Shown here: positions 1 through 64,000 of the stretch, piece by piece | Position numbering within the stretch: the first letter of the stretch is position 1 | Layout: the number at the start of each line of letters is the position of its first letter | NCBI RefSeq assembly: GCF_050320075.1 | Contig: NZ_CP190018.1 | Source: Escherichia coli | GTDB taxonomy: Bacteria; Pseudomonadota; Gammaproteobacteria; Enterobacterales; Enterobacteriaceae | Direction: 5' to 3' (one strand) | DNA: 64,000 nucleotides | Notes under the pieces: model-generated | What the model was told of the DNA's origin: nothing | What the model saw: the letters and a program-made list of their open reading frames with translations, nothing else | The model's database searches: none | Translations under genes and position numbers: made by a program

Positions 1-1
1 G

Positions 2-733
2 GATGTGAGCGTCATCTACCCTGACCGTATCCGCCGCCGTCCGCCCGGAACGACCTCCAAAGGTCTTGGAGCGCATACCGACTCCGGGGCACTGGAACGC
101 TGGCTGCTTCCAGCGTATCAGCGCGTTTTCGCCAACGTCTTTAATGGCAATCTGGCGCAATATGATCCCTGGCATGCGGCACATCGTACGGAAGTTGAAG
201 AGTACACGGTGGACAACACCACCAAATGTTCCGTGTTTCGGACATTCCAGGGCTGGACAGCGCTCTCTGATATGCTGCCTGGTCAGGGGCTGCTGCACGT
301 CGTGCCCATTCCTGAAGCCATGGCGTACGTACTGTTACGTCCGCTGCTTGATGATGTGCCGGAGGATGAACTGTGCGGCGTAGCGCCCGGAAGAGTATTG
401 CCGGTATCAGAGCAATGGCATCCACTGTTGATTGAGGCGTTAACCAGCATTCCAAAACTCGAAGCCGGAGACTCCGTCTGGTGGCACTGCGACGTCATCC
501 ATTCCGTTGCCCCCGTTGAAAATCAACAGGGCTGGGGCAACGTGATGTACATTCCTGCGGCACCGATGTGCGAGAAAAATCTTGCCTACGCGCACAAGGT
601 GAAGGCCGCACTGGAAAAAGGCGCATCGCCGGGCGACTTCCCGCGCGAGGACTATGAAACAAACTGGGAAGGACGCTTTACGCTTGCCGACCTCAACATT
701 CACGGTAAGCGAGCGTTGGGAATCGACAGCTGA
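2..733 (+). CDS. ybiU: YbiU-like DUF1479 protein, C-terminal part (N-terminus lies upstream of the window)
   Basis: ORF-track frame open from window edge to stop at 733; translation carries HTDSG...WWHCDVIH motifs that I associate with the DUF1479 / 2OG-oxygenase-like family; position next to ybiT. Confidence 0.7.
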   Translation, partial: DVSVIYPDRIRRRPPGTTSKGLGAHTDSGALERWLLPAYQRVFANVFNGNLAQYDPWHAAHRTEVEEYTVDNTTKCSVFRTFQGWTALSDMLPGQGLLHVVPIPEAMAYVLLRPLLDDVPEDELCGVAPGRVLPVSEQWHPLLIEALTSIPKLEAGDSVWWHCDVIHSVAPVENQQGWGNVMYIPAAPMCEKNLAYAHKVKAALEKGASPGDFPREDYETNWEGRFTLADLNIHGKRALGIDS

Positions 734-1803
734 GTGTCGTACAGCCCTTCCCGTTCCACGGCGGTGTTCCCTTTTCCTGGGCGAACCCGCCGCACTGACT
801 CCCGCACCGCCAATCGTCCGTGCAGCAGCAGCGAGCCCACCGGAGCATCCGGGCGAATCAGCCGCTGTTGCAACATTTGCACCGCTTCATTGCCTAGCTC
901 ATCGCGTGGCACATGCACAGCCGTCAGGGGAACATCCTCGATTGCCGCAAGGTTAAAGCCGTCGATACTCATCACCGAGACATCCTGTGGTACGCGCAGA
1001 CCACGACGATGTAGCGCATTTACCGTTCCCGCCGCCATAAAATCCCCGCCGACCAGAAACGCCGTCGGCAACGTCTTGCCATTGGCGGCATCCAGCCACG
1101 CTCCGACCTTTTCTTCCGCTTCTTTAGCGCTAAAACTGCTGATATTCAGCAAATGACGGTCATGGTGAAAGGCCAGATTATGCTGACGCCATGATTCTTT
1201 AATCCCTGCAAACCGCTGCTCCATAGTGTAGCGGCGCAGGCACATCACATTCATCACCTCCCGGTGACCCATTTCAAACAGATAGCGGGCGGCGAACGCG
1301 CCAATTAACCGATGGTCCGGCGCAATCGCCGGGAGGCGCATTCGTTCATCACGGCAGTTGATCAGCACACAAGGCTTAGCGAGATCGGCGGCCAGATCAT
1401 GGATGTGCGGATCGTCAATCCCCAGCAGGATCGCCGCCTGCGTATCTGCTTCATTCATTCGCGAGAGAAATAGCGCGGGATCGCTGTCAAACTCCTCCAG
1501 CGCGCAGTAACGCAGCCGCACTTCATGCGGCGATAACGCTTTGCTGATGCTCTGGATCACACGGTAATAAAAGATATCAGATCGTTGGTCAAAAGCGCGT
1601 TGCGGCGCGAAAATAATCAGGTTGTTCAGCAACATACGACCTGCTGCCATGCCATCCATCACGCCCAACTCACGCGCGCAGGCCAGCACCTGTTCGCGAG
1701 CGCGTGCACTGGTATTCGCTTTGCCAGCCAGCACCCGCGAAACCGTACTCGGCGATAGCCCGGTACGTGCGGCGATATCGGCGATTTTCAGCTTCTTGTC
1801 CAT
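700..1803 (-). CDS. LacI-family transcriptional regulator (367 aa from ATG at 1803)
   Basis: N-terminal HTH (MDKKLKIADIAARTGLSPSTVSRVLAG) and periplasmic-binding-protein-like sugar-binding body; ATG checked at 1801-1803 (cat on + strand); 34-bp convergent overlap with ybiU. Confidence 0.8.
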   Translation of the reverse strand: MDKKLKIADIAARTGLSPSTVSRVLAGKANTSARAREQVLACARELGVMDGMAAGRMLLNNLIIFAPQRAFDQRSDIFYYRVIQSISKALSPHEVRLRYCALEEFDSDPALFLSRMNEADTQAAILLGIDDPHIHDLAADLAKPCVLINCRDERMRLPAIAPDHRLIGAFAARYLFEMGHREVMNVMCLRRYTMEQRFAGIKESWRQHNLAFHHDRHLLNISSFSAKEAEEKVGAWLDAANGKTLPTAFLVGGDFMAAGTVNALHRRGLRVPQDVSVMSIDGFNLAAIEDVPLTAVHVPRDELGNEAVQMLQQRLIRPDAPVGSLLLHGRLAVRESVRRVRPGKGNTAVEREGLYDTQLSIPNARLP

Positions 1804-2097
1804 TTTGTGATCTGCCTCTAATTCGGAAATGACAGAATTTTCATGAGCAAAAAAGCCCATTCTGTCTGGCATTAAATCCATTTCAGTAATGTATATCAGT
1901 CACTCATGGAAAAACGTGCACAAAACCCGCTTTCTTTCGCTTTTAGGGTCTCTTACTGTGAATTGGTAGAACAACTTCCATACAAAAATAATGGAAAAAC
2001 GAACAATAAAGACTTTATTTATCAAAAAGTTAAAAGTGGTGTGACAACTCCATTCTGACGTTGCCACACAAACCCTATACCATTCTGTGGAGTGCAT

Positions 2098-3399
2098 ATG
2101 AGTCAGGGTATCAATAACGATATGACTGCCAGTAAACCGCGCCATATCGTCAAAAATCTGCGTTGGTGGATACTGGTCCTTTTTTTGCTCGGTGTTACTG
2201 TCAACTACATCACGCGTAACTCGCTGGGTATTCTCGCCCCCGAACTGAAAAGCAACCTGGGGATTACCACCGAACAATATTCCTGGATTGTAGGTGCTTT
2301 CCAGCTCGCCTATACCCTATTCCAACCGTTGTGTGGATGGCTGATTGACGTCATTGGCCTCAAACTGGGCTTTATGATCTGCGCGGGACTGTGGGCGCTG
2401 GCCTGTCTGATGCATGCGGGGGCGGGAAACTGGGTACATCTGGCGCTGTTGCGCTTCTTTATGGGCGGTGCGGAAGCCGCGGCAACCCCAGCAAACGCCA
2501 AAACCATCGGTGAATGGTTTCCAAAATCAGAACGCCCGATCGCCGCAGGCTGGGCAGGCGTCGGTTTTTCCATCGGTGCCATGCTGGCCCCACCGATTAT
2601 CTATTTTGCCCACGCTTCATTCGGCTGGCAGGGTGCATTTATGTTCACTGGCATCCTGGCGATGCTGTGGGTGGTGCTGTGGTGGGCGTTCTATCACAAC
2701 CCGGATAAGCATCCGAACCTCAGCAAAGCCGAGCTGGACTTTATCCGCCAGGATAACGAAGCGCCCCCGATTAAATTACCCTTTCTGACCGCACTGAAAA
2801 CCGTGGGCAAAAATAAACGCTTTTACGGTATCGCTATCCCGGCCTTTATGGCAGAACCGGCGTGGGCGGTGATGAGTTTCTGGGTGCCGCTATACCTGTC
2901 CAAAACCTATGGCATGGACCTGAAGCAGATCGCATTATTCGCCTGGTTGCCGTTCCTCGCCGCTGATCTTGGCAGTATTGCCAGCGGCTATCTGACCAAA
3001 CTTTACACCCGCCTGTTTGGGCTGAGTCGTGTGAACTCCGTTGTCGCATCATCGGTCAGTGGCGCATTCTTGATGGTTTCGCTGGCGGTGATGGCCTTTA
3101 CCAATAACCCGTATATCGCCATCGTCCTTATTTCCATCGGCGGCTTCGGTCACCAGATCATCTCCTGCATGCTGAGCGCACTGGTGGTGGAATCCTTCGA
3201 CAAAGGTCAGATGGCCACTGTTAACGGCATGCGCGGTTCTGCCGCGTGGATCGCAAGTTTCCTGTTCTCCCTGATTATCGGGGTTACCGCTGACAAAATC
3301 GGCTTTAACCCCCTGTTTATCGCCATGGGCTTCTTTGACCTGATTGGCGCTTTCTTCCTGGTCACCTTTATTGCTGAACGTCGCGCAAAACGCGCCTGA
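2098..3399 (+). CDS. MFS transporter, anion:cation symporter (ExuT/GudP-like) family
   Basis: ORF track 2092-3399; multiple TM segments and ExuT-like sequence pattern; ATG at 2098 preceded by GGAG (ORF track starts 2 codons earlier at GTG). Confidence 0.75.
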   Translation: MSQGINNDMTASKPRHIVKNLRWWILVLFLLGVTVNYITRNSLGILAPELKSNLGITTEQYSWIVGAFQLAYTLFQPLCGWLIDVIGLKLGFMICAGLWALACLMHAGAGNWVHLALLRFFMGGAEAAATPANAKTIGEWFPKSERPIAAGWAGVGFSIGAMLAPPIIYFAHASFGWQGAFMFTGILAMLWVVLWWAFYHNPDKHPNLSKAELDFIRQDNEAPPIKLPFLTALKTVGKNKRFYGIAIPAFMAEPAWAVMSFWVPLYLSKTYGMDLKQIALFAWLPFLAADLGSIASGYLTKLYTRLFGLSRVNSVVASSVSGAFLMVSLAVMAFTNNPYIAIVLISIGGFGHQIISCMLSALVVESFDKGQMATVNGMRGSAAWIASFLFSLIIGVTADKIGFNPLFIAMGFFDLIGAFFLVTFIAERRAKRA

Positions 3400-3413
3400 G
3401 AGTGGATGTAAAC

Positions 3414-5777
3414 ATGAAAACGCTGAAAAACTGGACCCTGCACAAACAGTCTGCCCACCACGTTGAACTGCTGGTCGATGGCCAGCATATCCTGTGCCTG
3501 TACGTGCTGGAAGAAAATCTGTTCCGCGTGCTGTTAAAACGCAAAGGCGAGCTGGCGCTGGATCGCACCTGGAGCATTGCTCCGGCGCAGGATGTGCCAT
3601 GGGAAGGGCGCAGCCGCGAAGATCTCAGCGGCTTTAGCCTGCCCGCGTGGACATTGATCCAGCACGACGACACCGTGGTTATCGCCACCGAGTCACTGCG
3701 TGCCACCGTTCACCAGCCGCTGTGGCTGGAGTGGCACTATCGTAACAACGAAGGCGAATGGCTGCCGTTGGTGAATGACCGCCCGACCAGCGCTTATCTG
3801 CTGAATGCCCACGGCGATGGCGTGGCACACTATCAGAGCCGTCGTAAAGATGAACGCTTTTATGGCCTCGGAGATAAAGCCGGCGACCTGCAACGCAACG
3901 GTAAACGTTACGAGATGCGTAACCTCGACGCGATGGGCTACAACGCCGTTAGTACTGACCCGCTGTACAAACACATTCCATTCACCATCACCCGCCGCGA
4001 TGACATTAGCTTCGGCCTGTTTTATGACAACCTCAGCAGCTGCTGGCTGGATCTGGGCAACGAGATCGACAACTACCACACCGCCTATCGCCGCTGGCAG
4101 GCGGAAGCGGGTGATATCGACTACTACCTGTTTACCGGCGAACGCGTACTTGATATCACCAAAGCCTTCGTACGCCTGACCGGCAAAACCCTGTTCGGAC
4201 CGAAATGGAGCCTGGGCTACAGCGGTTCAACTATGCACTACACCGATGCGCCGGACGCACAAAATCAGTTGATGAACTTTATCCGCCTGTGTGAAGAACA
4301 TGCGATTCCCTGCGATTCGTTCCAGCTCTCTTCCGGTTATACCTCAATTAACGGCAAGCGCTATGTGTTCAACTGGAATTACGACAAAGTGCCGCAGCCG
4401 AAAGTGATGAGCCAGGCATTTCACAATGCTGGTTTGCACCTGGCCGCCAATATCAAGCCGTGCCTGTTGCAGGATCACCCACGCTATAACGAAGTGGCAG
4501 AAAGAGGACTGTTCATCCGTGATTCAGAAACAGATGAACCAGAACGTTCCAGCTTCTGGGATGACGAAGGTTCTAACCTCGACTTTACTAATCCGCAGAC
4601 CATCCAGTGGTGGCAGGAAGGCGTGACCACACAGCTTCTGGAGATGGGTATCGACTCCACCTGGAACGACAACAACGAATTCGAAGTATGGGACGGTGAA
4701 GCACGCTGTCACGGCTTTGGTCAGACGATCGCGATCAAACATATTCGCCCGGTGATGCCACTGCTGATGATGCGAGCCTCGATGGAAGCCCAGCAACGTT
4801 TCGCTCCGGAAAAACGTCCGTACTTGATCTCCCGCTCCGGCTGCGCGGGAATGCAGCGCTATGTGCAGACCTGGAGCGGCGATAACCGCACTAGCTGGGA
4901 CACTCTGCGCTACAACACCCGCATGGGTCTGGGGATGAGCCTCTCCGGGCTGTATAACCTCGGTCACGACGTCGGCGGTTTCTCCGGTGATAAGCCGGAC
5001 CCGGAACTGTTTGTACGCTGGGTACAAAACGGCGTGATGCATCCGCGCTTTACGATTCACTCGTGGAACGATGACCATACCGTAAACGAACCGTGGATGT
5101 ATCCGGGCGTCACTCCGGCGATCCGCAGCGCTATTGAGTTGCGCTATCGCCTGCTGCCCTACTTTTATACCCTGATGTGGCAGGCATACGCCGATGATGA
5201 ACCAATGCTGCGTCCGACTTTCCTTGACCACGAGCACGACGTTCAGACTTTTGAAGAGTGTGATGACTTCCTGCTTGGTCGCGATATTTTGGTTGCCAGC
5301 GTCGTAGAGCAAGGCGAGCGCCAGCGCCGTGTATGGCTGCCAGATAACGAAACTGGCTGGTACGATTTCTACAACGGCGAATGGTTCAGTGGCGGTCAGT
5401 GGATCACCCTCGACGCACCGCTGGAGAAACTGCCGCTGATGGTGCGTGCCGGGGCTGGTCTACCGCTCAGCAAACGCATCACCTATGTGAGCGCAGAACA
5501 AGACGATACCCGCGAACTGAAACTGTTCCCGCTGAAAGGTGTGGGCACAACGTCCGGCCTGCTGTTTGAAGACGATGGCGAAAGCTGGGGCTACCAAACT
5601 GGTAATGCGCTTTGGGTGGAATGGGAAATGGTTTGCGATGGGGCGACCATCAACCTGAAAGTCAACGCGCGCGGGGATTATCGACCTGCATGGAGTGCAC
5701 TGAAAGTGTCATTACCAGTGGAAGAAAAACGCACGCTGCTGGTCAATGGTGTTGAAGGGAGTGAATGGATGCGTTAA
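3414..5777 (+). CDS. Glycoside hydrolase family 31 (alpha-glucosidase / alpha-xylosidase-like)
   Basis: ORF track 3402-5777; GH31 nucleophile-region motif MGIDSTWNDNNEF; ATG at 3414 (GTG at 3402 possible); starts 15 bp after MFS stop. Confidence 0.8.
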   Translation: MKTLKNWTLHKQSAHHVELLVDGQHILCLYVLEENLFRVLLKRKGELALDRTWSIAPAQDVPWEGRSREDLSGFSLPAWTLIQHDDTVVIATESLRATVHQPLWLEWHYRNNEGEWLPLVNDRPTSAYLLNAHGDGVAHYQSRRKDERFYGLGDKAGDLQRNGKRYEMRNLDAMGYNAVSTDPLYKHIPFTITRRDDISFGLFYDNLSSCWLDLGNEIDNYHTAYRRWQAEAGDIDYYLFTGERVLDITKAFVRLTGKTLFGPKWSLGYSGSTMHYTDAPDAQNQLMNFIRLCEEHAIPCDSFQLSSGYTSINGKRYVFNWNYDKVPQPKVMSQAFHNAGLHLAANIKPCLLQDHPRYNEVAERGLFIRDSETDEPERSSFWDDEGSNLDFTNPQTIQWWQEGVTTQLLEMGIDSTWNDNNEFEVWDGEARCHGFGQTIAIKHIRPVMPLLMMRASMEAQQRFAPEKRPYLISRSGCAGMQRYVQTWSGDNRTSWDTLRYNTRMGLGMSLSGLYNLGHDVGGFSGDKPDPELFVRWVQNGVMHPRFTIHSWNDDHTVNEPWMYPGVTPAIRSAIELRYRLLPYFYTLMWQAYADDEPMLRPTFLDHEHDVQTFEECDDFLLGRDILVASVVEQGERQRRVWLPDNETGWYDFYNGEWFSGGQWITLDAPLEKLPLMVRAGAGLPLSKRITYVSAEQDDTRELKLFPLKGVGTTSGLLFEDDGESWGYQTGNALWVEWEMVCDGATINLKVNARGDYRPAWSALKVSLPVEEKRTLLVNGVEGSEWMR

Positions 5778-5956
5778 ATCATTACCGGGGCCGGGAGGCG
5801 ACTGCGCCTTACCCGGTCCAGCCATCGAATCCTTTACCTCAGTATTTCACGCTGCAGGAAGGCAGCAAACCTGTAAACCCCGGGAGCTTAAATAAGTAAG
5901 TGACCGGGGTGAACAGGTGAAGCCAATGCATCTGCCGCATGAAAGACGGCGGGAAA

Positions 5957-7552
5957 TTAACCGTCGATCCCTTTACTACGCAGGTAATCTTCGTAATTAC
6001 CGCTAAAGTCGATCACGCGTTCCGGGGTGATTTCCAGAATTCGGGTCGCCAGGGAGCTTACAAACTCACGGTCGTGAGACACAAAGATCAGCGTGCCCTG
6101 ATACAGTTCCAGCGCCATGTTCAGCGACTCAATAGATTCCATATCCAGGTGGTTGGTCGGTTCGTCCATGATCAGAATGTTCGGCTTCTGCATCATTAAC
6201 TTACCAAACAGCATCCGCCCTTTTTCTCCACCGGAAAGCACTTTCGCTGGCTTTTTGATGTCGTCCTGGCTGAACAGCAAACGACCGAGAATGCTGCGTA
6301 CCGCCTGCTCATCATCGCCTTCCTGCTTCCACTGGCTCATCCATTCGAACACGGTCAGATCATTTTCAAACTCATATTCGTGGTCCTGGGCGTAGTAACC
6401 AATGCGTGCGTTTTCAGACCATTTTACGGTGCCGCTGTCCGGTTGCAGATCGCCCACCAGCGTTTTCAGCAGCGTTGATTTACCGACGCCGTTGGTACCC
6501 AGTACAGCCAGTTTTTCACCCACTTCCAGCAGCAGGTTGAGATTTTTAAACAGTGGACCGTTATCAAACCCTTTGGTCAGACCTTCCACTTCCAGCGCGT
6601 TACGGAACAGTTTCTTATCCTGTTCAAAACGGATGAACGGGTTCTGACGGCTGGAGGCTTTCACCTCTTCCAGTTTGATTTTATCAATCTGGCGCGCGCG
6701 CGAAGTTGCCTGGCGAGATTTCGAGGCGTTGGCGCTAAAGCGGCTAACGAAAGATTGCAGCTCAGCAATCTGCGCTTTCTTCTTGGCGTTATCAGCCAGC
6801 AGACGCTCACGCGCCTGGGTCGCCGCCGTCATGTACTCATCGTAGTTACCTGGATAAACGCGCAGCTCGCCGTAATCCAGATCCGCCATGTGGGTACAAA
6901 CCATGTTAAGGAAGTGACGGTCGTGCGAGATGATGATCATGGTGCTGTCACGCTCGTTCAGCACCTGTTCCAGCCAACGAATGGTGTCGATGTCGAGGTT
7001 GTTGGTCGGTTCGTCGAGCAGGAGAATGTCTGGATCAGCAAACAGCGCCTGCGCCAGCAGCACACGCAGCTTCCAGCCAGGAGCAACTTCACTCATCGGG
7101 CCGTAGTGCTGTTCCACTGGAATTCCCACGCCAAGCAACAGTTCACCGGCGCGAGCTTCCGCAGAGTAACCGTCCATTTCGCCGTATTTCACTTCCAGAT
7201 CGGCCACTTTATAGCCGTCTTCTTCACTCATTTCCGGCAAAGCATAGATGCGGTCACGCTCCTGTTTCACTTCCCACAACTCTTTATGCCCCATGATCAC
7301 CGTATCCAACACAGTGAACTCTTCAAAGGCAAACTGATCCTGACGCAGCTTACCAATGCGCTCGTTGGGATCGAGGGAAACGTTACCCAACGTCGGCTCT
7401 AAGTCGCCGCCGAGGATCTTCATAAAGGTGGATTTACCACTACCGTTCGCGCCAATCAGGCCGTAACGGTTGCCGCCGCCAAATTTGACGGAAATGTTTT
7501 CAAACAACGGCTTACTGCCGAACTGCATGGTGACGTTACTGGAAACTAACAC
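5957..7552 (-). CDS. ybiT: ABC-F family ATPase YbiT (two ABC domains)
   Basis: Translation begins [24 protein letters not shown] with two Walker A motifs ([18 protein letters not shown]); apparent GTG start. Confidence 0.9.
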
Positions 7553-7770
7553 AGGCGTATCCTGAAAAGAGATATGACAAACCGCGCATTATGCCATAAG
7601 TCTGAAAGAAGATCCTGCTCCTCGCTTAAGGTCTACACTCAAGCCAAAGGCAAAAAATGTGATTTCGTACACATCTGATTTCACTGTGAGCAGGAATGAA
7701 CTTATAATGCGCTTCCAATACTCTAATATTCTCAACCCAATGGCCTGCCAGGCACAAAATCTCGCTTAAC

Positions 7771-8691
7771 ATGAATATGAAATTGAAAACATTATTCGCA
7801 GCGGCCTTCGCTGTTGTCGGCTTTTGCAGTACCGCCTCTGCGGTAACTTATCCTCTGCCAACCGACGGGAGTCGCCTGGTTGGTCAGAATCAGGTGATCA
7901 CCATTCCTGAAGGTAACACTCAGCCGCTGGAGTATTTTGCCGCCGAGTACCAGATGGGGCTTTCCAATATGATGGAAGCGAACCCGGGTGTGGATACCTT
8001 CCTGCCGAAAGGCGGTACTGTACTGAACATTCCGCAGCAGCTGATCCTGCCGGATACCGTTCATGAAGGCATCGTCATTAACAGTGCAGAGATGCGTCTG
8101 TATTACTATCCGAAAGGAACCAACACCGTTATCGTGCTGCCGATCGGCATTGGTCAGTTAGGCAAAGACACGCCTATCAACTGGACCACCAAAGTTGAGC
8201 GTAAGAAAGCAGGCCCGACCTGGACGCCAACCGCTAAAATGCACGCAGAGTACCGCGCTGCGGGCGAACCGCTTCCGGCTGTCGTTCCGGCAGGTCCGGA
8301 TAACCCGATGGGTCTGTATGCACTCTACATCGGTCGCCTGTACGCTATCCATGGCACCAACGCCAACTTCGGTATCGGCCTGCGCGTAAGTCATGGTTGT
8401 GTGCGCCTGCGTAACGAAGACATCAAATTCCTGTTCGAGAAAGTGCCGGTCGGTACTCGCGTACAGTTTATTGATGAGCCGGTAAAAGCGACCACCGAGC
8501 CAGACGGCAGCCGTTATATTGAAGTCCATAATCCGCTGTCTACCACCGAAGCCCAGTTTGAAGGTCAGGAAATTGTGCCAATTACCCTGACGAAGAGTGT
8601 GCAGACAGTGACCGGTCAGCCTGATGTTGACCAGGTTGTTCTGGATGAAGCGATCAAAAATCGTTCCGGGATGCCGGTTCGTCTGAATTAA
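7771..8691 (+). CDS. ldtB: L,D-transpeptidase LdtB (YbiS)
   Basis: Signal peptide, YkuD-type catalytic region (SHGCVRL); 306 aa. Confidence 0.9.
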
Positions 8692-8709
8692 TCGTCAAAA
8701 CGTAAAACA

Positions 8710-8737
8710 GAGGCGGACTCATCATCCGCCTTTTTTA
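8710..8737. terminator. Hairpin plus T/A runs between convergent ldtB and ybiR (bidirectional terminator)
   Basis: aggcggactcatcatccgcct followed by tttttt on + strand and A-run on the other. Confidence 0.7.
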
Positions 8738-8748
8738 TTTGCCAGATC

Positions 8749-9867
8749 CTACCAGGCCGGGAGCATAACGAATAAAACGTATCCCACCAGCGCCGCCCAC
8801 AACAGCATCGGTATTGAATAGAGATGGAAACGCCACCAGATACGGCGATCGTTCGCCATCCGTAACGCAATCAAATTTGCCAGCGATCCGGGTAATAAAC
8901 CAAAGCCCCCCACGTTTACCGCCCATGCCAGTAATAAAGACGGCGGTACATAATTGAGCAGCAAAATGGTACTCGGCACGTTACTGATCACCTGCGATAA
9001 ACCGATTGCCGTTAACCATAACCCGGGTTCAGATAAATGACTCACGTTACCCAACACACCTTGCAACGCTGGAAGCTGGGTCAGTAAATGGACGTCGATA
9101 AACATCGCCATAAACACCAGCAGCAGCGTCCAGTCCACACTGAGCACCACGCGACGTGCCAGCAGCGCAAAGCCCGCCGCCACAATCACCAGTCCCCACA
9201 GCTCTTGTTTTAACTCCAGCGCCGTCAGAAAGACGATATACAGCCCCAGACAACTCCACACCAGCCGCGGTTTCCACTCCGGAGTTTGCACCCCCGTATG
9301 GTATTGCAGTGCCTTTCCAGGGAAACAACACCAGCACAGGAGCAGGAGCGTCAGCATCATTGCGCCAGCCAGTGGTGCCATTTGGGCAATAAATCCGGCA
9401 AACGAAAGACCAGAACGTCCCCAGATAAGAATATTTTGCGGGTTGCCAATTGGCGTCAGTAGCGAACCAGCGTTGACTGCCAGCGCTTCAAAAATAATCA
9501 GCCGATTAACCGGGATCTCACACAGTCTTTTTAGCGTGATAGTCAGCGGAACAACAATAAACAGCGCGACATCGTTGGTCAGAAAGGTAGAAAGCAGCGC
9601 CGCCGCCAGCACCATAAACATCGCCAGCCGACGCTCCGTAGCAAAGCGGCGCACCATTTTGCGCCCCAGCACATCAAAATAACCGCTTAACTCCACACCT
9701 TTGGTCAGCAGCATCAGGCCGCTTAAGGTGATGATGGTGTGCCAGTCGATAGCAGCAGGCCAGGATTTCGGTGCAAAAGGCACGAAAAAGCTTAATCCGA
9801 TACCAACAAGAATTAATAACTGAAAAAAACGATCGCCTTGCAGCGTGCGTAAAAAAGGCAGGCTCAT
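8749..9867 (-). CDS. ybiR: Putative anion permease YbiR (ArsB/NhaD superfamily)
   Basis: 372-aa polytopic membrane protein, [19 protein letters not shown]-terminus; synteny. Confidence 0.85.
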
Positions 9868-10331
9868 TTGGCACCGTGTTTCTGGGTAAACAAACGAAAA
9901 GCGTCGAGCGTCTCTTCACTAACATGGTGCTCCATGCCTTCCGCGTCGCGACGGGCGATTTCCGGACTGACGCCCAACACCAACAAGAAATTTTCGACTA
10001 TCTGATGTCGCTCGCGGCTTTCCTGCGCCAGCTTCTCTCCTTCTGCCGTTAAAAACACGCCACGCCAGGGGATCATTTCAATCAGCCCCATGGTTGCCAG
10101 TCGCTTAAGCATTTTAGCCACCGTCGGTTGCGAAACTCCCAAACGAGCAGCCATGTCTACCTGACGAGCTTCCCCCACTTCCCTGATCAAGTCAGAAATC
10201 AGCTCAACGTAATCATCAATAAGCTCGCGCCGATGCGCCTCTCTGACCTGGCGGAACCCTTCAACGTGCTCTTCCACGTTCACTAACTGCGTCACTTTTT
10301 TTGCTGTTGGCGTACCTGCGCGACGACTCAT
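9864..10331 (-). CDS. mntR: Manganese-responsive regulator MntR (DtxR family)
   Basis: 155-aa translation [12 protein letters not shown]...; DtxR-like HTH; overlaps ybiR start by 4 bp. Confidence 0.9.
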
Positions 10332-10420
10332 TGTGCTTCCTCATTATGGTGACGCATACATAGCGTTCTCATTTCGTGCGCACATTGTAAACCAGAGTTG
10401 CGAAGGTACAAAAAATTAAC

Positions 10421-10460
10421 GTTTTAGCAATAGCTATATAATATAGCCTGTGCTATATCT
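10421..10460. promoter_or_regulatory. Candidate MntR operator / mntS promoter region
   Basis: AT-rich palindromic segment tagcaatagctatataatatagcctgtgctata with ATAGC/GCTAT half-sites upstream of mntS; assignment by analogy. Confidence 0.4.
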
Positions 10461-10516
10461 GTATGTAATGCAATCATCCCTCAAGGATCGACGGGATTAG
10501 CAAGTCAGGAGGTCTT

Positions 10517-10645
10517 ATGAATGAGTTCAAGAGGTGTATGCGCGTGTTTAGTCATTCTCCCTTTAAAGTACGGTTAATGCTGCTCTCTATGTTGTGCGAT
10601 ATGGTCAACAACAAACCGCAGCAAGATAAACCTTCCGATAAATAG
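10517..10645 (+). CDS. mntS: Small protein MntS (42 aa)
   Basis: Own translation: MNEFKRCMRVFSHSPFKVRLMLLSMLCDMVNNKPQQDKPSDK, strong SD aggagg 8 nt upstream; below ORF-track size cut-off. Confidence 0.8.
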   Translation: MNEFKRCMRVFSHSPFKVRLMLLSMLCDMVNNKPQQDKPSDK

Positions 10646-10916
10646 CGGCGTCACGGTACGCCGCTTCACTCCTGCTTTTATGCAGGCACAACGCGTTTTG
10701 GTCTGAAAAACCCCACTTTTTGTCGGATTTGCAATCCCCTTCGCAAAAGATTTGTTCGTCAGTAGTTGACCTGAACGGCGGCGCGCTCTATCTTCCTGCA
10801 GCCCTGCGTATATTGCGGCTCGCGGATGCGGACCCCTTTCCCCTCTCCACGCACTCTTGCAGGTATTGACCCTTGACGCCAGGGTAAGCACATGGCGTTT
10901 GTTACGATAGTGGCAT

Positions 10917-12500
10917 ATGAATTTAACCCTCAAAGAATCGCTTGTTACCCGTAGCCGGGTATTTAGCCCGTGGACTGCGTTCTACTTTTTACAGTCGCTA
11001 TTAATTAACCTCGGCTTAGGTTATCCCTTCAGTTTGCTCTACACCGCTGCGTTTACGGCTATGTTGCTTTTGCTATGGCGAACATTGCCTCGCGTACAAA
11101 AAGTTCTGGTCGGTGTCAGTTCGCTGGTGGCGGCTTGTTATTTCCCTTTTGCTCAGGCCTACGGCGCGCCTAATTTCAATACATTGCTGGCATTGCACTC
11201 CACCAATATGGAAGAGTCGACCGAAATCCTGACGATTTTTCCGTGGTACAGCTACCTGGTCGGCTTATTTATTTTTGCGCTCGGCTTAATAGCAATCAGG
11301 CGAAAAAAAGAGAATGAAAAAGCGCGCTGGAATACCTTCGACAGCCTGTGTCTGGTATTCAGTGTGGCGACATTTTTTGTTGCTCCCATGCAAAACCTGG
11401 CCTGGGGCGGCGTATTTAAACTGAAAGATACCGGCTATCCGGTATTTCGTTTTGCTAAGGATGTCATCGTCAATAATAACGAGGTGATTGAAGAGCAAGA
11501 ACGGATGGCAAAACTTTCCGGAATGAAAGATACCTGGACGGTCACTGCCGTTAAGCCGAAATATCAGACCTATGTGGTGGTGATCGGTGAAAGCGCGCGT
11601 CGCGATGCCCTCGGTGCCTTTGGCGGTCACTGGGACAATACCCCGTTTGCCAGCAGTGTTAACGGTTTGATATTTGCTGACTACATTGCCGCCAGTGGCT
11701 CCACGCAGAAATCGCTTGGCTTAACGCTCAATCGCGTAGTCGATGGCAAACCACAGTTTCAGGATAACTTTGTCACCCTGGCAAATCGCGCGGGCTTCCA
11801 GACCTGGTGGTTTTCCAACCAGGGCCAAATCGGCGAATACGATACCGCCATCGCCAGCATCGCCAAACGTGCAGATGAAGTGTACTTCCTGAAAGAAGGT
11901 AATTTTGAAGCAGATAAAAACACGAAAGACGAAGCGTTACTGGATATGACCGCTCAAGTGCTGGCACAAGAGCACTCGCAACCGCAGCTGATTGTTTTAC
12001 ATCTGATGGGCTCGCATCCGCAGGCCTGCGACAGGACACAAGGCAAATACGAAACCTTTGTGCAATCGAAAGAAACGTCGTGCTATCTCTATACCATGAC
12101 GCAAACAGACGATTTACTGCGTAAGCTGTACGATCAGTTACGCAACAGCGGCAGCAGCTTCTCGCTGGTTTACTTTTCTGACCACGGTCTGGCCTTTAAA
12201 GAGCGCGGCAAAGACGTGCAATACCTTGCCCATGATGATAAATATCAGCAAAATTTCCAGGTGCCTTTTATGGTCATTTCGAGCGACGATAAAGCGCATC
12301 GGGTGATTAAAGCCCGCCGCTCTGCCAATGACTTCTTAGGCTTTTTCTCCCAGTGGACGGGAATTAAAGCGAAGGAAATTAACATCAAATACCCGTTTAT
12401 ATCTGAGAAGAAAGCCGGGCCGATATACATCACCAACTTCCAGTTACAGAAGGTGGATTACAACCATCTCGGAACCGATATTTTCGACCCGAAACCTTAA
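10917..12500 (+). CDS. opgE: Phosphoethanolamine transferase OpgE (YbiP)
   Basis: 527-aa membrane N-domain plus sulfatase-like domain; synteny. Confidence 0.85.
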   Translation: MNLTLKESLVTRSRVFSPWTAFYFLQSLLINLGLGYPFSLLYTAAFTAMLLLLWRTLPRVQKVLVGVSSLVAACYFPFAQAYGAPNFNTLLALHSTNMEESTEILTIFPWYSYLVGLFIFALGLIAIRRKKENEKARWNTFDSLCLVFSVATFFVAPMQNLAWGGVFKLKDTGYPVFRFAKDVIVNNNEVIEEQERMAKLSGMKDTWTVTAVKPKYQTYVVVIGESARRDALGAFGGHWDNTPFASSVNGLIFADYIAASGSTQKSLGLTLNRVVDGKPQFQDNFVTLANRAGFQTWWFSNQGQIGEYDTAIASIAKRADEVYFLKEGNFEADKNTKDEALLDMTAQVLAQEHSQPQLIVLHLMGSHPQACDRTQGKYETFVQSKETSCYLYTMTQTDDLLRKLYDQLRNSGSSFSLVYFSDHGLAFKERGKDVQYLAHDDKYQQNFQVPFMVISSDDKAHRVIKARRSANDFLGFFSQWTGIKAKEINIKYPFISEKKAGPIYITNFQLQKVDYNHLGTDIFDPKP

Positions 12501-12505
12501 AAACA

Positions 12506-12534
12506 AAAATCCGCCCCGAGAGGCGGATTTTTTA
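12506..12534. terminator. Bidirectional rho-independent terminator between opgE and ompX
   Basis: atccgcc-ccgaga-ggcggat hairpin flanked by A-run and T-run. Confidence 0.75.
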
Positions 12535-12548
12535 TATCACCGAAGTGA

Positions 12549-13064
12549 TTAGAAGCGGTAACCAACACCGGCAATCCAGGTGCCTACGTCAACGCTACGA
12601 ATACGGCTCTGCTCGTAAGAGAAGTCCAGAGCAACGTTTTCCATCGGGTTGAACTGCAGACCAGCACCGTAGGAGAAACCGTAGTCGCTGGTGTCGTGTT
12701 TGTAGGTCGGGTATTCAGTGGTCTGGAATTTACCATAACCCACACCCACTACACCGTAGATGCTTGCCCAGTCGTTAATGCGGTAAGCCGGACCAGCAGT
12801 GATGCCGTAGTACTGGTTTTTGTTGTAGTCACCAGAGCTTGCAGTACGGCTTTTCTCGGTGTAAGTGAAAGAACCGATCACACCCAGCGGGCTGTTGTCT
12901 TCTTCATAGCGGTATTTCAGGTTGAAACCGCCCATTTTGTTCATTTGGCCCTGAGCGTCGCTCTGTGCGTAACCGCCAGTTACGGTAGAAGTTGCAGCTA
13001 CGGAAGTACCTGCGGTGAAAGCCAGAACTGCGGCCAGTGCTGAAAGACATGCAATTTTTTTCAT
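12549..13064 (-). CDS. ompX: Outer membrane protein OmpX
   Basis: Translation MKKIACLSALAAVLAFTAGTSVAATSTVTGGYAQSDAQG...; Ail/Lom family beta-barrel; ATG at 13064. Confidence 0.95.
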   Translation of the reverse strand: MKKIACLSALAAVLAFTAGTSVAATSTVTGGYAQSDAQGQMNKMGGFNLKYRYEEDNSPLGVIGSFTYTEKSRTASSGDYNKNQYYGITAGPAYRINDWASIYGVVGVGYGKFQTTEYPTYKHDTSDYGFSYGAGLQFNPMENVALDFSYEQSRIRSVDVGTWIAGVGYRF

Positions 13065-13416
13065 AACCACCTCAAATGTGATTCAAATAAGTCCTAAGTT
13101 TTAAATATATCAAAAATTAATGGGAAACTCTTCGCGATTTGTGATGTCTAACGGGCCATTTCATGTAACAGAACGTTTCCATACACCGCTATCCATCTAA
13201 ATTTAAATCACTTTTTCAGAGAACTGCGTAAGTATTACGCATGTTTTCCCTGTCATTCATCCAGATTATTCCTAATCACCAGACTAATGATTCCATCAAT
13301 CCTGGCGCATTTTAGTCAAAACGGGGGAAAATTTTTTCAACAAATGCTCAACCAGCATTGGGTATATCCAGTACACTCCACGCTTTACTTAAGTCTAGAT
13401 ATTTGTGGGAGAAAGG

Positions 13417-14304
13417 ATGCCTGGTTCATTACGTAAAATGCCGGTCTGGTTACCAATAGTCATATTGCTCGTTGCCATGGCGTCTATTCAGGGTGGAGCC
13501 TCGTTAGCTAAGTCACTTTTTCCTCTGGTGGGCGCACCGGGTGTCACTGCGCTGCGTCTGGCATTAGGAACGCTGATCCTCATCGCGTTCTTTAAGCCAT
13601 GGCGACTGCGCTTTGCCAAAGAGCAACGGTTACCGCTGTTGTTTTACGGCGTTTCGCTGGGGGGGATGAATTATCTTTTTTATCTTTCTATTCAGACGGT
13701 ACCGCTGGGTATTGCGGTGGCGCTGGAGTTCACCGGACCACTGGCGGTGGCGCTGTTCTCTTCTCGTCGCCCGGTAGATTTCGTCTGGGTTGTGCTGGCG
13801 GTTCTTGGTCTGTGGTTCCTGCTACCGCTGGGGCAAGACGTTTCCCATGTCGATTTAATCGGCTGTGCGCTGGCACTGGGGGCCGGGGCTTGTTGGGCTA
13901 TTTACATTTTAAGTGGGCAACGCGCAGGAGCGGAACATGGCCCTGCGACGGTGGCTATTGGTTCGTTGATTGCAGCGTTAATTTTCGTGCCAATTGGAGC
14001 GCTTCAGGCTGGTGAAGCACTCTGGCACTGGTCGGTTATTCCATTGGGTCTGGCGGTCGCTATTCTCTCGACCGCTCTGCCTTATTCGCTGGAAATGATT
14101 GCCCTCACCCGTTTGCCAACACGGACATTTGGTACGCTGATGAGCATGGAACCGGCGCTGGCTGCCGTTTCCGGGATGATTTTCCTCGGAGAAACACTGA
14201 CACCCATACAGCTGCTGGCGCTCGGCGCTATCATCGCCGCTTCAATGGGGTCTACGCTGACAGTACGCAAAGAGAGCAAAATAAAAGAATTAGACATTAA
14301 TTAA
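13417..14304 (+). CDS. rhtA: Threonine/homoserine exporter RhtA (DMT family)
   Basis: 295 aa from ATG 13417 (MPGSLRKMPVWLPIVILL); 10-TM EamA-type. Confidence 0.9.
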   Translation: MPGSLRKMPVWLPIVILLVAMASIQGGASLAKSLFPLVGAPGVTALRLALGTLILIAFFKPWRLRFAKEQRLPLLFYGVSLGGMNYLFYLSIQTVPLGIAVALEFTGPLAVALFSSRRPVDFVWVVLAVLGLWFLLPLGQDVSHVDLIGCALALGAGACWAIYILSGQRAGAEHGPATVAIGSLIAALIFVPIGALQAGEALWHWSVIPLGLAVAILSTALPYSLEMIALTRLPTRTFGTLMSMEPALAAVSGMIFLGETLTPIQLLALGAIIAASMGSTLTVRKESKIKELDIN

Positions 14305-14316
14305 ATTTACATTTCT

Positions 14317-14344
14317 GCATGGTTATGCATAACCATGCAGAATT
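14317..14344. repeat. 28-bp perfect palindrome tctgcatggttatgcataaccatgcaga
   Basis: Verified by reverse-complementing; lies 13 bp after rhtA stop. Confidence 0.9.
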
Positions 14345-14458
14345 TCTCGCTACTTTTCCTCTACACCGTCTTTATATATCGAATTATGCAAAAGCATATT
14401 TATTCCGAAAATTCCTGGCGAGCCAATAAATAAGAATTGTTCTTATCAATATAACTAA

Positions 14459-15106
<648 letters not shown>

Positions 15107-15147
15107 ATCCATCGTTGATGGTGCAGAACTTTAGTACACGATAAAAG

Positions 15148-15178
15148 CGGCTTCCTGACAGGAGGCCGTTTTGTTTTG
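15148..15178 (+). terminator. dps rho-independent terminator
   Basis: cggcttcc-tgaca-ggaggccg hairpin followed by ttttgtttt. Confidence 0.7.
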
Positions 15179-15336
15179 TAGCCCGCCTCAACGCACTTAT
15201 TTAGTGCATCCATCTGCTATCCCCAGCTGGTTAAGTAAATTTTTTGTATCCACATCATCACACAATCGTTACATAAAGATTGTTTTTTCATCAGGTTTTA
15301 CGCTAAATAATCACTGTGTTGAGTGCACAATTTTAG

Positions 15337-15353
15337 CGCACCAGTTTGGTGCC
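15337..15353. promoter_or_regulatory. NtrC-type binding site upstream of glnH
   Basis: gcaccagtttggtgc palindrome matching the TGCACC-N-GGTGCA pattern. Confidence 0.55.
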
Positions 15354-15439
15354 CCAGAATGGTGCATCTTCAGGGTATTGCCCTATAAATCGTGCATCAC
15401 GTTTTTGCCGCATCTCGAAAAATCAATGAGTTGCAAAAC

Positions 15440-15456
15440 TGGCACGATTTTTTCAT
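15440..15456 (+). promoter_or_regulatory. sigma54-type promoter (glnHp2-like)
   Basis: tggcacgattttttcat: GG and downstream element at -24/-12 spacing, about 55 bp upstream of glnH ATG. Confidence 0.6.
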
Positions 15457-15494
15457 ATATGTGAATGTCACGCAGGGGATCGTCCCGTGGATAG

Positions 15495-16256
<762 letters not shown>

Positions 16257-16288
16257 TAACGCTACGCCTGTAAAGCGCACTGGCAGTT

Positions 16289-16326
16289 CCCTCTCCCCTC
16301 TGGGGAGAGGATTAGGGTGAGGGGCG
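16289..16326. repeat. GC-rich palindromic intergenic repeat (copy 1)
   Basis: ccctctcccctctggggagaggattagggtgaggggcgc; near-identical inverted copy at 47478-47517. Confidence 0.7.
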
Positions 16327-16394
16327 CAAACCCGCTCCGGGGCCATTAATTACCCTGAATTTGATTATTTACACCACGGTAACAGGAACAACAT

Positions 16395-17054
16395 ATGCAG
16401 TTTGACTGGAGTGCCATCTGGCCTGCCATTCCGCTTCTGATTGAAGGTGCCAAAATGACCCTGTGGATTTCGGTCCTCGGTTTGGCTGGCGGTCTGGTGA
16501 TCGGATTGCTGGCAGGTTTTGCACGCACCTTCGGTGGTTGGATAGCCAACCACGTCGCGCTGGTCTTTATTGAAGTGATCCGCGGCACACCTATCGTCGT
16601 CCAGGTGATGTTTATTTATTTCGCCCTGCCGATGGCGTTTAACGACTTACGCATCGACCCGTTTACTGCGGCGGTGGTCACCATCATGATCAACTCCGGC
16701 GCGTACATTGCGGAAATCACGCGTGGTGCGGTGCTGTCTATTCACAAAGGTTTTCGTGAAGCAGGACTGGCGCTCGGTCTTTCACGTTGGGAAACCATTC
16801 GCTACGTCATTTTACCGCTGGCACTGCGTCGTATGCTGCCGCCGCTGGGTAACCAGTGGATCATCAGTATAAAAGATACCTCGCTGTTTATTGTTATCGG
16901 CGTGGCGGAACTGACCCGTCAGGGGCAAGAAATTATTGCCGGTAACTTCCGCGCCCTTGAGATCTGGAGCGCCGTGGCGGTGTTCTATCTGATTATTACC
17001 CTGGTGCTGAGCTTTATTCTGCGTCGTCTGGAAAGAAGGATGAAAATCCTGTGA
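16395..17054 (+). CDS. glnP: Glutamine ABC transporter permease GlnP
   Basis: 219-aa permease translation; synteny. Confidence 0.95.
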
Positions 17055-17773
17055 TTGAATTTAAAAACGTCTCCAAGCATTTTGGTCCAACCCAGGTGCT
17101 GCACAATATCGATTTGAACATTGCTCAGGGCGAAGTCGTGGTGATTATCGGGCCGTCCGGTTCCGGTAAATCGACCCTGCTGCGCTGCATCAACAAACTG
17201 GAAGAAATCACTTCCGGCGATCTGATTGTCGATGGCCTGAAGGTTAACGATCCGAAAGTTGACGAGCGCCTGATTCGCCAGGAAGCAGGTATGGTGTTCC
17301 AGCAGTTTTACCTCTTCCCGCATCTGACGGCGCTGGAAAACGTCATGTTTGGTCCGCTACGCGTGCGTGGCGCGAACAAAGAAGAGGCGGAAAAACTGGC
17401 GCGTGAGCTGCTGGCGAAAGTCGGCCTGGCAGAACGCGCTCACCACTACCCTTCCGAGCTTTCTGGTGGTCAGCAACAGCGTGTGGCGATTGCCCGTGCG
17501 CTGGCGGTAAAACCGAAAATGATGCTGTTCGATGAACCGACTTCCGCTCTTGACCCGGAACTGCGCCATGAAGTGCTGAAGGTTATGCAGGACCTGGCTG
17601 AAGAAGGGATGACGATGGTGATCGTGACCCACGAAATCGGTTTTGCCGAGAAAGTAGCTTCGCGCCTGATCTTTATCGACAAAGGCCGGATTGCGGAAGA
17701 TGGCGATCCGCAGGTGTTAATCAAGAACCCACCGAGCCAGCGCTTGCAGGAATTTTTGCAGCACGTCTCTTAA
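17051..17773 (+). CDS. glnQ: Glutamine ABC transporter ATP-binding protein GlnQ
   Basis: Walker [10 protein letters not shown], signature LSGGQQQR; 240 aa. Confidence 0.95.
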
Positions 17774-17889
17774 CTTCTCAGCCTCCCTTTCCCCCGAAAG
17801 GGAGGCACACCAGATTCCTCTCATTTAAAATCGCCCCTCCCCCAGCATCTATACTTATCTTTTTGCTCTGTTTTCTCACTGGAGGAGTC

Positions 17890-20115
17890 ATGCGGTGGAT
17901 CCTGTTCATCCTCTTCTGCCTGCTGGGCGCACCTGCCCACGCGGTATCCATACCCGGCGTTACAACCACAACGACAACGGACTCAACGACTGAACCGGCC
18001 CCGGAACCGGATATCGAACAAAAAAAAGCGGCCTATGGCGCACTGGCGGATGTGCTGGATAATGACACCTCGCGTAAAGAGTTGATCGACCAGTTGCGCA
18101 CCGTCGCCGCGACGCCCCCTGCGGAACCCGTACCGAAGATCGTGCCGCCGACGCTGGTTGAAGAGCAAACCGTGCTGCAAAAAGTCACCGAAGTCAGCCG
18201 CCATTATGGTGAAGCCCTTTCCGCCCGCTTCGGACAACTTTATCGCAATATCACCGGCTCCCCGCATAAGCCGTTTAATCCACAAACCTTCAGCAATGCG
18301 TTGACCCATTTTTCAATGTTAGCGGTATTAGTGTTTGGTTTTTACTGGCTGATTCGTCTGTGCGCACTGCCGCTGTATCGCAAAATGGGCCAGTGGGCGC
18401 GGCAAAAAAATCGCGAACGCAGCAACTGGTTGCAGCTTCCGGCGATGATTATCGGGGCGTTTATTATCGACCTGCTGTTACTGGCACTGACATTATTTGT
18501 CGGTCAGGTTTTAAGCGACAACCTGAATGCGGGCAGTCGCACCATCGCTTTCCAACAAAGTTTGTTTCTCAGCGCCTTTGCCCTGATTGAATTTTTCAAA
18601 GCCGTACTACGCCTGATTTTTTGCCCAAACGTGGCGGAACTGCGCCCGTTCACGATACAGGACGAGAGCGCCCGTTACTGGAGTCGCCGCCTGAGCTGGT
18701 TAAGCAGTTTGATAGGTTATGGCCTGATTGTGGCCGTGCCGATTATCTCTAATCAGGTGAATGTACAAATTGGCGCGCTGGCGAACGTCATCATTATGCT
18801 GTGCATGACCATCTGGGCGTTGTACCTGATCTTTCGTAATAAAAAAGAGATTACCCAACATTTGCTCAACTTTGCGGAGCATTCGCTGGCCTTTTTCAGC
18901 TTGTTTATCCGCGCCTTTGCGCTGGTGTGGCACTGGCTGGCAAGCGCCTATTTTATCGTGCTGTTTTTCTTTTCGTTGTTCGATCCGGGCAACAGCCTGA
19001 AATTTATGATGGGTGCAACGGTGCGCAGCCTGGCGATTATTGGTATCGCAGCATTTGTTTCCGGTATGTTTTCCCGCTGGCTGGCAAAAACCATCACCCT
19101 CTCGCCACATACTCAGCGTAACTATCCAGAACTGCAAAAACGGTTGAATGGCTGGCTGTCGGCGGCGCTGAAAACGGCGCGTATTCTGACAGTCTGCGTG
19201 GCGGTAATGTTGCTGTTGAGCGCATGGGGATTGTTCGATTTCTGGAACTGGCTGCAAAACGGCGCGGGGCAGAAAACTGTAGATATCCTGATCCGTATCG
19301 CACTCATTCTTTTCTTCTCGGCGGTTGGCTGGACAGTGCTCGCCAGTTTGATCGAAAACCGGCTGGCTTCGGATATTCATGGCCGCCCGCTACCCAGCGC
19401 CCGTACGCGTACCCTGCTGACGCTGTTTCGTAACGCGCTGGCGGTGATTATCAGTACCATCACCATCATGATTGTGTTGTCGGAAATCGGCGTCAATATC
19501 GCGCCATTGCTGGCAGGTGCCGGTGCATTGGGGCTGGCTATCTCTTTTGGTTCGCAAACGCTGGTGAAAGATATTATCACCGGGGTATTTATTCAGTTTG
19601 AAAACGGCATGAACACTGGAGATTTGGTGACTATCGGGCCGTTGACCGGCACTGTGGAACGGATGTCGATTCGCTCCGTGGGCGTGCGTCAGGATACCGG
19701 GGCGTATCACATCATTCCGTGGTCTTCGATTACCACCTTTGCTAACTTTGTCCGCGGCATTGGTTCGGTAGTGGCAAATTACGATGTTGATCGCCATGAA
19801 GATGCTGATAAAGCCAATCAGGCACTGAAAGATGCGGTAACGGAATTGATGGAAAACGAAGATATTCGCGGGCTGATTATTGGTGAACCGAACTTTGCCG
19901 GGATTGTCGGCTTAAGCAATACCGCGTTTACACTGCGTGTTTCGTTCACCACGCTGCCACTCAAACAGTGGACGGTACGCTTTGCCCTCGACAGCCAGGT
20001 GAAAAAACATTTCGACCTGGCGGGCGTTCGCGCGCCAGTGCAGACTTATCAGGTGCTGCCTGCTCCGGGCGCGACCCCGGCTGCACCGCTGCCGCCGGGG
20101 GAGCCAACGCTTTAA
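17890..20115 (+). CDS. ybiO: Mechanosensitive channel YbiO (MscS family)
   Basis: 741 aa from ATG 17890 (SD ggagg); MscS-like C-terminal domain. Confidence 0.9.
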
Positions 20116-21038
20116 CGTTGGCGATTAACAAAACGGCGGCGCTGCTCGTCGTTCATAAAGGTCCAGGCAATAAAGCGACTCTGCTTTTGCCCCTGGGCCA
20201 TCTCTTTTTTAACCACCTTCACCGCGCCCACGTCCGTCAGAGCACGATACAACGGCGGTAAGTTTTCACCACGAGATACCAGCGAGGTAAACCACATCAC
20301 CTGCTTCGCGAAGCCTTTGCTCTCTTCAATCATCTTTTTGATAAAGGCGACTTCACCGCCTTCACACCACAACTCCTGTTGCTGACCACCAAAGTTCAGT
20401 GCATCGTCTTTGTTCAGCCCCAGGTTACGGCGTTTACGCTCACTACCTGCCCGCGCCGCAGCGGCGGAATCGTGGAATGGCGGGTTACACAAGGTCGCGT
20501 CGTATTGCTCGTTTTTATGGATAATGCCGTTAAAAATCGCCCCACTCTCTTTTTGCCGACGCAGACGAATGGCGCGGTTAAGCCCCGGATTAGCACTGAT
20601 GATCGCCTGCACACTGCTTAACGCCTGGCTGCTGGTTTCACTACCGGTAAAACGCCAGCCATATTCATGTACGCCAATCAGCGGATAAATACAGTTCGCA
20701 CCAACGCCGATATCCAGAATGCTGGCATTCGCTGGAATTGTTCCGCTTGCTTCGGCCAGTAAATCGGCAAGGTGATGAATATAATCCGCCCGGCCCGGTA
20801 CTGGTGGGCAGAGAAAACCGTCCGGGATATCCCAGTTCGCTACGGCGTAAAAATGGGCCAGCAACGCCTTATTGAGCGCCTTCACCGCCAGCGGATTGGC
20901 AAAGTCTACGCTTTGCTCCCCGGCGGGTGTAAGCGTGAGGAATTGCCTGAGTTCAGGATTGACCTGACAAAGCGTGGCGAGATCGTAGCGGCTGTGATGA
21001 CGGTTGCGCGGATGCAACCCCGGTTTCTGGGCGGACAT
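20112..21038 (-). CDS. rlmF: 23S rRNA m6A1618 methyltransferase RlmF (YbiN)
   Basis: 308 aa from ATG at 21038 ([19 protein letters not shown]); 4-bp convergent overlap with ybiO stop. Confidence 0.85.
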
Positions 21039-21313
21039 AGCATTCTCCTTTAAGCAGCGGCGTAAGATACCCGCATAACGCGACAGGGTAAATATCTGGC
21101 TGCGTTTATCATTTCTAAAAACCTTCACATGGCTATGGTTTATGGCAATTCACCATAAAAATCATCATCATGCATGTTATTGATTTGTCTTATTTTGTAA
21201 AAATATATCGTTCAAAAAATAAGCGCATCTCTGTCAATTTTTTGCGTCATTTTCATCGCGCAGGCGACCTACACTTATCTGGCACTACCCGTTGTATTTA
21301 TGAGGATGTCATT

Positions 21314-21574
21314 ATGAAAAAGTGCCTCACACTACTGATTGCCACCGTCCTGAGCGGAATCTCTCTCACGGCTTATGCCGCGCAACCGATGAGTAACCTG
21401 GACAGCGGTCAGCTACGGCCCGCCGGTACCGTTTCGGCAACTGGCGCATCAAACCTAAGCGATCTGGAGGATAAACTGGCAGAAAAAGCGCGCGAGCAAG
21501 GCGCGAAAGGTTATGTCATTAATTCCGCAGGCGGAAATGACCAGATGTTCGGTACTGCAACCATCTACAAATAA
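21314..21574 (+). CDS. mcbA: DUF1471 family periplasmic protein McbA (YbiM)
   Basis: 86 aa MKKCLTLLIATVLSGISLTAYA...; paralogous to ybiJ later in the window. Confidence 0.8.
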   Translation: MKKCLTLLIATVLSGISLTAYAAQPMSNLDSGQLRPAGTVSATGASNLSDLEDKLAEKAREQGAKGYVINSAGGNDQMFGTATIYK

Positions 21575-21709
21575 CCCCACCAACGTAACTGCATTCGCCT
21601 CTGGATGCAGTTTTCGCCTGTTTTGTAATCAAAAAACATCAAATATGAACGCAATGTAAATAAATGTATTTCTTTTTCGCGCAATGGGTGATAGAAAATC
21701 GCGCCAAGT

Positions 21710-21734
21710 GATAATGCTTATCAAAATTATTATC
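21710..21734. promoter_or_regulatory. Candidate Fur box upstream of fiu
   Basis: gataatgcttatcaaaattattatc resembles the GATAATGATAATCATTATC consensus. Confidence 0.6.
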
Positions 21735-21838
21735 ACTTGCACGAACACTATCACGAGATTAACAGTGGCATCGCATCCGCAGAGAGGCTTTCTCGTGGCA
21801 GTGAAAATTTCAACATATAAGAAAAAGTCACCTGCAAA

Positions 21839-24121
21839 ATGGAAAACAATCGCAATTTCCCTGCCAGACAATTTCATTCGCTCACGTTCTTTGCCGGTCT
21901 TTGTATTGGTATTACGCCTGTGGCACAGGCACTCGCCGCCGAAGGGCAAGCTAACGCGGATGACACGCTGGTTGTCGAAGCATCAACGCCTTCGCTTTAT
22001 GCGCCACAACAATCTGCAGATCCGAAATTCTCGCGTCCGGTAGCGGATACTACCCGCACGATGACGGTGATTTCTGAACAAGTGATTAAAGATCAGGGCG
22101 CAACCAACCTTACCGACGCACTCAAAAACGTCCCCGGCGTGGGTGCGTTTTTTGCGGGTGAGAACGGTAACTCCACCACTGGCGACGCCATTTATATGCG
22201 CGGTGCTGATACCTCTAACAGTATTTATATTGATGGCATTCGCGATATCGGCAGCGTCTCGCGCGACACCTTCAATACCGAGCAGGTCGAAGTGATTAAA
22301 GGGCCGTCCGGCACCGACTACGGGCGCAGCGCACCGACAGGCTCGATCAATATGATCAGCAAGCAGCCGCGCAATGATTCCGGCATTGACGCCTCCGCCA
22401 GTATTGGTAGCGCCTGGTTCCGCCGCGGCACGCTGGACGTCAATCAGGTCATTGGTGATACCACCGCGGCGCGCCTGAATGTGATGGGCGAAAAAACGCA
22501 CGATGCCGGACGCGACAAAGTCAAAAATGAGCGTTACGGCATCGCCCCTTCTGTCGCTTTTGGCCTTGGTACAGCGAATCGTTTGTATCTTAATTATCTG
22601 CATGTCACCCAGCACAACACGCCAGACGGCGGCATTCCGACCATCGGTTTGCCGGGCTATTCTGCCCCATCTGCGGGAACGGCGGCCCTGAATCATTCCG
22701 GAAAAGTTGATACGCATAACTTTTACGGCACGGATTCCGATTACGACGATTCGACCACCGACACCGCTACCATGCGTTTTGAGCACGACATCAACGATAA
22801 CACCACCATTCGCAATACTACCCGTTGGTCGCGCGTGAAGCAGGATTACCTGATGACGGCGATTATGGGTGGGGCGTCGAATATTACCCAGCCCACCAGC
22901 GATGTGAATAGCTGGACCTGGTCACGCACGGCGAATACTAAAGATGTGAGTAATAAAATTCTCACCAACCAGACCAACCTGACCTCGACGTTCTATACCG
23001 CTTCTATCGGTCATGATGTCAGTACCGGCGTGGAATTTACCCGTGAAACGCAGACTAACTACGGCGTTAATCCGGTGACGTTACCTGCGGTAAATATTTA
23101 TCATCCTGACAGCAGCATTCATCCCGGCGGCCTGACGCGCAACGGCGCAAACGCCAATGGTCAGACGGATACCTTCGCAATTTACGCCTTCGATACGCTG
23201 CAAATCACCCGTGATTTTGAGCTGAACGGCGGGATCCGTCTGGATAATTATCATACTGAATATGACAGTGCCACCGCTTGCGGCGGCAGCGGACGCGGTG
23301 CCATCACCTGCCCAGCTGGTGTGGCAAAAGGTTCTCCGGTCACCACCGTCGACACCGCCAAGTCGGGCAATCTGGTGAACTGGAAAGCCGGGGCGCTGTA
23401 TCACCTGACGGAAAACGGTAATGTCTATATTAACTATGCCGTTTCCCAGCAGCCTCCGGGCGGCAACAACTTCGCCCTTGCGCAGTCTGGCAGCGGTAAC
23501 AGTGCCAACCGCACCGATTTTAAACCGCAAAAAGCCAACACCAGCGAGATTGGCACCAAATGGCAGGTTCTGGATAAACGCCTGTTGCTCACCGCCGCGC
23601 TGTTCCGTACTGATATCGAAAATGAAGTTGAGCAAAATGATGACGGAACTTACTCGCAATACGGTAAGAAACGCGTCGAAGGCTATGAGATATCCGTGGC
23701 CGGGAATATCACTCCCGCGTGGCAGGTGATTGGCGGCTATACCCAGCAAAAAGCAACCATCAAAAACGGCAAAGATGTTGCCCAGGATGGTTCCTCATCG
23801 CTGCCGTATACCCCGGAGCACGCCTTTACCTTATGGAGCCAGTATCAGGCAACCGATGATATTTCCGTTGGTGCGGGCGCACGCTATATCGGCAGTATGC
23901 ATAAAGGTTCTGACGGCGCGGTGGGAACGCCAGCGTTTACCGAAGGTTATTGGGTCGCCGACGCTAAACTGGGGTATCGGGTTAATCGCAATCTCGACTT
24001 CCAGCTAAACGTCTACAACCTGTTTGATACCGATTACGTCGCCTCAATCAACAAGAGCGGCTACCGTTATCACCCGGGCGAGCCAAGAACCTTCTTGCTC
24101 ACGGCCAATATGCATTTCTGA
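21839..24121 (+). CDS. fiu: TonB-dependent catecholate siderophore receptor Fiu
   Basis: 760 aa, ends with aromatic residue (F) typical of OM barrels; synteny. Confidence 0.9.
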
Positions 24122-24162
24122 TTCAGATGTGGGGCGCAGGCCCCACTTTTTGGAGAACTTGT

Positions 24163-24840
24163 ATGATGTACCACATTCCCGGCGTGCTATCGCCAAAGGA
24201 CGTCGCCCGTTTTCGCGAACAACTGGAACAAGCCGAATGGGTGGATGGACGCGTCACCACCGGCGCACAAGGTGCGCAAGTTAAGAACAATCAACAGGTA
24301 GACACCCGCAGCACGTTATACGCCGCCCTGCAAAATGAGGTGCTGAACGCGGTTAACCAACATGCTTTGTTCTTTGCCGCGGCCTTGCCGCGTACCCTTT
24401 CCACGCCGCTGTTTAATCGCTATCAGAACAATGAAACTTATGGTTTTCATGTGGATGGCGCAGTACGCAGTCACCCACAAAACGGCTGGATGCGCACTGA
24501 CCTTTCTGCCACGCTGTTTTTAAGCGATCCACAAAGCTACGATGGCGGCGAACTGGTCGTTAATGACACCTTCGGGCAACATCGGGTAAAACTTCCGGCA
24601 GGCGATCTGGTGTTGTATCCCTCCAGCAGCTTGCATTGCGTGACACCCGTAACCCGCGGCGTACGAGTGGCATCATTTATGTGGATCCAGTCGATGATCC
24701 GTGATGATAAAAAGCGCGCCATGCTGTTTGAACTGGACAACAATATTCAGTCGCTGAAAAGCCGCTACGGCGAAAGTGAAGAGATCCTGTCGCTGCTCAA
24801 TCTTTATCATAATCTGCTGCGGGAATGGTCGGAGATCTGA
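24163..24840 (+). CDS. ybiX: PKHD-type Fe(II)/2OG hydroxylase YbiX
   Basis: 225 aa from ATG 24163 ([30 protein letters not shown]). Confidence 0.85.
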
Positions 24841-24913
24841 CGCTTGAACTGCCCGAGTTCGTCCCTATATTAGCTACACTTAACTGTACAAGTATTGATA
24901 TGGGGAGGACGAT

Positions 24914-25180
24914 ATGGCATCCGGTTGGGCTAACGATGACGCCGTCAACGAACAGATCAACAGTACAATTGAAGATGCGATTGCCCGCGCTCGGGGTGAA
25001 ATTCCGCGTGGCGAAAGCCTGTATGAATGTGAAGAGTGCGGAGCCCCCATCCCGCAAGCCCGTCGGGAAGCCATTCCTGGTGTGCGCTTATGCATTCATT
25101 GTCAGCAGGAGAAAGATTTACAAAAACCAGCTTATACAGGATATAATCGCAGAGGTTCGAAAGACAGCCAGTTACGTTAA
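24914..25180 (+). CDS. ybiI: DksA/TraR-family C4 zinc-finger protein YbiI
   Basis: 88 aa with CxxC...CxxC (CEECG...CIHCQ). Confidence 0.85.
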   Translation: MASGWANDDAVNEQINSTIEDAIARARGEIPRGESLYECEECGAPIPQARREAIPGVRLCIHCQQEKDLQKPAYTGYNRRGSKDSQLR

Positions 25181-25444
25181 CTACAACTGGCGGGATGTAT
25201 AGCGAGTATAATTTGTATTTTGCGTGGCATTCCGTGCCTTTAACGCTGTCGTGACTGCCACGCTGCATAAAACAAGTCCATAAGTTCAACAAATAAATGG
25301 ATTATCAGTATGTTAGATATCAATCAATTTATTTGAACAAGGCGGTCAATTCTCTTCGATTTTATCTCTCGAAAAAAAACGTGATACTCATCACATCGAC
25401 GAAACAACGTCACTTATACAAAAATCACCTGCGAGAGATTAATT

Positions 25445-25705
25445 ATGAAAACTATCAATACTGTTGTTGCTGCTATGGCTCTTTCAACTCTGTCATTTGG
25501 CGTGTTTGCCGCGGAACCGGTAACGGCATCCCAGGCACAGAACATGAATAAAATCGGCGTGGTTTCTGCCGATGGCGCATCCACCCTCGATGCCCTGGAA
25601 GCGAAACTGGCTGAGAAAGCTGCGGCAGCTGGGGCGAGTGGATACAGTATCACTTCTGCCACCAACAACAATAAATTAAGCGGTACTGCGGTAATTTATA
25701 AGTAA
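25445..25705 (+). CDS. ybiJ: DUF1471 family periplasmic protein YbiJ
   Basis: 86 aa, signal peptide, C-terminal ...GTAVIYK like McbA. Confidence 0.85.
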   Translation: MKTINTVVAAMALSTLSFGVFAAEPVTASQAQNMNKIGVVSADGASTLDALEAKLAEKAAAAGASGYSITSATNNNKLSGTAVIYK

Positions 25706-25844
25706 TTCGTAAGCCGGATCAGGCGTTTACGCTACGTCCAGCACAAGTATTTCCCTGTCTGTTTGCCGACAGACGCATATGCTCTAACCCTCATTGATCC
25801 TATGTTACCCTTGTTTGCCCGTCCGCCACTGGACGGGCTTTTTT

Positions 25845-27022
<1,178 letters not shown>

Positions 27023-27023
27023 T

Positions 27024-27065
<42 letters not shown>

Positions 27066-27070
27066 GAAAA

Positions 27071-28033
<963 letters not shown>

Positions 28034-28060
28034 TTACGACTCCTTACCTGACTCACATCA

Positions 28061-30211
28061 TTAACGCCGCCGACGGCGTGGGGATTTCGTTTTTTCTTTC
28101 TTTTTAACTATACCTTCAGGGACTTCCGGTTGCTCTATCGGAAATACCGGTAATGCATCCAGTAGCCGCTTGCCGTAGTTTTTGGTGAGCAAGCGTTTAT
28201 CGTAAATCACCACTTCGCCCCAGCAACCGTGGCTTCGAATCAGTCGCCCAACCTGCTGAATCAGGTTAAACGAGGCGCTCGGCAGGCTTTGCACCTCAAA
28301 CGGATAGCGGTTGAGGCTTTTCAGCCATTCCCCTTCGGTGATCACCACGGGGCTGTCGATGGGCGGAAAAGCGATTTTGTGGATATGCACCTGGCTGAGC
28401 AGATCGCCTTTCAGATCAAGCCCTTCGGCAAATGACTGTAAGCCCACCAGCACGCTGCGCTCACCGTTGCCGACGCGTTTGCGGTGCAGTTCAACTAAAC
28501 GGTAACGCGGCTGATCGCCCTGCACCAGCAACATCAGGCGTAAATCCGTCACATAGTCGAGAAACCGCTGCATCGCCCGTCCGCTGGCAAACAGTACCAA
28601 CATACCGAGATGTTTTTTGCTCTCCACCTGCTCACGGAAAAAGGCTGCCATTTCAGCAATGTGCTGCTCTTCGTTGTCGATGGAAGGCTCAAAGCGCATC
28701 CGGGGAATAACAATTTTGCCCTGTTCGCAGTGGTTAAAGGGCGAATCCAGCGCCACAAAGCGGTCGCCCGCTTTCTCTTTCAGACCACTCATCTCCTGCA
28801 AACGCGAAAAACTGTTCAGCGAACGTAAGGTCGCGGAATTGACAATAATGTGCGGAATACTGCGCCACAGCAGCCTTTCCAGCTGATCGCTGACACGAAT
28901 ACCCACACAGTGAAACCAGAGATGCAGCTGCCCTTCGCGCTCTTCCCGCGTCGCCCATTTGGTCACCGGCGCACCGGAAGATTGCGCCAGAGACGCCAGC
29001 CGCCAGAGTTTGCTTTGCGCCTCGAACATCCCCAGCGCGCGATTCATCTGCAAAATCAACCGATGCAGACGTACAATGTCATGGCTGCCGGTTTTCTCAC
29101 TTAAATCGTTAAGAAATAACTCCGCCAGGCCACGCAGCATCTCGGTGAGTTTTGCCAGCCGCTGGCAGATCTCCAGCACTTCATCTGGCAGTTCGCCCAT
29201 CGCAAAACGGTGCTCTGCCTCCTGCCCGGCAGGCATGTAGAGATTGAGAATGTTGTTTAACGAGGCGATAAGCTCATACAACTCTTCACAATGCGCATTC
29301 AAACGTTCAGGGATCGCCAGCGGCGGGATGGTCTTCGGGCGAAACTGCTCCATGCAGGTAGCGACCAGTTTCGTGAACAAGTCCAACTGTAGTCGATACC
29401 ACGGCGCGGTGATTTCGGCACTCATCTCCAGCGCATCCCGCGCCACATCTGGCAGGTGATGACCTTCGTCCAGCACCAGCAGCAAATTTTTCGGGTCAGG
29501 CAATACGGCTTCGCTTTCCATCGCCGCCATCACCAGCGCATGGTTTGCCACCACCACTTCCGCTTCCTGAATCTCCCGACGAGCGACAAAAAACGGGCAT
29601 TCGCGATAGTAATAACAGTTGCGGTTGAGGCAGCTGGCTTTGTCGGTACTTAAACGACGCCAGAGATCGTCATCTATAGCGATATCAGTATGATCGCGCA
29701 GACCATCCCATTTATAAGTGTCGAGATCGCCCTTCAGCTTCGCACAACGTTTTTGCTCTTCCTGATTATTTGGCGTCAGTTCGTCGTCAAGAAACGCCAG
29801 CAGATCCTGTTGCGTGGGTTCAGTGCTGGCGAGCGCCGTCAGATTACGCGGGCAAACGTAGCGCCCACGCCCAAAAGCGGCAGTGAATTTAAGATCGGGA
29901 ATGATCTTTTTCAGCAGCGGTAAATCTTTGCTGTAGATCTGATCCTGCAATGCCACGTTGGCGGTACTCACCACCAGCGTTTTTTGCTCTTCGCGGGCAA
30001 TGGCGATGCCGGGAATCAAATAAGAGAGCGTTTTCCCAACGCCGGTGGGGGCTTCAATCGCCAGATGCCGCCCTTCTTCTCCGGCCAGCGTTTTGGCGAC
30101 GTCCGCAATCATCTGCCGCTGCGGCGCACGGGGAATAAAGTCGGGGATCTGTTCCTGAAGCGCCTTATACCAGGCGGCAATTTGCGCTTTAAGCGCGGCG
30201 GTTAATGCCAT
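28061..30211 (-). CDS. dinG: ATP-dependent DNA helicase DinG
   Basis: 716 aa; helicase motifs (APTGVGKT, DEGH); ATG confirmed at 30209-30211. Confidence 0.95.
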   Translation of the reverse strand: MALTAALKAQIAAWYKALQEQIPDFIPRAPQRQMIADVAKTLAGEEGRHLAIEAPTGVGKTLSYLIPGIAIAREEQKTLVVSTANVALQDQIYSKDLPLLKKIIPDLKFTAAFGRGRYVCPRNLTALASTEPTQQDLLAFLDDELTPNNQEEQKRCAKLKGDLDTYKWDGLRDHTDIAIDDDLWRRLSTDKASCLNRNCYYYRECPFFVARREIQEAEVVVANHALVMAAMESEAVLPDPKNLLLVLDEGHHLPDVARDALEMSAEITAPWYRLQLDLFTKLVATCMEQFRPKTIPPLAIPERLNAHCEELYELIASLNNILNLYMPAGQEAEHRFAMGELPDEVLEICQRLAKLTEMLRGLAELFLNDLSEKTGSHDIVRLHRLILQMNRALGMFEAQSKLWRLASLAQSSGAPVTKWATREEREGQLHLWFHCVGIRVSDQLERLLWRSIPHIIVNSATLRSLNSFSRLQEMSGLKEKAGDRFVALDSPFNHCEQGKIVIPRMRFEPSIDNEEQHIAEMAAFFREQVESKKHLGMLVLFASGRAMQRFLDYVTDLRLMLLVQGDQPRYRLVELHRKRVGNGERSVLVGLQSFAEGLDLKGDLLSQVHIHKIAFPPIDSPVVITEGEWLKSLNRYPFEVQSLPSASFNLIQQVGRLIRSHGCWGEVVIYDKRLLTKNYGKRLLDALPVFPIEQPEVPEGIVKKKEKTKSPRRRRR

Positions 30212-30225
30212 GAGAAAACCTGAAA

Positions 30226-30241
30226 TACTGTATAAACAGCC
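30226..30241. promoter_or_regulatory. Candidate non-canonical LexA (SOS) box of dinG
   Basis: tactgtataaacagcc (CTGT ... ACAG with shortened spacer) about 15 bp upstream of dinG ATG. Confidence 0.55.
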
Positions 30242-30381
30242 AATATTGTGGCATTTTTCGGTTTTCAGGGGTAATGGTTTTTCTGTTTCTGGAAAGCGGC
30301 TCGCAATAACGTTTTCCGGATGTGAAGTTTTCTCGCGGCAGAAGAAACATCATTGTGCAGCAAAAGACATTGTACATCAGC

Positions 30382-30663
30382 TTATTCCGCTGGCGGCCAT
30401 TGCAGAGCGGTATGTAAAACACGCAGTACCGAGAGCGTATCGCCCTCCACTTGATAGACAAGCACATAATGCGGCCTGACAACGGCTTCATGTGTACCAG
30501 CGACTCGTCCGGCCCGGTACATCTCCGGGCGTTCACAGGCCTGTTCCGCAATGGCTTCAAATTGATTATCAAGGGCTATTGCCGCTAGCGGATTATCTTT
30601 ACTGATGTATTCCATGATTTGCTCCCTGTCAGACAGGGACATTGGCTTCCATTCCAGACGCAT
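30382..30663 (-). CDS. ParE/RelE-superfamily toxin (type II TA)
   Basis: 93 aa; ParE-like pattern (...YISKDNPLAA..., ...VLVYQVEGDTLSVLRVLH...); start shares one nucleotide with upstream ORF stop (TAATG). Confidence 0.7.
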   Translation of the reverse strand: MRLEWKPMSLSDREQIMEYISKDNPLAAIALDNQFEAIAEQACERPEMYRAGRVAGTHEAVVRPHYVLVYQVEGDTLSVLRVLHTALQWPPAE

Positions 30664-31103
30664 TAATCCCCCTTCAGCAAGGCTTTTTTACGGGCAGCAA
30701 ATAGACTTTTGGCCTCTTCATGAGAGAGTGCCGGGCGTGGATCGTCAATGGCGGCCTGCACCTGCTCTCGAAACCAGGCATCATACGCGGCAGCTTCATG
30801 AGCTCGTTTTAATGCCTCAGCCCTGTCTGGTCGGGTCGTTTTCTTCTGACCGTCCGGGTCGTAATTAGAGGCGTCGACTTCAAACCGGGCAATACCAACA
30901 TCTTTCAGGTAGTTGACAACCGTTTCCAGCCGTTTGAACAGGCGGATTTGCCGACTGCGTTGTGCTGCAAGAGGCCGTTCAGTGTGGCCGTATTTCACGG
31001 TCAACGACCAGCCTCCCTGGGTGCCAATAACGTGTGCTGCATCCACTACGCCAGATTCAACCAGTTTATGTAAGGTTGAGTGATCGATCGTTTCTGGTGC
31101 CAT
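30663..31103 (-). CDS. Putative antitoxin, C-terminal PaaA2/ParD-like region with ~90-aa N-terminal extension
   Basis: 146 aa; C-terminal AAYDAWFREQVQAAIDDPRPALSHEEAKSLFAARKKAL resembles PaaA2-type antitoxins as I recall them; translationally coupled to the toxin. Confidence 0.55.
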   Translation of the reverse strand: MAPETIDHSTLHKLVESGVVDAAHVIGTQGGWSLTVKYGHTERPLAAQRSRQIRLFKRLETVVNYLKDVGIARFEVDASNYDPDGQKKTTRPDRAEALKRAHEAAAYDAWFREQVQAAIDDPRPALSHEEAKSLFAARKKALLKGD

Positions 31104-31227
31104 AATGCGCTAACCTCTTTGTATACAGCATGCAATTTATAATTAAAGATAGAGCAATTAATAATAAATTGCAGCACCTTGATCGTAAATTGCCCAGGAT
31201 AAAATTGCGGTAGAAAGAGACTTGTTG

Positions 31228-31250
31228 CGAAGATGCCGGGCATCGCCCGG
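31228..31250 (-). terminator. rhlE terminator hairpin
   Basis: gccgggcatcgcccggc inverted repeat just downstream of rhlE stop, T-run on - strand. Confidence 0.55.
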
Positions 31251-31259
31251 CATAAAAGA

Positions 31260-32624
31260 TTACTGCGCAGCGGCAGGTTTACGCGGACGGCGGCGACGTT
31301 GTTGTTCGCCTGCCGGTTTGGCATCGCCGAGACGACGAGACGGTTTTTCTGCGGGCTTCGCGTTACCAGACTTCGCACCACTTTCCGCACGGCGTGGTTG
31401 CTGTTGACCGCGACCACCACCTTGCCCACGACCGCCGCCGCCACGTTGCTGGCGACCGTTCTGGATCGGTTCGGCTTTGATTGACGGGTCCGGCTCATAA
31501 CCCGGAATCGCAATGCGCGGGATCTCTTTTTTCAGCAGTTTTTCGATATCACGCAGCAGTTTGTGTTCATCAACACACACCAGCGACAACGCTTCACCGG
31601 TAGCAGCCGCACGACCGGTACGCCCGATACGGTGGACATAATCTTCCGGTACGTTTGGCAGTTCATAGTTGACCACGTGCGGCAGCTCTTCAATATCCAG
31701 GCCGCGCGCAGCGATGTCAGTTGCCACCAGTACACGAATATCGCCCGATTTAAAATCAGCCAGCGCACGGGTACGCGCACCTTGCGATTTATTGCCGTGG
31801 ATCGCCGCACTACGGATGCCATCTTTATTGAGCTGTTCAGCCAGATGGTTAGCGCCATGTTTGGTACGGGTAAACACCAGCACCTGCTGCCAGTTCCCTT
31901 TCCCAATCATGTGCGACAACAATTCGCGTTTGCGTTTCTTATCAACAAAGTGAACATGCTGGGTCACCTGATCAGACGCGGTATTGCGGCGTGCCACTTC
32001 GATTTCCAGCGGGTTGTGCAACAGTTTTTCCGCCAGAGCTTTAATATCGTCAGAGAAGGTCGCGGAGAACAACAGGTTCTGGCGCTTCGCAGGTAGTTTT
32101 GTTAACACGCGACGGATATCGTGGATAAAGCCCATGTCGAGCATGCGGTCAGCTTCATCGAGGACGAGGATTTCAACCTGATCCAGCTTCACCGCATTCT
32201 GATGTTCCAGGTCCAGCAGACGTCCCGGCGTTGCAACCAGCACATCAACGCCGCCGCGCAACTTCATCATCTGCGGGTTAATGCTGACACCGCCAAACAC
32301 CACCAGCGAACGAATGTTCAGGTATTTGCTGTAATCACGGACGTTTTCGCCAATCTGCGCCGCCAGTTCACGGGTCGGGGTAAGAATGAGCGCACGTACC
32401 GGACGACGCCCTTTGGCGTGCGGCTGGCGAGTGATCAGGTGTTGCAACAGCGGCAGCGTAAAGCCCGCTGTTTTGCCGGTGCCAGTCTGGGCGCTAGCCA
32501 TCAGGTCGCGGCCTTCCAGCACCGCAGGGATCGCCTGCTGCTGAATAGGGGTGGGTTCACGGTAACCCTGCTCGGCAACGGCGCGCAGGATATCAGGGCT
32601 TAAACCCAAAGAATCGAAAGACAT
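31260..32624 (-). CDS. rhlE: DEAD-box RNA helicase RhlE
   Basis: 454 aa; Q-motif, [12 protein letters not shown] (VLDEAD), basic RGG-rich C-tail. Confidence 0.95.
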
Positions 32625-32852
32625 AACTACTCCGAACCGCCCCGACCGTTACCGGTGTAGTTTTCAGGGAGATACTGAAAAGGAAAATGACAAAAACCAC
32701 AATGTCATGAGGGAGCGGAGTGTAGCAGTTTTTGTGACGCAGCGCATAAATTATCCCTGTGACTGGCGTTGCTAAAATTCTTAGCCATACTGGACAACTC
32801 CCATATGGAGTCATAATCTTAATCAATCATTTGATTAAGAATGGACTGTGCG

Positions 32853-36243
<3,391 letters not shown>

Positions 36244-36251
<8 letters not shown>

Positions 36252-37377
36252 TCCGATCCTGTCCTGGCGTCGCGTGCGGGCGCTGTGCGTCAAAGAGACA
36301 CGGCAGATCGTTCGCGATCCGAGTAGCTGGCTGATTGCGGTAGTGATCCCTCTGCTGCTGCTGTTTATTTTTGGCTACGGCATTAACCTCGACTCCAGCA
36401 AGCTGCGGGTCGGGATATTGCTGGAACAGCGTAGCGAAGCGGCGCTGGATTTCACCCACACCATGACAGGTTCGCCCTACATCGACGCCACCATCAGCGA
36501 TAACCGTCAGGAACTGATCGCCAAAATGCAGGCGGGGAAAATTCGCGGTCTGGTGGTTATTCCGGTGGATTTCGCCGAACAGATGGAGCGCGCCAACGCC
36601 ACCGCACCGATTCAGGTGATCACCGACGGCAGTGAGCCGAATACCGCTAACTTTGTGCAGGGGTATGTCGAAGGGATCTGGCAGATCTGGCAAATGCAGC
36701 GAGCGGAGGACAACGGGCAGACTTTTGAACCGCTTATTGATGTACAAACCCGCTACTGGTTTAACCCGGCGGCGATTAGCCAGCACTTCATTATCCCCGG
36801 TGCGGTGACCATCATCATGACGGTCATCGGCGCGATTCTCACCTCGCTGGTGGTGGCGCGAGAATGGGAACGCGGCACCATGGAGGCTCTGCTCTCTACG
36901 GAGATTACCCGCACGGAACTGCTGCTGTGTAAGCTCATACCCTACTATTTCCTCGGGATGCTGGCGATGTTGCTGTGTATGCTGGTGTCGGTGTTTATTC
37001 TCGGCGTGCCGTATCGCGGGTCGCTGCTGATTCTGTTTTTTATCTCCAGCCTGTTTTTACTCAGTACCCTGGGGATGGGGCTGCTTATTTCCACGATTAC
37101 CCGCAACCAGTTCAATGCCGCTCAGGTCGCCCTGAACGCGGCTTTTCTGCCGTCGATTATGCTTTCCGGCTTTATTTTTCAGATCGACAGTATGCCCGCG
37201 GTGATCCGCGCGGTGACGTACATTATTCCCGCACGTTATTTCGTCAGCACCCTGCAAAGCCTGTTTCTCGCCGGGAATATTCCGGTGGTGCTGGTGGTGA
37301 ACGTACTGTTTTTGATCGCTTCGGCGGTGATGTTTATCGGCCTGACGTGGCTGAAAACCAAACGTCGGCTGGATTAG
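36244..37377 (+). CDS. ybhS: ABC-2 type permease YbhS
   Basis: 377-aa membrane protein; overlaps ybhF stop. Confidence 0.9.
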
Positions 37378-37387
37378 GGAGAAGAGC

Positions 37388-38494
37388 ATGTTTCATCGCT
37401 TATGGACGTTAATCCGCAAAGAGTTGCAGTCGCTGCTGCGCGAACCGCAAACCCGTGCGATTCTTATTTTACCCGTGCTGATTCAGGTGATCCTGTTCCC
37501 GTTCGCCGCCACGCTGGAAGTGACTAACGCCACCATCGCCATCTACGATGAAGATAACGGCGAGCATTCGGTGGAGCTGACCCAACGTTTTGCCCGCGCC
37601 AGCGCCTTTACTCATGTGCTGCTGCTGAAAAGCCCACAGGAGATCCGCCCAACCATCGACACACAAAAGGCGTTACTACTGGTGCGTTTCCCGGCTGACT
37701 TCTCGCGCAAACTGGATACCTTCCAGACCGCGCCGTTGCAGTTGATCCTCGACGGGCGTAACTCCAACAGTGCGCAAATTGCCGCCAACTACCTGCAACA
37801 GATCGTCAAAAATTATCAGCAGGAGCTGCTGGAAGGAAAACCGAAACCTAACAACAGCGAGCTGGTGGTACGCAACTGGTATAACCCGAATCTCGACTAC
37901 AAATGGTTTGTGGTGCCGTCGCTGATCGCCATGATCACCACTATCGGCGTAATGATCGTCACTTCACTTTCTGTTGCCCGCGAACGTGAACAAGGTACGC
38001 TCGATCAGCTACTGGTTTCGCCGCTCACCACCTGGCAGATCTTCATCGGCAAGGCCGTACCGGCATTAATTGTCGCCACCTTCCAGGCCACCATTGTGCT
38101 GGCGATTGGTATCTGGGCGTATCAAATCCCCTTCGCCGGATCGCTGGCGCTGTTCTACTTTACGATGGTGATTTACGGTTTATCGCTGGTGGGATTCGGT
38201 CTGTTGATTTCATCACTCTGCTCGACACAACAGCAGGCGTTTATCGGCGTGTTTGTTTTTATGATGCCCGCCATTCTCCTTTCCGGTTACGTTTCTCCGG
38301 TGGAAAACATGCCAGTATGGCTGCAAAACCTGACGTGGATTAACCCTATTCGCCACTTTACGGACATTACCAAGCAGATTTATTTGAAGGATGCGAGTCT
38401 GGATATTGTGTGGAATAGTTTGTGGCCGCTACTGGTGATAACGGCCACGACAGGGTCAGCGGCGTACGCGATGTTTAGACGTAAGGTGATGTAA
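37388..38494 (+). CDS. ybhR: ABC-2 type permease YbhR
   Basis: 368-aa membrane protein paralogous to YbhS. Confidence 0.9.
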
Positions 38495-38866
38495 CTTCTT
38501 ATCTTTCGCCAGCAAAGACACCACCGCCGGGCCGGCAAGGATTGCCAGCCCTGCAATCGCCAGCAAAAAGTTGTTTTCCAGTACACGGGACAATAGCCAC
38601 AGCACAATCAGCGCTGCGCCAAAATACCAGGTCGTGGTCAGCTCTTCCAGCACGTCTGCCACCTCACGCCAGCGTTGCTCGGGGTGGCGCTGAAACACCA
38701 GCATCATCACTACCGTGACACAATACAGTGCGCATAATCCCACGCCGACGTGAACCAGAGTCTTACTCATCCAGCCCACCACCAGCAGCGCCACTACCAG
38801 TAAATGCAACATAATCTGCCAGCAACTTAGACCCGTTGCGACACGAACACGTTGTTGCCACTTCAT
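38456..38866 (-). CDS. ybhQ: Inner membrane protein YbhQ
   Basis: 136 aa, 4 predicted TM helices; convergent overlap with ybhR 3' end. Confidence 0.8.
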
Positions 38867-38998
38867 GGCTTCTCTCCTGAAGAATTTATCTCTACTTACT
38901 CAGAGTACCGAACTTTACGGAAAATTCCGTAAGACCGCACCTTTTTGTGACGCCGACTACACTATTTCAATGAGATAAGAGGCAAAGACAGGAAAATT

Positions 38999-39760
38999 AT
39001 GCCCGATCAAACACAACAATTTTCGTTCAAGGTGCTCACCATCAATATTCACAAAGGCTTTACCGCGTTTAACCGACGCTTCATTTTGCCGGAACTTCGC
39101 GACGCCGTGCGTACCGTCAGCGCCGATATTGTTTGCCTGCAGGAAGTGATGGGCGCGCACGAAGTTCATCCGCTGCATGTGGAAAACTGGCCCGATACCT
39201 CGCACTACGAGTTTCTCGCCGACACTATGTGGAGCGATTTTGCCTACGGTCGCAATGCCGTATACCCGGAAGGGCATCACGGTAACGCCGTACTGTCGCG
39301 CTATCCCATTGAACATTATGAAAACCGCGATGTTTCGGTCGATGGTGCGGAAAAGCGCGGCGTGCTCTACTGCCGCATTGTGCCGCCGATGACCGGAAAA
39401 GCGATTCATGTAATGTGCGTACATTTGGGCCTGCGTGAGGCGCACCGTCAGGCGCAGCTTGCGATGCTCGCCGAATGGGTGAATGAGCTACCGGACGGCG
39501 AACCGGTATTGGTGGCGGGTGATTTCAATGACTGGCGGCAAAAAGCTAATCATCCGTTAAAAGTGCAGGCCGGACTGGATGAGATTTTTACCCGCGCCCA
39601 CGGACGCCCGGCGCGCACGTTTCCGGTGCAATTTCCTCTACTACGACTGGACAGGATCTACGTCAAAAATGCCAGCGCCAGCGCGCCAACCGCGTTGCCG
39701 CTGCGGACATGGCGACACCTTTCTGATCATGCCCCTTTAAGTGCGGAGATTCATTTATGA
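38999..39760 (+). CDS. ybhP: Endonuclease/exonuclease/phosphatase family protein YbhP
   Basis: 253-aa translation [21 protein letters not shown]... Confidence 0.85.
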
Positions 39761-40998
39761 AATGTAGCTGGCGCGAAGGCAATAAGATCCAGTTGCTGGA
39801 AAACGGCGAGCAATATTATCCCGCGGTGTTTAAGGCGATTGGCGAGGCACAAGAACGCATCATTCTTGAAACGTTTATCTGGTTTGAGGATGACGTCGGC
39901 AAACAACTGCATGCGGCACTACTGGCAGCAGCGCAACGCGGGGTAAAAGCGGAAGTCTTACTTGATGGCTACGGTTCGCCGGATCTCAGCGATGAGTTTG
40001 TCAATGAACTGACGGCCGCTGGCGTGGTGTTCCGCTACTACGATCCCCGCCCTCGCCTTTTTGGTATGCGCACCAATGTGTTTCGCCGGATGCATCGCAA
40101 AATTGTGGTGATCGACGCGCATATCGCCTTTATTGGCGGGCTGAATTACTCCGCCGAGCATATGTCCAGCTACGGTCCAGAGGCTAAACAGGATTACGCG
40201 GTGCGCCTTGAAGGGCCGATTGTCGAAGATATTCTGCAATTTGAACTGGAAAACCTGCCAGGACAGAGCGCGGCACGACGCTGGTGGCGACGTCATCACA
40301 AAGCGGAAGAGAACCGCCAGCCGGGAGAAGCGCAGGTATTGCTGGTCTGGCGCGATAACGAAGAACATCGCGATGATATTGAACGTCACTATCTGAAAAT
40401 GCTCACTCAGGCACGGCGGGAAGTGATTATCGCCAACGCCTACTTCTTCCCCGGCTATCGATTTTTACACGCCTTGCGTAAAGCGGCACGGCGCGGGGTG
40501 CGGATCAAACTGATCATTCAGGGCGAACCGGATATGCCGATTGTCAGAGTCGGCGCGCGCTTGCTGTATAACTATCTGGTTAAAGGCGGCGTTCAGGTTT
40601 TTGAGTATCGCCGCCGCCCGCTCCACGGCAAAGTGGCGTTGATGGACGATCACTGGGCGACGGTAGGGTCCAGTAATCTCGATCCGCTCAGTTTGTCACT
40701 GAATCTCGAAGCAAATGTCATCATCCACGATCGTCATTTTAACCAGACGCTGCGCGATAATCTGAACGGCATTATCGCCGCAGACTGCCAGCAGGTGGAT
40801 GAAACCATGCTGCCGAAACGCACCTGGTGGAATCTGACCAAAAGCGTGCTGGCCTTCCACTTTTTACGCCACTTCCCGGCGCTGGTCGGCTGGCTTCCGG
40901 CACACACACCACGTCTGGCGCAGGTTGACCCGCCCGCTCAGCCGACAATGGAAACGCAGGATCGGGTAGAAACTGAAAACACGGGGGTAAAACCCTGA
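39757..40998 (+). CDS. clsB: Cardiolipin synthase B ClsB (YbhO), PLD family
   Basis: 413 aa; two HxK(x)4D motifs ([16 protein letters not shown]). Confidence 0.9.
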
Positions 40999-41954
40999 TG
41001 AGTAAATCACACCCACGCTGGCGCTTAGCAAAGAAGATCCTCACCTGGCTGTTTTTTATCGCGGTGATAGTGTTGCTGGTGGTCTACGCCAAAAAGGTGG
41101 ACTGGGAAGAGGTCTGGAAGGTCATCCGCGACTACAATCGCGTTGCGTTGCTCAGTGCGGTCGGGCTGGTGGTCGTCAGTTATCTGATTTACGGCTGCTA
41201 TGATCTGCTCGCCCGCTTTTACTGCGGTCACAAACTGGCGAAGCGCCAGGTGATGCTGGTGTCGTTTATCTGCTACGCCTTCAACCTGACGCTCAGTACC
41301 TGGGTCGGCGGCATTGGTATGCGCTATCGTTTGTACTCCCGGCTAGGGTTACCGGGCAGCACTATTACGCGGATTTTCTCGCTCAGTATTACCACCAACT
41401 GGCTGGGCTATATTTTACTGGCAGGGATTATCTTTACCGCAGGCGTGGTGGAGTTGCCGGATCACTGGTATGTCGATCAAACCACGCTGCGTATTCTCGG
41501 CATTGGCTTATTGATGATTATCGCGGTTTATTTGTGGTTTTGCGCTTTCGCGAAGCACCGCCATATGACCATCAAAGGACAAAAGCTGGTGCTGCCTTCA
41601 TGGAAATTTGCCCTCGCCCAGATGCTGATTTCCAGCGTTAACTGGATGGTAATGGGGGCGATTATCTGGCTGTTACTTGGTCAAAGCGTGAACTATTTCT
41701 TTGTACTGGGCGTGTTACTGGTTAGTAGTATTGCTGGCGTCATCGTGCATATTCCGGCGGGGATTGGTGTGCTGGAAGCGGTATTTATCGCGCTACTGGC
41801 TGGGGAGCATACCTCGAAAGGGAGCATTATCGCCGCCCTGCTCGCTTATCGCGTCCTGTATTACTTTATCCCGCTGCTGCTGGCGCTGATCTGTTACCTG
41901 CTACTGGAAAGCCAGGCGAAGAAGCTACGAGCGAAAAATGAAGCGGCGATGTGA
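40998..41954 (+). CDS. ybhN: Inner membrane protein YbhN
   Basis: 318-aa polytopic membrane protein; overlaps clsB stop (operon). Confidence 0.85.
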   Translation: MSKSHPRWRLAKKILTWLFFIAVIVLLVVYAKKVDWEEVWKVIRDYNRVALLSAVGLVVVSYLIYGCYDLLARFYCGHKLAKRQVMLVSFICYAFNLTLSTWVGGIGMRYRLYSRLGLPGSTITRIFSLSITTNWLGYILLAGIIFTAGVVELPDHWYVDQTTLRILGIGLLMIIAVYLWFCAFAKHRHMTIKGQKLVLPSWKFALAQMLISSVNWMVMGAIIWLLLGQSVNYFFVLGVLLVSSIAGVIVHIPAGIGVLEAVFIALLAGEHTSKGSIIAALLAYRVLYYFIPLLLALICYLLLESQAKKLRAKNEAAM

Positions 41955-41989
41955 AGTTTAGTTAAGTTCTTTAGTATGTGCATTTACGA

Positions 41990-42406
41990 CTAATGAAAAA
42001 AACGCGTATGCCTTTGCCAGACAAGCGTTATAGCTATCGCGGCAAGTATCCCAAAGAAGCCGATAAAATAGTAATAGAGTGTTAATGCACCTGTAAAAGC
42101 GCAACGAACCGGACTCCACAACTCTTCGCTATGGCATTTTCCTGCCAGTTCAAGGAGCTTATTTCGTCCATGCGAGATAATGCCTGACCATAACACTATC
42201 ATTAAGCAACTTATTACCCAAACGGGTCGTTCACTCATTAATGCGGCATCCATGATGATCACCAGGGCCAGCTCTGCGGTTGCCACCATACCCAAAGCGG
42301 TAATGAGCCATATACCGTTTAATATCCTGGCCTCGTGCTGAAAATCTAATTTATTGCTGTTTTGCGAGTATGATTCCATTCTTTTAGTTGTCCTTAGAAA
42401 AAACAT
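41990..42406 (-). CDS. Small inner-membrane protein at the ybhM position (129-138 aa)
   Basis: ORF track; 3-4 hydrophobic segments; identity with K-12 YbhM not confirmed (size differs from my recollection). Confidence 0.5.
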   Translation of the reverse strand: MFFLRTTKRMESYSQNSNKLDFQHEARILNGIWLITALGMVATAELALVIIMDAALMSERPVWVISCLMIVLWSGIISHGRNKLLELAGKCHSEELWSPVRCAFTGALTLYYYFIGFFGILAAIAITLVWQRHTRFFH

Positions 42407-42539
42407 TAATATTCACCATCAATAAATTTAAAACCACGCATACAAAATATTTTTGTATTTATGGATACGGAAAACACTTCCGCTCGGCCATAAGGCATAT
42501 TTTATACCTGGTACTTGTTAAGTGTCGTTTTTAGTAAGA

Positions 42540-42568
42540 AAAAAATCCCGACACATGGCCGGGATATT
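42540..42568 (-). terminator. Rho-independent terminator after ybhL
   Basis: On - strand: atcccggccatgtgtcgggat followed by ttttttt. Confidence 0.7.
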
Positions 42569-42583
42569 GATGGTGAAAAAGAA

Positions 42584-43288
42584 TTAACGGCGGTTGCCGA
42601 AGATCCGCAACAACATCAGGAACAAGTTGATGAAGTCCAGATACAAGGTTAACGCGCCAAGAATGGAATATTTGCGCAGGTTCGACGTGTCGCGGGTATC
42701 AATCTGCTCACCCATATTTTTCAATTTCTGAGTGTCATACGCCGTCAATCCGACAAAGACAATCACGCCGATGTAGGTAACTGCCCACATCAATGCTTCG
42801 CTTTTCAGCCAGAAGTTGACCAGCGATGCCAGCACAATGCCGATTAACGCCATAAACAGCATATTGCCAAAGCCGCTTAGATCGCGCTTCGTGGTGTAAC
42901 CGTACAGGCTCATTGCGCCAAACATCCCGGCAGTAACGACGAAAGTACTGGCGATAGAAGCAGCGGTATAGACAATGAAAATACTGGAAAGCGTAAGACC
43001 CGTCAGCGCCGAATAAAGCATAAAGAGCATCGTCGTTACACCTGCGCTCAGCTTTTGAATCATCGCTGATAACACAATAACCAATGCTAATTGCGCGATG
43101 ATCAGACCGATTAAAAAGACACGGTTAGTGAACAACAGCTCCATCACGGCCGCGGAATTAGCCGCATACCAGGCAACAAATGCGGTCAGCAACAAGCCAA
43201 CGGTCATCCAGCCATAGACTTGCGCCATATAAGTTTGCAAGCCAGCCCGGGGTTGTACAATTGAATCAGAACGTGGGAATCTGTCCAT
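42584..43288 (-). CDS. ybhL: BAX inhibitor-1 family inner membrane protein YbhL
   Basis: 234 aa from ATG 43288 (MDRFPRSDSIVQPRAGLQTYMAQVYGWM...), 7 TM. Confidence 0.85.
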   Translation of the reverse strand: MDRFPRSDSIVQPRAGLQTYMAQVYGWMTVGLLLTAFVAWYAANSAAVMELLFTNRVFLIGLIIAQLALVIVLSAMIQKLSAGVTTMLFMLYSALTGLTLSSIFIVYTAASIASTFVVTAGMFGAMSLYGYTTKRDLSGFGNMLFMALIGIVLASLVNFWLKSEALMWAVTYIGVIVFVGLTAYDTQKLKNMGEQIDTRDTSNLRKYSILGALTLYLDFINLFLMLLRIFGNRR

Positions 43289-43424
43289 GACGATCTCCTG
43301 AAGATATAAGGAATATCTTAAGGATACTGCAAAATGATGAGGCTGTGCATCGACGCAGCGTAAACGCATGTACTGAGCGGTGAAATTGCCGGACGCAGCG
43401 GTGCCTTATCCGGCTAACAAAAAA

Positions 43425-43877
43425 CTACCAGCGTTTTGCCGCCTGCTGATCGCTCTCCCGAGCTTCGACCCAGCGGTCGCCTTCCGGCGTGGCTTCGCGC
43501 TTCCAGAACGGTGCGCGGGTTTTGAGATAATCCATAATAAACTGCCCGGCTTCAAACGCACTGCTGCGATGCGCACTGGTGACACCGACAAAAACGATTT
43601 CATCGCCCGGCCATAATTCCCCGATGCGGTGAATCACCGTGACGCGCCCCAGCGGCCAGCGGTTACGCGCTTCATCGACAATTTCTGCCAGTGCTTTTTC
43701 AGTCATCCCCGGATAGTGTTCGAGGGTTAATGCTTTGACGCTGTCGCCAAGGTTATGGTTGCGCACCTTACCGGTAAAGGTGACTACCGCACCGTCTTCA
43801 TCACGCTCCGCCAGCCACGGATACTCTTCTCCTACGCTGAATGGCTGCGGGCCGACAACAATTTTGGTTTCTGCCAT
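43425..43877 (-). CDS. moaE: Molybdopterin synthase catalytic subunit MoaE
   Basis: 150-aa translation MAETKIVVGPQPFSVGEEYPWL... Confidence 0.95.
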   Translation of the reverse strand: MAETKIVVGPQPFSVGEEYPWLAERDEDGAVVTFTGKVRNHNLGDSVKALTLEHYPGMTEKALAEIVDEARNRWPLGRVTVIHRIGELWPGDEIVFVGVTSAHRSSAFEAGQFIMDYLKTRAPFWKREATPEGDRWVEARESDQQAAKRW

Positions 43878-43878
43878 C

Positions 43879-44124
43879 TTAACCTCCGGTTACCGGCGGG
43901 AAGAAAGCCACTTCGTCGCCGTCAGTCAGCGGATGGTCAAGACTCACCAGCGTCTGGTTGACGGCAGCCAGCAATTTGCCATCTTCCAGCGCCAGCGCCC
44001 AGCGATCGCTCTGCGCAGCCAGATGTTGGCGTAACGCTTCAACGGTTGGGAAATCCGCAGCCACTTCGGTTGCATCTGTTCCCACCAACTCGCGCACCTG
44101 GGCGAAAAAAAGAACTTTAATCAT
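43879..44124 (-). CDS. moaD: Molybdopterin synthase sulfur carrier MoaD
   Basis: 81 aa from ATG 44124, C-terminal GG. Confidence 0.9.
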
Positions 44125-44602
44125 CCGCTTCCACCTTAAAGTCACCCGACTTGCCGCCGCTCTTCGCCAGCAAACGTACCGGACCAATTACCATATCTTT
44201 TTGCACCGCTTTGCACATGTCATAAATGGTCAGCGCCGCCACGGAGGCCGCGGTTAACGCTTCCATTTCGACACCGGTTTTCCCGGTCAGGCGGCATAAG
44301 GTTTCTATACGTACCCGATTGTGCTCCGGCTCGGCCTGTAAATTGACTTCAACTTTGCTGAGCATCAGCGGGTGACACAGCGGGATCAGATCCCAGGTGC
44401 GTTTTGCCGCCTGAATACCGGCGATACGCGCAGTGGCAAATACGTCGCCTTTGTGGTGGCGACCATCAATAATCATCGCCAGCGTCTCGCTGCGCATGGT
44501 GACAAAGGCTTCCGCCCGCGCTTCACGCACGGTTTCCGCTTTGGCGGAGACATCCACCATGTGTGCTTCGCCAGCGGCGTTGATATGGGTCAGTTGCGAC
44601 AT
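44117..44602 (-). CDS. moaC: Cyclic pyranopterin monophosphate synthase MoaC
   Basis: 161 aa from ATG 44602. Confidence 0.9.
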
Positions 44603-44604
44603 AC

Positions 44605-45117
44605 TTATTTCTTCAAATGTGGATGGAAATTGCATGGACGTGTACGGGCATCGAGCTGCGGCGCGATGATATTTTCCCACGCGGTGCGGCACGCTTTGGT
44701 CGAACCCGGCATGGCGAAAATCAGCGTTTTGTTAGCGACGCCCGCTACCGCACGAGATTGCAACGTTGAGGTGCCAATCTCTTCAAACGACAACATCCGG
44801 AACACTTCACCAAAACCTTCAACTTCACGGTCGAACAACGGCAGCAGCGCTTCGGGAGCCTGATCACCTTCCGTCAGGCCAGTACCACCCGTAATCAATA
44901 CCACTTGTACATCGTCGCTGGCGATCCACGCAGATACCTGAGCGCGAATAGCGTAGCGGTTTTCTTTCACAATGGCTTTATCGACAACGTGATGGCCCGC
45001 TTCCTGCGCCGAATCGCGCAGATAGTGACCGGAGGTATCGTCTTCTTCACCACGACGATTAGAAACCGTAAGAATAGCAATACGGGTCGGGATAAATTCA
45101 GTGCTTACCTGACTCAT
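44605..45117 (-). CDS. moaB: Molybdenum cofactor biosynthesis protein MoaB
   Basis: 170-aa translation; synteny. Confidence 0.9.
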
Positions 45118-45138
45118 CTGATCTCTCCTTTTGACGTT

Positions 45139-46128
45139 TTAGCCGCCAATGTACGATAAGTTTTGCGTAATACCGGTGTTGTTTTGATGCAGGAAATGGG
45201 TCTGTTTCTTCTCCCGCAGCGCCGCTGAAATACGCGCTTCCAGCGCCTGTTGCTGGGTATCGTCTTCCAGCAGATCGCGCAGGTTAACGCCGCCTTCACC
45301 AAACAGGCAGAGATGGAGTTTACCAATGGAGGAAACGCGCAGGCGGTTGCAAGTGGCGCAGAAGTCTTTTTCATACGGCATGATAAGGCCAATCTCTCCG
45401 GCGTAATCCGGATGACAAAAGACTTGCGCGGGACCGTCGCTGCGTTGACGTAATTGGTGGATCCAGCCGCGACGCAGTAGCTCGTCACGCAGAACCTGAC
45501 CAGAGATGTGATGCTTACGGAAGAGCTCGCTGCCCTCACCCGTTTCCATCAATTCGATGAAACGCAGCTGGATAGGGCGATGCTGGATCCAGTTCAGAAA
45601 GGTGTCGAGCTGATGATGATTAACATCACGCATCAGCACGGTATTGACTTTGACCTTTTCAAAACCGGCCTCAAATGCGGCATCGATCCCTGCCATGACC
45701 TGGTTGAATTTATCCTGCCCGGTAATGGCATGAAACTGGTGAGCGTCAAGGCTATCAACGCTGACGTTGATGCCAGTAAGTCCAGCATCGCGCCAGTTCG
45801 CCACATCGCGTTCCAGACGGTAACCATTGGTGGTGACCGCAATCTGGCGGATAGCGTCGTTTTCCCGCACAGCGGCGATGATATCGGTAAAGTCGCGGCG
45901 TAAAGACGGCTCACCACCTGTCAGACGGACTTTTTCGGTGCCAAGACTGGCGAAGGCGCGCGTAACCCGGCGAATTTCATCGACGGTAAGAAAGCCTTTA
46001 TTGGTGACGCCGCTCGGTTTGTAGCCATCCGGCAGGCAGTAGGTGCAACGAAAGTTACACACATCGGTAATCGACAGGCGCAAGTAGTAAAACTTACGCG
46101 CAAATGCATCAGTCAGTTGTGAAGCCAT
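45139..46128 (-). CDS. moaA: GTP 3',8-cyclase MoaA (radical SAM)
   Basis: 329 aa from ATG 46128; CNFRCTYC radical-SAM cluster motif. Confidence 0.95.
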
Positions 46129-46134
46129 GTACAC

Positions 46135-46290
46135 CTTTCCAGATACGGGAGGCGAAGTCATTTCTTCCTTCGCCCTGGTGGCAATCTTTACGAGCATTGT
46201 CACGGCCAAAGCACCGTATCAGTTGACCCAGGTGCAGAGGCTAGAGTGTTTAGTGGTTAAGCCGATACTAGCGTGTAAATGAGATTTTTA
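46135..46290 (-). ncRNA. moaA leader, expected molybdenum-cofactor (Moco) riboswitch
   Basis: Placed by established knowledge that the E. coli moaABCDE leader carries the Moco RNA motif; conserved motif not verified by alignment here. Confidence 0.45.
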
Positions 46291-46464
46291 CCATCCACAC
46301 TTTCGCTATGTAATCATGTATATAGCGTCATGATCGTGCTATTTCGCTACAGAATAAGGGAAAATGGCGGTTTTACTTTGATATACATCATCAGGAAGGC
46401 ATAGCGTACATCGTCCTTTAGAGGTAGAAGAAAATAGTTTGTATCCTCAATATTGGCAGGTTAA

Positions 46465-47433
<969 letters not shown>

Positions 47434-47477
47434 TGTGGCCGAGATTGCTGACCAGGCTTCTGGTGCAATGCGACCTG

Positions 47478-47517
47478 TCCCCCTCACCCTAACCCTCTCT
47501 CCGGAGGGGCGAGGGGA
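47478..47517. repeat. GC-rich palindromic intergenic repeat (copy 2, inverted relative to copy 1)
   Basis: ccccctcaccctaaccctctctccggaggggcgagggg, reverse-complement match to 16289-16326 with a few substitutions. Confidence 0.7.
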
Positions 47518-47585
47518 CCGTTCGAGCACTTTTTTGACTTGATCGTTAATCTGAGTCGGAAGTACATTCCGGCTTTTTCATCTTG

Positions 47586-49607
47586 TCACGACGCGGCAAT
47601 AAACAGCTCACGCAGCTGATGCAACTGGTCACGAATTTGCGCCGCTTCTTCGAACTCCAGATTCTGCGCGTGTTGCATCATCAACCCTTCCAGTTCATGG
47701 ATCTTCTGCTGCAACGCTTTAGGCGACATATCCATCGGCACATTATCCGGCTCAACAATCGGGCGCGATTTTCCTCTGCCCTTCGCTTTGGTTTTGGCAA
47801 TGTTCTGCCCCAGCGCCAGGATATCGACCACTTTCTTGTTCAAGCCTTGCGGCGTAATGCCGTGTTCCTCGTTGTACTTCTGCTGTTTCTCGCGGCGACG
47901 TTCGGTTTCGCCAATCGCTTTCGCCATTGATGGGGTGATCTTATCGCCGTAGAGAATCGCTTTACCGTTAACGTTACGTGCCGCACGACCAATGGTCTGG
48001 ATCAATGAACGTTCGGAACGCAGGAAGCCTTCTTTGTCAGCGTCGAGGATCGCCACCAGCGACACTTCCGGCATATCCAGACCTTCGCGCAGTAAGTTGA
48101 TCCCTACCAATACGTCGAACTCACCCAGACGCAAGTCGCGGATAATCTCCATACGTTCGACGGTGTCGATATCTGAGTGAAGATAACGCACGCGCTCACC
48201 GTGTTCTTCGAGATATTCAGTGAGATCTTCCGCCATCCGCTTGGTCAGAGTTGTAACCAGTACGCGTTCGTTAATTGCCGCTCGCTGACGAATCTCCGAA
48301 AGAAGATCATCCACCTGTGTTGCTACCGGCCGCACTTCGATAATCGGGTCGAGTAAGCCTGTTGGACGCACCACCTGATCCACCACATCACCACCGGATT
48401 TTTCCAGCTCGTAATTACCCGGCGTCGCCGAAACATAGATGGTTTGCGGCGCTAATGCTTCGAACTCTTCAAATTTCAGCGGACGGTTATCCAGCGCTGA
48501 TGGCAGGCGGAAGCCGTACTCCACCAGAGTCTCTTTACGCGCCCGGTCACCGCGATACATGCCACCAATTTGTGGAATGGTGACGTGAGATTCGTCGACG
48601 ACCAGCAGCCCATCGGCAGGCAGGTAATCAAACAGCGTCGGCGGTGGCTCACCCGGTCCACGACCGGAGAGGAAGCGCGAGTAGTTTTCAATCCCCGAAC
48701 AGTAGCCCAGCTCGTTCATCATCTCCAGATCAAACTGGGTACGCTGGGTCAGCCGCTGCTCTTCCAGCAGTTTGTTGTTTTCCAACAGCACTTTGCGTCT
48801 GGCGGCCAGTTCTTCTTTGATCTCCTCCATCGCCTGTACGATGCGCTCACGTGGCGTGACGTAGTGCGTTTTCGGGTAGATGGTAAAACGTGGAATAGTG
48901 GAAACAATCTGCCCGGTTAGCGGGTCAAATAACGACAATCGTTCCACTTCCTCGTCAAACAGTTCCACGCGAAGTGCAATGTCATCCGATTCTGCCGGGA
49001 AGATATCTATCACCTCACCACGAACGCGGAAAGTACCGCGCTGGAATGCCTGATCATTACGAGCGTATTGCAGCTCCGCCAGTCGGCGCAGGATCGCGCG
49101 CTGATCGATAATCATGCCGACCGTGAGATGGAGCATCATCTTGAGATATAAATCAGGATCGCCCAGACCATAAATCGCGGAAACAGACGCCACCACAACC
49201 ACATCACGCCGCTCCAGCATCGCTTTGGTAGCGGACAAACGCATCTGCTCAATATGTTCGTTTACCGAGGCATCTTTCTCAATGAAGGTGTCGGAACTCG
49301 GTACATAGGCTTCCGGCTGATAGTAGTCGTAGTAGGAGACGAAATATTCCACCGCGTTTTCCGGGAAGAACTCTTTCATTTCGCCGTACAGTTGGGCCGC
49401 CAGCGTTTTGTTGGGCGCCAGTACCATGGTTGGGCGCTGAAGGTCAGCAATGACATTGGCGATGGTGAAGGTTTTCCCGGAGCCAGTTACACCGAGTAAC
49501 GTCTGGTGCGCCAGGCCATCTTCCAGCCCCTCTTCGAGACGTCGAATCGCCTCTGGCTGATCGCCAGAAGGTTTAAAAGCGGAATTCAGTTTGAACGGTT
49601 TACTCAT
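47586..49607 (-). CDS. uvrB: Excinuclease ABC subunit B UvrB
   Basis: 673 aa; GVTGSGKT Walker A; UvrB C-terminal domain. Confidence 0.95.
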
Positions 49608-49681
49608 GAGTCGCTACCTGAAGGAGTTGGGCGGGCAGGTATGTAATTTTACTCGTCGTACTTAATTATGCCAACAAATTA

Positions 49682-49701
49682 TACTGGATAAAAAAACAGT
49701 T
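49682..49701. promoter_or_regulatory. LexA (SOS) box of uvrB
   Basis: tactggataaaaaaacagtt = reverse complement AACTGTTTTTTTATCCAGTA (CTGT-N8-ACAG-like). Confidence 0.75.
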
Positions 49702-50185
49702 TCTCACCATAATATTTCTGTTACAGCGTAAACTCCGCTGTCAATCATGAGCAAAATTTACTCTGTGGCGAGATAAAACTCCGGCCTTACCGGGTTATCC
49801 CCAAAGCAACGGCTTTTTTAACATTTGTCAAGATGAGTGATGACAGTTTTATGGCAAGAGATGCCTCTTCAGTGACTGCCATTGCAATTATCTAACCAGT
49901 TAAAAAATAAAAGATATTTCTTTGAGCCGTCTTTAACGCCAATTCGCGTGCAAGCCGCGTATTCTCTCGCTTGCCTCGTGTTTTCTAACTCTAATACACA
50001 TGGTTATCCACAGGAATAGTGGATAACTGTCTGCAGCCCCTATCCCCCGCCGCCTGGGCAATTCCCACATTCACCGCATGATGCGGAGGTAAAATTTTTT
50101 TCGTGATTTTTTTAGAATTTAATTGGTTAAATTGCAGTCAATCGAAGACGCGATCTCGCTCGCAATTTAACCAAGTACAGGATGA

Positions 50186-50863
50186 CTACATTAAGGCAAG
50201 ATTGATGTACTTTCCGGTTGCCGCATTTTCTGGATTTTCTGCAAGCCAGGGAATTTCGCCCAGCAGCGGCGCGGGAATCATGCGGGTGAGCGTGGTCATA
50301 TATTCAGCGTGACGTTTTCCCGGAGGCGTGACATCGTTCGCCACCCAACCCGCCAGAGTCAGTCCGGCGTGTTGTATTGCCTGTGCCGTCAACATCGCGT
50401 GATTAATACAGCCGAGTTTCACACCAACTACCAGTATCACCGGCAGTTGTTCCTGTGTTACCCAATCCGCAAAAGTGAAAGTGTCAGAAAGCGGCGTAAA
50501 CCAGCCGCCAGCACCTTCCACTAACACCCAGTCAGCCTGTTGTTCAAGCGCGCGTAATCCGGCGCTCATTACCAATGATTCTATCGGCCTGCCCTCTTGT
50601 GCGCTGATGATGTGCGGCGAAGTGGGTTCTGCGAAGGTGTAAGGATTTACCGTTGCGTAATCCAGCTGCAGGCTGCTGTTGCGCTGTAACGCCAGCGCGT
50701 CGCTATTACGTAAGCCTTCCGGGGTCTTTTCGCTGCCAGAGGCGACCGGTTTATAACCTGCCGTCCGGTAGCCTACTGCCTTTGCGGCTTGTAAAAGTGC
50801 ACAACTGGCGACGGTTTTCCCCACTTCGGTATCCGTTCCGGTGACAAAATAACGTTTACTCAC
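50186..50863 (-). CDS. bioD: Dethiobiotin synthetase BioD
   Basis: [17 protein letters not shown]-loop; probable GTG start at 50863 (ORF track extends to TTG at 50869). Confidence 0.9.
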
Positions 50864-51611
50864 GAGCAATCACTCCCAAAAAAAGATGATACGTCAGAGG
50901 ATATCGCCCCTGTTTTTGTGGCCAGGCCAGTTGCAATCGCTGCAACTGCGAACGCGTTAATATCCGCGGGTCGCGCCCTTCATGAAGATGCGTGGCACCG
51001 ATGCCTTTCAGCGAACGCATGGCACTGAGCGCATCATCAAACCACAGCGTGATGGGCTGAATATGATGTTGATAATGCACGCCGTTCAGTGACTGTTCGA
51101 TTTCATCTGGCGGTAAAAAGCGATTAGCATGCGGACGCTCGTCCACCGCCTGCCACGCCTGATGCAGTTCGGGTAACGATCCCTGCACCAGCGTGGTAAA
51201 CGCGACCACGCCTCCGGGGCGCACCACCCGATACAGCTCGCGGAGTGCCGTGGATAAATTACCGCACCACTGCACCGCGAGATTGCTCCATGCAAGATCG
51301 AAGGTTGCAGTCGCTAACGGCAGGGATTCGATATCTCCCGCCAGATAATGGTCTGCGGCATCCTTCTGGCGTGCCTGAACAAGCATTGGCGGCGAGAGAT
51401 CTAACGCCGTCACCTGCGCGTGACGTTCCCGCCAATGACGGCTCATCCAGCCAGGTCCACAACCCGCATCCAGTACGTGGGTGTATTTACGCTGTGGGAG
51501 CATTGCCAGTAAGACGTCAGCACTCTGGCGCTGTAGATCCGCATGTTGCTCATAGTGCGCGGCTGCCCGACCAAATGCCGCTGCAATGGCTTGTTTATTA
51601 ACCGTTGTCAT
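50856..51611 (-). CDS. bioC: Malonyl-ACP O-methyltransferase BioC
   Basis: 251 aa from ATG 51611; SAM-MTase motif LDAGCGPG. Confidence 0.9.
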
Positions 51612-52752
51612 GCAGCACCTCCAGCAGACTATCGATATCCTGCATTTCATGCGCTGCGGTTAGCGTTAAGCGCAGTCGCGCAGTACCAGCGGGTACGGTT
51701 GGCGGGCGAATCGCCGTGACCCAGCAACCTTGCTGGCGCAGTTTTTCTGCCAGTTGTAACGCACGGCTGTTATCACCGACGATCAATGGCTGGATGGCGC
51801 TCCATGAATCAGCAAGCGTAAACGGCAAATCCTGCACTCCGGCACGAAAACGCGTAATGAGTGCCGCCAGTTTTTCGCGCCGTGCATCACCCTCATCACT
51901 GCGAATGACCGCCAGCGACGCACGTAATGCCTGCGCCTGAGCGGGCGGCATACTGGTGCTGTAGATAAGATGGCGGGCGAATTGCAGCAGATAATCCGCC
52001 ACCGTATTGGAGCAAAGCACCGCTGCCCCGCTGACGCCAAATCCTTTGCCAAAAGTCACCACCAGCAATTCTGGTTTTACCTTTTGCAGCCAGCAGCTGC
52101 CACGCCCCTGCTCCCCGATAACGCCCGTGCCGTGGGCGTCATCGACCATCAACCAGCCATCGTGCTGTTGCGTTACCTGCTGGATTTCCTCCAGTGGCGC
52201 ACTATCGCCGTCCATGCTGAACACGCCTTCTGTCACTACCAGTTGCTGCCCCGGACAGGGGGAAGCAAGCAGTCGCGCCAGATGAGTGACATCGTTATGA
52301 GCAAAACGGCGAAGCGGCGACGGGCTTAAACTTGCAGCCTCCAGCAATGAGGCATGGCTAAGCCGGTCGGCAACAATACGGTCCTCTTTCGCCATCATCG
52401 CGGTAATAACTGCCTGGTTAGCGGCAAAACCAGAGATAAACAGCAGTGCCCGCGAATAGCCCAGCCACTCGGCCAGTTCTTCTTCCAGCGCCTGATGCGC
52501 CACGCTATAACCGCTGACGTGACCGGAGCCGCCGCTACCGACGCCAAATTGCTCCGCACTCAGCTTCCAGGCACGGATAATTTGCGGATGATGGCTTAAA
52601 CCTAAATAATCGTTACTGGAAAAGTTCAGATACTGGCGATCGTCCGCCACCAGCCAGCGTCCGGCTCCTTGCGCCACTGGATAACGGCGACGCAGGGCAT
52701 CGGCAGCACGCCGCGCATCGAGCGCCGCGTTGATTTTCTCCTGCCAGCTCAT
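51598..52752 (-). CDS. bioF: 8-amino-7-oxononanoate synthase BioF
   Basis: 384-aa PLP aminotransferase class II translation. Confidence 0.9.
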
Positions 52753-53789
52753 AGTGCTGCCGCGTTGTAATATTCGTCAGTGTCCGGGGTCATCAGCGCC
52801 TGCTCCAGACGCTGCTGTTGTTCGTTATCGCCCGCCAGCACGGCAGTTTGCTGCGGATTTAGCCCCAGTTTGCGGAACAGTTGCAGGTCTTTATCTTCTT
52901 CCGGATTCGGCGTGGTCAGCAGTTTGCAACCGTAGAAAATCGAGTTTGCGCCAGCCATAAAGCACATCGCCTGAGTCTGTTCGTTCATCTGCTCGCGTCC
53001 GGCAGAAAGGCGTACGTAAGAGGTCGGCATCATGATCCGCGCAACTGCAATGGTGCGAATAAAATCAAAGGCATCGACATCATCGTTATCAGCAAGCGGC
53101 GTGCCTTTCACCTTCACCAGCATGTTGATTGGTACGCTTTCCGGCGGCGTTGGCAGGTTTGCCAGTTGCAGCAATAATCCGGCGCGATCTTTTACTGTTT
53201 CGCCTAAGCCCACAATGCCGCCCGAGCAGACTTTGATCCCGGCGTCGCGCACTTTTTCCAGCGTATCGAGGCGTTCCTGATAGGTACGCGTGGTGATGAT
53301 ATTGCCGTAAAACTCCGGCGAGGTGTCGAGGTTGTGGTTGTAGTAATCCAGCCCGGCGTTCGCAAGGCGCTGCGCCTGAGATTCACTCAACGTACCCAGC
53401 GTCATACACGCCTCCAGCCCCATCGCTTTTACTCCCTGCACCATTTGTTCCAGGTAGGGCATATCGCGTTCGTGGGGATTCTTCCACGCCGCGCCCATGC
53501 AGAAGCGCGTCGATCCTGCCGCTTTCGCTTTGCGCGCCGACTCCAGCACCTGTTCAACTTCCATCAACCGCTCGGCTTCCAGCCCGGTTTTGTAGCGCGA
53601 GCTTTGCGGGCAGTATTTGCAATCTTCCGGACAAGCTCCGGTCTTAATCGACAGCAAAGTGCTGACCTGCACCTGACGTGGATCGAAATGCTGACGATGC
53701 ACCTGCTGCGCTTCAAACAGCAGATCCAGCAACGGTTTTTCAAATAATTCTGTGACTTGCGACAATGTCCAGCGTGGGCGGTGAGCCAT
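52749..53789 (-). CDS. bioB: Biotin synthase BioB (radical SAM)
   Basis: 346 aa; CPEDCKYC motif; ATG confirmed at 53787-53789. Confidence 0.95.
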
Positions 53790-53834
53790 AGGGCTTCTCC
53801 AAAACGTGTTTTTTGTTGTTAATTCGGTGTAGAC

Positions 53835-53869
53835 TCGTAAACCTAAATCTTTTCAATTTGGTTTACAAG
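53835..53869. promoter_or_regulatory. bio operator (BirA binding site) in the divergent bioA / bioBFCD control region
   Basis: Imperfect palindrome tcgtaaacctaaatcttttcaatttggtttacaag (gtaaacc ... ggtttac). Confidence 0.7.
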
Positions 53870-53875
53870 TCGATT

Positions 53876-55165
53876 ATGACAACGGACGATCTTGCCTTTG
53901 ACCAACGCCATATCTGGCACCCATACACATCCATGACCTCCCCGCTACCGGTTTATCCAGTGGCGAGCGCCGAGGGTTGCGAGCTAATTTTGTCTGACGG
54001 CAGACGCCTTGTTGACGGTATGTCGTCCTGGTGGGCGGCGATCCACGGTTACAATCACCCGCAGCTTAATGCGGCGATGAAATCGCAAATTGATGCTATG
54101 TCGCATGTGATGTTTGGCGGTATCACCCATGCGCCCGCCATTGAGCTGTGCCGCAAATTGGTGGCAATGACGCCGCAACCGCTGGAGTGCGTTTTTCTCG
54201 CGGACTCCGGCTCCGTAGCGGTAGAAGTGGCGATGAAAATGGCGTTGCAGTACTGGCAGGCCAAAGGCGAAGCGCGCCAGCGTTTTCTGACCTTCCGCAA
54301 TGGTTATCATGGCGATACCTTTGGCGCGATGTCGGTGTGCGATCCGGACAACTCAATGCACAGCCTGTGGAAAGGCTATCTGCCAGAAAACTTGTTTGCT
54401 CCCGCCCCGCAAAGCCGCCTGGATGGTGAATGGGATGAACGCGATATGGTGGGCTTTGCCCGCCTGATGGCGGCGCATCGTCATGAAATCGCCGCAGTGA
54501 TCATTGAACCGATTGTCCAGGGCGCAGGCGGGATGCGCATCTACCATCCGGAATGGTTAAAACGAATCCGCAAAATGTGCGATCGCGAAGGTATCTTGCT
54601 GATTGCCGACGAGATCGCCACCGGATTTGGTCGTACCGGCAAACTGTTTGCCTGTGAACATGCAGAAATCGCGCCGGATATTTTGTGTCTCGGTAAAGCC
54701 TTAACCGGCGGCACAATGACCCTTTCCGCCACGCTCACCACGCGCGAGGTTGCGGAAACCATCAGTAACGGCGAAGCCGGCTGCTTTATGCATGGGCCAA
54801 CTTTTATGGGCAATCCGCTGGCCTGCGCAGCAGCAAACGCCAGCCTGGCGATTCTCGAATCTGGCGACTGGCAGCATCAGGTGGCGGCTATTGAAGGGCA
54901 GCTACGCGAGCAACTTGCCCCCGCCTGTGACGCCGAAATGGTTGCCGATGTGCGCGTACTGGGGGCAATCGGCGTGGTCGAAACCACTCGTCCGGTGAAT
55001 ATGGCAGCGCTGCAAAAATTCTTTGTCGAACAGGGTGTCTGGATCCGGCCTTTTGGCAAACTGATTTACCTGATGCCGCCCTATATTATTCTCCCGCAAC
55101 AGTTGCAGCGTCTGACCGCAGCGGTTAATCGTGCGGTGCAGGATGAAACATTTTTTTGCCAATAA
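53876..55165 (+). CDS. bioA: Adenosylmethionine-8-amino-7-oxononanoate aminotransferase BioA
   Basis: 429 aa from ATG 53876 ([20 protein letters not shown]). Confidence 0.95.
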
Positions 55166-55223
55166 CGGGAAGTTAGCGTGAGGGTTTCTGGCTACACTTT
55201 CTGCAAACAAGAAAGGAGGGCTC

Positions 55224-55700
55224 ATGAAACTCATCAGTAATGATTTACGCGATGGCGATAAGCTGCCGCATCGTCATGTCTTTAACGGCATGGGTTACGA
55301 TGGCGATAATATTTCACCGCATCTGGCGTGGGATGATGTTCCTGTGGGAACGAAAAGTTTTGTTGTCACCTGCTACGACCCGGATGCGCCAACTGGCTCC
55401 GGCTGGTGGCACTGGGTAGTTGTTAATTTACCCGCGGATACCCGCGTATTACCGCAAGGGTTTGGCTCTGGTCTGGTAGCAATGCCAGACGGCGTTTTGC
55501 AGACGCGTACCGACTTTGGTAAAACCGGATACGATGGCGCAGCGCCGCCGAAAGGCGAAACCCATCGCTACATTTTTACCGTTCACGCGCTGGATGTAGA
55601 ACGTATTGATGTCGATGAAGGTGCCAGCGGCGCGATGGTCGGGTTTAACGTTCATTTTCACTCTCTGGCGAGAGCCTCGATTACTGCGATGTTTAGTTAA
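55224..55700 (+). CDS. ybhB: PEBP-family protein YbhB
   Basis: 158-aa translation; last chromosomal gene before the att site. Confidence 0.85.
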   Translation: MKLISNDLRDGDKLPHRHVFNGMGYDGDNISPHLAWDDVPVGTKSFVVTCYDPDAPTGSGWWHWVVVNLPADTRVLPQGFGSGLVAMPDGVLQTRTDFGKTGYDGAAPPKGETHRYIFTVHALDVERIDVDEGASGAMVGFNVHFHSLARASITAMFS

Positions 55701-55789
55701 TCACTCTGCCAGATGGCGCAATGCCATCTGGTATCACTTAAAGGTATTAAAAACAACTTTTTGTCTTTTTACCTTCCCGTTTCGCTCAA

Positions 55790-55804
55790 GTTAGTATAAA
55801 AAAG
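55790..55804. other. Lambda-type att core (attR junction): ttagtataaaaaagc
   Basis: Reverse complement of the 15-bp lambda core GCTTTTTTATACTAA, flanked on the ybhB side by bacterial-arm sequence cgctcaag. Confidence 0.85.
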
Positions 55805-55947
55805 CTGAACGAGAAACGTAAAATGATATAAATATCAATATATTAAATTAGATTTTGCATAAAAAACAGACTACATAATACTGTAAAACACAACATATGC
55901 AGTCACTATGAATCAACTACTTAGATGGTATTAGTGACCTGTAACAG
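55805..55947. promoter_or_regulatory. Lambda attP P-arm (Int arm-type, IHF, Xis, Fis site region)
   Basis: ~140 bp matching, as far as I can recall it, the reverse complement of the lambda P arm (...cgtaaaatgatataaatatcaatatattaaattagattttgcataaaaaacagactacataatactgtaaaacac...ctgtaacaga). Confidence 0.75.
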
Positions 55948-55950
55948 AGC

Positions 55951-55990
55951 ATTAGCGCAAGGTGATTTTTGTCTTCTTGCGCTAATTTTT
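55951..55990 (+). terminator. sib / tI-like intrinsic terminator distal to att
   Basis: ttagcgcaag ... cttgcgctaa hairpin followed by tttttt on + strand, in the position of lambda sib/tI. Confidence 0.6.
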
Positions 55991-56510
55991 TGTCATCAAA
56001 CCTGTCGCACTCCAGAGAAGCACAAAGCCTCGCAATCCAGTGCAAAGCTTTGTGTGCCACCCACTACGGCCCGCATAACCAGTAAGAAGATAGCAGTGAT
56101 GTCAAACGACGCAGCAGTCTTCTTTTCTTTCACACTTTCCCCCACCCAGCATACATACCTTTCTGCCACAGCTGAAATGAATGTCTATTATGAGCAAGGA
56201 GAGGAAATTCGTAATTGTCATCATCAATGGCGATTTGCTGGTACTATCTGTGTTAAGTAATAGGAAAACAAGTAACTGGAGAAAGATTTGATTTACACAC
56301 TATTATAGCAGTTAATAGTTTAAGCTATTGACACTTTAACTATTTTGCATAAAGTTAAACATAACAACCCCATAAATTGATAATGCAAGAGAGTACTGAA
56401 CTAAGTATTTTAGCTCTACCATATTGCCCAGGCAGTATAATATATGATACATTAAAAAATTAGATTTAATTTACTTAAACATCCTAATCACACTAAGAAT
56501 GAAGAAATAA

Positions 56511-57389
56511 ATGCTGTTTAAATATTGTCCTATTAATGAGTATTCAATTAAATCTCTAGTGGAAAACAAACTATATCTTAATCATCTCAACATGATGAAT
56601 GACAGTGCTGAAGGTTTTTGTAAGATAATAAGTGGTTTCCCAGATTATAATGAAAAAACTGAGAGATATGATTTGATAATAAAAACATGGTGTGGAGAGT
56701 CTGGCTGGCTACCTTCTGAATATGAATATAACGAATATATTGATTCAATGAGAGAACTGGAACCAAATGTCCCGCAATTGCTGGACTCTGCAAGGATATC
56801 ATGCTTTACGAATACGGCGTTAAACCCTACAATGTGGGCTCATTATGCTAACAACAGAACAGGTATATGTATAGAATTCGATCAAGACAAAATAAGAGAA
56901 CTAGAGGATATCTATATCTTTGACGTCAAATATAAAGATCGCCCTCCGACTATTGATACTGCAGTACTAACATTAATAGCTGATCAGGTGAACTATAATC
57001 ATGATGCAATTTATGATGATTATCAAGAAAAGTTCAAACATCTTTATGAACAAGCATTTGACGAGGGAAGAAATTTGCTTTTGGAAATTTACAATGGAAT
57101 ATTGGCAACTAAATCTCAAGAATGGTCTTATGAACAAGAAAAACGGCTAATATATATTTTATCCTTCTCACAAGAAGACAAATTGGCAAAAAAATATAAA
57201 ACTGGCATAAACATATCACTCCCTGAAGGATGCATTAAAAGTGTTATCCTAGGTGAGAAGACAAGTGAGCATGATAAAAAACTTATAGTTTCAGCTATAA
57301 AAAAACATTCTAAACACATTAAGTTGAAGAGAGCTACAATAACACAAGGCGAATATTTATTATCTATTCGTGATGAAGTTTTTAGCTGA
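56511..57389 (+). CDS. DUF2971-like protein of unknown function (prophage cargo)
   Basis: 292 aa; N-terminal MLFKY...L.ENKLYL...NDSAEG and central SCFTNTALNPTMWAHYANNRTGICIEF match what I recall as DUF2971 hallmarks; visibly AT-rich by eye. Confidence 0.6.
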   Translation: MLFKYCPINEYSIKSLVENKLYLNHLNMMNDSAEGFCKIISGFPDYNEKTERYDLIIKTWCGESGWLPSEYEYNEYIDSMRELEPNVPQLLDSARISCFTNTALNPTMWAHYANNRTGICIEFDQDKIRELEDIYIFDVKYKDRPPTIDTAVLTLIADQVNYNHDAIYDDYQEKFKHLYEQAFDEGRNLLLEIYNGILATKSQEWSYEQEKRLIYILSFSQEDKLAKKYKTGINISLPEGCIKSVILGEKTSEHDKKLIVSAIKKHSKHIKLKRATITQGEYLLSIRDEVFS

Positions 57390-57451
57390 TGGTATTATAA
57401 TCGAACAGATATTTTCTCCTAAGCGTTGCATTTATCCCACGGTAACATATT

Positions 57452-57490
57452 CATACTCAAATATCCTGCGACATGGAAGATTTGAGTATG
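57452..57490 (+). terminator. Hairpin (11-bp stem, 17-nt loop) downstream of the DUF2971-like ORF
   Basis: catactcaaat ... atttgagtatg inverted repeat 63 bp after stop; weak T tract follows. Confidence 0.4.
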
Positions 57491-57678
57491 GTTGTTCTTC
57501 ATGAGCGAAAAGCAGATGTTCGCGCTAAGGTATAATCAATTGGTTGTTAAATAGTTTAAACACAAGCAATGACTAATAAAACAATGCCACAAACCTTATT
57601 ATTTCTAAACTAGCATTTAGCTTTCAGACAATTTATTGATTGTTAATACATATTTTTAATATTTAATTATCATTTATT

Positions 57679-57689
57679 CCCCCCCCCCC
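57679..57689. repeat. Homopolymeric C11 tract
   Basis: 11 consecutive C at 57679-57689; a second C6 run at 57776-57781. Confidence 0.9.
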
Positions 57690-57882
57690 TCATGCTTATC
57701 AAATACTTCACAACAACGGAATTTTAATCCACATTTGTTATCTGTCTCTATCAGATTCATCCATACCCCCCTCCATTATTATTTAATTTCCAGATAAAAA
57801 TCTTCATCCTGTTATACATATAAAAAAGTGCAATATTTAAATAATGATAACAAATTATTGATTTTGCTCACATAAATTTTAT

Positions 57883-57911
57883 TGACAAGATGATAAGCTG
57901 ATATCTACACA
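57883..57911 (+). promoter_or_regulatory. Candidate sigma70 promoter for the zinc-ribbon ORF
   Basis: TTGACA at 57883-57888, 17-bp spacer, weak -10 tacaca; SD aagagg 5 nt before ATG 57935. Confidence 0.4.
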
Positions 57912-57934
57912 TTGTATTTTCTCAAGAGGAATTT

Positions 57935-58348
57935 ATGGCTGACATTGTCACTGGTTTGACCGCACTCAAAACCGCCTTTGATTTAGCAAAAGATATAAAA
58001 AATGCCACTGGCGCATACAATGATGCAGAAATGAGGCTTAAGTTTAGTGAGCTTTATAGCGCGCTATCTGAAGCCAAAATAGAACTGGCTGATACACAGC
58101 TAGAAATGTATGAACTAAAGCTGAAGATCGAAGAGTTGCAAGCTAAGCTTGATGCATCGGACGAGCTTGAATATAGGGAAAACGTATACTGGAGGGCCTC
58201 ACCTATCAATGGCAAACCAAACGGTCCTTTTTGCCCAAGATGTTATGAAAGTTCAGAGAAGAAGCTATCTTCAATGAGTCAAGTAACGGGGCATGCAACT
58301 ATTGCTGGAAAATACAAATGTAATACTTGTAACGCCTACGTTAGATAA
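57935..58348 (+). CDS. Small coiled-coil protein with C-terminal CxxC...CxxC zinc ribbon (prophage cargo)
   Basis: 137 aa; heptad-like LKFSELYSALSEAKIELADTQLEMYELKLKIEELQAKL; CPRCY ... CNTCNAY; good SD. Confidence 0.6.
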   Translation: MADIVTGLTALKTAFDLAKDIKNATGAYNDAEMRLKFSELYSALSEAKIELADTQLEMYELKLKIEELQAKLDASDELEYRENVYWRASPINGKPNGPFCPRCYESSEKKLSSMSQVTGHATIAGKYKCNTCNAYVR

Positions 58349-58684
58349 AAAGCCGTTATGGGGCTGGGACGGAGGCTCAAATCCTCTCGTGCAAAAATTC
58401 AGCTAAAACTTTTGTTCAGGAGACTCTGAAAGATACCAAGAAGTCTGCTGACGAGTGGTTTATTTACTAATTAGCACGTAAAATCTATTATGGCTGGAAA
58501 TCATTCAATACTCGTACTATCGAAAGTTCGCCAGCCGACAGCAAAACGCTATTGCATGGCAGGGATTGCAGGCCTCTCGATATTCGGTGCTAAGGATGTA
58601 TCAACACGGTTCAGCAGAACCCGATGCGTCTTCAAAACCGCAGCAACGATATCTCTTCCTCCGTTCCATTTACAGCCACCTTTT

Positions 58685-58993
58685 TCACCCTCGATTAACC
58701 AACAACCAGACCAGAAGACACGCTACCACCGGCACAGCAAAATCCATCAGGCTTGCCATATCCCACGCGCGTGGGTCAAAACCGCCCCACCACGGCATAT
58801 TCATTCGCTTGCCATGCCCGAACATTTCGATCCAGCGATATTCTGCCTGGGTGTGTTCACGCGCAATGAAGAACGTACAACCGGCTATCGCCCCGTAAGC
58901 CCAGTTCCCGGTAAAAAGACCAATCAGTAGCTGCGCAGCCACAGCACAAAGCGCATGAAGGAAAGGTGTTATATCCATTTTCATCCCACCCAA
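58685..58993 (-). CDS. Small predicted membrane protein (prophage, unknown function)
   Basis: 102 aa with two hydrophobic segments; several alternative Met starts; lies just downstream of the tail-fibre genes. Confidence 0.5.
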   Translation of the reverse strand: MGGMKMDITPFLHALCAVAAQLLIGLFTGNWAYGAIAGCTFFIAREHTQAEYRWIEMFGHGKRMNMPWWGGFDPRAWDMASLMDFAVPVVACLLVWLLVNRG

Positions 58994-59020
58994 TAAAACG
59001 GGGCGCTCGGCCCCTTAATA

Positions 59021-60061
59021 TTATTTAGACGCAAGCGCCGCATCAATTGCAGATAATCTTTGTCTTAATTCTGCGTTTTCTTCTTCCAGTGCTGTTATTC
59101 TGTCGTCTGACTCTCTGGCTACCTGAACAAGCAAGCCAGTAACACCAGAATAATCTACTGTGTAATAACGTTCACCTTCTTCACCTTCCGATCCGCTCGC
59201 ACCGTCCTGATATTTCATTACGGAACCTACAACTTCTGGGATTGCTTCCAGAGCTTCCTGTGCAATGACACCAGCATAGGGCATACCGTTTTCTTTAAGC
59301 GTGTATGTATAGCCGTTCATTTTACGGATGCGGTCGGTTGCATTATCGATCACCTGAATGTTGTCTTTCAGATCCCGGTCGGAATGCTGGTTAAATGCGG
59401 TGGCATGACATGCACCATTAACGCTTAACATATAGGTGTTATCGGTATTTTTCTGCGCATAGAACATATAAGCGCCACCATCAACACCGACTTCATAAAC
59501 AACAGGACGGCTGGAGTTGCCCCACAATTGAGCAGTAACACCAGCATAAGCGGTTCCCTGTGTGTTTAATGTCATGGTTGACCCATGATTGGCATATTTG
59601 ATCTGTAATGTGTCGGTGTAATCAAATTTAATAAGCGCGTTACTTCCACGCTTGCTGTATGACATAAGGCAGTTACCCATTTTGAGGTATCCGCTGTCAC
59701 CGGGAAAAATCATCGTACCGCCATAAAGGTTGGTAAAGTCCCAGCAAATGTTTGTCCCGTTATCGTTCAGGTTAAGGCGCGCCATTGCGTTACCTGGACT
59801 GTCTATCCATTTTTTGAGGTATAGTTCGCAATATGCATCCTCAACACCTGCCGTCCTGTGAGTTGAGCGGAGTTTTCTCCCAAATATAGCTCCGCTAGTT
59901 GGCAATACCTGCTGATACCATGAAGCAGACCAGTCACCAACGGTTTCATCTTTGCTGTCTACATATGATTTTGTTGCGTAGCTTCCTTGATCGTTTTTTA
60001 ATTTGCTAACGTCGGATTTTAGCGTTTTGATGTCATCAGGAATTACTGTCGATGTAGCCAT
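59021..60061 (-). CDS. Tail fibre / spike-like protein with C-terminal intramolecular chaperone (peptidase S74-like) domain
   Basis: 346 aa; C-terminal SDRDLKDNIQVIDNATDRIRKMNGYTYTLKENGMPYAGVIAQEALEAIPEVV plus terminal coiled coil (ITALEEENAELRQRLSAIDAAL). Confidence 0.65.
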   Translation of the reverse strand: MATSTVIPDDIKTLKSDVSKLKNDQGSYATKSYVDSKDETVGDWSASWYQQVLPTSGAIFGRKLRSTHRTAGVEDAYCELYLKKWIDSPGNAMARLNLNDNGTNICWDFTNLYGGTMIFPGDSGYLKMGNCLMSYSKRGSNALIKFDYTDTLQIKYANHGSTMTLNTQGTAYAGVTAQLWGNSSRPVVYEVGVDGGAYMFYAQKNTDNTYMLSVNGACHATAFNQHSDRDLKDNIQVIDNATDRIRKMNGYTYTLKENGMPYAGVIAQEALEAIPEVVGSVMKYQDGASGSEGEEGERYYTVDYSGVTGLLVQVARESDDRITALEEENAELRQRLSAIDAALASK

Positions 60062-60070
60062 TTTTCTTCC

Positions 60071-60352
60071 TCACATCCAGCCACGAAGTTGATGCTCAAC
60101 AGCAACCACGTATTCATCGAATATTGACGGTGTTTTCACATCATTAATGATGCGCACGTTTACAAAATATCCGTCTTCCTTAACACATACCGGTTCGCCA
60201 TCTTCATTCAGTTCTCCGGTTTCTTTGTACACGTTACCTATCACGTCAATAAGAATATCATCCTGCATCGACTCATCATCATAATAGCCAGTGCTATCCA
60301 TAAAGGCCGAAAAATCGGCCCTGTCGGCAAATTTAAGTGTTAAATCTTTCAT
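60071..60352 (-). CDS. Small acidic protein translationally coupled to stf (possible fibre assembly/accessory protein)
   Basis: 93 aa; ATG overlaps stf stop (ATGA); no family recognised. Confidence 0.5.
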   Translation of the reverse strand: MKDLTLKFADRADFSAFMDSTGYYDDESMQDDILIDVIGNVYKETGELNEDGEPVCVKEDGYFVNVRIINDVKTPSIFDEYVVAVEHQLRGWM

Positions 60353-62748
60353 TTAATACTCTCCCCCATTTGCGCATCAGTTAATTCTTTATGCCAGAGA
60401 CGAAGATTTCTCAAATGGCCGAATAGATGACGTGTCCCTGATGTGGCTTGACCTCCTATTCTAATAAAGGTCCGCGTTTTTACGCCCGTCCATTCCGTTT
60501 CAATGGTTTTAGTAGCCTCACCGTTAGAAACTACTCGTTTAGTACCGTCAGAATAAATATTAAAACCACCAATGAATTTTCGAACATCCGTTCGACCAGT
60601 AAACAAACTAGAAACGTAACTACTTGTCGACGCTTTATAAGTTTGCATATAAAGCTGACCGTAATATCTCTCGGTTGTGTTAAAAGCGTATGTGATTGAC
60701 TCAATAGGCGGCACACCAGAAAAATCAAAAATACGCGGTGCTACATTAGGGGGAATATCGCCCCAATTCCTGTTAACCTCGACCAAACAAGTAAGCGGTC
60801 TGTTATAAATGTTGTTTTCGGTCGGGATCGTAACCATATCACTCGCACGAGTCGCCGCCGTCGCTCCTGATATAATAAAAGATGATACACAAGGCCCATC
60901 TTCTACTTGTGGGGTGGCCAGATAAATATAGTCACCAGATACGGTTGCCCCGCTCTGCTTAGGAGAATACTGTATCTGAGAGCCTATTTTTAACTCCCCA
61001 TCAATTGCCTGAATTGTTGCCTCTGCAAAAATCCATCCGGTAGCTTCGTCCTTTCTGACTCTCGCTGTAATCCTTGAGGCAGCACCGCCTGTCATATTAA
61101 TTTCAAGCGTTTGTGTATCAATATACGCATCACCAAGAAAAGTTGTTGCGCTACCGTCATATTTATCAAACCGGATACGCAACCTTACCTGCAGTTCTGT
61201 TTTAAAACGACATGAGGTTGTCACGTATTTATTATCGCCTGAGACATCAACTGACTTTGTTGCAGCAATTGATGCCATATTAATGGCTGAGGTTTGCCCA
61301 ATCAGAGAATCGTTACAGACAAACTTTCCATAGGTAAAACCAAAACTATCCGTCCCGGTTTCGGGAACATCCATATTTGACGATCGCCCCCAACTGGCAG
61401 GGCTTTCCGAATTGAGCATGTAGTTCGCTCTTTGCCCCTCAATAAGCAGGCCATCACGTTCAAATCGTGGCTCGTCAATGGCAGCCTCTGTCAGCACACC
61501 AGATTTATTAATATAGGTTGCTTTCGATGCGCGTTTAAACTTTACAACCTTATCGCCAGGCATCGTTATTTCATCATCACCAATAACAATCTTTTTATAT
61601 GACGGCGAAAACCCCGTAATCATATCCAGTGAATCGTTAAACGGTATCCACACATCAGGCAACGGCTGCAAAACTTGTTTATACGGCTCCGCTGCCTGGC
61701 TTGCATACTCTCTGGCTGCGTCTTCACTTGCTTTAGCTGCTGTCTGGCTTGCTGCCGATGCTTGCGCCGAGTTCGCCGCTGTAGTCTCGCTCGCCTTTGC
61801 GTTGTCTTCACTGGTTTTTGCAGCTCTTTGACTGTTGGCTGATGCCGTGGCAGAAGCAGCCGCCGCGCTTGCAGAACCAGCTGCGGCACTCTCGCTTTGG
61901 GCCGCTGCATCCTGACTGTTTTTCGCCGCAGTTTCGCTGGCTTTGGCATTCGTTTCGCTGGTCTTCGCTGCAGTCTCGCTTGTCTTTGCGTTGGTTTCAC
62001 TGGTTTTTGCAGCTCTTTGACTGTTGGCTGATGCCGTGGCAGAAGTAGCCGCCGCACTTGCAGAACTGGCTGCCGCTCTCTCGCTTTGGGCTGCTGCATC
62101 CTGACTGTTTTTTGCTGCGGTAGCGGAGTTTGCTGCGGCACTCTGACTCGATTCTGCAGCCACCTCGCTATTTTTCGCATTAGTTTCGCTGGTCTTTGAA
62201 GCTGTCTCACTCGCTTTTGAGTTGTTTTCTGATTTTTTGGCTGCAGTCGCGGAGTTTGCCGATGCAGTCTGTGAGGCCGCTGCCGCCTGTGCGCTGTTAG
62301 CTGCATTCGTTTCTGAGGTTTTCGCCGCGTTCTTCGATGATGCCGCTGCAGTTTCGGATGTCTTTGCCGCCGCTGCGCTCTGAGAGGCGGCTTCAGCGTT
62401 GCGTGCCGCTTCTTCCACCATTTCCTGAAAACGGCGCAATGCCTCCGGCATGACATCATCTTCCGTCATGGCACCGAGAAAATCATTCAGCGTCCCCGGA
62501 CTGGAACCTTCATAGACGGTAATGGTCCCGGCATGTGAAGGCGGAAAACCTTCAACCAGCAGGATGACGCTGTACTGGCCATACTCAACGTCCATACTGT
62601 AACGCCCGGCTTCATCAGGATTTTCAGAGGCCACCGTGTTCACCAGTACCGTGGTGCTGTTACGCTTTGCCTTCAGTTGAATAGTGCAGTTCTGTATTGG
62701 TTTTCCCGCACCATCTTTCAGCACACCTGAGATTTTTACTGCTGCCAT
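60349..62748 (-). CDS. stf: Side tail fibre protein Stf-like (lambda Stf N-terminus, Ala/Ser/Thr-rich repeat shaft, LamG-like distal domain)
   Basis: N-terminus MAAVKISGVLKDGAGKPIQNCTIQLKAKRNSTTV... matches lambda Stf as I recall it; C-terminus ...FGHLRNLRLWHKELTDAQ resembles LamG-domain ends; ATG at 62748. Confidence 0.8.
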   Translation of the reverse strand: MAAVKISGVLKDGAGKPIQNCTIQLKAKRNSTTVLVNTVASENPDEAGRYSMDVEYGQYSVILLVEGFPPSHAGTITVYEGSSPGTLNDFLGAMTEDDVMPEALRRFQEMVEEAARNAEAASQSAAAAKTSETAAASSKNAAKTSETNAANSAQAAAASQTASANSATAAKKSENNSKASETASKTSETNAKNSEVAAESSQSAAANSATAAKNSQDAAAQSERAAASSASAAATSATASANSQRAAKTSETNAKTSETAAKTSETNAKASETAAKNSQDAAAQSESAAAGSASAAAASATASANSQRAAKTSEDNAKASETTAANSAQASAASQTAAKASEDAAREYASQAAEPYKQVLQPLPDVWIPFNDSLDMITGFSPSYKKIVIGDDEITMPGDKVVKFKRASKATYINKSGVLTEAAIDEPRFERDGLLIEGQRANYMLNSESPASWGRSSNMDVPETGTDSFGFTYGKFVCNDSLIGQTSAINMASIAATKSVDVSGDNKYVTTSCRFKTELQVRLRIRFDKYDGSATTFLGDAYIDTQTLEINMTGGAASRITARVRKDEATGWIFAEATIQAIDGELKIGSQIQYSPKQSGATVSGDYIYLATPQVEDGPCVSSFIISGATAATRASDMVTIPTENNIYNRPLTCLVEVNRNWGDIPPNVAPRIFDFSGVPPIESITYAFNTTERYYGQLYMQTYKASTSSYVSSLFTGRTDVRKFIGGFNIYSDGTKRVVSNGEATKTIETEWTGVKTRTFIRIGGQATSGTRHLFGHLRNLRLWHKELTDAQMGESIK
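61809..62122. repeat. Tandem direct repeat (period 189 bp) inside stf
   Basis: cactggtttttgcagctctttgactgttggctgatgccgtggcagaag... occurs at 61809 and again at 61998. Confidence 0.8.
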
Positions 62749-62812
62749 ATCCACTCCACAAAAAAGCCCGCCTGAACCGGCGGGCTGTCATAACACTGTG
62801 TTACCTGGCTAA

Positions 62813-63412
62813 TCAGAATTTATAACCGACACCCACGATGAAACCGTCAGTGTGCCAGTCACCACTGCCGGAGCCTTCATAAGCAAGGTCAATGGCCACG
62901 GATTCGGTCGGGTTAAACTGCACGCCAGCCCCCCACGCCAGAGACGTGTCGCTGTGGCGACCGTCATCACTTCCGTTCAGCACATCGTACGTTTTCCCCT
63001 TATTGTCAGTTACGCGGAGATAATCCCCGGAGAAGGTCGACACACGGCTGTAAGCCACGCCCGCCATCGCATACGCGCTGAACCATTCATTCACGCGTAC
63101 AGACGGCCCCGCCATCATGCTGAACCAGCGGTTACGCACTGAATCTTCATGCCAGCGGGTATCGCTGTAACGGGTAATCTGGCGATTCTTGTCTCCTGCA
63201 TAACTGAATGACGTCACCAGCCCCAGCGTGTCCGTAAATTCATAACGGTATTTCACGTTAATGCCCTTCAGGTCATCACTGCCTGGCATATCAGTATGGG
63301 CCTGAAGATACCCGGCGCTTAGTGTGGACTGATGCTCTGCTGCGCTCGCTGGCGTACCAACGGCAACCAGCCAGACTACTGCGGACAGAATAACAGCACA
63401 TAATTTACGCAT
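62813..63412 (-). CDS. lom: Outer membrane protein Lom (Ail/Lom family)
   Basis: 199 aa, near-identical to lambda Lom as I recall it (MRKL.A.ILSA...[11 protein letters not shown]...GVGYKF). Confidence 0.85.
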
Positions 63413-63479
63413 AATTACCTCTCGCTTTTCTGCAATAAAAAAGGCGTCATTTCTGACGCCCGTATTGGGGTTATAAAAT

Positions 63480-64000
63480 TCAGCTGATACTGATGCCTGC
63501 GGTGGCTTTCTTCATCACCACAACCAGCAAATCGCTGATACTTGCTGTGGGATACCAGTCATTTACCAGCCATGCTGACACCGAAAACTCCAGCGTCATG
63601 TGACCGTGACCGGCAGGCATATCAACAACGCCACTGTAAATCAGCGTATTATCCAGCGCGGTACGGTTATAAATTTCAGCACCGTTTTTCCGCACTATCA
63701 GACGGCATGAGGAGTAAATATCAGTATGCTCTCTCTCATGTTTAGCGCCGCTGAATGCCACCGCCGGAATAACAATCTGCCGGTCAAACGGCTGATCGTC
63801 ATAAACCCTGACGGTAATGGTCCCTGATGGCCACCGTTCCGGTGCACGGGAGTCACGGGGGAAAGCTTTGCCCACTGTTTTAACGAGATCGCCTTCAATC
63901 TGGTTCGCGGACAGTTTTCCCAGAACCCGGCAATTCTCGTTAATCGTGACGTTGTTGAGCGTCCCGGAGTTCGCATTCACGTTACCGCTGATATCGGCAT
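63480..64000 (-). CDS. J: Tail tip host-specificity protein J, C-terminal part (5' end beyond window)
   Basis: - strand frame open from window end to stop at 63480; position upstream of lom as in lambda. Confidence 0.7.

Follow-up and report, generated by a model that had tools for sequence, protein, structure and literature searches.

Does the DNA that separates ybhB from a set of phage genes in an Escherichia coli genome mark the end of an integrated phage lambda, or of a different phage that shares the way lambda integrates? The stretch that we analyzed (64,000 nucleotides, hereafter the window) had been read from its letters alone as holding a lambda attR core, P arm, and sib-like terminator next to cargo and tail fibers of other origin, the mark of a mosaic lambdoid prophage. 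Our results indicate that positions 55772-55993 are almost certainly an attR (P-O-B'), where a temperate prophage of the lambda type occupies the canonical attB with ybhC on one side and ybhB/bio on the other. By standard convention, the junction is attR because its P-O-B' arrangement adjoins bio. The elements themselves (lambda attR, P arm, and sib/tI) are textbook material, lambdoid phages are well known to exchange modules, and 44-45 complete RefSeq genomes already contain this prophage in annotated form. What the junction provides is a landmark that fixes the prophage boundary to the base. The features are collected in Table 1.

Table 1. Features of the attR junction and its surroundings, in window coordinates
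Feature	Position	Strand	Basis or remark
ybhB, kinase-inhibitor homologue, bio-side flank of lambda attB	55224..55700	+	RefSeq annotation of identical Ec-U3 stretch; ORF list
B' arm of attB, host half-site	55772..55790	-	reverse complement CTTGAGCGAAACGGGAAGG
15-bp common core O, GCTTTTTTATACTAA	55791..55805	-	equals lambda 27724-27738
P arm of lambda attP	55806..55958	-	153/153 identical to lambda 27571-27723
Arm-type Int site P2	55895-55914		identical to lambda annotated 'int 2', 27615-27634
Arm-type Int site P1	55927-55946		identical to lambda annotated 'int 1', 27583-27602
tI terminator / sib retroregulator hairpin	55944..55993	+	sequence identity to lambda; RNA fold
Non-coding lambda b-region DNA	55994..56215	+	second hairpin at ~56020-56056
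AT-rich upstream region of cargo gene	56216..56510	+	GC 0.28-0.31
Cargo gene, 292-aa DUF2971 protein, predicted DarT-like ADP-ribosyltransferase fold	56511..57389	+	PADLOC candidate PDC-S31
Poly-C tract (C11), spacer between the two cargo genes	57679..57689	+	
Cargo gene, 137-aa protein with C-terminal CxxC...CxxC	57935..58348	+	phrog_1244, E 1e-16 (function not known)
DinI-like fragment, decayed	58393-58470	+	RefSeq pseudogene/fragment annotation, Ec-U3
Tail-fiber-assembly (tfa) fragment, decayed	58549-58635	-	RefSeq annotation of identical Ec-U3 DNA
97-aa hypothetical gene, travels with the fiber set	58685..58978	-	phrog_1443, E 1e-58
Distal tail-fiber protein, 346 aa	59021..60061	-	Pfam Peptidase_S74, E 5e-14; phrog_4563, full length
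93-aa fiber-set protein	60071..60352	-	phrog_1361, E 5e-45; same position in Tritos and PhiR63_1
Side tail fiber, Stf-like, 801 aa	60349..62754	-	Pfam phage_tail_N, E 3e-65; phrog_1419, full length
Lom (Ail/Lom outer-membrane protein)	62813..63412	-	Pfam Ail_Lom, E 2e-119
J tail-tip gene, 3' end; runs off the window	63480..64000	-	RefSeq annotation gpJ

The assignment of attR is carried by uninterrupted identity to lambda. In an ungapped comparison with J02459, in which window position x corresponds to lambda position 83529-x, all 278 bases of 55791-56068 are identical to lambda 27461-27738, and the first mismatches appear at 56069 and 56072. This identity bears out the claim that the core, P arm, and terminator are conserved, and alignment to the lambda attP region gave full P-arm similarity rather than a short chance match to the core. 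The identical block includes the two arm-type Int sites and, between these and the core, what we take to be the Xis/Fis/IHF-H1 region of the P arm. Against 50,697 phage records, BLAST returned lambda and close relatives (HK629, HK630, O276, imm21 and imm434 hybrids, and DE3) at 99.0% identity over 55787-56100, with E 3e-155. Weaker homology to lambda extends farther, at 95.8% over 55787-56209 (424 nt) against lambda 27319-27742, and past ~56209-56215 the alignment collapses, which is the mosaic boundary. Hence, while identity to the P arm and sib held as proposed, the lambda match is ~420 bp long, not the ~200 bp first given. The core itself, GCTTTTTTATACTAA, has a single exact match in the 64-kb window, where shuffles lead us to expect 0.01 matches even with one mismatch allowed. 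Around it the plus strand reads ...ccttcccgtttcgctcaag TTAGTATAAAAAAGC tgaacgagaaacg..., the 15-mer at 55791-55805 being the core in reverse complement. The B' arm differs from the P' arm of lambda and recurs unchanged at other attR junctions of E. coli; in empty E. coli sites, it is contiguous with the ybhC side. The attR region is intergenic and AT-rich (GC 0.37-0.40). A 111-aa open reading frame at 55925-56260 is unlikely to be a gene, given its overlap with P1 and tI, its lack of a family match, and a reading frame that is shifted with respect to lambda.

The host side of the junction and the far end of the prophage agree with this assignment. To the left of the core, the flank runs through the B' arm, ybhB, bioA, and bioBFCD. 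The partner site, int, and xis fall outside the window, and we located them in a near-identical published genome, E. coli Ec-U3 (NZ_CM192149.1), to which the whole window is 99.993-99.997% identical. There the prophage spans ~49.8 kb from ybhC to ybhB. Its far end, at ybhC, is an attL (B-O-P') whose P' arm is identical to that of lambda at 100 of 100 positions, followed by a full-length integrase (353/356 residues identical to lambda Int) with the xis gene next to it. The partner attL and integrase expected at the other end of the element were thus found beside ybhC. When we rebuilt attP from the P arm and core of the window and the P' arm of Ec-U3, the product was identical to lambda at 270 of 270 positions, and attB rebuilt from both host flanks occurs uninterrupted, at 100% identity, in CFSAN061763. 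More broadly, among 5426 complete E. coli genomes, the ybhC/ybhB attB is uninterrupted in 3487 and split in ~1940, and 1999 contain P-arm-like DNA; therefore, the lambda attB is occupied by an element in roughly one-third of them.

Immediately beyond the P arm, the predicted anatomy of the hairpin is that of lambda tI/sib. The zone is base-for-base equal to lambda 27470-27582, and its plus strand is the int-sense strand of lambda. Folding of 55944-55993 gave a free energy of -24.3 kcal/mol (z -5.9 relative to shuffles), with an inner stem that pairs 55951-55962 with 55975-55986 and a T run at 55986-55991. The outer stem of sib (ACAGAG/UUUUGU) can form only on RNA that is read through the T run. 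A simple terminator scan left tI unflagged because the stem is interrupted, so that folding was needed to detect it. In the rebuilt attP, the hairpin lies ~150-200 bp past the core on the int-sense strand; in the prophage state, int sits at the attL end, ~49.8 kb from tI/sib (Ec-U3). At or near att/sib, Rfam placed no family, either at the gathering threshold on the whole window or at E<=1 on 55600-56600, where the sole match (mir-184, E 0.55) is attributable to chance. The record of phage DN1 has an 'antisense RNA' feature over the equivalent of 55996-56157, a region that is without the support of an Rfam family in this window.

Attachment sites of the same type in diverged strains suggest which parts of the junction are held constant. 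The attR sequences that we aligned came from strains 55989, O157:H7 493/89, and ATCC 8739, whose occupants of the lambda attB share with the window the core, the B' arm, and the P2-P1-tI/sib block. Among these strains that block is almost invariant, and the core-proximal part of the P arm is variable, at ~70-88% identity. In O157:H7 and ATCC 8739, two of these three relatives, similarity to lambda ends with the T run; in 55989 it continues for ~60 bp more, through the second hairpin. This pattern supports the view that P2, P1, and tI/sib form a conserved functional unit. The support comes from conservation only; since the sib stem is invariant among the aligned relatives, they offer no covariation evidence for it.

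If the junction functions as its lambda counterpart does, lambda Int would have inserted the prophage at the canonical attB between ybhC and ybhB/bio, acting on the arm sites P1 and P2 and on the core, with the P arm bent by IHF, Xis, and Fis. For excision, attR and attL would assemble into an excisive intasome, and exchange inside the 15-bp core would yield attP and attB. This recombination mechanism has been demonstrated for lambda and is carried over here on the strength of sequence identity. In lambda, terminated pI transcripts lack the outer stem, and pL transcripts that read through are a substrate for RNase III, which leaves the int mRNA destabilized. By analogy, in the circular genome of an excised or infecting phage, 55944-55993 would lie downstream of int across attP and would terminate pI transcripts. 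Read-through would extend the sib stem, which would be cut by RNase III so as to destabilize the int mRNA. In the prophage, the hairpin would be set apart from int, and Int could be made along with Xis for excision. Retroregulation of int by sib has been described (PMC5300877), and a literature search that combined sib, retroregulation, and RNase III found no reports.

One element of the lambda circuit differs. Lambda has N, whereas the Ec-U3 prophage has a different repressor region and is without N. Its immunity region runs from a cI-like repressor through a SIR2-family gene in the position of rexAB and ~590 bp of noncoding DNA to kil, with no N-like open reading frame between kil and the repressor and SIR2 genes. 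A search of the Ec-U3 prophage for a put-like antiterminator gave none, and Rfam revealed no known antiterminator RNA there. Because the N-like gene is absent, the N-dependent read-through that forms the sib substrate for RNase III in lambda may or may not have a counterpart in this prophage.

Beyond the integration end, resemblance to lambda comes in blocks. Comparison of the Ec-U3 prophage with lambda gave 98.9% identity for attL-int-xis, 97.4% for exo-bet-gam-kil, 93.7% for the 3' part of O through P and ren, 95.2% for Rz, 96-97% from cos and Nu1 through most of J, 83% for lom and the start of stf, and 95.8% for the attR-sib block. No match to lambda DNA was found in the immunity region, nin, S and R, the C terminus of J, most of stf, or the b region. 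Judged by this comparison, the prophage is a lambda-like mosaic, not lambda: integration, recombination, P-ren, and head and tail modules are lambda-like and are combined with immunity, nin, lysis, J C terminus, fibers, and cargo that differ. The idea that the prophage is phage lambda itself was rejected, with the cI-rex-N immunity, nin and lysis, and b regions unmatched in DNA. The nin region is instead DLP12-like (emrE, ybcK, ybcN, ninE, ybcO, and rusA), as are the lysis genes, and by annotation the immunity region is of an XRE/HTH/YdaT type with the SIR2 gene. Phages isolated from E. coli have comparable makeup. The closest, PhiR70_1 (PV340577), matches at 96% over 64-73% of the prophage, integrase end included, and differs in its b-region slot, which is filled by IS2 remnants and the gene for an AraC-family regulator. 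Phage 4A7 (Bievrevirus) shares the N-less layout of the immunity region, with cI-like, cro-like, and YdaT-like genes, and a slot for variable cargo separates its repressor gene from kil. It differs in that its int-xis end is unmatched (the match begins at query position 2655) and other genes take the place of SIR2. We group 1W/3W and IdasGreatGrand with PhiR70_1 and 4A7 as isolated mosaic lambda-like E. coli phages. Int modules are known to have been repeatedly shuffled among lambdoid phages (PMC12315714).

The tail-fiber module allows exchange to be observed directly. Phages Tritos, PhiR63_1, and HannyBb carry the same set as the window (stf and the 93-aa, 346-aa fiber, and 97-aa genes), ~94% identical over 89% of 58994-62760. 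The DNA of the 97-aa gene is 88-94% identical in phages 2G7b, 21, Tritos, and PhiR63_1. Tritos encodes a 426-aa integrase and a RecE-type exonuclease of Rac-like type, not the att, sib, and int of lambda, and in Tritos and PhiR63_1, the two phages inspected, the fiber set is followed by a PinR-type recombinase; neither has a DUF2971 gene. Because one fiber module is seen with two different integration modules, this shows that the module has been exchanged between phages. Together with the module identities, its presence in phages with Rac-like integration supports the proposal of a lambdoid mosaic in which the integration module of lambda was kept and cargo and fibers were swapped. The accompanying statement that the fiber module is unlike lambda holds for most of stf and has to be narrowed elsewhere: Lom is lambda-like, as is the 801-aa fiber over its first ~125 aa. 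After that close N-terminal part the fiber enters low-complexity Ala/Ser repeats, and the rest is unlike lambda Stf; compared with lambda orf-401, identity is 58% over 292 aa only. The C-terminal part of J likewise diverges from lambda J. With an intramolecular chaperone domain of the endosialidase type, the 346-aa distal fiber would have no need of lambda Tfa.

Between tI/sib and the fiber genes lies a slot whose content differs from one genome to the next. The expectation that the genes beyond attR would be unlike those of lambda was met across 56216-58560, which had no match in lambda or in the 50,697 phage records at megablast sensitivity. From ~420 bp past the core, lambda carries ea59-ea31-ea47, and the prophage has the DUF2971 gene, the 137-aa gene, and gene fragments there. 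In 55989 the slot holds a diguanylate cyclase, and in O157:H7 it holds the T3SS effectors NleD, NleH1-1, NleC, and NleB2 (prophage nleB2-nleC-nleH1-nleD). The occupants of 55989 and O157:H7 and the remnant in ATCC 8739 resemble the window in having a variable cargo slot between sib and the tail-fiber genes. Because its content differs among genomes (lambda, 55989, O157:H7, and PhiR70_1), variable cargo at this slot is the rule, and the effector loci of lambdoid prophages in O157 are a familiar precedent. In the window, GC falls to 0.28-0.36 from 56216 to ~58000, compared with ~0.5 on either side. The segment 56216-58400 occurs in 45 of 5426 E. coli genomes, always as a single copy and at >=99% identity. 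This distribution suggests vertical inheritance within one clone and is silent on whether the prophage can be induced.

Three other accounts of the junction deserve consideration. The idea that the core match is a chance similarity of AT-rich DNA, with no att site, draws on composition (GC 0.37-0.40) and can be discarded given 278 consecutive identical bases, E 3e-155 to lambda, and an expectation of 0.01 for the core alone. An argument can also be made that a construct or a contaminated assembly introduced the lambda stretch, with laboratory lambda or DE3 as its source, as the 278 bp are perfectly identical to laboratory lambda and DN1, the sole phage to match over the full length, is a lambda-bio transducing phage that derives from DE3 and came from a BL21(DE3) culture. 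Yet the 8.8-kb junction recurs at 100% identity in 44 independent complete genomes, from sources that include humans, chickens, gulls, a cat, and river water; the flanking cargo, fibers, and immunity region are not those of lambda; and in strains of the BL21(DE3) type, identity to the extended block is only 96%. We regard a laboratory origin as exceedingly improbable.

A more serious alternative accepts the attR as genuine and holds that the prophage is grounded, neither excisable nor inducible, with att and sib as relics of recent ancestry. Signs of decay are present: in Ec-U3, an IS200/IS605 tnpA lies downstream of Q and the late-regulatory region contains a frameshifted HTH gene and a P22AR pseudogene, and the cargo region holds the DinI and tfa fragments. 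The clonal distribution (45 genomes, all >=99% identical) is also in keeping with it. Against this, Int is full length (353/356 to lambda), xis is present, and both attL and attR are perfect. The terminase, head, tail, lysis, O/P, and repressor genes are annotated as intact, and close kin have been isolated as phages, such as PhiR70_1 (96% over 64-73% of the prophage). We consider a grounded prophage unlikely, if far from negligible, and favor the attR of a lambda-type temperate prophage.

The protein encoded by the first cargo gene matches DUF2971 in Pfam at 49.6 bits (cut-off 22) and the PADLOC model PDC-S31 over residues 1-288 (E 9.5e-38); PDC systems of PADLOC are candidates only, and a literature search for 'PDC-S31' found nothing. 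DUF2971 has been placed as an ART-like family near DarT (PMC12522546). This is a large family (4440 representatives at E <= 0.001), and a 42-sequence alignment has invariant D31, G118, K201, E208, E210, and R212. The protein appears to combine an ART fold that is nearest to DarT with a conserved acidic, ExE-type catalytic motif. Next to the cargo DUF2971 gene, there is no antitoxin of the DarG/macrodomain kind. Aristaios, a 316-aa DUF2971 protein from a lactococcal plasmid, is reported to have abortive-infection antiphage activity (PMC11381338). The likeness between Aristaios and the cargo protein lies in the DUF2971 domain. It is plausible that the cargo gene is an antiphage gene, and it is a reasonable candidate for a defense assay.

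Homologs elsewhere suggest that this gene moves by itself. Relatives with 68-82% identity stand alone in a Salmonella conjugative element, beside ATPase and methylase genes, and in Enterobacter alone in a CP4-57-like island; neither setting is a prophage, and both fit a mobile single-gene cargo. The thought that DUF2971 and the 137-aa protein work as a pair is unsupported, as the Salmonella and Enterobacter homologs are without the 137-aa neighbor. Upstream of the gene, the best sigma-70-like site in a promoter scan is TTGACA-16-TAAAGT at 56328-56355, which agrees with 10 of 12 consensus positions and is a consensus match only. In the Ec-U3 prophage, the SIR2 gene in the rexAB position is itself PADLOC candidate PDC-S25. 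We tentatively entertain, as somewhat short of probable, a reading in which the slot is an exchangeable cargo bay that here carries a single-gene antiphage ART, expressed in the lysogen from its own promoter and with tI, turned toward the host side, shielding it from ybhB read-through, so that with SIR2 the prophage would hold two defense candidates. If true, DUF2971/PDC-S31 and SIR2/PDC-S25 would occupy two classic moron positions. As for the second cargo gene, its 137-aa product has no PADLOC match and a weak Zn-ribbon match in Pfam that falls below the cut-off. The spacer between the two genes differs in strain WP5-S18-ESBL-07, where the poly-C tract is C10, the only difference across 2.4 kb.

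Beyond the window, the prophage of about 49.8 kb was followed in Ec-U3, an E. coli genome 99.99% identical to the window. Its immunity region is of the XRE/HTH/YdaT type, like that of the isolated Bievrevirus phage 4A7. The position that rexAB holds in lambda is occupied by a SIR2-family gene, whereas the same slot in 4A7 is filled by genes unrelated to it. When compared with defense models, the SIR2-family gene matched the PADLOC candidate PDC-S25 (E = 3e-235) and, less strongly, ThsA of Thoeris. No N-like antiterminator gene was found from kil to the repressor (L005 5517-6303 and 8018-9618, in coordinates of the Ec-U3 prophage). Around a TTGACT box at about L005 6035-5985, GCTATTG and CAATAGC motifs recur, and together the repeats and the box look like a putative pL operator region. 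Farther along the prophage, shortly downstream of the antiterminator gene Q, sits an inserted IS200/IS605 transposase gene; two genes are reduced to pseudogenes, namely a C-terminal fragment of P22AR and a frameshifted HTH gene. Such lesions could impair late gene expression.

Features of the Ec-U3 prophage (L005 coordinates) and of the window
Feature	Record	Coordinates	Strand	Remarks
SIR2-family gene	L005	6304-7905		533 aa; directly downstream of cI-like repressor
IS200/IS605 transposase gene	L005	17325-17783
Two pseudogenes	L005	13925-14248, 19949-20673
Second stable hairpin	Window	56020-56056		GCACAAAGC...GCTTTGTGT; about 30 nt downstream of tI
C11 run	Window	57679-57689		AT-rich spacer between DUF2971 gene and 137-aa gene
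Toxin-antitoxin genes	Window	30382-31103	-	PaaA2-family antitoxin, RelE/ParE-family toxin
Small accessory sugar-utilisation cluster	Window	700-5777		between ybiT and ybiU
Molybdenum cofactor riboswitch	Window	46116-46260	-	upstream of moaA; Rfam RF01055, 103 bits

At the attR end of the prophage, the only phage record spanning the whole query, ybhB included, was that of DN1 (MF374379.1). Derived from DE3, this phage is a lambda-bio specialised transducing phage with ybhB-bioABFCD in its genome; aberrant excision at the same attR produced it as a by-product. Over the equivalent of window positions 55996-56157, its record annotates an "antisense RNA." The second hairpin downstream of tI, the lambda int terminator, is kept in lambda and in E. 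coli strains 55989 and CI5; it is missing in O157:H7 and ATCC 8739, where homology ends at the T run.

A lambda-type arm block also lies at another chromosomal site. In E. coli CI5 (NZ_CP011018), a stretch adjoining ibsA/yegL (about 4055-4338 of the extracted locus, L010) has approximately 90% identity to the lambda P2-P1-tI/sib segment and the b-region DNA that follows. Because no lambda core was found at this block, the lambda-type arm sites there accompany a core and an integration site other than lambda's, an arrangement that recalls the relationship between lambda and HK022.

Between the two cargo genes, the length of the poly-C tract (C11 vs. C10) was the sole difference from the carrier strain WP5-S18-ESBL-07 across the 2.4 kb compared, and the tract is apparently one base shorter in most of the 45 carrier genomes. 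The C11 tract could be slippage-prone, or else it could reflect a homopolymer sequencing error.

Several observations concern the chromosomal part of the window. The toxin-antitoxin pair, which was taken from the Ec-U3 annotation (window x = 3081118 - record position), is an insertion between rhlE and dinG. The sugar-utilisation cluster encodes a glycoside hydrolase of family 31, an MFS transporter, and a LacI-family regulator. Finally, the riboswitch family was the sole Rfam family to reach its gathering score in the window.

Follow-up and report, generated by a model that had tools for sequence, protein, structure and literature searches.

The window analysed here is a stretch of 64,000 nucleotides from Escherichia coli (contig NZ_CP190018.1). 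In the attR slot between att/sib and the tail-fibre genes of a lambdoid prophage it carries two plus-strand ORFs, exactly at the coordinates given in the preliminary description, and in identical loci both are annotated as CDS in RefSeq. The region comprises the following features.

55791-55805, no strand assigned: lambda att core TTAGTATAAAAAAGC (the reverse complement of GCTTTTTTATACTAA), read from the sequence, at the attR junction with ybhB/bio
55787-56209, plus strand: att core with the P arm of lambda and, within it, the sib/tI hairpin; megablast identity of 95.8% to lambda 27319-27742
56219-57412, plus strand: DUF2971 cassette, made up of ORF1, some 290 bp of conserved DNA ahead of it and 23 bp after it (blastn)
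56511-57389, plus strand: ORF1, 292 aa, DUF2971 / PADLOC PDC-S31 protein, predicted to be ADP-ribosyltransferase-like
57419-57520, minus strand: what is left of a 200-aa site-specific integrase gene, namely its 5' end (MNMLPWDK...) and the DNA upstream, with a hairpin at 57451-57491 (DNA match)
57679-57689, plus strand: non-coding C11 homopolymer, 245 bp upstream of ORF2
57924-58392, plus strand: Rip1-like cassette, made up of ORF2 and its flanks of 11 bp (upstream) and 44 bp (downstream) (blastn)
57935-58348, plus strand: ORF2, 137 aa, Rip1-family protein (PHROG 1244)
58393-58470, plus strand: DinI-like C-terminal remnant (pseudogene), from the RefSeq annotation of an identical locus, with coordinates moved by 1 nt to allow for the C tract
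58549-58635, minus strand: remnant of a tail-fibre-assembly (tfa) gene, from the RefSeq annotation of an identical locus

The locus is the lambda b-region or ea slot beside attR. The 95.8% matches of the segment 55787-56209 were to lambda, HK629, HK630 and DE3, and the sib/tI hairpin at 55944-55993 is an inverted repeat (fold of -24.3 kcal/mol, z -5.07) with a T run after it, which bears out the earlier claim that the att core, P arm and sib-like terminator are conserved. Homology to lambda ends at 56209, and the DUF2971 cassette begins 10 bp past this end. The lambda ea genes are absent, as had been proposed: no DNA match to lambda extends beyond 56209, and neither ORF1 nor ORF2 matched lambda in a tblastn search of 50,697 phage records. 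The cargo is of foreign origin and, as described before, AT-rich, with a GC content of 0.325 in ORF1, 0.301 in the spacer and 0.411 in ORF2, compared with 0.554 in the bio/ybhB chromosome and 0.482 in the tail genes (0.33 for the cargo overall against 0.55 for the chromosome). At the other end of the slot, the position relative to ORF2 that is occupied here by the DinI remnant carries an intact DinI in Citrobacter prophages.

The spacer between the ORFs (57390-57934) is 545 bp long and contains the hairpin and the C11 tract reported for it. The hairpin is conserved and stable (-22.4 kcal/mol, z -3.67); it is the upstream hairpin of the integrase-gene relic, which matches the start and upstream region of integrase genes at 78-85% in about 870 of 920 matching E. 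coli records. These DNA matches show a spacer of mosaic make-up, with an integrase-gene relic in it, and not one regulatory unit. The C tract is polymorphic in length, being C10 in strain 144, and the match is likewise 1 nt shorter in most other carriers; over 3.3 kb, tract length is the sole difference between the window and strain 144. Phase variation through this C10/C11 polymorphism was considered and rejected, however, as the tract lies outside any recognisable promoter spacer or ORF and a sequencing error is possible. Some 250 bp ahead of the ORF2 homologues, the loci of Citrobacter, Pantoea and the metagenomes contain a sequence that resembles leuZ and was taken for the partial 3' half of a tRNA-Leu(UAA)-like gene; ARAGORN found no full tRNA in these loci. 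The match of the corresponding segment in the window is too weak for a fossil tRNA or att to be claimed.

As for the expression signals, ORF2 has the strong SD ascribed to it (AGAGGA, 4 nt ahead of the ATG). The promoter of its own that had been suggested did not emerge: a consensus scan of 57400-57934 called none on the plus strand, nor is the TTGACA at 57883 followed, at 16-18 nt, by an acceptable -10. Promoter-like sites in the whole region (17) are not above the expectation from shuffled sequences (12.3 +/- 3.8). A terminator scan of the region called none, and no stable terminator follows ORF2 (fold z -0.26). A scan of 55600-59100 with Rfam gave nothing in the spacer and only a sub-threshold IS009 match at 58592-58704.

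The description of ORF1 as DUF2971-like was confirmed with Pfam (PF11185, 1.1e-12, with the full model 1-89 covered). In PADLOC, the protein matched PDLC04990 (PDC-S31; 9.5e-38), with residues 1-288 on positions 8-257 of the 259-position profile; four further PDC-S31 models were also matched, and PDC-S31 models were the only PADLOC matches. PDC-S31 is a single-gene phage defence candidate predicted through 'guilt by embedding' and explicitly presented as untested (Payne et al. 2024; bioRxiv 10.1101/2024.01.29.577857), and our literature search found no mention of PDC-S31, WP_001550856 or WP_001550858. The invariant residues of ORF1 include C98-F99, M108-WAHYA-113, T200, K201, W205-S-Y-E208, E210 and R212 (motif TK..EWSYExE.R), with H111, Y112, E208 and E210 unchanged across 16 sequences, one of them a Rhizobium homologue of 29% identity. 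DUF2971 has been described as a predicted ADP-ribosyltransferase (ART) of the H-Y-E clade that is similar to DarT, with a catalytic motif III (ExE) and a motif II Tyr (PMC12522546); from the alignment, we infer that E208/E210 correspond to the former and Y112 to the latter. A search of PDB sequences with the ORF1 family profile found no ART. The DUF2971 cassette matches an E. hormaechei island (L014) at 80.6% over 1,214 bp and plasmid-like contigs (L016-18) at 81.5% over 959 bp (blastn). Orthologues of ORF1 with 67-82% identity adjoin GajB (2e-271), NsnA/B/C, an EcoRII-type REase and ABC-ATPase genes, and their carriers include an ICE, a CP4-57-like island and plasmid-like contigs; these neighbourhoods are defence islands with Gabija, NsnABC and EcoRII.

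The architecture given earlier for ORF2, a coiled coil with a zinc ribbon, was reproduced. Its AF2 model has a small beta domain and, over residues 2-74, a long N-terminal helix or coiled coil, and the C-terminal four-Cys zinc ribbon (C100, C103, C129, C132) aligns with C121, C124, C148 and C151 of Rip1, these cysteines being invariant across both clades in 18 sequences. Several comparisons lead to Rip1, the protein of phage HK446 (gp37) named "ring interacting pore 1". First, phrog_1244 is the sole PHROG match of both ORF2 (1.3e-16) and gp37 (2.2e-53), covering almost all of the profile in each case. Second, direct comparison by BLASTP gave an E-value of 2e-8 with 29% identity over 153 columns, and hhalign of the two clades gave 97.7% probability (E 2.2e-12, 130 columns). 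Third, a profile of 58 diverse family members had Rip1 (9oox_L) as its best PDB match (E 9.8e-6), covering the coiled coil and both CxxC motifs; a shallow profile of the close family retrieved nothing useful from the PDB. Finally, the two best PDB matches of the ORF2 model in Foldseek were the Rip1 chains 9oox_L and 9oox_M (probability 0.85-0.94), with the models of ORF1 and ORF2 built from shallow alignments and of mediocre quality (pLDDT 64.7 and 73.5). For ORF2, Foldseek against AFDB50 returned only uncharacterised proteins, and Pfam on the 58 members gave nothing beyond noise from coiled coils and weak matches to YabA or Zn ribbons. From these alignments, ORF2 is a full-length remote homologue of Rip1. 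The family has more than 2,300 clusters at 50% identity and is unannotated in Pfam, NCBIfam and PADLOC. The account of the Rip1 mechanism used here draws on the title of a PDB entry, a meeting report and a citation: according to PMC12908700, Rip1 is a prophage defence protein of which 12 monomers cap an 11-subunit terminase ring, and a pore-based mechanism is suggested; bioRxiv 10.64898/2026.04.30.721860 has it sensing the small terminase, in agreement with the title of PDB 9oox.

The Rip1-like cassette matches Citrobacter prophage ends (L002-L005) at 73% over 473 bp and a Pantoea locus (L006) at 69% (blastn). In 16 of 18 IMG/VR loci, a close ORF2 homologue lies within about 3 kb of the end of the viral contig, and the homologues in these loci read inward, opposite to the tail genes, in a moron-like manner. 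The Citrobacter and Pantoea chromosomal loci have the same arrangement, and, as a rule, close relatives of ORF2 occupy the att-proximal end position in prophages of Enterobacterales, many of which have lambda-like or Mu/P2-like tails. As related prophages carry UmuD-like, UmuC-like, S24, SRAP and DinI genes next to the ORF2 homologues and a DinI remnant lies downstream of it in the window, ORF2 could be conceived as a regulatory or DNA-damage zinc-ribbon protein tied to SOS-type morons, resembling Rip1 in architecture only; the combination of coiled coil and Zn domain is shared by YabA and DksA, for which weak matches were obtained. However, these matches are non-significant (E 0.12-0.28), and ORF2 resembles Rip1 with statistical support along its full length, beyond architecture. 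The SOS-type neighbours vary and either lie on the other strand or are spaced apart, and are thus not operonic, and distant family members adjoin a Type ISP restriction gene or sit in unrelated contexts. We consider such a role very improbable.

The two genes had been presented as one module or system, and conservation of the pair across other prophages and genomes had been named as a check. Of 5,426 complete genomes, 45 have both genes, and these form one near-clonal E. coli lineage; because these genomes are about 100% identical over this stretch, they represent one lineage and not independent co-occurrence. The lineage includes human, animal and environmental isolates, and one record is named ST38. 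Among the loci compared, the genes co-occur only at L001 and L045, of this same lineage: nine other ORF1 loci have no ORF2 homologue and 40 other ORF2-family loci have no DUF2971 gene. With these 49 loci lacking co-occurrence, an outcome that the preliminary description had itself named as speaking against its proposal, the two-gene system was rejected. Other partners of ORF2 were also considered. A 246-aa gene (phrog_29550) upstream of the Citrobacter homologues was rejected as a DUF2971 relative (BLASTP E 0.46), and a 252-aa upstream partner in metagenome loci (L022-25) had no Pfam or PADLOC match. A single functional two-component system, for example a Rip1-like sensor with an ART effector, would be in line with the adjacency of the genes, their common strand and AT-richness, and their co-inheritance in the 45 genomes, but 545 bp of mosaic DNA with an integrase relic lies between them, the remaining 49 loci have no partner gene, and Rip1 and Aristaios, a DUF2971 protein, act singly according to PMC12908700 and PMC11381338. 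We therefore give this arrangement hardly any credence. Since the cassettes differ in boundaries and origin (an Enterobacter island for ORF1 and Citrobacter prophages for ORF2), the two genes are, on sequence grounds, independent single-gene cassettes that were acquired separately, and not a new two-gene system.

The relics around the genes (the integrase 5' fragment and the DinI and tfa remnants), an IS5 inserted upstream of ORF1 in one strain and the restriction of the pair to 45 of 5,426 genomes could also indicate that both genes are decaying, non-functional cargo at a degrading prophage end. Against this, both ORFs are intact and of full length compared with their orthologues, all invariant residues are kept, the start codons agree with those of the orthologues, and only the homopolymer length separates the window from strain 144 over 3.3 kb, most other carriers being likewise 1 nt shorter. 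Decay of this kind appears quite improbable.

Taken together, we propose, with a probability of roughly 0.55, that the attR slot holds two independent single-gene cassettes, each of which most likely serves in abortive-infection-type anti-phage defence protecting the lysogen. Anti-phage defence, which had been among the roles suggested for this position, is the most plausible role for both genes. By analogy with HK446 Rip1, ORF2 would remain inactive in the lysogen, as a coiled-coil oligomer that carries zinc ribbons as its heads. Late in infection, when the ring-shaped small terminase of the phage is made, ORF2 subunits would dock onto the ring, which would template a roughly dodecameric assembly; this assembly may act as a pore, or block packaging in another way, and phage production would stop. 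For ORF1, a DarT-like ADP-ribosyltransferase core with the putative ExE motif (E208, E210) would be activated by infection and, with NAD+ as its substrate, would ADP-ribosylate some essential protein or nucleic acid, by which replication would be aborted.

A different role would be that one or both genes are lytic or early genes for the benefit of the phage, comparable to lambda Ea or the T4 ARTs Alt/Mod; they would be transcribed from pL through int-att after excision and would target the host or host defences. ARTs with which phages modify proteins of their hosts are well established. Both genes lie on the lambda-leftward strand directly after att and sib, like ea59/ea31/ea47, and in the vegetative phage they would come after int and att on the pL strand. 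The consensus scan gave no clear promoter for ORF2, and close ORF2 homologues, consistently the first gene inward of att, would follow int-att on the circular phage. However, ORF1 orthologues occur in non-phage elements amid defence systems, and about 290 bp of conserved upstream DNA travels with ORF1 between elements. HK446 Rip1 is on the strand opposite the pL operon, the D3112 homologue likewise opposes the terminase genes, and HK446 Rip1 is reported as prophage defence in PMC12908700. A lytic or early role is accordingly judged unlikely.

If the genes are two independent defence cassettes as proposed, the findings may be useful in several respects. Terminase sensing of the Rip1 type is a functional lead for an unannotated family of more than 2,300 clusters, and a prophage copy of the PDC-S31/DUF2971 candidate in E. 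coli is convenient for experiments. Both proteins had been described as matching no protein of known function; this no longer holds for ORF2, a member of the Rip1 family. Nor is the pair wholly uncharacterised, with ORF2 in the family of a structurally characterised protein, ORF1 in the candidate PDC-S31 and one validated defence protein, Aristaios, among DUF2971 members. The genes are new members of known or candidate defence families and no new kind of system.

Compared with known systems, ORF1 resembles PDC-S31 in its near full-length HMM match, its single-gene unit and the orthologues amid defence systems, but its carrier is a lambdoid prophage, where it does not lie inside BREX, DISARM or RM. 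A 316-aa protein from the Lactococcus plasmid pUCCL641_199, Aristaios, has been validated as an Abi-type defence that consists of one gene (PMC11381338); it shares with ORF1 the Pfam DUF2971 domain, the size range, the location as a single gene on a mobile element and the proposed Abi-type mechanism, whereas its host belongs to a different phylum. Because no Lactococcus record was among the matches listed in a tblastn search of plasmids (E <= 0.01), this relation is probably at the level of the Pfam family only. DarT, the DNA ADP-ribosyltransferase toxin of DarTG, has an acidic ExE motif, putatively in common with ORF1, and DUF2971 has been placed beside DarT and AbiGi in the literature. ORF1 differs from it in large helical insertions; PADLOC DarT models gave no sequence-level match to ORF1, and no second gene for a DarG-like macrodomain antitoxin was seen in the cassette or beside the orthologues.

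ORF2 and Rip1 (YP_007111990.1) are both small (137 and 164 aa), have the same order of helix or coiled coil, short beta segment ('VY') and CxxCY...CxxC, and are each a stand-alone temperate-phage gene opposing the neighbouring phage operon. In contrast, the Gly/Ala-rich N-terminal extension, an insertion of about 11 residues and the C-terminal tail of Rip1 are missing in ORF2. The stretch W86/E89/Y93 beside the insertion, invariant in the Rip1 clade, is not conserved in ORF2 or the rest of its clade, and the insertion is absent from the whole ORF2 clade. ORF2 is also acidic (pI 5.5 against 8.6 for the basic Rip1) and has a less hydrophobic N-terminus (KD 0.77 against 1.28). Rip1 lies between N and an anti-restriction gene in HK446, and its D3112 homologue between terS-like and terL, unlike ORF2 at the att-proximal prophage end beside tail-fibre genes and SOS-type morons. 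Since the signature of the Rip1 clade is absent, ORF2 would represent a separate subfamily; given the missing segments, the identity of about 29% and the less hydrophobic N-terminus, its trigger or effector step could differ. It is possible, although we hold this only tentatively, that the ORF2 clade is a distinct Rip1-like subfamily, fixed at the att-proximal end of many Enterobacterales prophages, which may sense another ring-shaped phage assembly or use a non-pore effector and that, separately, ORF1 would be the first Gram-negative prophage-borne DUF2971 ART shown to act in defence. With a different ring or effector, the family of about 2,300 clusters would consist of ring-templated sensors with diversified triggers.

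With respect to the position itself, the present cargo shares slot and strand with lambda ea47/ea31/ea59, and the lambda Ea proteins have no sequence relation to ORF1 or ORF2, the content here being two defence-type genes and relics. As in prophage moron or defence hotspots such as those of P2/P4, variable non-essential cargo is placed between conserved phage modules, with att/sib on one side and the tail fibres on the other. We believe that the lambda b-region slot beside attR can in this way serve as a minor hotspot for defence genes in the natural lambdoid prophages of this E. coli lineage.

In the window, bioF, bioB, bioA and ybhB (51598-55700) adjoin the classical lambda attachment site, at which a lambdoid prophage has its right end. 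Here the segment 55787-56209, covering the att core and the P arm with sib, is 95.8% identical to lambda 27319-27742. The lambda homology ends at 56209, and from there AT-rich DNA extends to the tail-fibre genes, which lie on the minus strand from 59021. The features of this region are as follows.

Features at the right end of the prophage
55791-55805: att core TTAGTATAAAAAAGC, read from the sequence
55944-55993: sib/tI hairpin, fold -24.3 kcal/mol, z -5.1
56511-57389, plus strand: ORF1, DUF2971 protein of 292 aa
57419-57520, minus strand: 5' relic (MNMLPWDK) of a 200-aa site-specific integrase gene, with its upstream region
57935-58348, plus strand: ORF2, Rip1-like protein of 137 aa
58393-58470: DinI remnant, left from a moron-type arrangement
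58685-58993, minus strand: small hydrophobic protein, phrog_1443 (function not known), directly after the tail-fibre gene

The preliminary description had interpreted the two ORFs as an AT-rich two-gene module. Its coordinates for both ORFs and the 545-bp spacer were exact, and the AT richness was borne out by GC contents of 0.325 (ORF1), 0.301 (spacer) and 0.411 (ORF2), compared with 0.554 for the chromosome and 0.482 for the tail genes. The hairpin (57451-57491, z -3.7) and the C11 tract (57679-57689) were found at the sites it had named, and the strong Shine-Dalgarno sequence of ORF2 can be seen in the sequence; the promoter proposed for ORF2 was not supported by a consensus scan. The idea of a two-gene system had to be given up, on the very condition for refutation that the preliminary description had set. 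When 56 loci were searched by tblastn, no DUF2971 gene was found at ORF2-family loci and no ORF2 homologue at ORF1 loci (9 with ORF1 only, 40 with ORF2 only), and both genes occurred together only in two loci of the same E. coli lineage. The slot can be described as a small zone of accretion, with two single-gene cassettes that were acquired independently of each other. Of 5,426 complete E. coli genomes, 45 carry the entire 3.3-kb stretch, in all cases at the same site and essentially 100% identical, so that the carriers represent one lineage and not independent evidence of gene linkage. Strain 144 differs from the window over the 3.3 kb solely in a homopolymer, with C10 in place of C11; judged by match length, C11 is shared with 2 other genomes, and most of the 45 carriers match 1 nt shorter, which could reflect real slippage or an assembly error. 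The C tract has no obvious tie to a promoter or ORF. No close copy of either ORF was found in sequenced phages.

The cassette boundaries can be drawn from the flanking homologies. By blastn, the mobile unit of ORF1 is 56219-57412, in which the gene is preceded by about 290 bp of conserved DNA and followed by a further 23 bp, and the homology to Citrobacter ORF2 loci begins just 11 bp before the ORF2 ATG. The spacer between them is a mosaic and not a regulatory unit. Its hairpin is the conserved hairpin located directly upstream of the 200-aa integrase gene, which is present in roughly 870 of the matching E. coli records; in these records, the same segment of about 80-90 bp, with the CATACTCAAAT/ATTTGAGTATG stem, lies at the beginning of the gene and may be a conserved regulatory hairpin of the integrase gene. 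The part holding the C tract (57520-57923) had no detectable relatives beyond the 45 genomes, and a short block, TTGATTTnnCTCACATAAA..ATTnACAA (57856-57890), is common to the DNA upstream of Citrobacter ORF2 homologues. On its minus strand, this block contains a promoter-like TTGTCA-16-CAAAAT pointing outward. The spacer also contains a 33-nt direct repeat, 73% identical, with copies 222 bp apart (57628-57660 and 57850-57882).

ORF1 matches Pfam DUF2971 (1.1e-12), phrog_1762 and five PADLOC PDC-S31 models, the best of them at 9.5e-38 and nearly end to end. The 145 PDCs are predicted candidates, drawn from genes that lie inside BREX, DISARM or type I RM systems (bioRxiv 10.1101/2024.01.29.577857). 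Orthologues of ORF1 with 67-82% identity occur in Enterobacter, Salmonella and Pantoea, and several have defence-related neighbours: NsnA/B/C and an EcoRII-type restriction enzyme adjoin the gene in a Salmonella ICE, Gabija lies a few genes away in a CP4-57-like island of E. hormaechei (GajB 2e-271), and methyltransferases and an ABC-ATPase gene surround it on plasmid-like contigs. A bioinformatic study placed DUF2971 close to DarT and AbiGi, among the ADP-ribosyltransferases of the H-Y-E clade, and described an ExE motif and a conserved Tyr (PMC12522546), and the lactococcal DUF2971 protein Aristaios was validated by experiment as a single-gene Abi-type defence (PMC11381338). In ORF1, the invariant residues include E208 and E210 (WSYEQEKR), M108-WAHYA-113 and C98-F99 in SCFT, conserved even in a 29%-identical Rhizobium homologue. 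These residues and a mediocre AF2 model (pLDDT 64.7, motif regions below 50) agree, weakly on their own, with the published ADP-ribosyltransferase assignment. In the conserved upstream DNA (56290-56360), inverted and direct TTTAACTAT/ATAGTTTAA copies surround a promoter-like TTGACA-16-TAAAGT site and are also present upstream of the Enterobacter orthologue; they may form an operator. In one strain, E. coli ECSC054, an IS5 (L045 1274-2254) is inserted in this upstream DNA about 250 bp before ORF1, and expression of the DUF2971 gene may be altered there.

ORF2 had no significant match in Pfam, NCBIfam or PADLOC, and its one family match was phrog_1244 (function not known). Close homologues, 52-99% identical and all about 137 aa, are found throughout Enterobacterales, and when 1.84 billion representatives were searched with a profile, 2,335 clusters scored E <= 1e-3 and 610 of these E <= 1e-10; the proteins are nearly all 130-155 aa long and match over the full length. 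C100, C103 and C129 are invariant, C132 is nearly so, and a GPFCxxC motif is present. In the AF2 model, a single long helix (2-74) is followed by a small zinc-ribbon-like beta domain, and the best two Foldseek hits in the PDB were chains of 9oox (probability 0.85-0.94), entitled 'Escherichia phage HK446 Rip1 in complex with the phage T6 small terminase'. The sequence comparisons gave the same answer: the top match of a 58-sequence ORF2-family profile was Rip1 of 9oox (E 9.8e-6), spanning the coiled coil and both CxxC motifs; pairwise BLASTP of ORF2 and Rip1 gave E 2e-8; hhalign of the two clades gave 97.7% probability (E 2.2e-12, 130 columns); and Rip1, HK446 gp37, itself matches phrog_1244 only (2.2e-53). 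By sequence, ORF2 is assigned to a divergent Rip1 subfamily. Rip1, a protein from the Maxwell laboratory, is reported to be prophage-encoded and to block incoming phage, with 12 monomers capping a terminase ring of 11 subunits and a suggested pore-based mechanism (PMC12908700); a preprint cites it as a small terminase subunit sensor (bioRxiv 10.64898/2026.04.30.721860).

In Citrobacter, Pantoea, metagenomic contigs and 18 IMG/VR viral contigs, a close ORF2 homologue is usually the terminal gene of its prophage; in 16 of the 18 viral contigs it reads inward and is no more than about 3 kb away from the end of the contig. Inward of it lie variable SOS-type morons (UmuD-like phrog_3469, phrog_3893, UmuC-like, S24, SRAP, DinI), sometimes with an anti-repressor or invertase, followed by lambda-like gpJ and tail-fibre genes or a Mu/P2-like baseplate. 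The window keeps a tail-fibre-assembly remnant from the same arrangement as its DinI remnant. The SOS/damage-tolerance cluster, including UmuC-like polymerase, S24 peptidase and SRAP/YedK-like members, recurs in many Enterobacterales prophages (L002-L006 and L027-L043), where it separates the Rip1-like end gene from the tail-fibre gene. In L002, L006 and L007, the ORF2 homologue is preceded at about 250 bp by what we take to be the reverse complement of a tRNA-Leu(UAA)-like 3' half (TGGTACCCGGAGCGGGACTTGAACCCGC...GAGGGATTTTAAATC), probably marking the prophage att junction; ARAGORN found no complete tRNA there, and in L002 an integrase-bearing island stands in tandem on its other side.

More distant relatives have other surroundings. 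In the D3112/DMS3-like transposable Pseudomonas phages D3112 (orf25, L055) and VW-6B (L056), the Rip1 homologue lies on the opposite strand between a terS-like DNA-binding gene and the large terminase gene, which would place a terminase-sensing defence gene inside its own phage's terminase operon. In L021 (1075-1479), a family member and a Type ISP/IIG restriction-methylase gene overlap by 19 nt at the 3' end of the latter and look operonic, and in four metagenomic contigs (L022-L025) 23 nt separate a member from the unannotated 252-aa gene before it. Partners may therefore exist for part of the family.

Toward the tail-fibre genes, Rfam gives a sub-threshold match to IS009 (RF02111; 58592-58704, minus strand; E 1.7e-7), which scores 41.6 bits where the gathering score is 117 and extends over parts of both the tail-fibre-assembly remnant and a hypothetical gene, the latter at its 3' end. 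Phages 2G7b, Tritos, HannyBb and PhiR63_1 share the DNA of the phrog_1443 region at 91-94% identity, and this gene could be a further accessory or exclusion gene. The tail-fibre gene (60349-62754, minus strand) has an N-terminal region with long Ala/Ser/Thr-rich tandem repeats (...AAKTSETNAKASETAAKNSQDAAAQSE...) at 61600-62400, which account for a very strong AT skew (-0.5).

From the homology, architecture, cassette boundaries and contexts observed here, we infer expression, triggers, activities and phenotypes, and each gene most likely provides abortive-type anti-phage defence that protects the lysogen. In the chief alternative, one or both genes would serve the phage's own early programme: in the excised genome, ORF1 and ORF2 come after int-att on the pL strand, as the lambda ea genes do. 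In the preferred defensive reading, ORF1 would act by DarT-like ADP-ribosylation and, unlike DarTG, has no DarG-like partner. ORF2 would sense the small-terminase ring of a phage in the manner of Rip1. Compared with Rip1, ORF2 lacks the Gly/Ala-rich N-terminal extension, the C-terminal tail and an insertion of about 11 residues beside the residues W86/E89/Y93 invariant in the Rip1 clade, which are not conserved in ORF2, and its N-terminus is less hydrophobic. Each gene adds a member to a family or candidate family already described, with ORF2 in a divergent subfamily.

Follow-up and report, generated by a model that had tools for sequence, protein, structure and literature searches.

Our preferred reading, held with moderate confidence, is that the gene located at positions 56511-57389 of the analysed DNA (a 64,000-nt stretch of Escherichia coli, referred to below as the window) is an autonomous single-gene cargo of a prophage b region, which is likely to provide anti-phage defence of the PDC-S31 / Aristaios type through an enzyme resembling ADP-ribosyltransferases (ARTs). 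The observations counted in favour of a defence role were the family membership, the validated Aristaios system, the predicted fold, the residue conservation, the purifying selection combined with mobility, the genetic contexts of the orthologues and the fact that lambda carries ea59/ea31 in the same slot. The coding sequence and its most informative segments are as follows:

56511-57389, + strand: DUF2971 CDS, 292 aa, ATG start
56832-57149, + strand: part covered by the Pfam DUF2971 match (residues 108-213), defined by the HMM match and by column conservation in a 77-sequence alignment
57132-57140, + strand: ExE codons (E208-Q209-E210), putative ART motif III; both glutamates present in 77/77 sequences

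The ORF is not a product of chance; the probability of 292 stop-free codons at the local base composition is ~9e-11. Its product is identical to RefSeq WP_001550858.1, designated a "DUF2971 domain-containing protein". A sequence-only reading of the region had assigned it to this family, and the HMM search against PF11185 that it proposed gave a significant match (i-E 1.1e-12, 49.6 bits), covering residues 108-213 of the protein and the complete model (1-89/89). The matched stretch contains M108-W109-x-H111-Y112, G118, V139-x-Y141, K201 and W205-x-Y207-E208-x-E210-x-R212. The protein also matches the PADLOC PDC-S31 model PDLC04990 (E 9.5e-38; residues 1-288 versus model positions 8-257/259, i.e. 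its full length) and phrog_1762 (E 3.2e-44; residues 1-286), which indicates that the N-terminal LFKY and NDSAEG segments are likewise a part of the family. Four more PDC-S31 models of PADLOC recognize the protein as well. The Pfam domain was found in 75 of the 77 aligned relatives, and scans of all 77 revealed no Pfam family besides DUF2971.

A published analysis predicts that DUF2971 proteins are ADP-ribosyltransferases akin to DarT and AbiGi (PMC12522546). The AF2 model of the E. coli protein (pLDDT 95.7, pTM 0.89) agrees with that prediction: the predicted fold resembles that of NAD-using ADP-ribosyltransferases such as DarT, and it appears to be composed of (i) an ART-like core, (ii) two acidic helical insertions (residues ~41-93 and ~150-198) and (iii) a small C-terminal alpha/beta domain (residues 217-292). 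The earlier statement that the family has no assigned biochemical function is thus outdated, in view of this prediction, the validated Aristaios system (PMC11381338, PMC13064643) and the PDC-S31 label.

We also inspected the conserved residues in the alignment, which comprises relatives showing 20-37% identity to the query plus a close clade. Invariant in all 77 sequences are E208, E210, R212, K201, Y141, W109 and G118, while N30, D31, H111, Y112 and Y207 are kept in at least 90% of them, a pattern expected for the active site of an enzyme. The ExE sequence is a putative ART motif III, as judged from the published prediction (PMC12522546) and from its location at the start of the strand formed by residues 210-216 in the model. 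Candidates for the catalytic triad are Y141 (77/77), Y112 (74/77), K4 (69/77) and H25 (39/77). With K4 and H25 conserved to this extent, a canonical motif I is not clear, which counts against the ART reading. The protein is also acidic (pI 5.41), as is the family (median pI 5.08; 71/77 below 7); this is unusual for a DNA- or RNA-binding enzyme and counts against our best reading. A profile search of PDB sequences, aimed at links to solved ARTs, gave no matches.

The G+C content of the CDS (0.325; 0.259 at third codon positions) is far below that of the chromosomal part of the window (0.526) and the remaining prophage (0.485), as had been estimated by eye. The comparison of codon adaptation that had been recommended gave a similarly low result: a CAI-like index of 0.460 versus 0.676 +/- 0.045 in 30 chromosomal ORFs of the window (z -4.8), lower than in any of these 30 ORFs, with many rare codons, including 16 ATA. 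In the sequence-only reading, the AT-richness had been taken to suggest a recent horizontal acquisition. Its mobility is borne out by the six kinds of mobile-element context described below, whereas "recent" does not follow from the low G+C content: values of 0.33-0.35 were found in all of the orthologues (Enterobacter, Salmonella, Pantoea and metagenomes), from which the E. coli copy is separated by a dS of at least 0.59, so the base composition is a stable property of the cassette and not a clock.

The element carrying the gene is a lambdoid prophage integrated at attB-lambda, adjoining the biotin genes of E. coli. The gene is placed in its b region, ~700 bp beyond the attR core and just beyond the tI/sib hairpin. 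The following features define this part of the prophage:

55787-56209, + strand: lambda-homologous P arm and start of the b region, 95.8% identity to lambda 27742-27319 (megablast)
55791-55805, no strand: lambda att core, TTAGTATAAAAAAGC (reverse complement of GCTTTTTTATACTAA), read from the sequence and the lambda alignment
55944-55993, + strand: hairpin of the tI/sib type, with U6 after it (RNA fold -25.5 kcal/mol, z -4.5, 0/200 shuffles as good)
57390-57934, no strand: AT-rich spacer between the cassette and the next gene (GC 0.30), with a poly-C tract at 57679-57689
57935-58348, + strand: ORF of 137 aa with a coiled coil and a C-terminal CxxC...CxxC motif, matching phrog_1244
58393-58470, + strand: fragment of a DinI gene (C-terminal remnant; pseudogene in the RefSeq annotation)

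The lambda alignment, which spans the attP core, the P arm and sib, identifies positions 55791-55805 as attR, where ybhB/bio meets the prophage; the recombination core is annotated in lambda at 27724-27738. Beyond 56209 the DNA is no longer homologous to lambda or to any other sequenced phage, and the stretch 56210-58560 had no nucleotide match (megablast) among 50,697 phage records. In sequenced phages, the cassette was represented by distant matches alone (25-30% identity), found in SSU5-type phage-plasmids and Vibrio elements.

In lambda, this slot is filled by ea59/ea31, which themselves match defence models: Septu PtuA (E 5e-184), PDC-M01A (E 3.9e-201) and PDC-M01B (E 5.8e-113). In other prophages at att-lambda, the slot contains a diguanylate cyclase or type III effectors of the Nle group (NleD/NleH/NleC/NleB2 in those of the O157 type), and it was consequently rejected as proof of a defence role. 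A 246-aa gene at the equivalent position of Citrobacter prophages was considered as a DUF2971 relative and dismissed (hhalign probability 0.1); it had no PADLOC match. The 137-aa coiled-coil/zinc-ribbon protein encoded downstream had neither a Pfam nor a PADLOC defence match. Its homologues, all of ~137 aa, occur in other lambdoid prophages devoid of DUF2971, and it is missing from all other DUF2971 loci; it was therefore rejected as a partner or antitoxin, and assigned by this distribution to the b-region backbone of the prophage. Related prophages contain intact SRAP-UmuD-DinI genes after the 137-aa gene, and the DinI fragment is a deletion scar, marking the limit of the variable cargo region on its inner side.

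The gene had been described as isolated, and the ORF-poor DNA around it (29-30% GC) indeed extends over 301 bp on one side and 545 bp on the other. Comparative analysis revealed that the stretch 56219-57412 is the only one that the window has in common with L005, the island copy of Enterobacter hormaechei, and with L006 (80% nucleotide identity), the flanks being unrelated. We regard this stretch as the mobile unit, in which the following elements were distinguished:

56219-57412, + strand: mobile single-gene cassette of 1.2 kb (upstream region of ~290 bp, CDS and 23 bp downstream)
56314-56344, no strand: imperfect inverted repeat AATAGTTTAAG / CTTTAACTATT (91% complementary), straddling the -35 hexamer of P1
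56328-56355, + strand: P1, the best sigma-70-like promoter candidate of the consensus scan (TTGACA-16-TAAAGT, 10/12)
56424-56452, + strand: P2, a second, weaker promoter candidate (TTGCCC-17-ATACAT), inferred by reading the Enterobacter alignment

The consensus scan gave 17 promoter-like sites, versus 11.8 +/- 3.8 expected. In the Enterobacter orthologue, the -10 sequence aligned with P1 is TATAAT and the -35 is degenerate, so that the position of P1 is conserved. P2 was not among the sites of the scan; the Enterobacter sequence aligned with it reads TTGTCA-17-ATAAAT. The right arm of the inverted repeat, TTTAACTATT, is kept in Enterobacter, and the repeat may be an operator, with a putative role in regulation. 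The terminator scan detected no intrinsic terminator, and the hairpin 3′ of the stop codon did not stand out from shuffled sequences (z -1.0). Searching 55600-58800 against Rfam produced a single sub-threshold match (IS009), located outside the cassette.

Lambda int, xis, ea59 and ea31 and the DUF2971 gene all lie on the same strand in the lambda alignment, so the gene is indeed co-directional with read-through from att, as previously noted. The sequence-only reading went further, and proposed dual expression, from early leftward phage transcription and from an own promoter. The leftward orientation stands, but in a lysogen pL and int are located at the opposite end of the prophage; read-through from pL could thus extend into the gene only once the phage is excised or circular. 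Any transcript from att must, moreover, traverse the hairpin at 55944-55993, which escaped a simple terminator scan and which we take, from the 95.8% identity to lambda, to be tI/sib. In the lysogen, expression depends on a promoter of the gene's own, which is predicted from the consensus match and from the position conserved with the Enterobacter orthologue.

The orthologues, which share 67-82% identity with the E. coli gene, are carried as cargo by five other kinds of mobile element:

P2-like prophage: directly after the tail-fibre gene
Salmonella ICE: EcoRII R-M genes on one side, Menshen NsnABC genes on the other
Enterobacter island: Gabija at a distance of 4.7 kb
Mobilisable island: accompanied by methyltransferases, an ABC-type ATPase and a McrA-like HNH protein
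Pantoea plasmid: beside EcoRII remnants

The flanking genes are different in all six contexts and no neighbour is conserved, which fits a single-gene system. A DUF6530 gene was considered as a partner and rejected: it is located upstream in two sister-clade loci only, and the window contains no remnant of it (tblastn best E 2.6). This gene had no PADLOC match. The dN/dS values between the DUF2971 copies and orthologues range from 0.06 to 0.17, by which the gene is under purifying selection across divergent copies. Within E. coli, it is present in 45 of 5,426 complete genomes; all copies are intact and at least 99.9% identical, and so represent one lineage. In one strain, ECSC054, an IS5 is inserted 107 bp upstream of the gene, at 56401-56404.

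We infer the following chain of events, running from promoter and trigger through NAD+ use and target to defence activity in E. coli. In the lysogen, the own promoter would provide a low level of the product, which would remain inactive without a dedicated antitoxin. Infection by another phage would then activate the DUF2971 protein, and the activated enzyme, with E208/E210 as catalytic residues, would use NAD+ to ADP-ribosylate a macromolecule on which gene expression depends. This target may be nucleic acid or else belong to the apparatus of transcription/translation, and its modification would abort the infection. A broader proposal is possible, and we put it forward tentatively: the enterobacterial DUF2971 clade might represent antitoxin-free, self-restrained immune enzymes of the ART fold, (i) whose target (RNA or a transcription/translation protein, not ssDNA) differs from that of DarT, (ii) whose acidic insertions or C-terminal domain act as a built-in sensor or autoinhibitor that a phage cue would release, and (iii) for which the b region past sib serves as a swap slot for immunity genes, with ea59/ea31 as a Septu-like occupant.

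The gene could also encode a defence or toxic protein that is not an ART, in which D31, H111, Y141, K201, E208, E210 and R212 would catalyse NAD+ hydrolysis, a Tpt1-type phosphotransfer or nucleic-acid cleavage. We consider such a non-ART enzyme rather unlikely. It seems improbable that the protein is an accessory enzyme of the lytic cycle, made as a delayed-early product by N-antiterminated read-through from pL after excision and modifying the host for the replication of its own phage. Such a function, modelled on T4 Alt, ModA and ModB, which are phage ARTs modifying host components, would suit the co-orientation with int/xis, the position shared with ea59/ea31 and the ART-like predicted fold. 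Nevertheless, pL-type transcription is absent from the ICE, the plasmid and the non-phage islands in which close orthologues reside, and the cassette travels everywhere with its own 290-bp upstream region; in addition, the tI/sib hairpin stands between att and the gene, and the region is missing from the 50,697 sequenced phage records.

We also give little credence to a silent or selfish passenger, i.e. an H-NS-silenced orphan toxin or an addiction gene bringing no benefit to the lysogen. A G+C content of 0.29-0.33, typical of xenogeneically silenced DNA, the many rare codons (16 ATA), the upstream IS5 in one strain and the confinement to one lineage (45/5,426 genomes) would be in line with such a passenger, but strong purifying selection and the intactness of all 45 copies are not, and an addiction module needs an antitoxin, of which none is conserved. 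Very improbable is a secreted virulence effector, an ART acting on eukaryotic cells, which the prophage would carry just as O157 prophages carry Nle effectors. These effectors occupy the same slot in att-lambda prophages, and ~18% of DUF2971 proteins, including lpg1268 of L. pneumophila, are predicted effectors (PMC12522546); against this, the orthologues have R-M, Menshen, Gabija and methyltransferase genes as neighbours and no secretion systems, the hosts include plant- and environment-associated Pantoea, the huge family extends across free-living bacteria, and no signal or secretion feature was noticed in the protein.

If the defence cargo of the preferred reading is active, it would rank as the first DUF2971 defence gene from an enterobacterial prophage; the backbone of this prophage is the best understood among temperate phages, and its host is amenable to genetics. 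With a compact native cassette of 1.2 kb, this E. coli member would make the chemistry, target and trigger of the family directly testable. The locus also adds one data point to two views, namely that the lambda b region beside att serves as an exchangeable cargo slot and that the resident ea59/ea31 genes of lambda look Septu-like.

Among known proteins, Tpt1/KptA RNA 2′-phosphotransferases have no sequence similarity to the DUF2971 protein and a different set of conserved residues; Tpt1 is a housekeeping enzyme of tRNA splicing and RNA repair, not a mobile cargo. DarT of the DarTG system is a ssDNA thymidine ADP-ribosyltransferase. By sequence comparison, the DUF2971 protein is not a member of the DarT family: identity over aligned residues is 5-10%, there were no HMM or profile matches to DarT, and PADLOC at E <= 1 gave PDC-S31 models only. 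The E. coli protein further differs in its two large helical insertions and extra C-terminal domain, and in being acidic, not a typical DNA binder. No DarG macrodomain antitoxin is encoded beside the gene, the upstream DNA being non-coding lambda/att sequence and the downstream neighbour the 137-aa protein. Ea59/Ea31 of lambda are encoded in the same position and orientation, directly past att/sib, and they too match defence models, but they constitute an unrelated pair of an ATPase and an HNH nuclease; the relation is therefore one of position (alternative cargo), not of homology.

The PDC systems are a set of 145 candidates embedded in BREX, DISARM and type I RM systems (bioRxiv 10.1101/2024.01.29.577857). 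The E. coli protein resembles PDC-S31 in the full-length model match, in being encoded by a single gene (the shared DNA is limited to 56219-57412 and the flanks differ in six contexts) and in that its orthologues have R-M and other defence systems as neighbours. PDC-S31 was put forward as a candidate on bioinformatic grounds (guilt-by-embedding), whereas the window copy is embedded not in a defence system but in a lambdoid b region; the association with defence genes applies to the orthologues, and the window copy has only the slot analogy with ea59/ea31.

Aristaios is a validated single-gene Abi-like system, in the presence of which the phage fails to transcribe its genes and to make its proteins, while DNA replication is spared (PMC11381338, PMC13064643, PMC12967558). 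It is a protein of 316 aa (IPR021352/PF11185; sequence in PRJNA1086404), encoded by the Lactococcus plasmid pUCCL641_199 (Grafakou et al. 2024, PMC11381338), and is, like the protein described here, a stand-alone DUF2971 protein of ~300 aa carried by a mobile element. It differs in its Gram-positive host, in its carrier (a plasmid in place of a prophage) and in its demonstrated Abi phenotype, the defence activity of the E. coli protein being predicted. The two are related at the level of a Pfam family, and this family is very large, with 14,529 clusters at 50% identity. Lactococcus was absent from the plasmid tblastn matches listed and from the top organism counts, and none of ten clusters of ~310-aa proteins examined, from Vibrio, Providencia and Idiomarina among others, was lactococcal. 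The domain, the label of candidate defence system and a validated member of the family are all already known, and we describe no new kind of system; the E. coli gene is most likely a new DUF2971 member of a defence type that has already been catalogued.

The ORF at 56511-57389 (+) had been described in the sequence-only reading as an isolated, AT-rich gene encoding a DUF2971-like protein, and every particular of this observation was borne out. Its 292-aa product is RefSeq WP_001550858.1 ("DUF2971 domain-containing protein"), and the chance of a stop-free run of this length at the local base composition is about 9e-11. Residues 108-213 match the Pfam DUF2971 model end to end (i-E 1.1e-12), and full-length matches were found with PADLOC PDC-S31 (E 9.5e-38) and phrog_1762 (E 3.2e-44). 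The G+C content of the gene is 0.325 (GC3 0.259), compared with 0.526 for the chromosomal part of the window and 0.485 for the remainder of the prophage, and its CAI-like index is 0.460 versus 0.676 +/- 0.045 for the 30 chromosomal ORFs within the window used as reference (z -4.8). The flanking regions (301 bp and 545 bp) are ORF-poor, with 29-30% G+C.

The gene is located in the right end of a lambdoid prophage, which follows the chromosomal bio region. The features of this part of the window are as follows:

51598-55700: E. coli chromosomal genes bioF, bioB, bioA and ybhB
55787-56209: lambda-like stretch (95.8% identity to lambda 27742-27319)
55791-55805: att core
55944-55993 (+): strong hairpin followed by U6 (-25.5 kcal/mol, z -4.5)
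56328-56355: candidate promoter TTGACA-16-TAAAGT, the best sigma-70-like match that a scan gave in this neighbourhood
56424-56452: second, weaker candidate promoter
57935-58348 (+): 137-aa ORF
58393-58470: DinI C-terminal fragment (annotated)
about 58549-58635: 28-aa tail-fibre-assembly remnant (annotated)

The lambda-like stretch comprises the att core, the P arm and the first part of the b region, which makes this junction attR. The hairpin falls inside the lambda-identical stretch, and we take it to be lambda tI/sib. On the + strand, the DUF2971 gene is followed by the 137-aa ORF, the DinI and tail-fibre-assembly fragments, a small membrane protein gene, tail-fibre genes, lom and the tail-tip gene J.

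At 56209 the sequence ceases to be homologous to lambda or to any of the 50,697 phage records searched, and the segment 56210-58560 has no nucleotide match among these records. Ten bases past this point, at 56219, begins a region of 80% nucleotide identity with an Enterobacter hormaechei genomic island, which extends to 57412, i.e. 23 bp beyond the stop codon; the flanks there are unrelated. Because the shared DNA is limited to 56219-57412, the mobile unit is a 1.2-kb single-gene cassette with its own 290-bp upstream region. The 137-aa gene was considered as a further part of the cassette and ruled out, as it is missing from all other DUF2971 loci examined; it is part of the prophage backbone. 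Its product combines an N-terminal coiled coil with a CxxC...CxxC motif in the C-terminal part and matches phrog_1244, with no match in a Pfam search. The 40 homologues, nearly all of exactly 137 aa (52-86% identity), originate from Citrobacter, Kosakonia, Pantoea, Klebsiella and Erwiniaceae, and the gene occurs without DUF2971 in other lambdoid prophages, between att/int and a SRAP-UmuD-DinI-tail-fibre stretch (UmuD-like). Related prophages carry an intact SRAP-UmuD-DinI region where this one has the DinI and tail-fibre-assembly remnants, which points to a b-region deletion.

Two further observations concern this region. The spacer separating the two cargo genes contains a poly-C tract (57679-57689) of 11 C in the window and in GTEN_23, 10 C in three other strains (144, RIVM_C039227 and ECSC054) and 9 C in S1-JOR-02-A, with otherwise identical flanks among the strains compared; the tract either varies in length through strand slippage or was misassembled at the homopolymer. 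In Rfam, IS009 was matched below threshold at 58592-58704 (-) (41.6 bits, E 1.6e-7; gathering score 117), overlapping the beginning of the region with the ORF for the 102-aa membrane protein.

The promoter scan detected 17 promoter-like sites versus 11.8 +/- 3.8 in shuffles. In the Enterobacter copy, the sequence aligned with the best candidate has a TATAAT -10 hexamer and a degenerate -35, so it is the position of this putative promoter, and not its sequence, that is conserved. An imperfect inverted repeat straddles its -35 hexamer. The weaker candidate comes from our reading of the Enterobacter alignment. In the lysogen the gene needs its own promoter, since pL lies at the opposite prophage end. 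In lambda, N-antiterminated leftward transcription reads past tI/sib into ea59/ea31. The proposal that the DUF2971 gene could also be expressed by early leftward read-through from att therefore holds in part: such transcription through tI/sib into the gene is plausible, and is limited to the circular (excised) phage. One of the 45 carrier genomes (ECSC054, L016 2207-3400) contains IS5 at a CTAA site (window 56401-56404), 107 bp upstream of the start codon and in the same orientation as the gene, which it separates from the best promoter candidate and from any att-side read-through.

The position and orientation occupied by the cassette are those of ea59 and ea31 in lambda (NC_001416.1 24509-26973; L021 5510-7974), a segment that corresponds in position to window 56210-57400. 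These two genes, non-essential in lambda, encode an ATPase and HNH nuclease pair. Both match models of defence systems very strongly, ea59 those of the Septu ATPase PtuA (E 5e-184) and of PDC-M01A (E 3.9e-201), ea31 that of PDC-M01B (E 5.8e-113). A full-text literature search found no paper treating ea59/ea31 as a defence system. Other att-lambda E. coli prophages (L022-L025) diverge from this one directly past sib (about 55995) or about 60 or 210 bp beyond (about 56058 or about 56209). Their cargo includes a sensor diguanylate cyclase (HS30-1) and the type III effectors NleD, NleH, NleC and NleB2 (O157:H7 and 14EC047). Because its occupants are so varied, the slot is a general exchangeable cargo position; this is compatible with a defence role, though no proof of one.

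The cassette was found in 45 of 5,426 complete E. coli genomes, always chromosomal, at the same locus and at least 99.9% identical, which fits a single prophage lineage. A word-indexed homology search revealed a narrow enterobacterial clade (55-82% identity), after which identity drops to about 32%, while an exhaustive profile search gave 14,529 clusters at E <= 1e-3 and only 26 at E <= 1e-30; the clade is a small group within a very large superfamily. The orthologues are under purifying selection (dN/dS 0.06-0.17, dS at least 0.38), from which it follows that the gene has been kept by selection. The recent acquisition that the low G+C content had suggested was not supported: orthologues have an equally low G+C content (0.33-0.35) regardless of host, and AT-richness is an old, stable cassette trait rather than a sign of recent arrival. 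Distant paralogues (23-33% identity) abound on plasmids of Klebsiella, Enterobacter and E. coli (430 records in the plasmid collection, 274 of them Klebsiella) and occur on SSU5-type phage-plasmids, so DUF2971 is widespread enterobacterial mobile-element cargo beyond this clade.

All orthologues that could be placed are mobile-element cargo, each with different neighbours, and their company is that of defence islands:

Salmonella ICE (68% identity): flanked by an EcoRII R-M module and by a Menshen-like system of three genes (NsnA E 3e-20, NsnB E 1e-94, NsnC E 1.5e-106)
Enterobacter CP4-57-like island (82%): 4.7 kb from a Gabija-type OLD-TOPRIM ATPase and UvrD helicase pair
Integrase/relaxase island of 11-14 kb (80%): D12 methyltransferase, ABC-type ATPase, Dcm-type methyltransferase and McrA-like HNH protein
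Pantoea plasmid (68%): adjoins EcoRII fragments

No neighbour common to all these contexts was found. A DUF6530 gene (143 aa) lies 215-270 bp upstream of the DUF2971 gene, and co-oriented with it, only in the Salmonella ICE (L002 7296-7727) and a P2-like prophage (L007 7354-7785), which form a sister clade (67-68% identity). It is absent from the E. coli, Enterobacter, mobilisable-island and Pantoea copies, with no remnant in the window, and had no match in a PADLOC search; it may be an accessory or partner of DUF2971 in the sister clade. EcoRII-type modules (EcoRII endonuclease and/or Dcm-type methyltransferase with a DNA_meth_N domain, some fragmentary) lie within a few kb of the gene in 3 of 5 non-E. 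coli contexts (L002 1129-3803; L010 6089-7519; L014/L015 8908-10107), which may reflect descent from a single defence island or a functional connection.

The AF2 model was built from a 77-sequence alignment, in which most sequences share 20-37% identity with the query, and its confidence is very high (pLDDT 95.7, pTM 0.89, no segment below 70). It comprises (i) a beta-rich core, (ii) a helical insertion at about 41-93, (iii) a long helical hairpin (150-198) and (iv) a beta-alpha-beta C-terminal part (217-292). The alignment shows active-site-like conservation: W109, G118, Y141, K201, E208, E210, R212 and G248 are invariant, N30, D31, M108, H111, Y112, V139, W205 and Y207 are conserved in at least 90% of the sequences, K4 is present in 69/77 and H25 in 39/77. 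The fold neighbours of the model are:

M. tuberculosis DarT: 8.9 (132 aligned residues)
Thermus DarT: 8.2
yeast Tpt1: 8.1
Thermosipho DarTG: 7.7
E. coli DarT1: 6.6
KptA: 6.0
Rhs toxin TreX: 6.0
SopF: 5.9
mouse Tpt1: 5.9

These agree with two published ART-fold analyses. In one, DUF2971 was placed in the ART superfamily near DarT, AbiGi and Tox-ART-HYD1, with a motif-I His of poor conservation, a conserved Tyr and an ExE motif, and with large helical insertions separating strands 1 and 2 and strands 4 and 5 (PMC12522546); in the other, an ART fold was found in Aristaios, a Lactococcus single-gene Abi system with DUF2971 (PMC11381338). Foldseek against PDB and BFVD gave nothing significant, a profile search of PDB sequences gave no match, and no relative matched Pfam DarT or AbiGi. 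The protein is acidic (pI 5.41; family median 5.08, 71/77 below 7), with the negative charge mainly in the two helical insertions, which is unexpected for a DNA- or RNA-binding enzyme.

With somewhat better than even confidence, we read the gene as a prophage-borne single-gene system encoding a defence enzyme of the abortive-infection type, built around an ART-like catalytic core. It would protect E. coli against phage, probably using NAD+ with E208/E210, and would be held in check with no antitoxin involved; a sensing or autoinhibitory role might fall to the insertions or to the C-terminal domain. The fold neighbours argue for a nucleic acid target, the acidity for a protein or a masked nucleic-acid site.

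An ART acting in host takeover during the lytic cycle seems unlikely, given the non-phage contexts of the orthologues and the cassette's own upstream region. It is likewise improbable that the gene is a silenced selfish passenger: this would fit the low G+C content and the IS5 insertion, but is contradicted by the dN/dS values and by the intactness of all 45 copies. A secreted virulence effector, some support for which comes from the Nle cargo in the same slot of other prophages, is very improbable, being contradicted by the neighbours of the orthologues.

Tested for membership of Pfam DUF2971 and of the PADLOC phage-defence candidate PDC-S31, the protein was found to belong to both. DarT family membership was ruled out by the lack of a DarT HMM match and of an adjacent DarG gene, by the extra domains and by the acidity of the protein, which may still work like DarT. 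Aristaios shows an Abi-like phenotype in which phage transcription and protein production are blocked (PMC11381338, PMC13064643, PMC12967558), and the protein resembles it in architecture and lifestyle. The DUF2971 gene is thus a further putative member of an already known kind, no surprise to a specialist, and its use lies in giving access to a very large family in a tractable host, E. coli.

Follow-up and report, generated by a model that had tools for sequence, protein, structure and literature searches.

A C-tract of variable length in the mosaic spacer between two cargo genes of an Escherichia coli lambdoid prophage is probably a neutral, slippage-prone microsatellite

In a lambdoid prophage of Escherichia coli, two cargo genes are separated by a spacer that holds an uninterrupted run of 11 cytosines. 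A first-pass annotation had considered this run prone to slipped-strand mispairing and had proposed that changes in its length alter promoter or leader function of the downstream gene in a phase-variable way. Does the tract act as such a switch, does its composition matter in some other way, or does its length vary without consequence for the genes on either side? The stretch of DNA analysed here (64 kb, hereafter the window) is E. coli chromosome with the prophage at the lambda attachment site, in the order bioA, ybhB, lambda att core and lambdoid prophage. The features that frame the question are:

55791-55805, minus strand: lambda att core (GCTTTTTTATACTAA), the prophage end next to ybhB-bioA
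56511-57389, plus strand: DUF2971 cargo gene (292 aa, WP_001550858.1), a match to the PADLOC candidate defence family PDC-S31
57679-57689, plus strand (G11 on the minus strand): C11 homopolymer, a hypermutable tract as read from the sequence
57766-57771, plus strand: C6 run, giving the Shine-Dalgarno-like motif GGAGGGGGG on the minus strand
57935-58348, plus strand: coiled-coil/Zn-ribbon cargo gene (137 aa, WP_001550856.1), phrog_1244, with no function assigned

Both cargo genes occupy the position of the lambda b region because they lie between the att core and the tail-fibre genes, which, together with a lom-like gene and the tail-tip gene, are encoded on the minus strand. Of 5,426 complete E. 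coli genomes, 45 carried the full arrangement, on the chromosome in every case, and one of these 45 records is labelled ST38. With the Zn-ribbon protein appearing in 4,834 blocks of a public assembly collection, the locus is common. The DUF2971 and Zn-ribbon genes are also found apart in other genomes and are thus not an obligate pair in need of a shared control region. One of the 45 genomes (NZ_AP024112.1, strain ECSC054) carries an IS5 element between the att site and the DUF2971 gene (equivalent of 55806-57430).

The C11 run sits exactly where the first-pass annotation had placed it (...TCATTTATT-C11-TCATGCTTATC...), beginning 290 nt after the last base of the DUF2971 stop codon at 57389. 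From its end to the ATG of the Zn-ribbon ORF at 57935 we measured 246 nt, in agreement with the approximately 250 bp given before, and the 545-bp spacer is AT-rich as described, with a GC content of 0.27-0.38 by segment as compared to 0.515 for the whole window. The annotation also mentioned a second run of six C's. This run exists, but its coordinates had been given as 57776-57781, ten too high. It is constant in clean assemblies, departs from six in three poor assemblies only, and is aligned to TTTTTC in relatives of the Zn-ribbon locus; rare C7 variants of it were deduced from the fused peptides P0024 and P0026.

Runs of G or C as long as the tract are exceptional in this sequence. Apart from C11, the window contains 30 such runs of length 5, four of length 6 and one of length 7, which leaves the tract as the sole G/C homopolymer longer than 7 in 64 kb. 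Three overlapping C9/G9 matches, equivalent to a run of 11, arose in 2 of 100 dinucleotide-preserving shuffles of the window, a test that is blind to the low GC content around the tract; because local GC is just 0.29, the run is rarer still than the shuffles indicate. In approximately 318 kb of other loci, all G/C runs of at least 9 were copies of the same tract. The C11 run thus exceeds chance expectation.

Comparing tract length across related strains, as the first-pass annotation had recommended, returned assembly consensus lengths from C9 to C14. A 251-bp query was matched over 251 bases in two of the 45 complete genomes, over 250 in 39 and over 249 in four, all otherwise identical, corresponding to C11, C10 and C9, respectively; these lengths are assembly consensus rather than read pile-ups, and errors of sequencing or polishing could underlie part of the C9 and C11 calls. 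Across these genomes the tract was the single variable site of the spacer. Direct reading of individual copies gave C11 (L001, L009), C10 (L002) and C9 (L007, L008), with the same C6 run in all. Isolates assembled at these lengths include GTEN_23 for C11, strain 144 for C10 and S1-JOR-02-A for C9. A further 13 assemblies showed C10 (eight), C9 (two) or C4-C6 (three). With C10 as the population mode, the C11 of the window is a minority allele.

When 4.8 kb around the locus were aligned for 16 copies, the tract was again the sole multi-state site. Two copies, one with C10 (L023) and one with C9 (L030), have three SNPs in common that are missing from the other C9 loci (L007, L008 and L021), which argues for at least two independent origins, or mis-calls, of C9; the C9 state is homoplasious. 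In E. coli, the indel rate at mononucleotide runs climbs exponentially with run length (PMC11754648). The view of the tract as slippage-prone is borne out by the three lengths in 45 otherwise identical genomes, by lengths of up to C14 elsewhere and by the homoplasy of C9.

The lengths beyond C11 came from a peptide proxy, which makes use of a small reading frame that ends in the tract:

57674-57760, minus strand: 28-aa micro-ORF, the last codons of which pass through the G-tract

Each tract length gives this micro-ORF its own peptide, with a tail of E* at n = 11, NK* at n = 10 and INDN* at n = 9, and these peptides were looked up by exact match in public assemblies. Three length-dependent peptides that can be detected in this way, of 31, 29 and 32 aa, represented C9 (150 contigs), C10 (at least 1000) and C12 (13); C13 was seen on two contigs and C14 on one. 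Peptides for C11, C8 and C7 derive from ORFs of 84-87 nt; as Prodigal, a common gene caller, has a minimum ORF length of 90 nt, no conclusion can be drawn from their not being in the collection. A further peptide (P0025, ...GGGDK; 68 contigs) reports a T-to-C substitution directly 5′ of the run, at the equivalent of window position 57678, which turns C10 into C11 while spacer length stays unchanged. Such a boundary shift is of the type expected from transient misalignment at the edge of a run.

The micro-ORF itself is probably not a gene, judging from its sequence and that of its relatives, in which neither the frame nor the GGAGGGGGG ribosome-binding motif is conserved. In all three minus-strand frames, a stop follows within five codons past the run, leaving a tail of one to four residues, and on the plus strand no ORF of at least 20 aa crosses the tract. 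An intragenic, translational mode of phase variation does not fit this layout, in which the micro-ORF is crossed at its 3′ end only and the plus strand offers no frame. In many public assemblies the micro-ORF is called with 28-32 aa under spurious names, e.g., 'phosphate ABC transporter substrate-binding protein', and it is left unannotated by RefSeq PGAP. Rfam returned no match in the spacer, either at gathering thresholds across the whole window or at E-values of up to 1 for 57300-58000. Elsewhere in the window, a Moco (molybdenum cofactor) riboswitch lies at 46116-46260 on the minus strand (103 bits), an ordinary chromosomal feature that is unrelated to the tract.

Homology searches resolved the spacer into a patchwork of a DUF2971 module, a small recombinase stub, an orphan segment and a Zn-ribbon module. 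The DUF2971 module spans approximately 56310-57412, as homology to the DUF2971 loci of Enterobacter and Salmonella (81% DNA identity) begins at 56310 or 56454 and ends at 57412. It is followed by:

57431-57520, minus strand: recombinase gene stub, consisting of a ~65-nt leader and codons 1-8 (MNMLPWDK vs MNTSPWNK)
57521-57717, no strand assigned: orphan AT-rich segment (197 bp, GC 0.29) containing the C-run
57718-57934, plus strand: upstream module accompanying the Zn-ribbon gene (roughly 215 bp), as defined by alignment to nine relatives

At 80-84% identity, the stub corresponds to the leader and opening codons of a tyrosine recombinase of 200 aa (WP_001305361.1) that consists of the catalytic domain only; plasmids and roughly 870 E. 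coli genomes carry this recombinase gene. The Shine-Dalgarno sequence and ATG of the stub would both lie inside a hairpin at 57452-57490, and the same piece, without the gene, is found also in the gpFI-gpG hotspot of P2-like phages. We considered the tract as part of the promoter region of the small recombinase and rejected the idea, as no G/C run is present at that position in intact recombinase loci. Just to the right of the stub, a perfect TATAAT is present at 57531-57536 on the plus strand, lacking both a recognisable -35 element and a TG extension; transcription from it, if it is active, would pass across the orphan segment and the C-run in the direction of the Zn-ribbon gene.

The orphan segment has no homolog outside the 45 E. 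coli genomes in our searches of E. coli, phages, plasmids, viral contigs, DUF2971 relatives and one genome per species, and its metagenome matches were the same locus only. When E. coli genomes, phages and plasmids were searched by distant blastn, all that came back were AT-rich chance matches, and neither viral contigs nor a set with one genome per species contained the exact tract pattern (0 matches each). A 20-mer of the segment matched one Bacteroidaceae MAG, with similarity not extending beyond 30 nt. A weak direct repeat of 33 nt with 73% identity has one copy in the orphan segment (57628-57660; ACAATTTATTGATTG...) and the other just upstream of the Zn-ribbon gene (57850-57882; ACAAATTATTGATTT...), and could reflect either repeated protein-binding sites or chance similarity of AT-rich DNA.

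To the right of the orphan segment, homology to nine Zn-ribbon loci of other prophages (79-88% protein identity) starts ~30 bp beyond the tract. None of these nine loci has a C or G run upstream of the gene, and relatives of the DUF2971 locus lack the tract-bearing segment entirely; DUF2971 relatives in viral contigs, at 25-30% identity, are too distant to inform on the spacer. In the Zn-ribbon relatives, a tRNA-Leu 3′ fragment or icd lies immediately next to the upstream module, which is thus a former att-proximal arm of another prophage. In the viral contigs compared with 57718-58348 (L010-L018), the Zn-ribbon gene is always the outermost prophage gene, ~215 bp from the tRNA-Leu fragment or icd. 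The location of the window's copy deep inside a prophage at the lambda att site points to the capture of another prophage's end. We also tried the orphan segment as a decayed tRNA-Leu 3′ half with chromosomal flank, in which the C-run would have grown from a TTTTTCCC junction. Alignment scores stayed within the shuffle range (z ≤ 3.3), and the idea was dropped because it is only the C6 run, within the well-aligned module, that matches TTTTTC in the relatives.

This spacer resembles other moron or cargo junctions, such as lambdoid b regions and the Z/fun hotspots of P2, in that AT-rich foreign genes lie between tail-fibre genes and att and module boundaries vary from phage to phage. Unlike at those junctions, the spacer here keeps a recombinase stub with a hairpin leader, the same stub that is present in the P2-like hotspot. 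It is a record of how prophage cargo is built from mobile-element fragments, including a recombinase stub and a former att-proximal arm.

A switch at the level of transcription would call for a promoter or regulatory site of which the tract is a part. Consensus and relaxed-criteria scans at n = 7-14 found no sigma-70-like plus-strand promoter that includes the tract, and for the Zn-ribbon gene no promoter could be confidently identified by consensus or conservation. The sole candidate is on the minus strand, where ATGAGG (57693 to 57688) and GATAAT (57671 to 57666) flank the tract with a score of 8/12 (3/6 for the -35 element) and a spacing of 15 at n = 10, the mode, 16 at n = 11 and 17 at n = 12. 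Neisseria porA and opc carry poly-G and poly-C promoter tracts analogous to the C-stretch of Bordetella fim promoters. In Bordetella fim2, fim3 and fimX, this promoter C-stretch is, like the tract, a long intergenic C/G run whose length varies between isolates by slippage (PMC1891110), a variation that we see here in assembly consensus lengths. Unlike the fim type, the tract lies 246 nt upstream of the gene, neither in nor near a recognisable plus-strand promoter, and is not conserved with the gene that it would regulate, being absent from that gene's relatives. In a survey of Bordetella homopolymers, those 21-80 nt upstream of a start codon were regarded as likely regulators and those at more than 150 nt as unlikely ones (PMC1891110).

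How, then, is the length variation to be understood? One alternative is that there is none in nature: the tract would have one fixed length in all isolates, probably C10, and the differences would stem from sequencing or assembly error. Complete genomes are mostly derived from long reads, which mis-call homopolymers, and the non-modal lengths in the complete genomes are all ±1 base from the mode. In three poor long-read assemblies (L026-L028), the tract is indeed collapsed to C4-C6, along with a shortened C6 run and frameshifted genes, so that the first-pass warning of an assembly-error hotspot was well placed; at this tract, genome comparisons reliably produce false indels and false strain differences. 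Yet there are C9 and C11 assemblies without any other indel in 4.8 kb, C9 occurs also in a metagenome assembly (L021), and lengths of up to C14 together with a substitution variant on 68 contigs are hard to obtain from consensus error alone. In vivo slippage is moreover expected for runs so long (PMC11754648), and we regard a wholly artefactual origin as very unlikely. That tract length acts as a switch, setting the spacing of a promoter or regulatory site and thereby toggling either the Zn-ribbon gene on the plus strand or a minus-strand antisense RNA toward the DUF2971 3′ end, has an equally slim chance. The polymorphic, homoplasious length would suit such a switch, as would the ATGAGG and GATAAT elements on either side of the tract with their spacings of 15, 16 and 17, and the DUF2971 gene matches a candidate defence family of a kind that is phase-varied in other bacteria. 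The distance of 246 nt to the Zn-ribbon ATG exceeds the 150-nt limit (PMC1891110), however, a plus-strand promoter is absent at every tract length scanned, and the relatives of either gene are all without the tract. As for the minus strand, the candidate is weak, its spacing is poor at the modal C10, and its transcript would enter the dead recombinase stub before running antisense into the DUF2971 3′ end. The specific version in which the G-tract is the spacer of this promoter (ATGAGG-N15-17-GATAAT) and slippage yields a phase-variable antisense RNA against the DUF2971 gene is highly improbable. The phase-variable promoter or leader control of the downstream gene that had been proposed in the first-pass annotation is not supported, given the position of the tract outside the Zn-ribbon module, its distance from the gene, the missing plus-strand promoter and its absence from relatives. 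Were a switch nevertheless to operate, it would be a rare case of homopolymer phase variation of E. coli prophage cargo, in a globally common clinical lineage; homopolymer contingency loci are essentially undocumented in E. coli prophages, and this E. coli lineage, with one member assigned to ST38, would then possess a contingency locus as in Neisseria, Haemophilus and Bordetella.

It may also be the composition of the wider region that matters and not the exact number of C's. On the plus strand, ~57620-57840 is C-rich and G-poor (GC skew -0.57 to -0.70). A 78-nt window from 57676 contains 26 C and 5 G, a C-minus-G excess within the top 0.06% of windows on both strands, and RNA from the stretch is predicted to be unstructured (minimum free energy -7.3 kcal/mol for 161 nt, z = +0.26). 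A rut site, which likewise consists of at least ~80 nt of C-rich, G-poor, unstructured and untranslated RNA, would read the same way: the 160 nt would load Rho and end read-through from the DUF2971 gene before the Zn-ribbon gene, so that the C-rich stretch could insulate the latter. C-richness would then be of importance and a single-C change would not, which is compatible with the tract being a neutral microsatellite. Skew, C excess and lack of structure all speak for a rut site, as do the absence of a plus-strand ORF of at least 20 aa across the tract and of a predicted intrinsic terminator between the two cargo genes. The stretch is a candidate by its composition, however, and is not conserved: at the positions aligned to it, the Zn-ribbon relatives show no richness in C. 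Rho targets untranslated foreign RNA in general, and rut sites do not require a homopolymer. We consider a rut function unlikely.

The tract is instead probably a neutral, slippage-prone mononucleotide microsatellite that resides in an orphan piece of a mosaic junction, where a lambdoid prophage has its equivalent of the b region. Replication slippage would add or remove single C's, the run would occasionally grow by T-to-C substitution of a neighbouring T, and isolates would hence come to differ, with a mode of C10 and a range from C9 to C14. These length changes would most likely be neutral because, from where the run lies, its length could hardly control whether either cargo gene is transcribed or translated. 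We infer slippage from the run-length dependence of E. coli indels, neutrality from position only, and a lack of tract function from the finding of no dependent promoter, ORF or RNA family. Consistent with neutrality, variation is confined to repeat number and is recurrent, with C9 reached at least twice, and no element that depends on tract length was found. What counts against it is that runs of such length are uncommon in E. coli and yet this one persists at a mode of 10, that the weak minus-strand promoter candidate has the tract as its spacer, and that the C-rich, G-poor character of the surrounding 160 nt may mean that the composition is not accidental. For neutral mononucleotide microsatellites of E. 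coli, the indel rate is a steep function of run length (PMC11754648), and the tract behaves likewise as the sole multi-state, homoplasious site among the 16 aligned copies. With 9-14 bases it greatly exceeds the usual G/C runs of E. coli; the next longest in the window has 7. As a representative of a known kind the tract is ordinary, and it lends itself as a natural marker of slippage rate in this lineage.

The recombinase of which the spacer keeps a stub is part of a larger unit elsewhere. In two E. coli islands (L005 1878-2585, L006 1878-2586), a 709-bp unit is 93% conserved and the flanking genes differ. It consists of the catalytic-domain-only 200-aa tyrosine recombinase and its leader of roughly 65 nt, in which a 15-bp inverted repeat with an 8-nt centre encloses the Shine-Dalgarno sequence and ATG of the gene, an architecture like that of a tyrosine-recombinase core site. 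The window, P2-like phages and some plasmids have the leader and approximately the first 20 nt of the gene only, cut at nearly the same point (TTCCACGG); in L003 and L004, this stub is at 2999-3078. Judging from this sequence pattern, cargo junctions may be marked by the leader stub as a site of recombination. The 373-aa cargo proteins of L006 (by the recombinase) and L003 (by the stub) were considered as one gene in circular permutation and turned out to be unrelated. A 24-bp palindrome, GTCCGCTCCT(A/G)GCACA(G/A)AGCGGAC, of which the window has no copy, recurs beyond the variable cargo genes next to the recombinase or its stub. Its positions (4066-4100 and 854-877 in L005, 4432-4455 and 1880-1896 in L006, and 4401-4424 in L003 and L004) suggest that these palindromes are cassette boundaries.

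Follow-up and report, generated by a model that had tools for sequence, protein, structure and literature searches.

The sequence analysed here, referred to as the window, is a 64,000-nucleotide stretch of the Escherichia coli contig NZ_CP190018.1 (assembly GCF_050320075.1). The host genes bioF, bioB, bioA and ybhB occupy 51.6–55.7 kb of the window and are followed by the att-lambda core and then by the right end of a prophage. Situated 2.1 kb inside this end, as measured from the att core, is a gene for a 137-residue protein that resembles Rip1, the prophage protein 'ring interacting pore 1'; the gene is called Rip1-like below. It runs antisense to the tail genes and lies in the equivalent of the b-region, with the att site on one side and the tail-fibre genes on the other. 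The features of the locus are:

55791–55805, minus strand: att-lambda core GCTTTTTTATACTAA, the right prophage boundary (exact match; 0.01 expected by chance)
56511–57389, plus strand: gene for a DUF2971 protein of 292 residues (PADLOC PDC-S31, E = 9.5e-38; phrog_1762)
57390–57934, plus strand: spacer of 545 nt 5′ of the Rip1-like gene, AT-rich (about 29–33% GC)
57924–57929, plus strand: Shine-Dalgarno sequence AAGAGG, read from the sequence, 5 nt 5′ of the ATG
57935–58348, plus strand: coding sequence of the 137-residue Rip1-family protein WP_001550856.1 (open reading frame list and RefSeq)

The open reading frame starts with ATG and ends with TAA, and RefSeq carries the identical coding sequence as WP_001550856.1 under the label 'hypothetical protein'. 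The start is kept as MADI or MTDI in all orthologues aligned. Both the open reading frame and the good ribosome-binding site of the preliminary description hold, the AAGAGG being placed 5 nt ahead of the start codon. The same description proposed an upstream TTGACA as a promoter element; the hexamer is indeed present at 57882–57887, inside the 545-nt spacer, but no acceptable −10 hexamer lies 16–18 nt 3′ of it, and a consensus scan found no plus-strand promoter-like site across the spacer, so that its promoter role is unsupported though not refuted. The spacer is nonetheless the presumed promoter region, and independent expression of the Rip1-like gene is plausible. The consensus scan gave no terminator directly 3′ of the gene. 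Transcription of the gene runs against that of the late tail genes, and its product is therefore probably present in the lysogen.

Also in the spacer, which separates the Rip1-like gene from the DUF2971 gene, is a poly-C tract (57679–57689). Its length is 11 C in the window and strain GTEN_23 but 10 C in strains 144 and ECSC054; the 3-kb sequences around the tract are otherwise identical between these strains. The difference in length could reflect slipped-strand variation or a homopolymer sequencing error.

The prophage can be followed in full in strain GTEN_23, the genome of which is identical and in which a complete lambda-like prophage occupies the interval between ybhC and ybhB. Its early side comprises int, xis, exo/bet/gam, kil, cIII, ral, sieB, the repressor gene, O/P and Q, and its late side the lysis genes, a Nu1-type small terminase gene, head and tail genes, lom and the tail-fibre genes. 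The lambda homologue of the resident Nu1-type small terminase matches only Nu1-type chains in the PDB, and neither entry 9oox nor gp16 (see below). The GC content falls to 28–35% at 56.1–58.1 kb and is 41% over the gene, as against 51–58% in the flanking host genes; the Rip1-like gene thus sits in a block of foreign composition.

Several further observations concern this prophage. Directly downstream of the Rip1-like gene, RefSeq annotates a DinI pseudogene fragment that lacks its N-terminus (58393–58470, plus strand) and then a 28-residue tail-fibre-assembly fragment (58549–58635, minus strand), both of which look like scars of recombination in the b-region; an intact DinI gene occupies the corresponding place in the Citrobacter orthologue loci. 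An Rfam scan of 55700–59100 returned nothing but one sub-threshold match, to IS009, outside the gene (58592–58704, minus strand; 41.6 bits, E = 1.7e-7, where the gathering score is 117), in the interval that separates the tail-fibre-assembly fragment from a 102-residue phrog_1443 gene. A repeat scan gave nothing convincing. One of the 45 E. coli genomes with the gene, that of strain ECSC054, has an IS5 between the att site and the DUF2971 gene (L035 774–1754). In the GTEN_23 prophage, P and the nin region are separated by an inverse-autotransporter gene of 3.9 kb; the prophage also has iss, a bor-like gene for a serum-survival lipoprotein, as well as sieB, ral and a TraR/DksA gene (coordinates for these extras: L036 16486–20394 and 26864–27157).

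The gene is conserved well beyond this prophage. A search of 5.8 billion proteins yielded 40 relatives, mostly of exactly 137 residues and 51–99% identical, from Citrobacter, Kosakonia, Pantoea and Klebsiella as well as Erwiniaceae. HMMER, run exhaustively over 1.84 billion cluster representatives (50% identity level), returned 1,218 proteins at E ≤ 0.001, and nearly all of the best 150 of these have 130–160 residues. Among 5,426 complete E. coli genomes, 45 carry the gene, in every case intact and at least 99% identical. Comparison with orthologues from Citrobacter, Pantoea and an Erwiniaceae genome gave pN values of 0.14–0.24 against a pS of about 0.78, which is saturated; a pN so far below a saturated pS marks a protein-coding gene under strong purifying selection.

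AlphaFold2, run on 26 orthologues (mean pLDDT 79), predicts two helices (residues 2–24 and 30–73), a beta-hairpin (78–87) and a small C-terminal domain with both CxxC knuckles. On the DNA, the parts of the protein map as follows:

57938–58153, plus strand: N-terminal helical half, composed of helix 1 (residues 2–24) and the long helix 2 (residues 30–73), from AlphaFold2
58166–58345, plus strand: C-terminal beta-hairpin and Cys4 zinc-ribbon-like domain, from AlphaFold2 and the conserved cysteines
58232–58243, plus strand: knuckle 1, Cys100–Cys103, within the motif GKPNGPFCPxCYE
58319–58330, plus strand: knuckle 2, Cys129–Cys132, from cysteine conservation

The coiled coil that had been placed at about residues 30–75 corresponds to the predicted helix 30–73. 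The C-terminal Cys4 site described from the sequence is likewise present, with Cys100, Cys103, Cys129 and Cys132 invariant in the 26 close and 116 distant relatives; its spacing had been given as x22, and is instead CxxC-x25-CxxC (counted from Cys103 to Cys129). The alignment of close orthologues has 32 invariant columns, including the four cysteines and Lys94-Pro-Asn-Gly-Pro98, and the motif GKPNGPFCPxCYE is invariant except for Glu105, which is kept in at least 90% of orthologues. In the alignment of 116 diverse relatives, the four cysteines are the only invariant columns.

Conservation is unevenly distributed along the chain. Both alignments, close and broad, are best conserved in helix 1, in the first half of helix 2 and at the first zinc knuckle (the top-residue frequency among close orthologues is 0.84 over residues 1–24 and 0.87 over residues 30–57). 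Variation is greatest in the latter half of helix 2, in the beta-hairpin and in residues 106–126, the insert that separates the knuckles. The conserved helical half may serve as an oligomerisation or effector module and the variable hairpin and zinc-ribbon region as a sensor surface; the combination of a conserved and a variable half would fit an effector joined to a diversifying sensor that tracks a phage target. The protein is acidic (pI 5.5). Transmembrane-like segments are absent from it and from Rip1 (the N-terminal 18-mers have a mean hydrophobicity of about 0.4 in each protein), so that any pore would have to come from a templated oligomer.

The preliminary description recognised no known family. 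This is correct for Pfam, NCBIfam and PADLOC 2023, none of which gives a significant match for the window protein: Pfam yielded only weak coiled-coil and zinc-ribbon noise for the protein and its 116 relatives, and PADLOC only a chance-level match to TniQ (E = 0.031). It does not hold overall, because the protein falls in PHROG 1244, the family that contains Rip1. The match to phrog_1244 (annotated 'unknown function') is full length, covering residues 3–136 with E = 1.3e-16, and the Rip1 sequence of PDB entry 9oox matches the same family at E = 1.9e-50. Two other assignments were considered and set aside. For the IS1595-type zinc ribbon PF12760, only one of the 116 relatives reaches E ≤ 0.001, and for DksA/TraR, the zf-dskA_traR Pfam model hits neither the window protein nor any of the 116 relatives.

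The relationship to Rip1 can also be recovered by direct comparison. A profile built from the close orthologues alone, searched against PDB sequences, aligned with 9oox chain L from end to end but weakly (E = 0.055). The HMM of the 116 diverse relatives matched the same Rip1 chain at E = 2e-6 (profile positions 7–135, chain residues 16–155), hhalign of the family profile against Rip1 gave a probability of 95% and E = 3e-8, and BLASTP of the window protein against Rip1 gave 29% identity end to end with E = 2e-8 and the cysteines aligned. The two proteins have the motif CxxCYES in common. Because coiled-coil composition can inflate such scores, a shuffle control was run. Scored with the family HMM, Rip1 and the Pseudomonas phage homologue D3112 orf25 reach 30.8 and 30.9 bits, respectively; the best of 2,000 shuffles of Rip1 in which the cysteines were fixed and each half was permuted separately reached 23.4 bits, and among 2,000 full shuffles of each protein the highest score was 9.9 bits (Rip1) or 4.4 bits (D3112 orf25). 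The real Rip1 score is therefore above all 4,000 Rip1 shuffles.

Judged by these sequence comparisons, the homology of the window protein to Rip1 is genuine, if distant, and the protein's membership in the family is well supported: the profile match is accompanied by the family architecture and by the position of a stand-alone accessory gene of a temperate phage. Fold searches did not have 9oox among their matches. By tblastn, the window protein matched none of 50,697 phage records at E ≤ 1e-3, whereas the Rip1 sequence matches 56 records of the same collection, which indicates that the window subfamily has diverged too far to be reached by pairwise search in that collection.

Rip1 provides the functional reference for the family. 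By tblastn, the Rip1 chain of 9oox shows 100% identity to gp37 of the lambdoid Escherichia phage HK446 (YP_007111990.1), the gene of which lies on the opposite strand (locus L012, 4968–5462) between N and an anti-restriction gene upstream of cIII. The 9oox assembly is composed of 12 Rip1 chains and 11 chains that match the T4 gp16 small terminase (E = 4e-106). What is said here of the Rip1 mechanism is drawn from the PDB record, a meeting report and one sentence of a citing preprint. As related in the meeting report, Rip1 is a prophage protein that blocks incoming phage, and 12 Rip1 monomers cap an 11-mer of the terminase, an arrangement reported there as suggestive of a pore-based mechanism (PMC12908700); the preprint sentence includes Rip1 in a list of small-terminase-sensing defence systems (10.64898/2026.04.30.721860). 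No PADLOC 2023 model matches Rip1. In the listed RefSeq E. coli genomes with a copy of Rip1, its label is still 'hypothetical protein'.

The neighbour immediately upstream of the Rip1-like gene is itself a candidate for defence. PDC-S31, the PADLOC model that the 292-residue protein matches, is a single-gene defence candidate. DUF2971 is described as having an ADP-ribosyltransferase-like fold related to DarT and AbiGi (PMC12522546), and Aristaios, a lactococcal DUF2971 protein, is a tested abortive-infection system (PMC11381338). The orthologue loci bear on whether the two genes belong together. In Citrobacter, Pantoea and the Erwiniaceae genome, the Rip1-like gene is again found between the prophage end and the tail-fibre genes, with neighbours that vary from locus to locus (a 246-residue phrog_29550 protein; SRAP, S24 and DinI; UmuDC-like genes; an HTH gene); one Citrobacter copy (L004) directly follows chromosomal genes, and a copy of 51% identity lies in a P2-like prophage next to gtrABC. 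In 18 loci on IMG/VR viral contigs, found with the close-orthologue alignment, the gene is mostly 0–2 kb from the contig end. No DUF2971 relative occurs in any of these loci, whether in Citrobacter, Pantoea, the Erwiniaceae genome, the P2-like prophage or the 18 IMG/VR contigs. The changing neighbours and the lack of a DUF2971 relative indicate that the Rip1-like gene is a self-contained single-gene cassette that acts alone, and the prophage end seems to carry two independent defence candidates. The earlier suggestion that the gene is expressed independently of the upstream open reading frame is probably right, given the 545-nt spacer and a DUF2971 neighbour that is found in no other locus.

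Taken together, these results favour a reading of the window protein as a divergent Rip1-family anti-phage protein of the prophage, which would act as sensor and effector against a ring-shaped assembly protein of a superinfecting phage. By analogy with Rip1, we consider this reading probable, as we do a function in defence; the gene is most likely an anti-phage defence gene and not a regulator. Transferred from Rip1, the mechanism would run as follows. The small soluble protein would idle in the cytoplasm until a superinfecting phage begins to assemble a ring-shaped packaging protein, which in the case of Rip1 is the small terminase oligomer. The variable C-terminal beta-hairpin and zinc-ribbon domain would then dock onto the ring, and the ring would template a crown of about 12 protomers by way of the conserved N-terminal helices. 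Such an assembly could both sequester the terminase ring and form or nucleate a pore, so that the infected cell would collapse before progeny are made. The defence function, the identity of the sensed ring and the pore step are all carried over from Rip1 by analogy. Since the resident prophage encodes a Nu1-type small terminase, unlike gp16, triggering of the protein by its own phage need not be expected.

Some observations weigh against this reading. The identity to Rip1 is only 29%, and the profile of close orthologues alone finds Rip1 at E = 0.055. The ring-contact region differs, in that the window protein has no KWEEEKKNYEMHTP insert and a different hairpin, so that the trigger cannot simply be transferred from one protein to the other. 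The window protein is acidic, its N-terminal helix is more polar than that of Rip1 and it has no transmembrane-like segment; 9oox was missing from the fold-search matches, and the consensus scan found no promoter. Of the functions proposed in the preliminary description, that of a protein-binding phage sensor comes close to the mark, given the homology to Rip1, and nothing supports that of an anti-defence protein.

A Rip1-like fold might instead serve the phage's own life cycle, without sensing of a foreign ring or formation of a pore, for example by modulating packaging, timing lysis or excluding superinfection by another route. D3112 orf25 lies between orf24 (a DNA-binding protein gene, phrog_756) and the large terminase gene, a position that may point to a connection with that phage's own packaging module, and in the sources on Rip1 consulted here the pore step is no more than suggested even for Rip1 itself. 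Yet D3112 orf25 is on the strand opposite the packaging genes, and the enterobacterial prophages never have the gene in the packaging module: it is found at the att-proximal cargo end, among DinI, UmuDC-like, SRAP and gtrABC genes, and the resident prophage has a small terminase of the Nu1 type. We regard such a role as unlikely. A zinc-ribbon regulator, dimerised through the coiled coil and binding DNA or RNA through the Cys4 site, is improbable to a greater degree. Residues 95–133 weakly match the IS1595 transposase zinc ribbon (PF12760; i-E 0.0027, 18.1 bits), and the pairing of a coiled coil with a C4 finger superficially recalls DksA/TraR; against this, Pfam, NCBIfam and the PDB gave no significant match to a regulator, zf-dskA_traR gave no hit, the protein is acidic (pI 5.5) and its full-length match is to Rip1, a binder of a protein ring. 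The nucleic-acid-binding role that had been entertained from the sequence is accordingly not borne out, neither a regulator match nor the pI speaking for it.

It could also be imagined that the protein and the ADP-ribosyltransferase-like DUF2971 protein form a two-gene system, in which the former would be the second component, an adaptor, sensor or antitoxin. The genes are adjacent, on the same strand and in a common AT-rich block of foreign composition, and the upstream protein matches the defence candidate PDC-S31. That candidate is, however, a single-gene one; the 545-nt spacer separates the two genes, no other orthologue locus has a DUF2971 relative, and the Citrobacter copy L004 directly follows chromosomal genes. 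Such a partnership, raised in the preliminary description, finds no support in synteny, and we judge it very improbable. As to membership in the PDC-S31 system itself, the window protein has no hit of its own to that model and no partner synteny. The last alternative, a chance open reading frame or a decaying remnant without function, could appeal to the pseudogene fragments (the DinI remnant and the tail-fibre-assembly fragment) around the gene and to the recombination-scarred character of the region. It is contradicted by a pN of 0.14–0.24 where pS is saturated, by orthologues of 137 residues across several genera and 1,218 clusters at 50% identity, and by the intact, at least 99% identical copies in all 45 E. 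coli genomes with the gene; the conservation data effectively refute it, and its probability is close to nil.

The reading as a Rip1-family defence protein would give a hypothetical gene a concrete, testable function. Rip1-type proteins joined the known phage defences only very recently and are invisible to Pfam, NCBIfam and PADLOC 2023. Their family is nevertheless large, with the 1,218 clusters at 50% identity reached from a search with a single sequence, and E. coli has at least two forms of it: Rip1 proper (at least 90% identity), in 96 of the 5,426 complete genomes, and the window variant, in 45. In the lambdoid prophage at att-lambda, the divergent Rip1-like gene stands beside an ADP-ribosyltransferase-like DUF2971 defence candidate, and it offers a second sequence, 29% identical to the first, with which the evolution of ring recognition and its specificity can be studied. 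The helical half of Rip1 is shared and the hairpin and zinc-ribbon surface differs, which raises the possibility that another ring is the target. Somewhat speculatively, the 137-residue enterobacterial subfamily might recognise a ring other than T4-type gp16, for example the small terminase of a different group of phages or a portal. Were this so, Rip1-like proteins would constitute a modular family of ring sensors (at least 1,200 clusters at 50% identity) with diversified specificities, and the window gene would be a handle on a second one.

Compared with known systems, the protein has a superficial likeness to DksA/TraR, since these too are small proteins in which long helices are followed by a Cys4 site; they differ in the spacing of the cysteines (x25 in the window protein), and the window protein has no zf-dskA_traR domain and no significant sequence match to them. 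Avs1–3, which sense the large terminase, and TerI, which senses the small terminase, have no sequence or domain relation to the window protein. The likeness here is one of principle, namely direct recognition, at the protein level, of a conserved packaging component late in infection. As large STAND NTPases, the Avs proteins have their effectors in separate domains, whereas the window protein is a single chain of 15 kDa with no enzymatic domain.

Closer relatives are the homologues D3112 orf25 and those of DMS3 and MP38, from Pseudomonas phages (Casadabanvirus), which are phrog_1244 members with the same architecture. Their match to the window family profile is as good as that of Rip1 (30.9 bits for D3112 orf25). 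They differ in their length of 178 residues, in the genus of their host and in their place inside the packaging module on the opposite strand. For a relative of a terminase-binding protein, the position of orf25 (L013 2962–3498) in these Mu-type phages is striking.

The closest parallel is with Rip1 itself (HK446 gp37, PDB 9oox), from which the window protein departs in several respects. Rip1 has a 14-residue insert before the hairpin and a C-terminal tail, both absent from the window protein; it is basic (pI 8.6), whereas the window protein is acidic (pI 5.5); and its N-terminal helix has a Gly/Ala-rich stretch where the window protein has Lys12, Asp16 and Lys19. The Rip1 gene is a neighbour of N in the pL early region, and the window gene lies at the att-proximal end of the b-region. 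Rip1 binds T4 gp16, and the ring that the window protein would sense might be a different one. In common, the two are similar in size (164 and 137 residues) and belong to PHROG 1244, and both have the N-terminal helix, the long helix, the beta-hairpin and the CxxC...CxxC domain with its CxxCYES motif; each is encoded by a single opposite-strand cargo gene of a lambdoid E. coli prophage.

Follow-up and report, generated by a model that had tools for sequence, protein, structure and literature searches.

Prophage setting and limits of the gap

The window is a stretch of 64,000 nt from an Escherichia coli contig (NZ_CP190018.1). It carried the E. coli genes bioA (53813–55165) and ybhB (55224–55700), followed at 55791–55805 by the lambda att core GCTTTTTTATACTAA on the minus strand, an exact match that occurred as a single copy in the window and marked the prophage end beside ybhB and bioA. 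The core with its P-arm flank (55787–56209) was 95.8% identical to positions 27319–27742 of lambda, the 404 bp of flank after the core having the same identity of 95.8%, indicating a lambdoid prophage at the lambda attB. Tail-fibre genes were located on the minus strand at 59021–60061, 60071–60352 and 60349–62754. The last of these encodes a tail-fibre N-terminal domain with long Ala/Ser/Thr-rich repeats (AAKTSETNA... units), and such repeats (including 61620–62459, minus strand) gave rise to long spurious out-of-frame or antisense ORFs in the ORF list.

A lineage-specific cargo of low GC content (0.26–0.36) occupied positions 56210–57923 on the plus strand. This cargo was present in 45 of 5426 complete E. 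coli genomes and was carried by no phage record. It included a DUF2971 gene (56511–57389, plus strand) encoding a protein of 292 aa, which matched Pfam DUF2971 (E 1e-12), PDC-S31 (E 1e-37), a candidate anti-phage defence family of PADLOC, and phrog_1762. The 545 bp that separate it from the next gene (57390–57934) were AT-rich, with a GC content of ~0.3, and non-coding, and contained imperfect 33-nt direct repeats at 57628–57660 and 57850–57882. The next gene (57935–58348, plus strand) encodes a 137-aa protein with a coiled coil and a zinc ribbon, assigned by PHROG match to phrog_1244, a family with no known function. Homologues of 52–86% identity were found in prophages of Citrobacter, Klebsiella, Kosakonia, Pantoea and others; in a Kosakonia prophage, a distant DUF2971 gene (25% identity) lay near the 137-aa gene.

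The gap under study (58349–58684) measured 336 bp, from the TAA stop codon of the 137-aa gene (58346–58348) to the TGA stop codon (58685–58687) of a 97-aa membrane ORF on the minus strand (58685–58978), a PGAP CDS that matched phrog_1443 (E 1e-58). Both stop positions agree with an earlier note, made from the sequence alone, that had described a 336-bp gap between a convergent cargo gene and a membrane ORF. The gap is within the lambda ‘b region’ of the prophage, i.e., the tail-fibre-proximal accessory region on the att-site side, and the membrane ORF and the S74 tail fibre at 59021–60061 are both part of the tail-fibre module. The same note had seen no credible ORF in the gap, which was essentially right: the plus-strand ORFs at 58490–58930 and 58566–58898 are antisense to the membrane gene, and a 28-codon minus-strand ORF (58549–58635), called by PGAP as a ‘tail fiber assembly protein’ CDS, is a remnant.

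Searches of the gap revealed no terminator-like sites, no promoter excess, and no tRNA or Rfam family at threshold, and folding differed modestly from that of shuffles, with z-scores of -2.5 and -2.8 for the two strands. Sequence identical to the window occurred in 45 of 5426 complete E. coli genomes, and the RefSeq annotation of this identical sequence includes a DinI pseudogene, the tfa mini-ORF and the membrane ORF. The gap is very probably non-coding debris at a mosaic junction, composed of the ordinary recombination leftovers of a lambdoid prophage, and its pieces appear to be nonfunctional at present.

Gene remnants in the gap

The leftmost piece, beginning 4 nt past the stop codon of the 137-aa gene, was a tRNA-Pro 3' block (58353–58392, plus strand), in which 40 nt correspond to positions 28–71 of E. 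coli proL. Positions 1–27 and 72–77 (CGACCA) were missing, the downstream arm was lost, and there were seven further differences. The local alignment with proL had a score of 26, compared to a maximum of 14 for shuffles, with none of 2000 shuffles reaching the score, and BLAST matched the block to the annotated tRNA-Pro gene in about 5400 genomes. Similarity to a tRNA-Pro gene was thus found without the complete cloverleaf and 3' acceptor strand; ARAGORN detected no tRNA gene in the gap, and Rfam gave no tRNA match there at E up to 10. A live tRNA gene was rejected, as ARAGORN and Rfam found none in the window or in 11 related loci. BLAST with the short block as query hit ~640 places in E. coli genomes besides the one true proL per genome.

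Identity blocks from the 3' end of tRNA genes are part of attP sites in temperate phages and islands. In phage Eeyore, an integrase is followed by a tRNA-Pro block of the same kind, which identifies the block as an attP-type element. In the window it ended at position 71 and was fused to dinI, and there was no integrase in the cargo or the gap. The block appears to be a fossil, with no working att site. A literature search found nothing specific to a truncated tRNA-Pro fossil; the fossil, unannotated, is a small addition of a well-known kind.

Position 71 of the tRNA is joined to dinI at 58392/58393, and the 26-mer across this joint is CTCTCGTGCAAAAATTCAGCTAAAAC. From there to 58470, on the plus strand, the sequence consisted of the last 25 codons (58–82) and the TAA stop codon of an 82-codon DinI-family gene, the promoter, two LexA boxes, the start codon and the rest of the first 57 codons being absent. 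The earlier note had reported a frame ending in a stop codon without a start, and had taken it for the C-terminal tail of a displaced gene. Such a frame was present at 58393–58470, with no ATG, GTG or TTG after the last upstream in-frame stop codon and no listed ORF, and its match to DinI is far beyond chance. RefSeq/PGAP has annotated the same interval in strain 144 as a pseudogene, ‘DinI-like family protein, incomplete, missing N-terminus’.

At the DNA level, the remnant and the 3' ends of intact lambdoid-phage dinI genes were 87–94% identical. Positions 58393–58557 aligned with the 3' end and spacer of phi330 dinI at 87.3% identity over 165 nt (pairwise E 2e-54), and the intact 82-codon dinI genes of PhiR49_2, mEp460 and phi330 aligned base for base from 58393 through the stop codon into the downstream spacer. 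The region upstream of PhiR49_2 dinI was considered as the ancestral arrangement and rejected, its flank being unrelated to the lambda flank. The Pfam DinI profile (PF06183) matched the remnant weakly, at positions 44–63 of 63 with E 0.11 for 25 aa. Homology to the DinI family was accompanied neither by a complete ORF of ~80 codons nor by a LexA-box promoter: two perfect LexA boxes (CTGT-N8-ACAG) occur upstream of the intact PhiR49_2 dinI, and none with at most one mismatch was found between 56264 and 61915 of the window. Compared to the closest gene, that of phi330, 5 of 78 nt differed and all four changed codons were nonsynonymous, including a change from Trp to Lys; among the intact dinI genes, the ratios of synonymous to nonsynonymous codons were 8:0, 6:4 and 9:4. 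Such a run of nonsynonymous substitutions is as would be expected without selection. As read from its sequence, the remnant is a dead 3' end from which the RecA-binding DinI protein could not be made.

The post-dinI spacer (58471–58557) was delimited by alignments to PhiR49_2, phi330, strain 582, 13TMH22 and 2G7b, and keeps a degenerate 5' arm (about 58536–58548) of the dinI/tfa hairpin. Between 58557 and 58558, a 38-bp deletion relative to these relatives has removed the 3' arm of the 10-bp dinI–tfa hairpin along with the final codons of tfa. A spacer derived from the trailer and terminator of the tRNA itself would have fixed the sequence of events, but local alignments scored no better than shuffles, and this idea was dropped.

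On the minus strand, ~40 C-terminal codons of tfa (58549–58676) were split by a 1-nt frameshift near 58635–58638. They read AVNGTEEEISLLRF / LKTHRVLLNRVDTSLAPNIERPAIPAMQ-stop, the stop codon now coming from the far side of the 38-bp deletion. The frameshift-corrected peptide matched Pfam PF02413 (Caudo_TAP) with E 8.3e-9 and 36.1 bits (cut-off 22.1) over positions 96–130 of 131, and by BLASTP was 44% identical to the C-terminus of Gifsy-2 Tfa (E 9e-7). Homology to Caudo_TAP was found in two frames, with no full-length ORF and with at least ~100 N-terminal residues absent. A match of Rfam model IS009 at 58592–58704 (minus strand; 41.6 bits, E 2e-8) was far below the gathering score of 117 and lacked ~86 model positions. 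The same model scored 97 bits inside the tfa coding sequence of Gifsy-2 (locus L011, 4566–4764), suggesting that IS009 matches in prophage regions are largely tfa coding homology, and an IS009-type small RNA was rejected.

The membrane ORF and the tfa remnant occurred together in ~2500 E. coli genomes and several phages. The remnant was better preserved behind the membrane ORF in PhiR49_2, 2G7b and these ~2500 genomes, making it an older scar, left by the exchange through which the S74 tail-fibre module was brought in. The tfa tail would have been left over when a self-chaperoning S74 module with the small membrane ORF replaced an stf/tfa module. The tRNA-Pro fossil, the tfa remnant and the 38-bp deletion had all been missed in the earlier note.

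The tRNA-Pro block in relatives and other prophages

Nine loci encoding homologues of the 137-aa protein were read, seven with at least 62% protein identity (from Citrobacter, Pantoea, Kosakonia and unassigned contigs) and two with 52%. All seven of the former had an intact tRNA-Pro 3' block, through CCA, 3–9 nt behind the gene; the two 52%-identical loci (L037 and L038), in a P2-like context, had none. After the block, the relatives had a hairpin-plus-T-run terminator, repeated short motifs, and SRAP or umuDC/S24 genes, and in most of the seven loci the order ended with dinI and tail-fibre genes. The repeated motifs look like integrase arm-type sites, judging by their resemblance. Across Enterobacterales prophages, the 137-aa family was tightly linked to the tRNA-Pro 3' block (loci L029 and L031–L036), and in Kosakonia the last codons of the gene overlapped a recognisable but degenerate 5' half of the tRNA. 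DNA homology between the window and the 137-aa loci of other species was limited to 57924–58392, ending exactly at tRNA position 71, and even with blastn sensitivity the module was found nowhere else in E. coli. The 137-aa gene and the tRNA-Pro block behind it appear, by their shared occurrence, to be a native module.

Compared with these relatives, the window is without everything from tRNA position 72 to about codon 57 of dinI. The DinI subtypes differed, with MFVEL... in relatives carrying the 137-aa module and MRIEI... for the remnant in the window, and a tblastn search of 50,697 phage records found no phage in which a dinI of the window's subtype lies behind the 137-aa gene. As no sampled phage pairs the 137-aa module with a MRIEI... 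dinI, a simple internal deletion is not directly demonstrated. A metagenome contig of 2.6x coverage (L042, 965–1913) carried the same 137-aa gene, tRNA fossil and dinI remnant, departing from the window left of 57716, where its sequence had no convincing ORF. The contig may be chimeric, or may have another cargo on its left.

Blocks cut at position 71 and followed by an A-run also adjoined sitABCD in strain 13TMH22 (L007) and McrBC-like genes in SC516 (L009), and occurred in phage PhiR11_1 (L010) and 15 viral contigs. In all of these, the truncated block was joined straight to the post-dinI spacer, an arrangement equal to the window minus 78 nt. These directly joined blocks all read CTCATGC, whereas the window and real tRNA-Pro genes read CTCGTGC; in the viral contigs, 15 of 15 blocks lacked the 137-aa gene and had A in place of the G of the window. 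The cargo slot of several prophage lineages that have diverged from one another (L007, L009, L010 and L014–L028) is bounded on its right by this near-full-length pseudo-tRNA-Pro cut at 71, a truncated fossil that marks the edge.

The point at which homology to the window begins also differed among prophages: 58393 in dinI-bearing phages, 58476 in the prophage with sitABCD cargo (13TMH22), 58493 in a lambda-att prophage without cargo (strain 582) and 58557 in phage 2G7b, which has methyltransferase cargo. With joints differing among prophages within a few hundred bp, the gap region is a junction hot spot. The prophage of E. coli strain 582 (L008, 3993–4493) is related, uses the same lambda attB and has no cargo; its lambda flank (to the window equivalent of 56058) joins the post-dinI spacer within 48 bp, and a 49-aa ‘nucleocapsid protein’ ORF called by PGAP at this junction is probably spurious.

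Origin of the tRNA::dinI joint

The exact tRNA::dinI joint was found only with the DUF2971/137-aa cargo, in 45 E. coli genomes and four metagenome contigs (at least 99.9% identity), and was absent from 100,044 species-representative genomes; the metagenome matches were to the same prophage. From left to right, the proposed order is a decayed tRNA-Pro block belonging to the 137-aa module, a dinI tail fused to that block, the spacer minus 38 bp and, on the opposite strand, the frameshifted tfa tail. We infer that one deletion, or an illegitimate crossover at microhomology, for which AAA(A/G)AT is a candidate, fused tRNA position 71 to dinI.

The earlier note had suggested that the gene tail may mark the recombination joint through which the cargo module came in. 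There is a joint at 58392/58393, but its left partner, the tRNA-Pro block, is natively linked to the 137-aa gene elsewhere, and the same position-71 block with its A-run lies beside unrelated cargos in many E. coli prophages. The latter observation implies that the dinI breakpoint may predate the DUF2971 cargo; alternatively, the breakpoint may have arisen by recombination between a phage with the fossil and one with dinI. The confinement of the joint to one cargo and 45 genomes fits a recent event, and the shared truncation at position 71 fits an old one. A link between the dinI joint and the acquisition of the DUF2971 cargo is plausible.

In its specific form, this reading takes the joint as the very crossover that delivered the cargo, out of register, into a resident dinI-bearing phage. 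The donor would have had the DUF2971 gene, the 137-aa gene and the truncated block, the 5' two-thirds of dinI would have been destroyed, and a short homeologous patch (AAAAAATACGTAAAATC vs. TAAAGATTCAGCTAAAAC) would have been used. We give this somewhat less than an even chance. Its distribution speaks for it, the joint being seen with the DUF2971 cargo only (45 of 5426 genomes and four contigs, and none of the 100,044 species representatives), the 137-aa module being otherwise absent from E. coli, and the sequence right of the joint being typical of E. coli prophages; the similarity patch at the joint is also visible in alignments. On the other hand, it presupposes a donor, so far unsampled, in which the 137-aa gene was intact and the block already cut at 71, while all 15 viral-contig blocks are without that gene and read CTCATGC instead of CTCGTGC. 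Moreover, as the widespread arrangement equals the window minus 78 nt, a single deletion from a window-like ancestor is equally possible, and the CTCGTGC of the window together with this arrangement of the widespread copies fits such an ancestor.

A broader proposal, which we consider rather unlikely, is that the truncated tRNA-Pro block serves as a conserved homology patch, or docking point, for cargo swaps at the right edge of the slot. If so, lambdoid prophages of E. coli and other Enterobacterales would swap sitABCD, McrBC-like genes and DUF2971/PDC-S31 there, and the dinI remnant would be the record of one out-of-register exchange at the patch.

It is very unlikely that the block is the att repeat of an integrase-delivered island, with the cargo inserted site-specifically at a tRNA-Pro-like site in the phage. 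The block is a typical 3' identity segment of a tRNA-targeting attP, the Eeyore integrase adjoins the same block, and motifs resembling arm-type sites lie downstream of it in relatives. However, the 64-kb window held no second copy of the block with up to three mismatches, no direct repeats flanked the cargo, the cargo has no integrase, and the prophage itself integrates through the lambda core; on the left side of the cargo, lambda homology breaks off abruptly at 56209/56210. Least probable of all is a functional gap, acting through the 28-codon tfa ORF, a DinI C-terminal peptide or an IS009-type small RNA: the PGAP call for the 28-aa ORF, the IS009 match and folding somewhat better than shuffles on both strands are outweighed by an IS009 score of 41.6 against the required 117 and the 97 bits in Gifsy-2 tfa, by an ORF whose TTG start was made by the frameshift and whose stop comes from across the 38-bp deletion, and by a dinI piece without a start codon in a gap with no promoter excess and no terminator.

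The reading of the gap as recombination debris makes it an example of how lambdoid accessory regions are built by repeated replacement, with truncated gene ends left behind. The debris is largely annotated already, and the finding is real but ordinary. Two points of annotation follow from it, namely the status of the 28-aa ‘tail fiber assembly protein’ CDS as a remnant and the presence of an unannotated tRNA-Pro fossil. Lying at the edge of a slot with defence and virulence genes, this fossil could help automatic cargo delimitation. With both native terminators lost, transcription of the cargo gene may continue into the tail-fibre module in the antisense direction.

Each piece can be compared with a known system. 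Like tRNA blocks of attP sites, the fossil comprises the tRNA-Pro from the anticodon arm toward the 3' end, in sense orientation and beside a phage accessory gene; unlike those of Eeyore and the relatives, it is cut at position 71 and lies in a prophage that integrates via the lambda core. The dinI remnant is colinear with the lambdoid DinI genes (mEp460 gp21, phi330, PhiR49_2 and the Gifsy dinI-gfoA operon), shares their downstream spacer, and is likewise near the prophage end, converging on tail-fibre genes. It differs from them in keeping 25 of 82 codons, without LexA boxes, promoter or start codon, and in the replacement of a conserved Trp by Lys. Similar to other lambda Tfa/Caudo_TAP remnants left after exchanged tail-fibre modules, the tfa piece keeps the C-terminal motif ...LLNRVDTS.AP..., although this copy is more decayed, with an extra 1-nt frameshift and loss of the last codons and stop. 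Finally, the cargo (moron) slot of the lambda b region holds DUF2971/PDC-S31 in the window, sitABCD in strain 13TMH22, McrBC-like genes in SC516, a methyltransferase in phage 2G7b and sseI in Gifsy-2. The window keeps this known pattern of the lambdoid cargo slot, and its single addition is the truncated tRNA-Pro fossil at the right edge.
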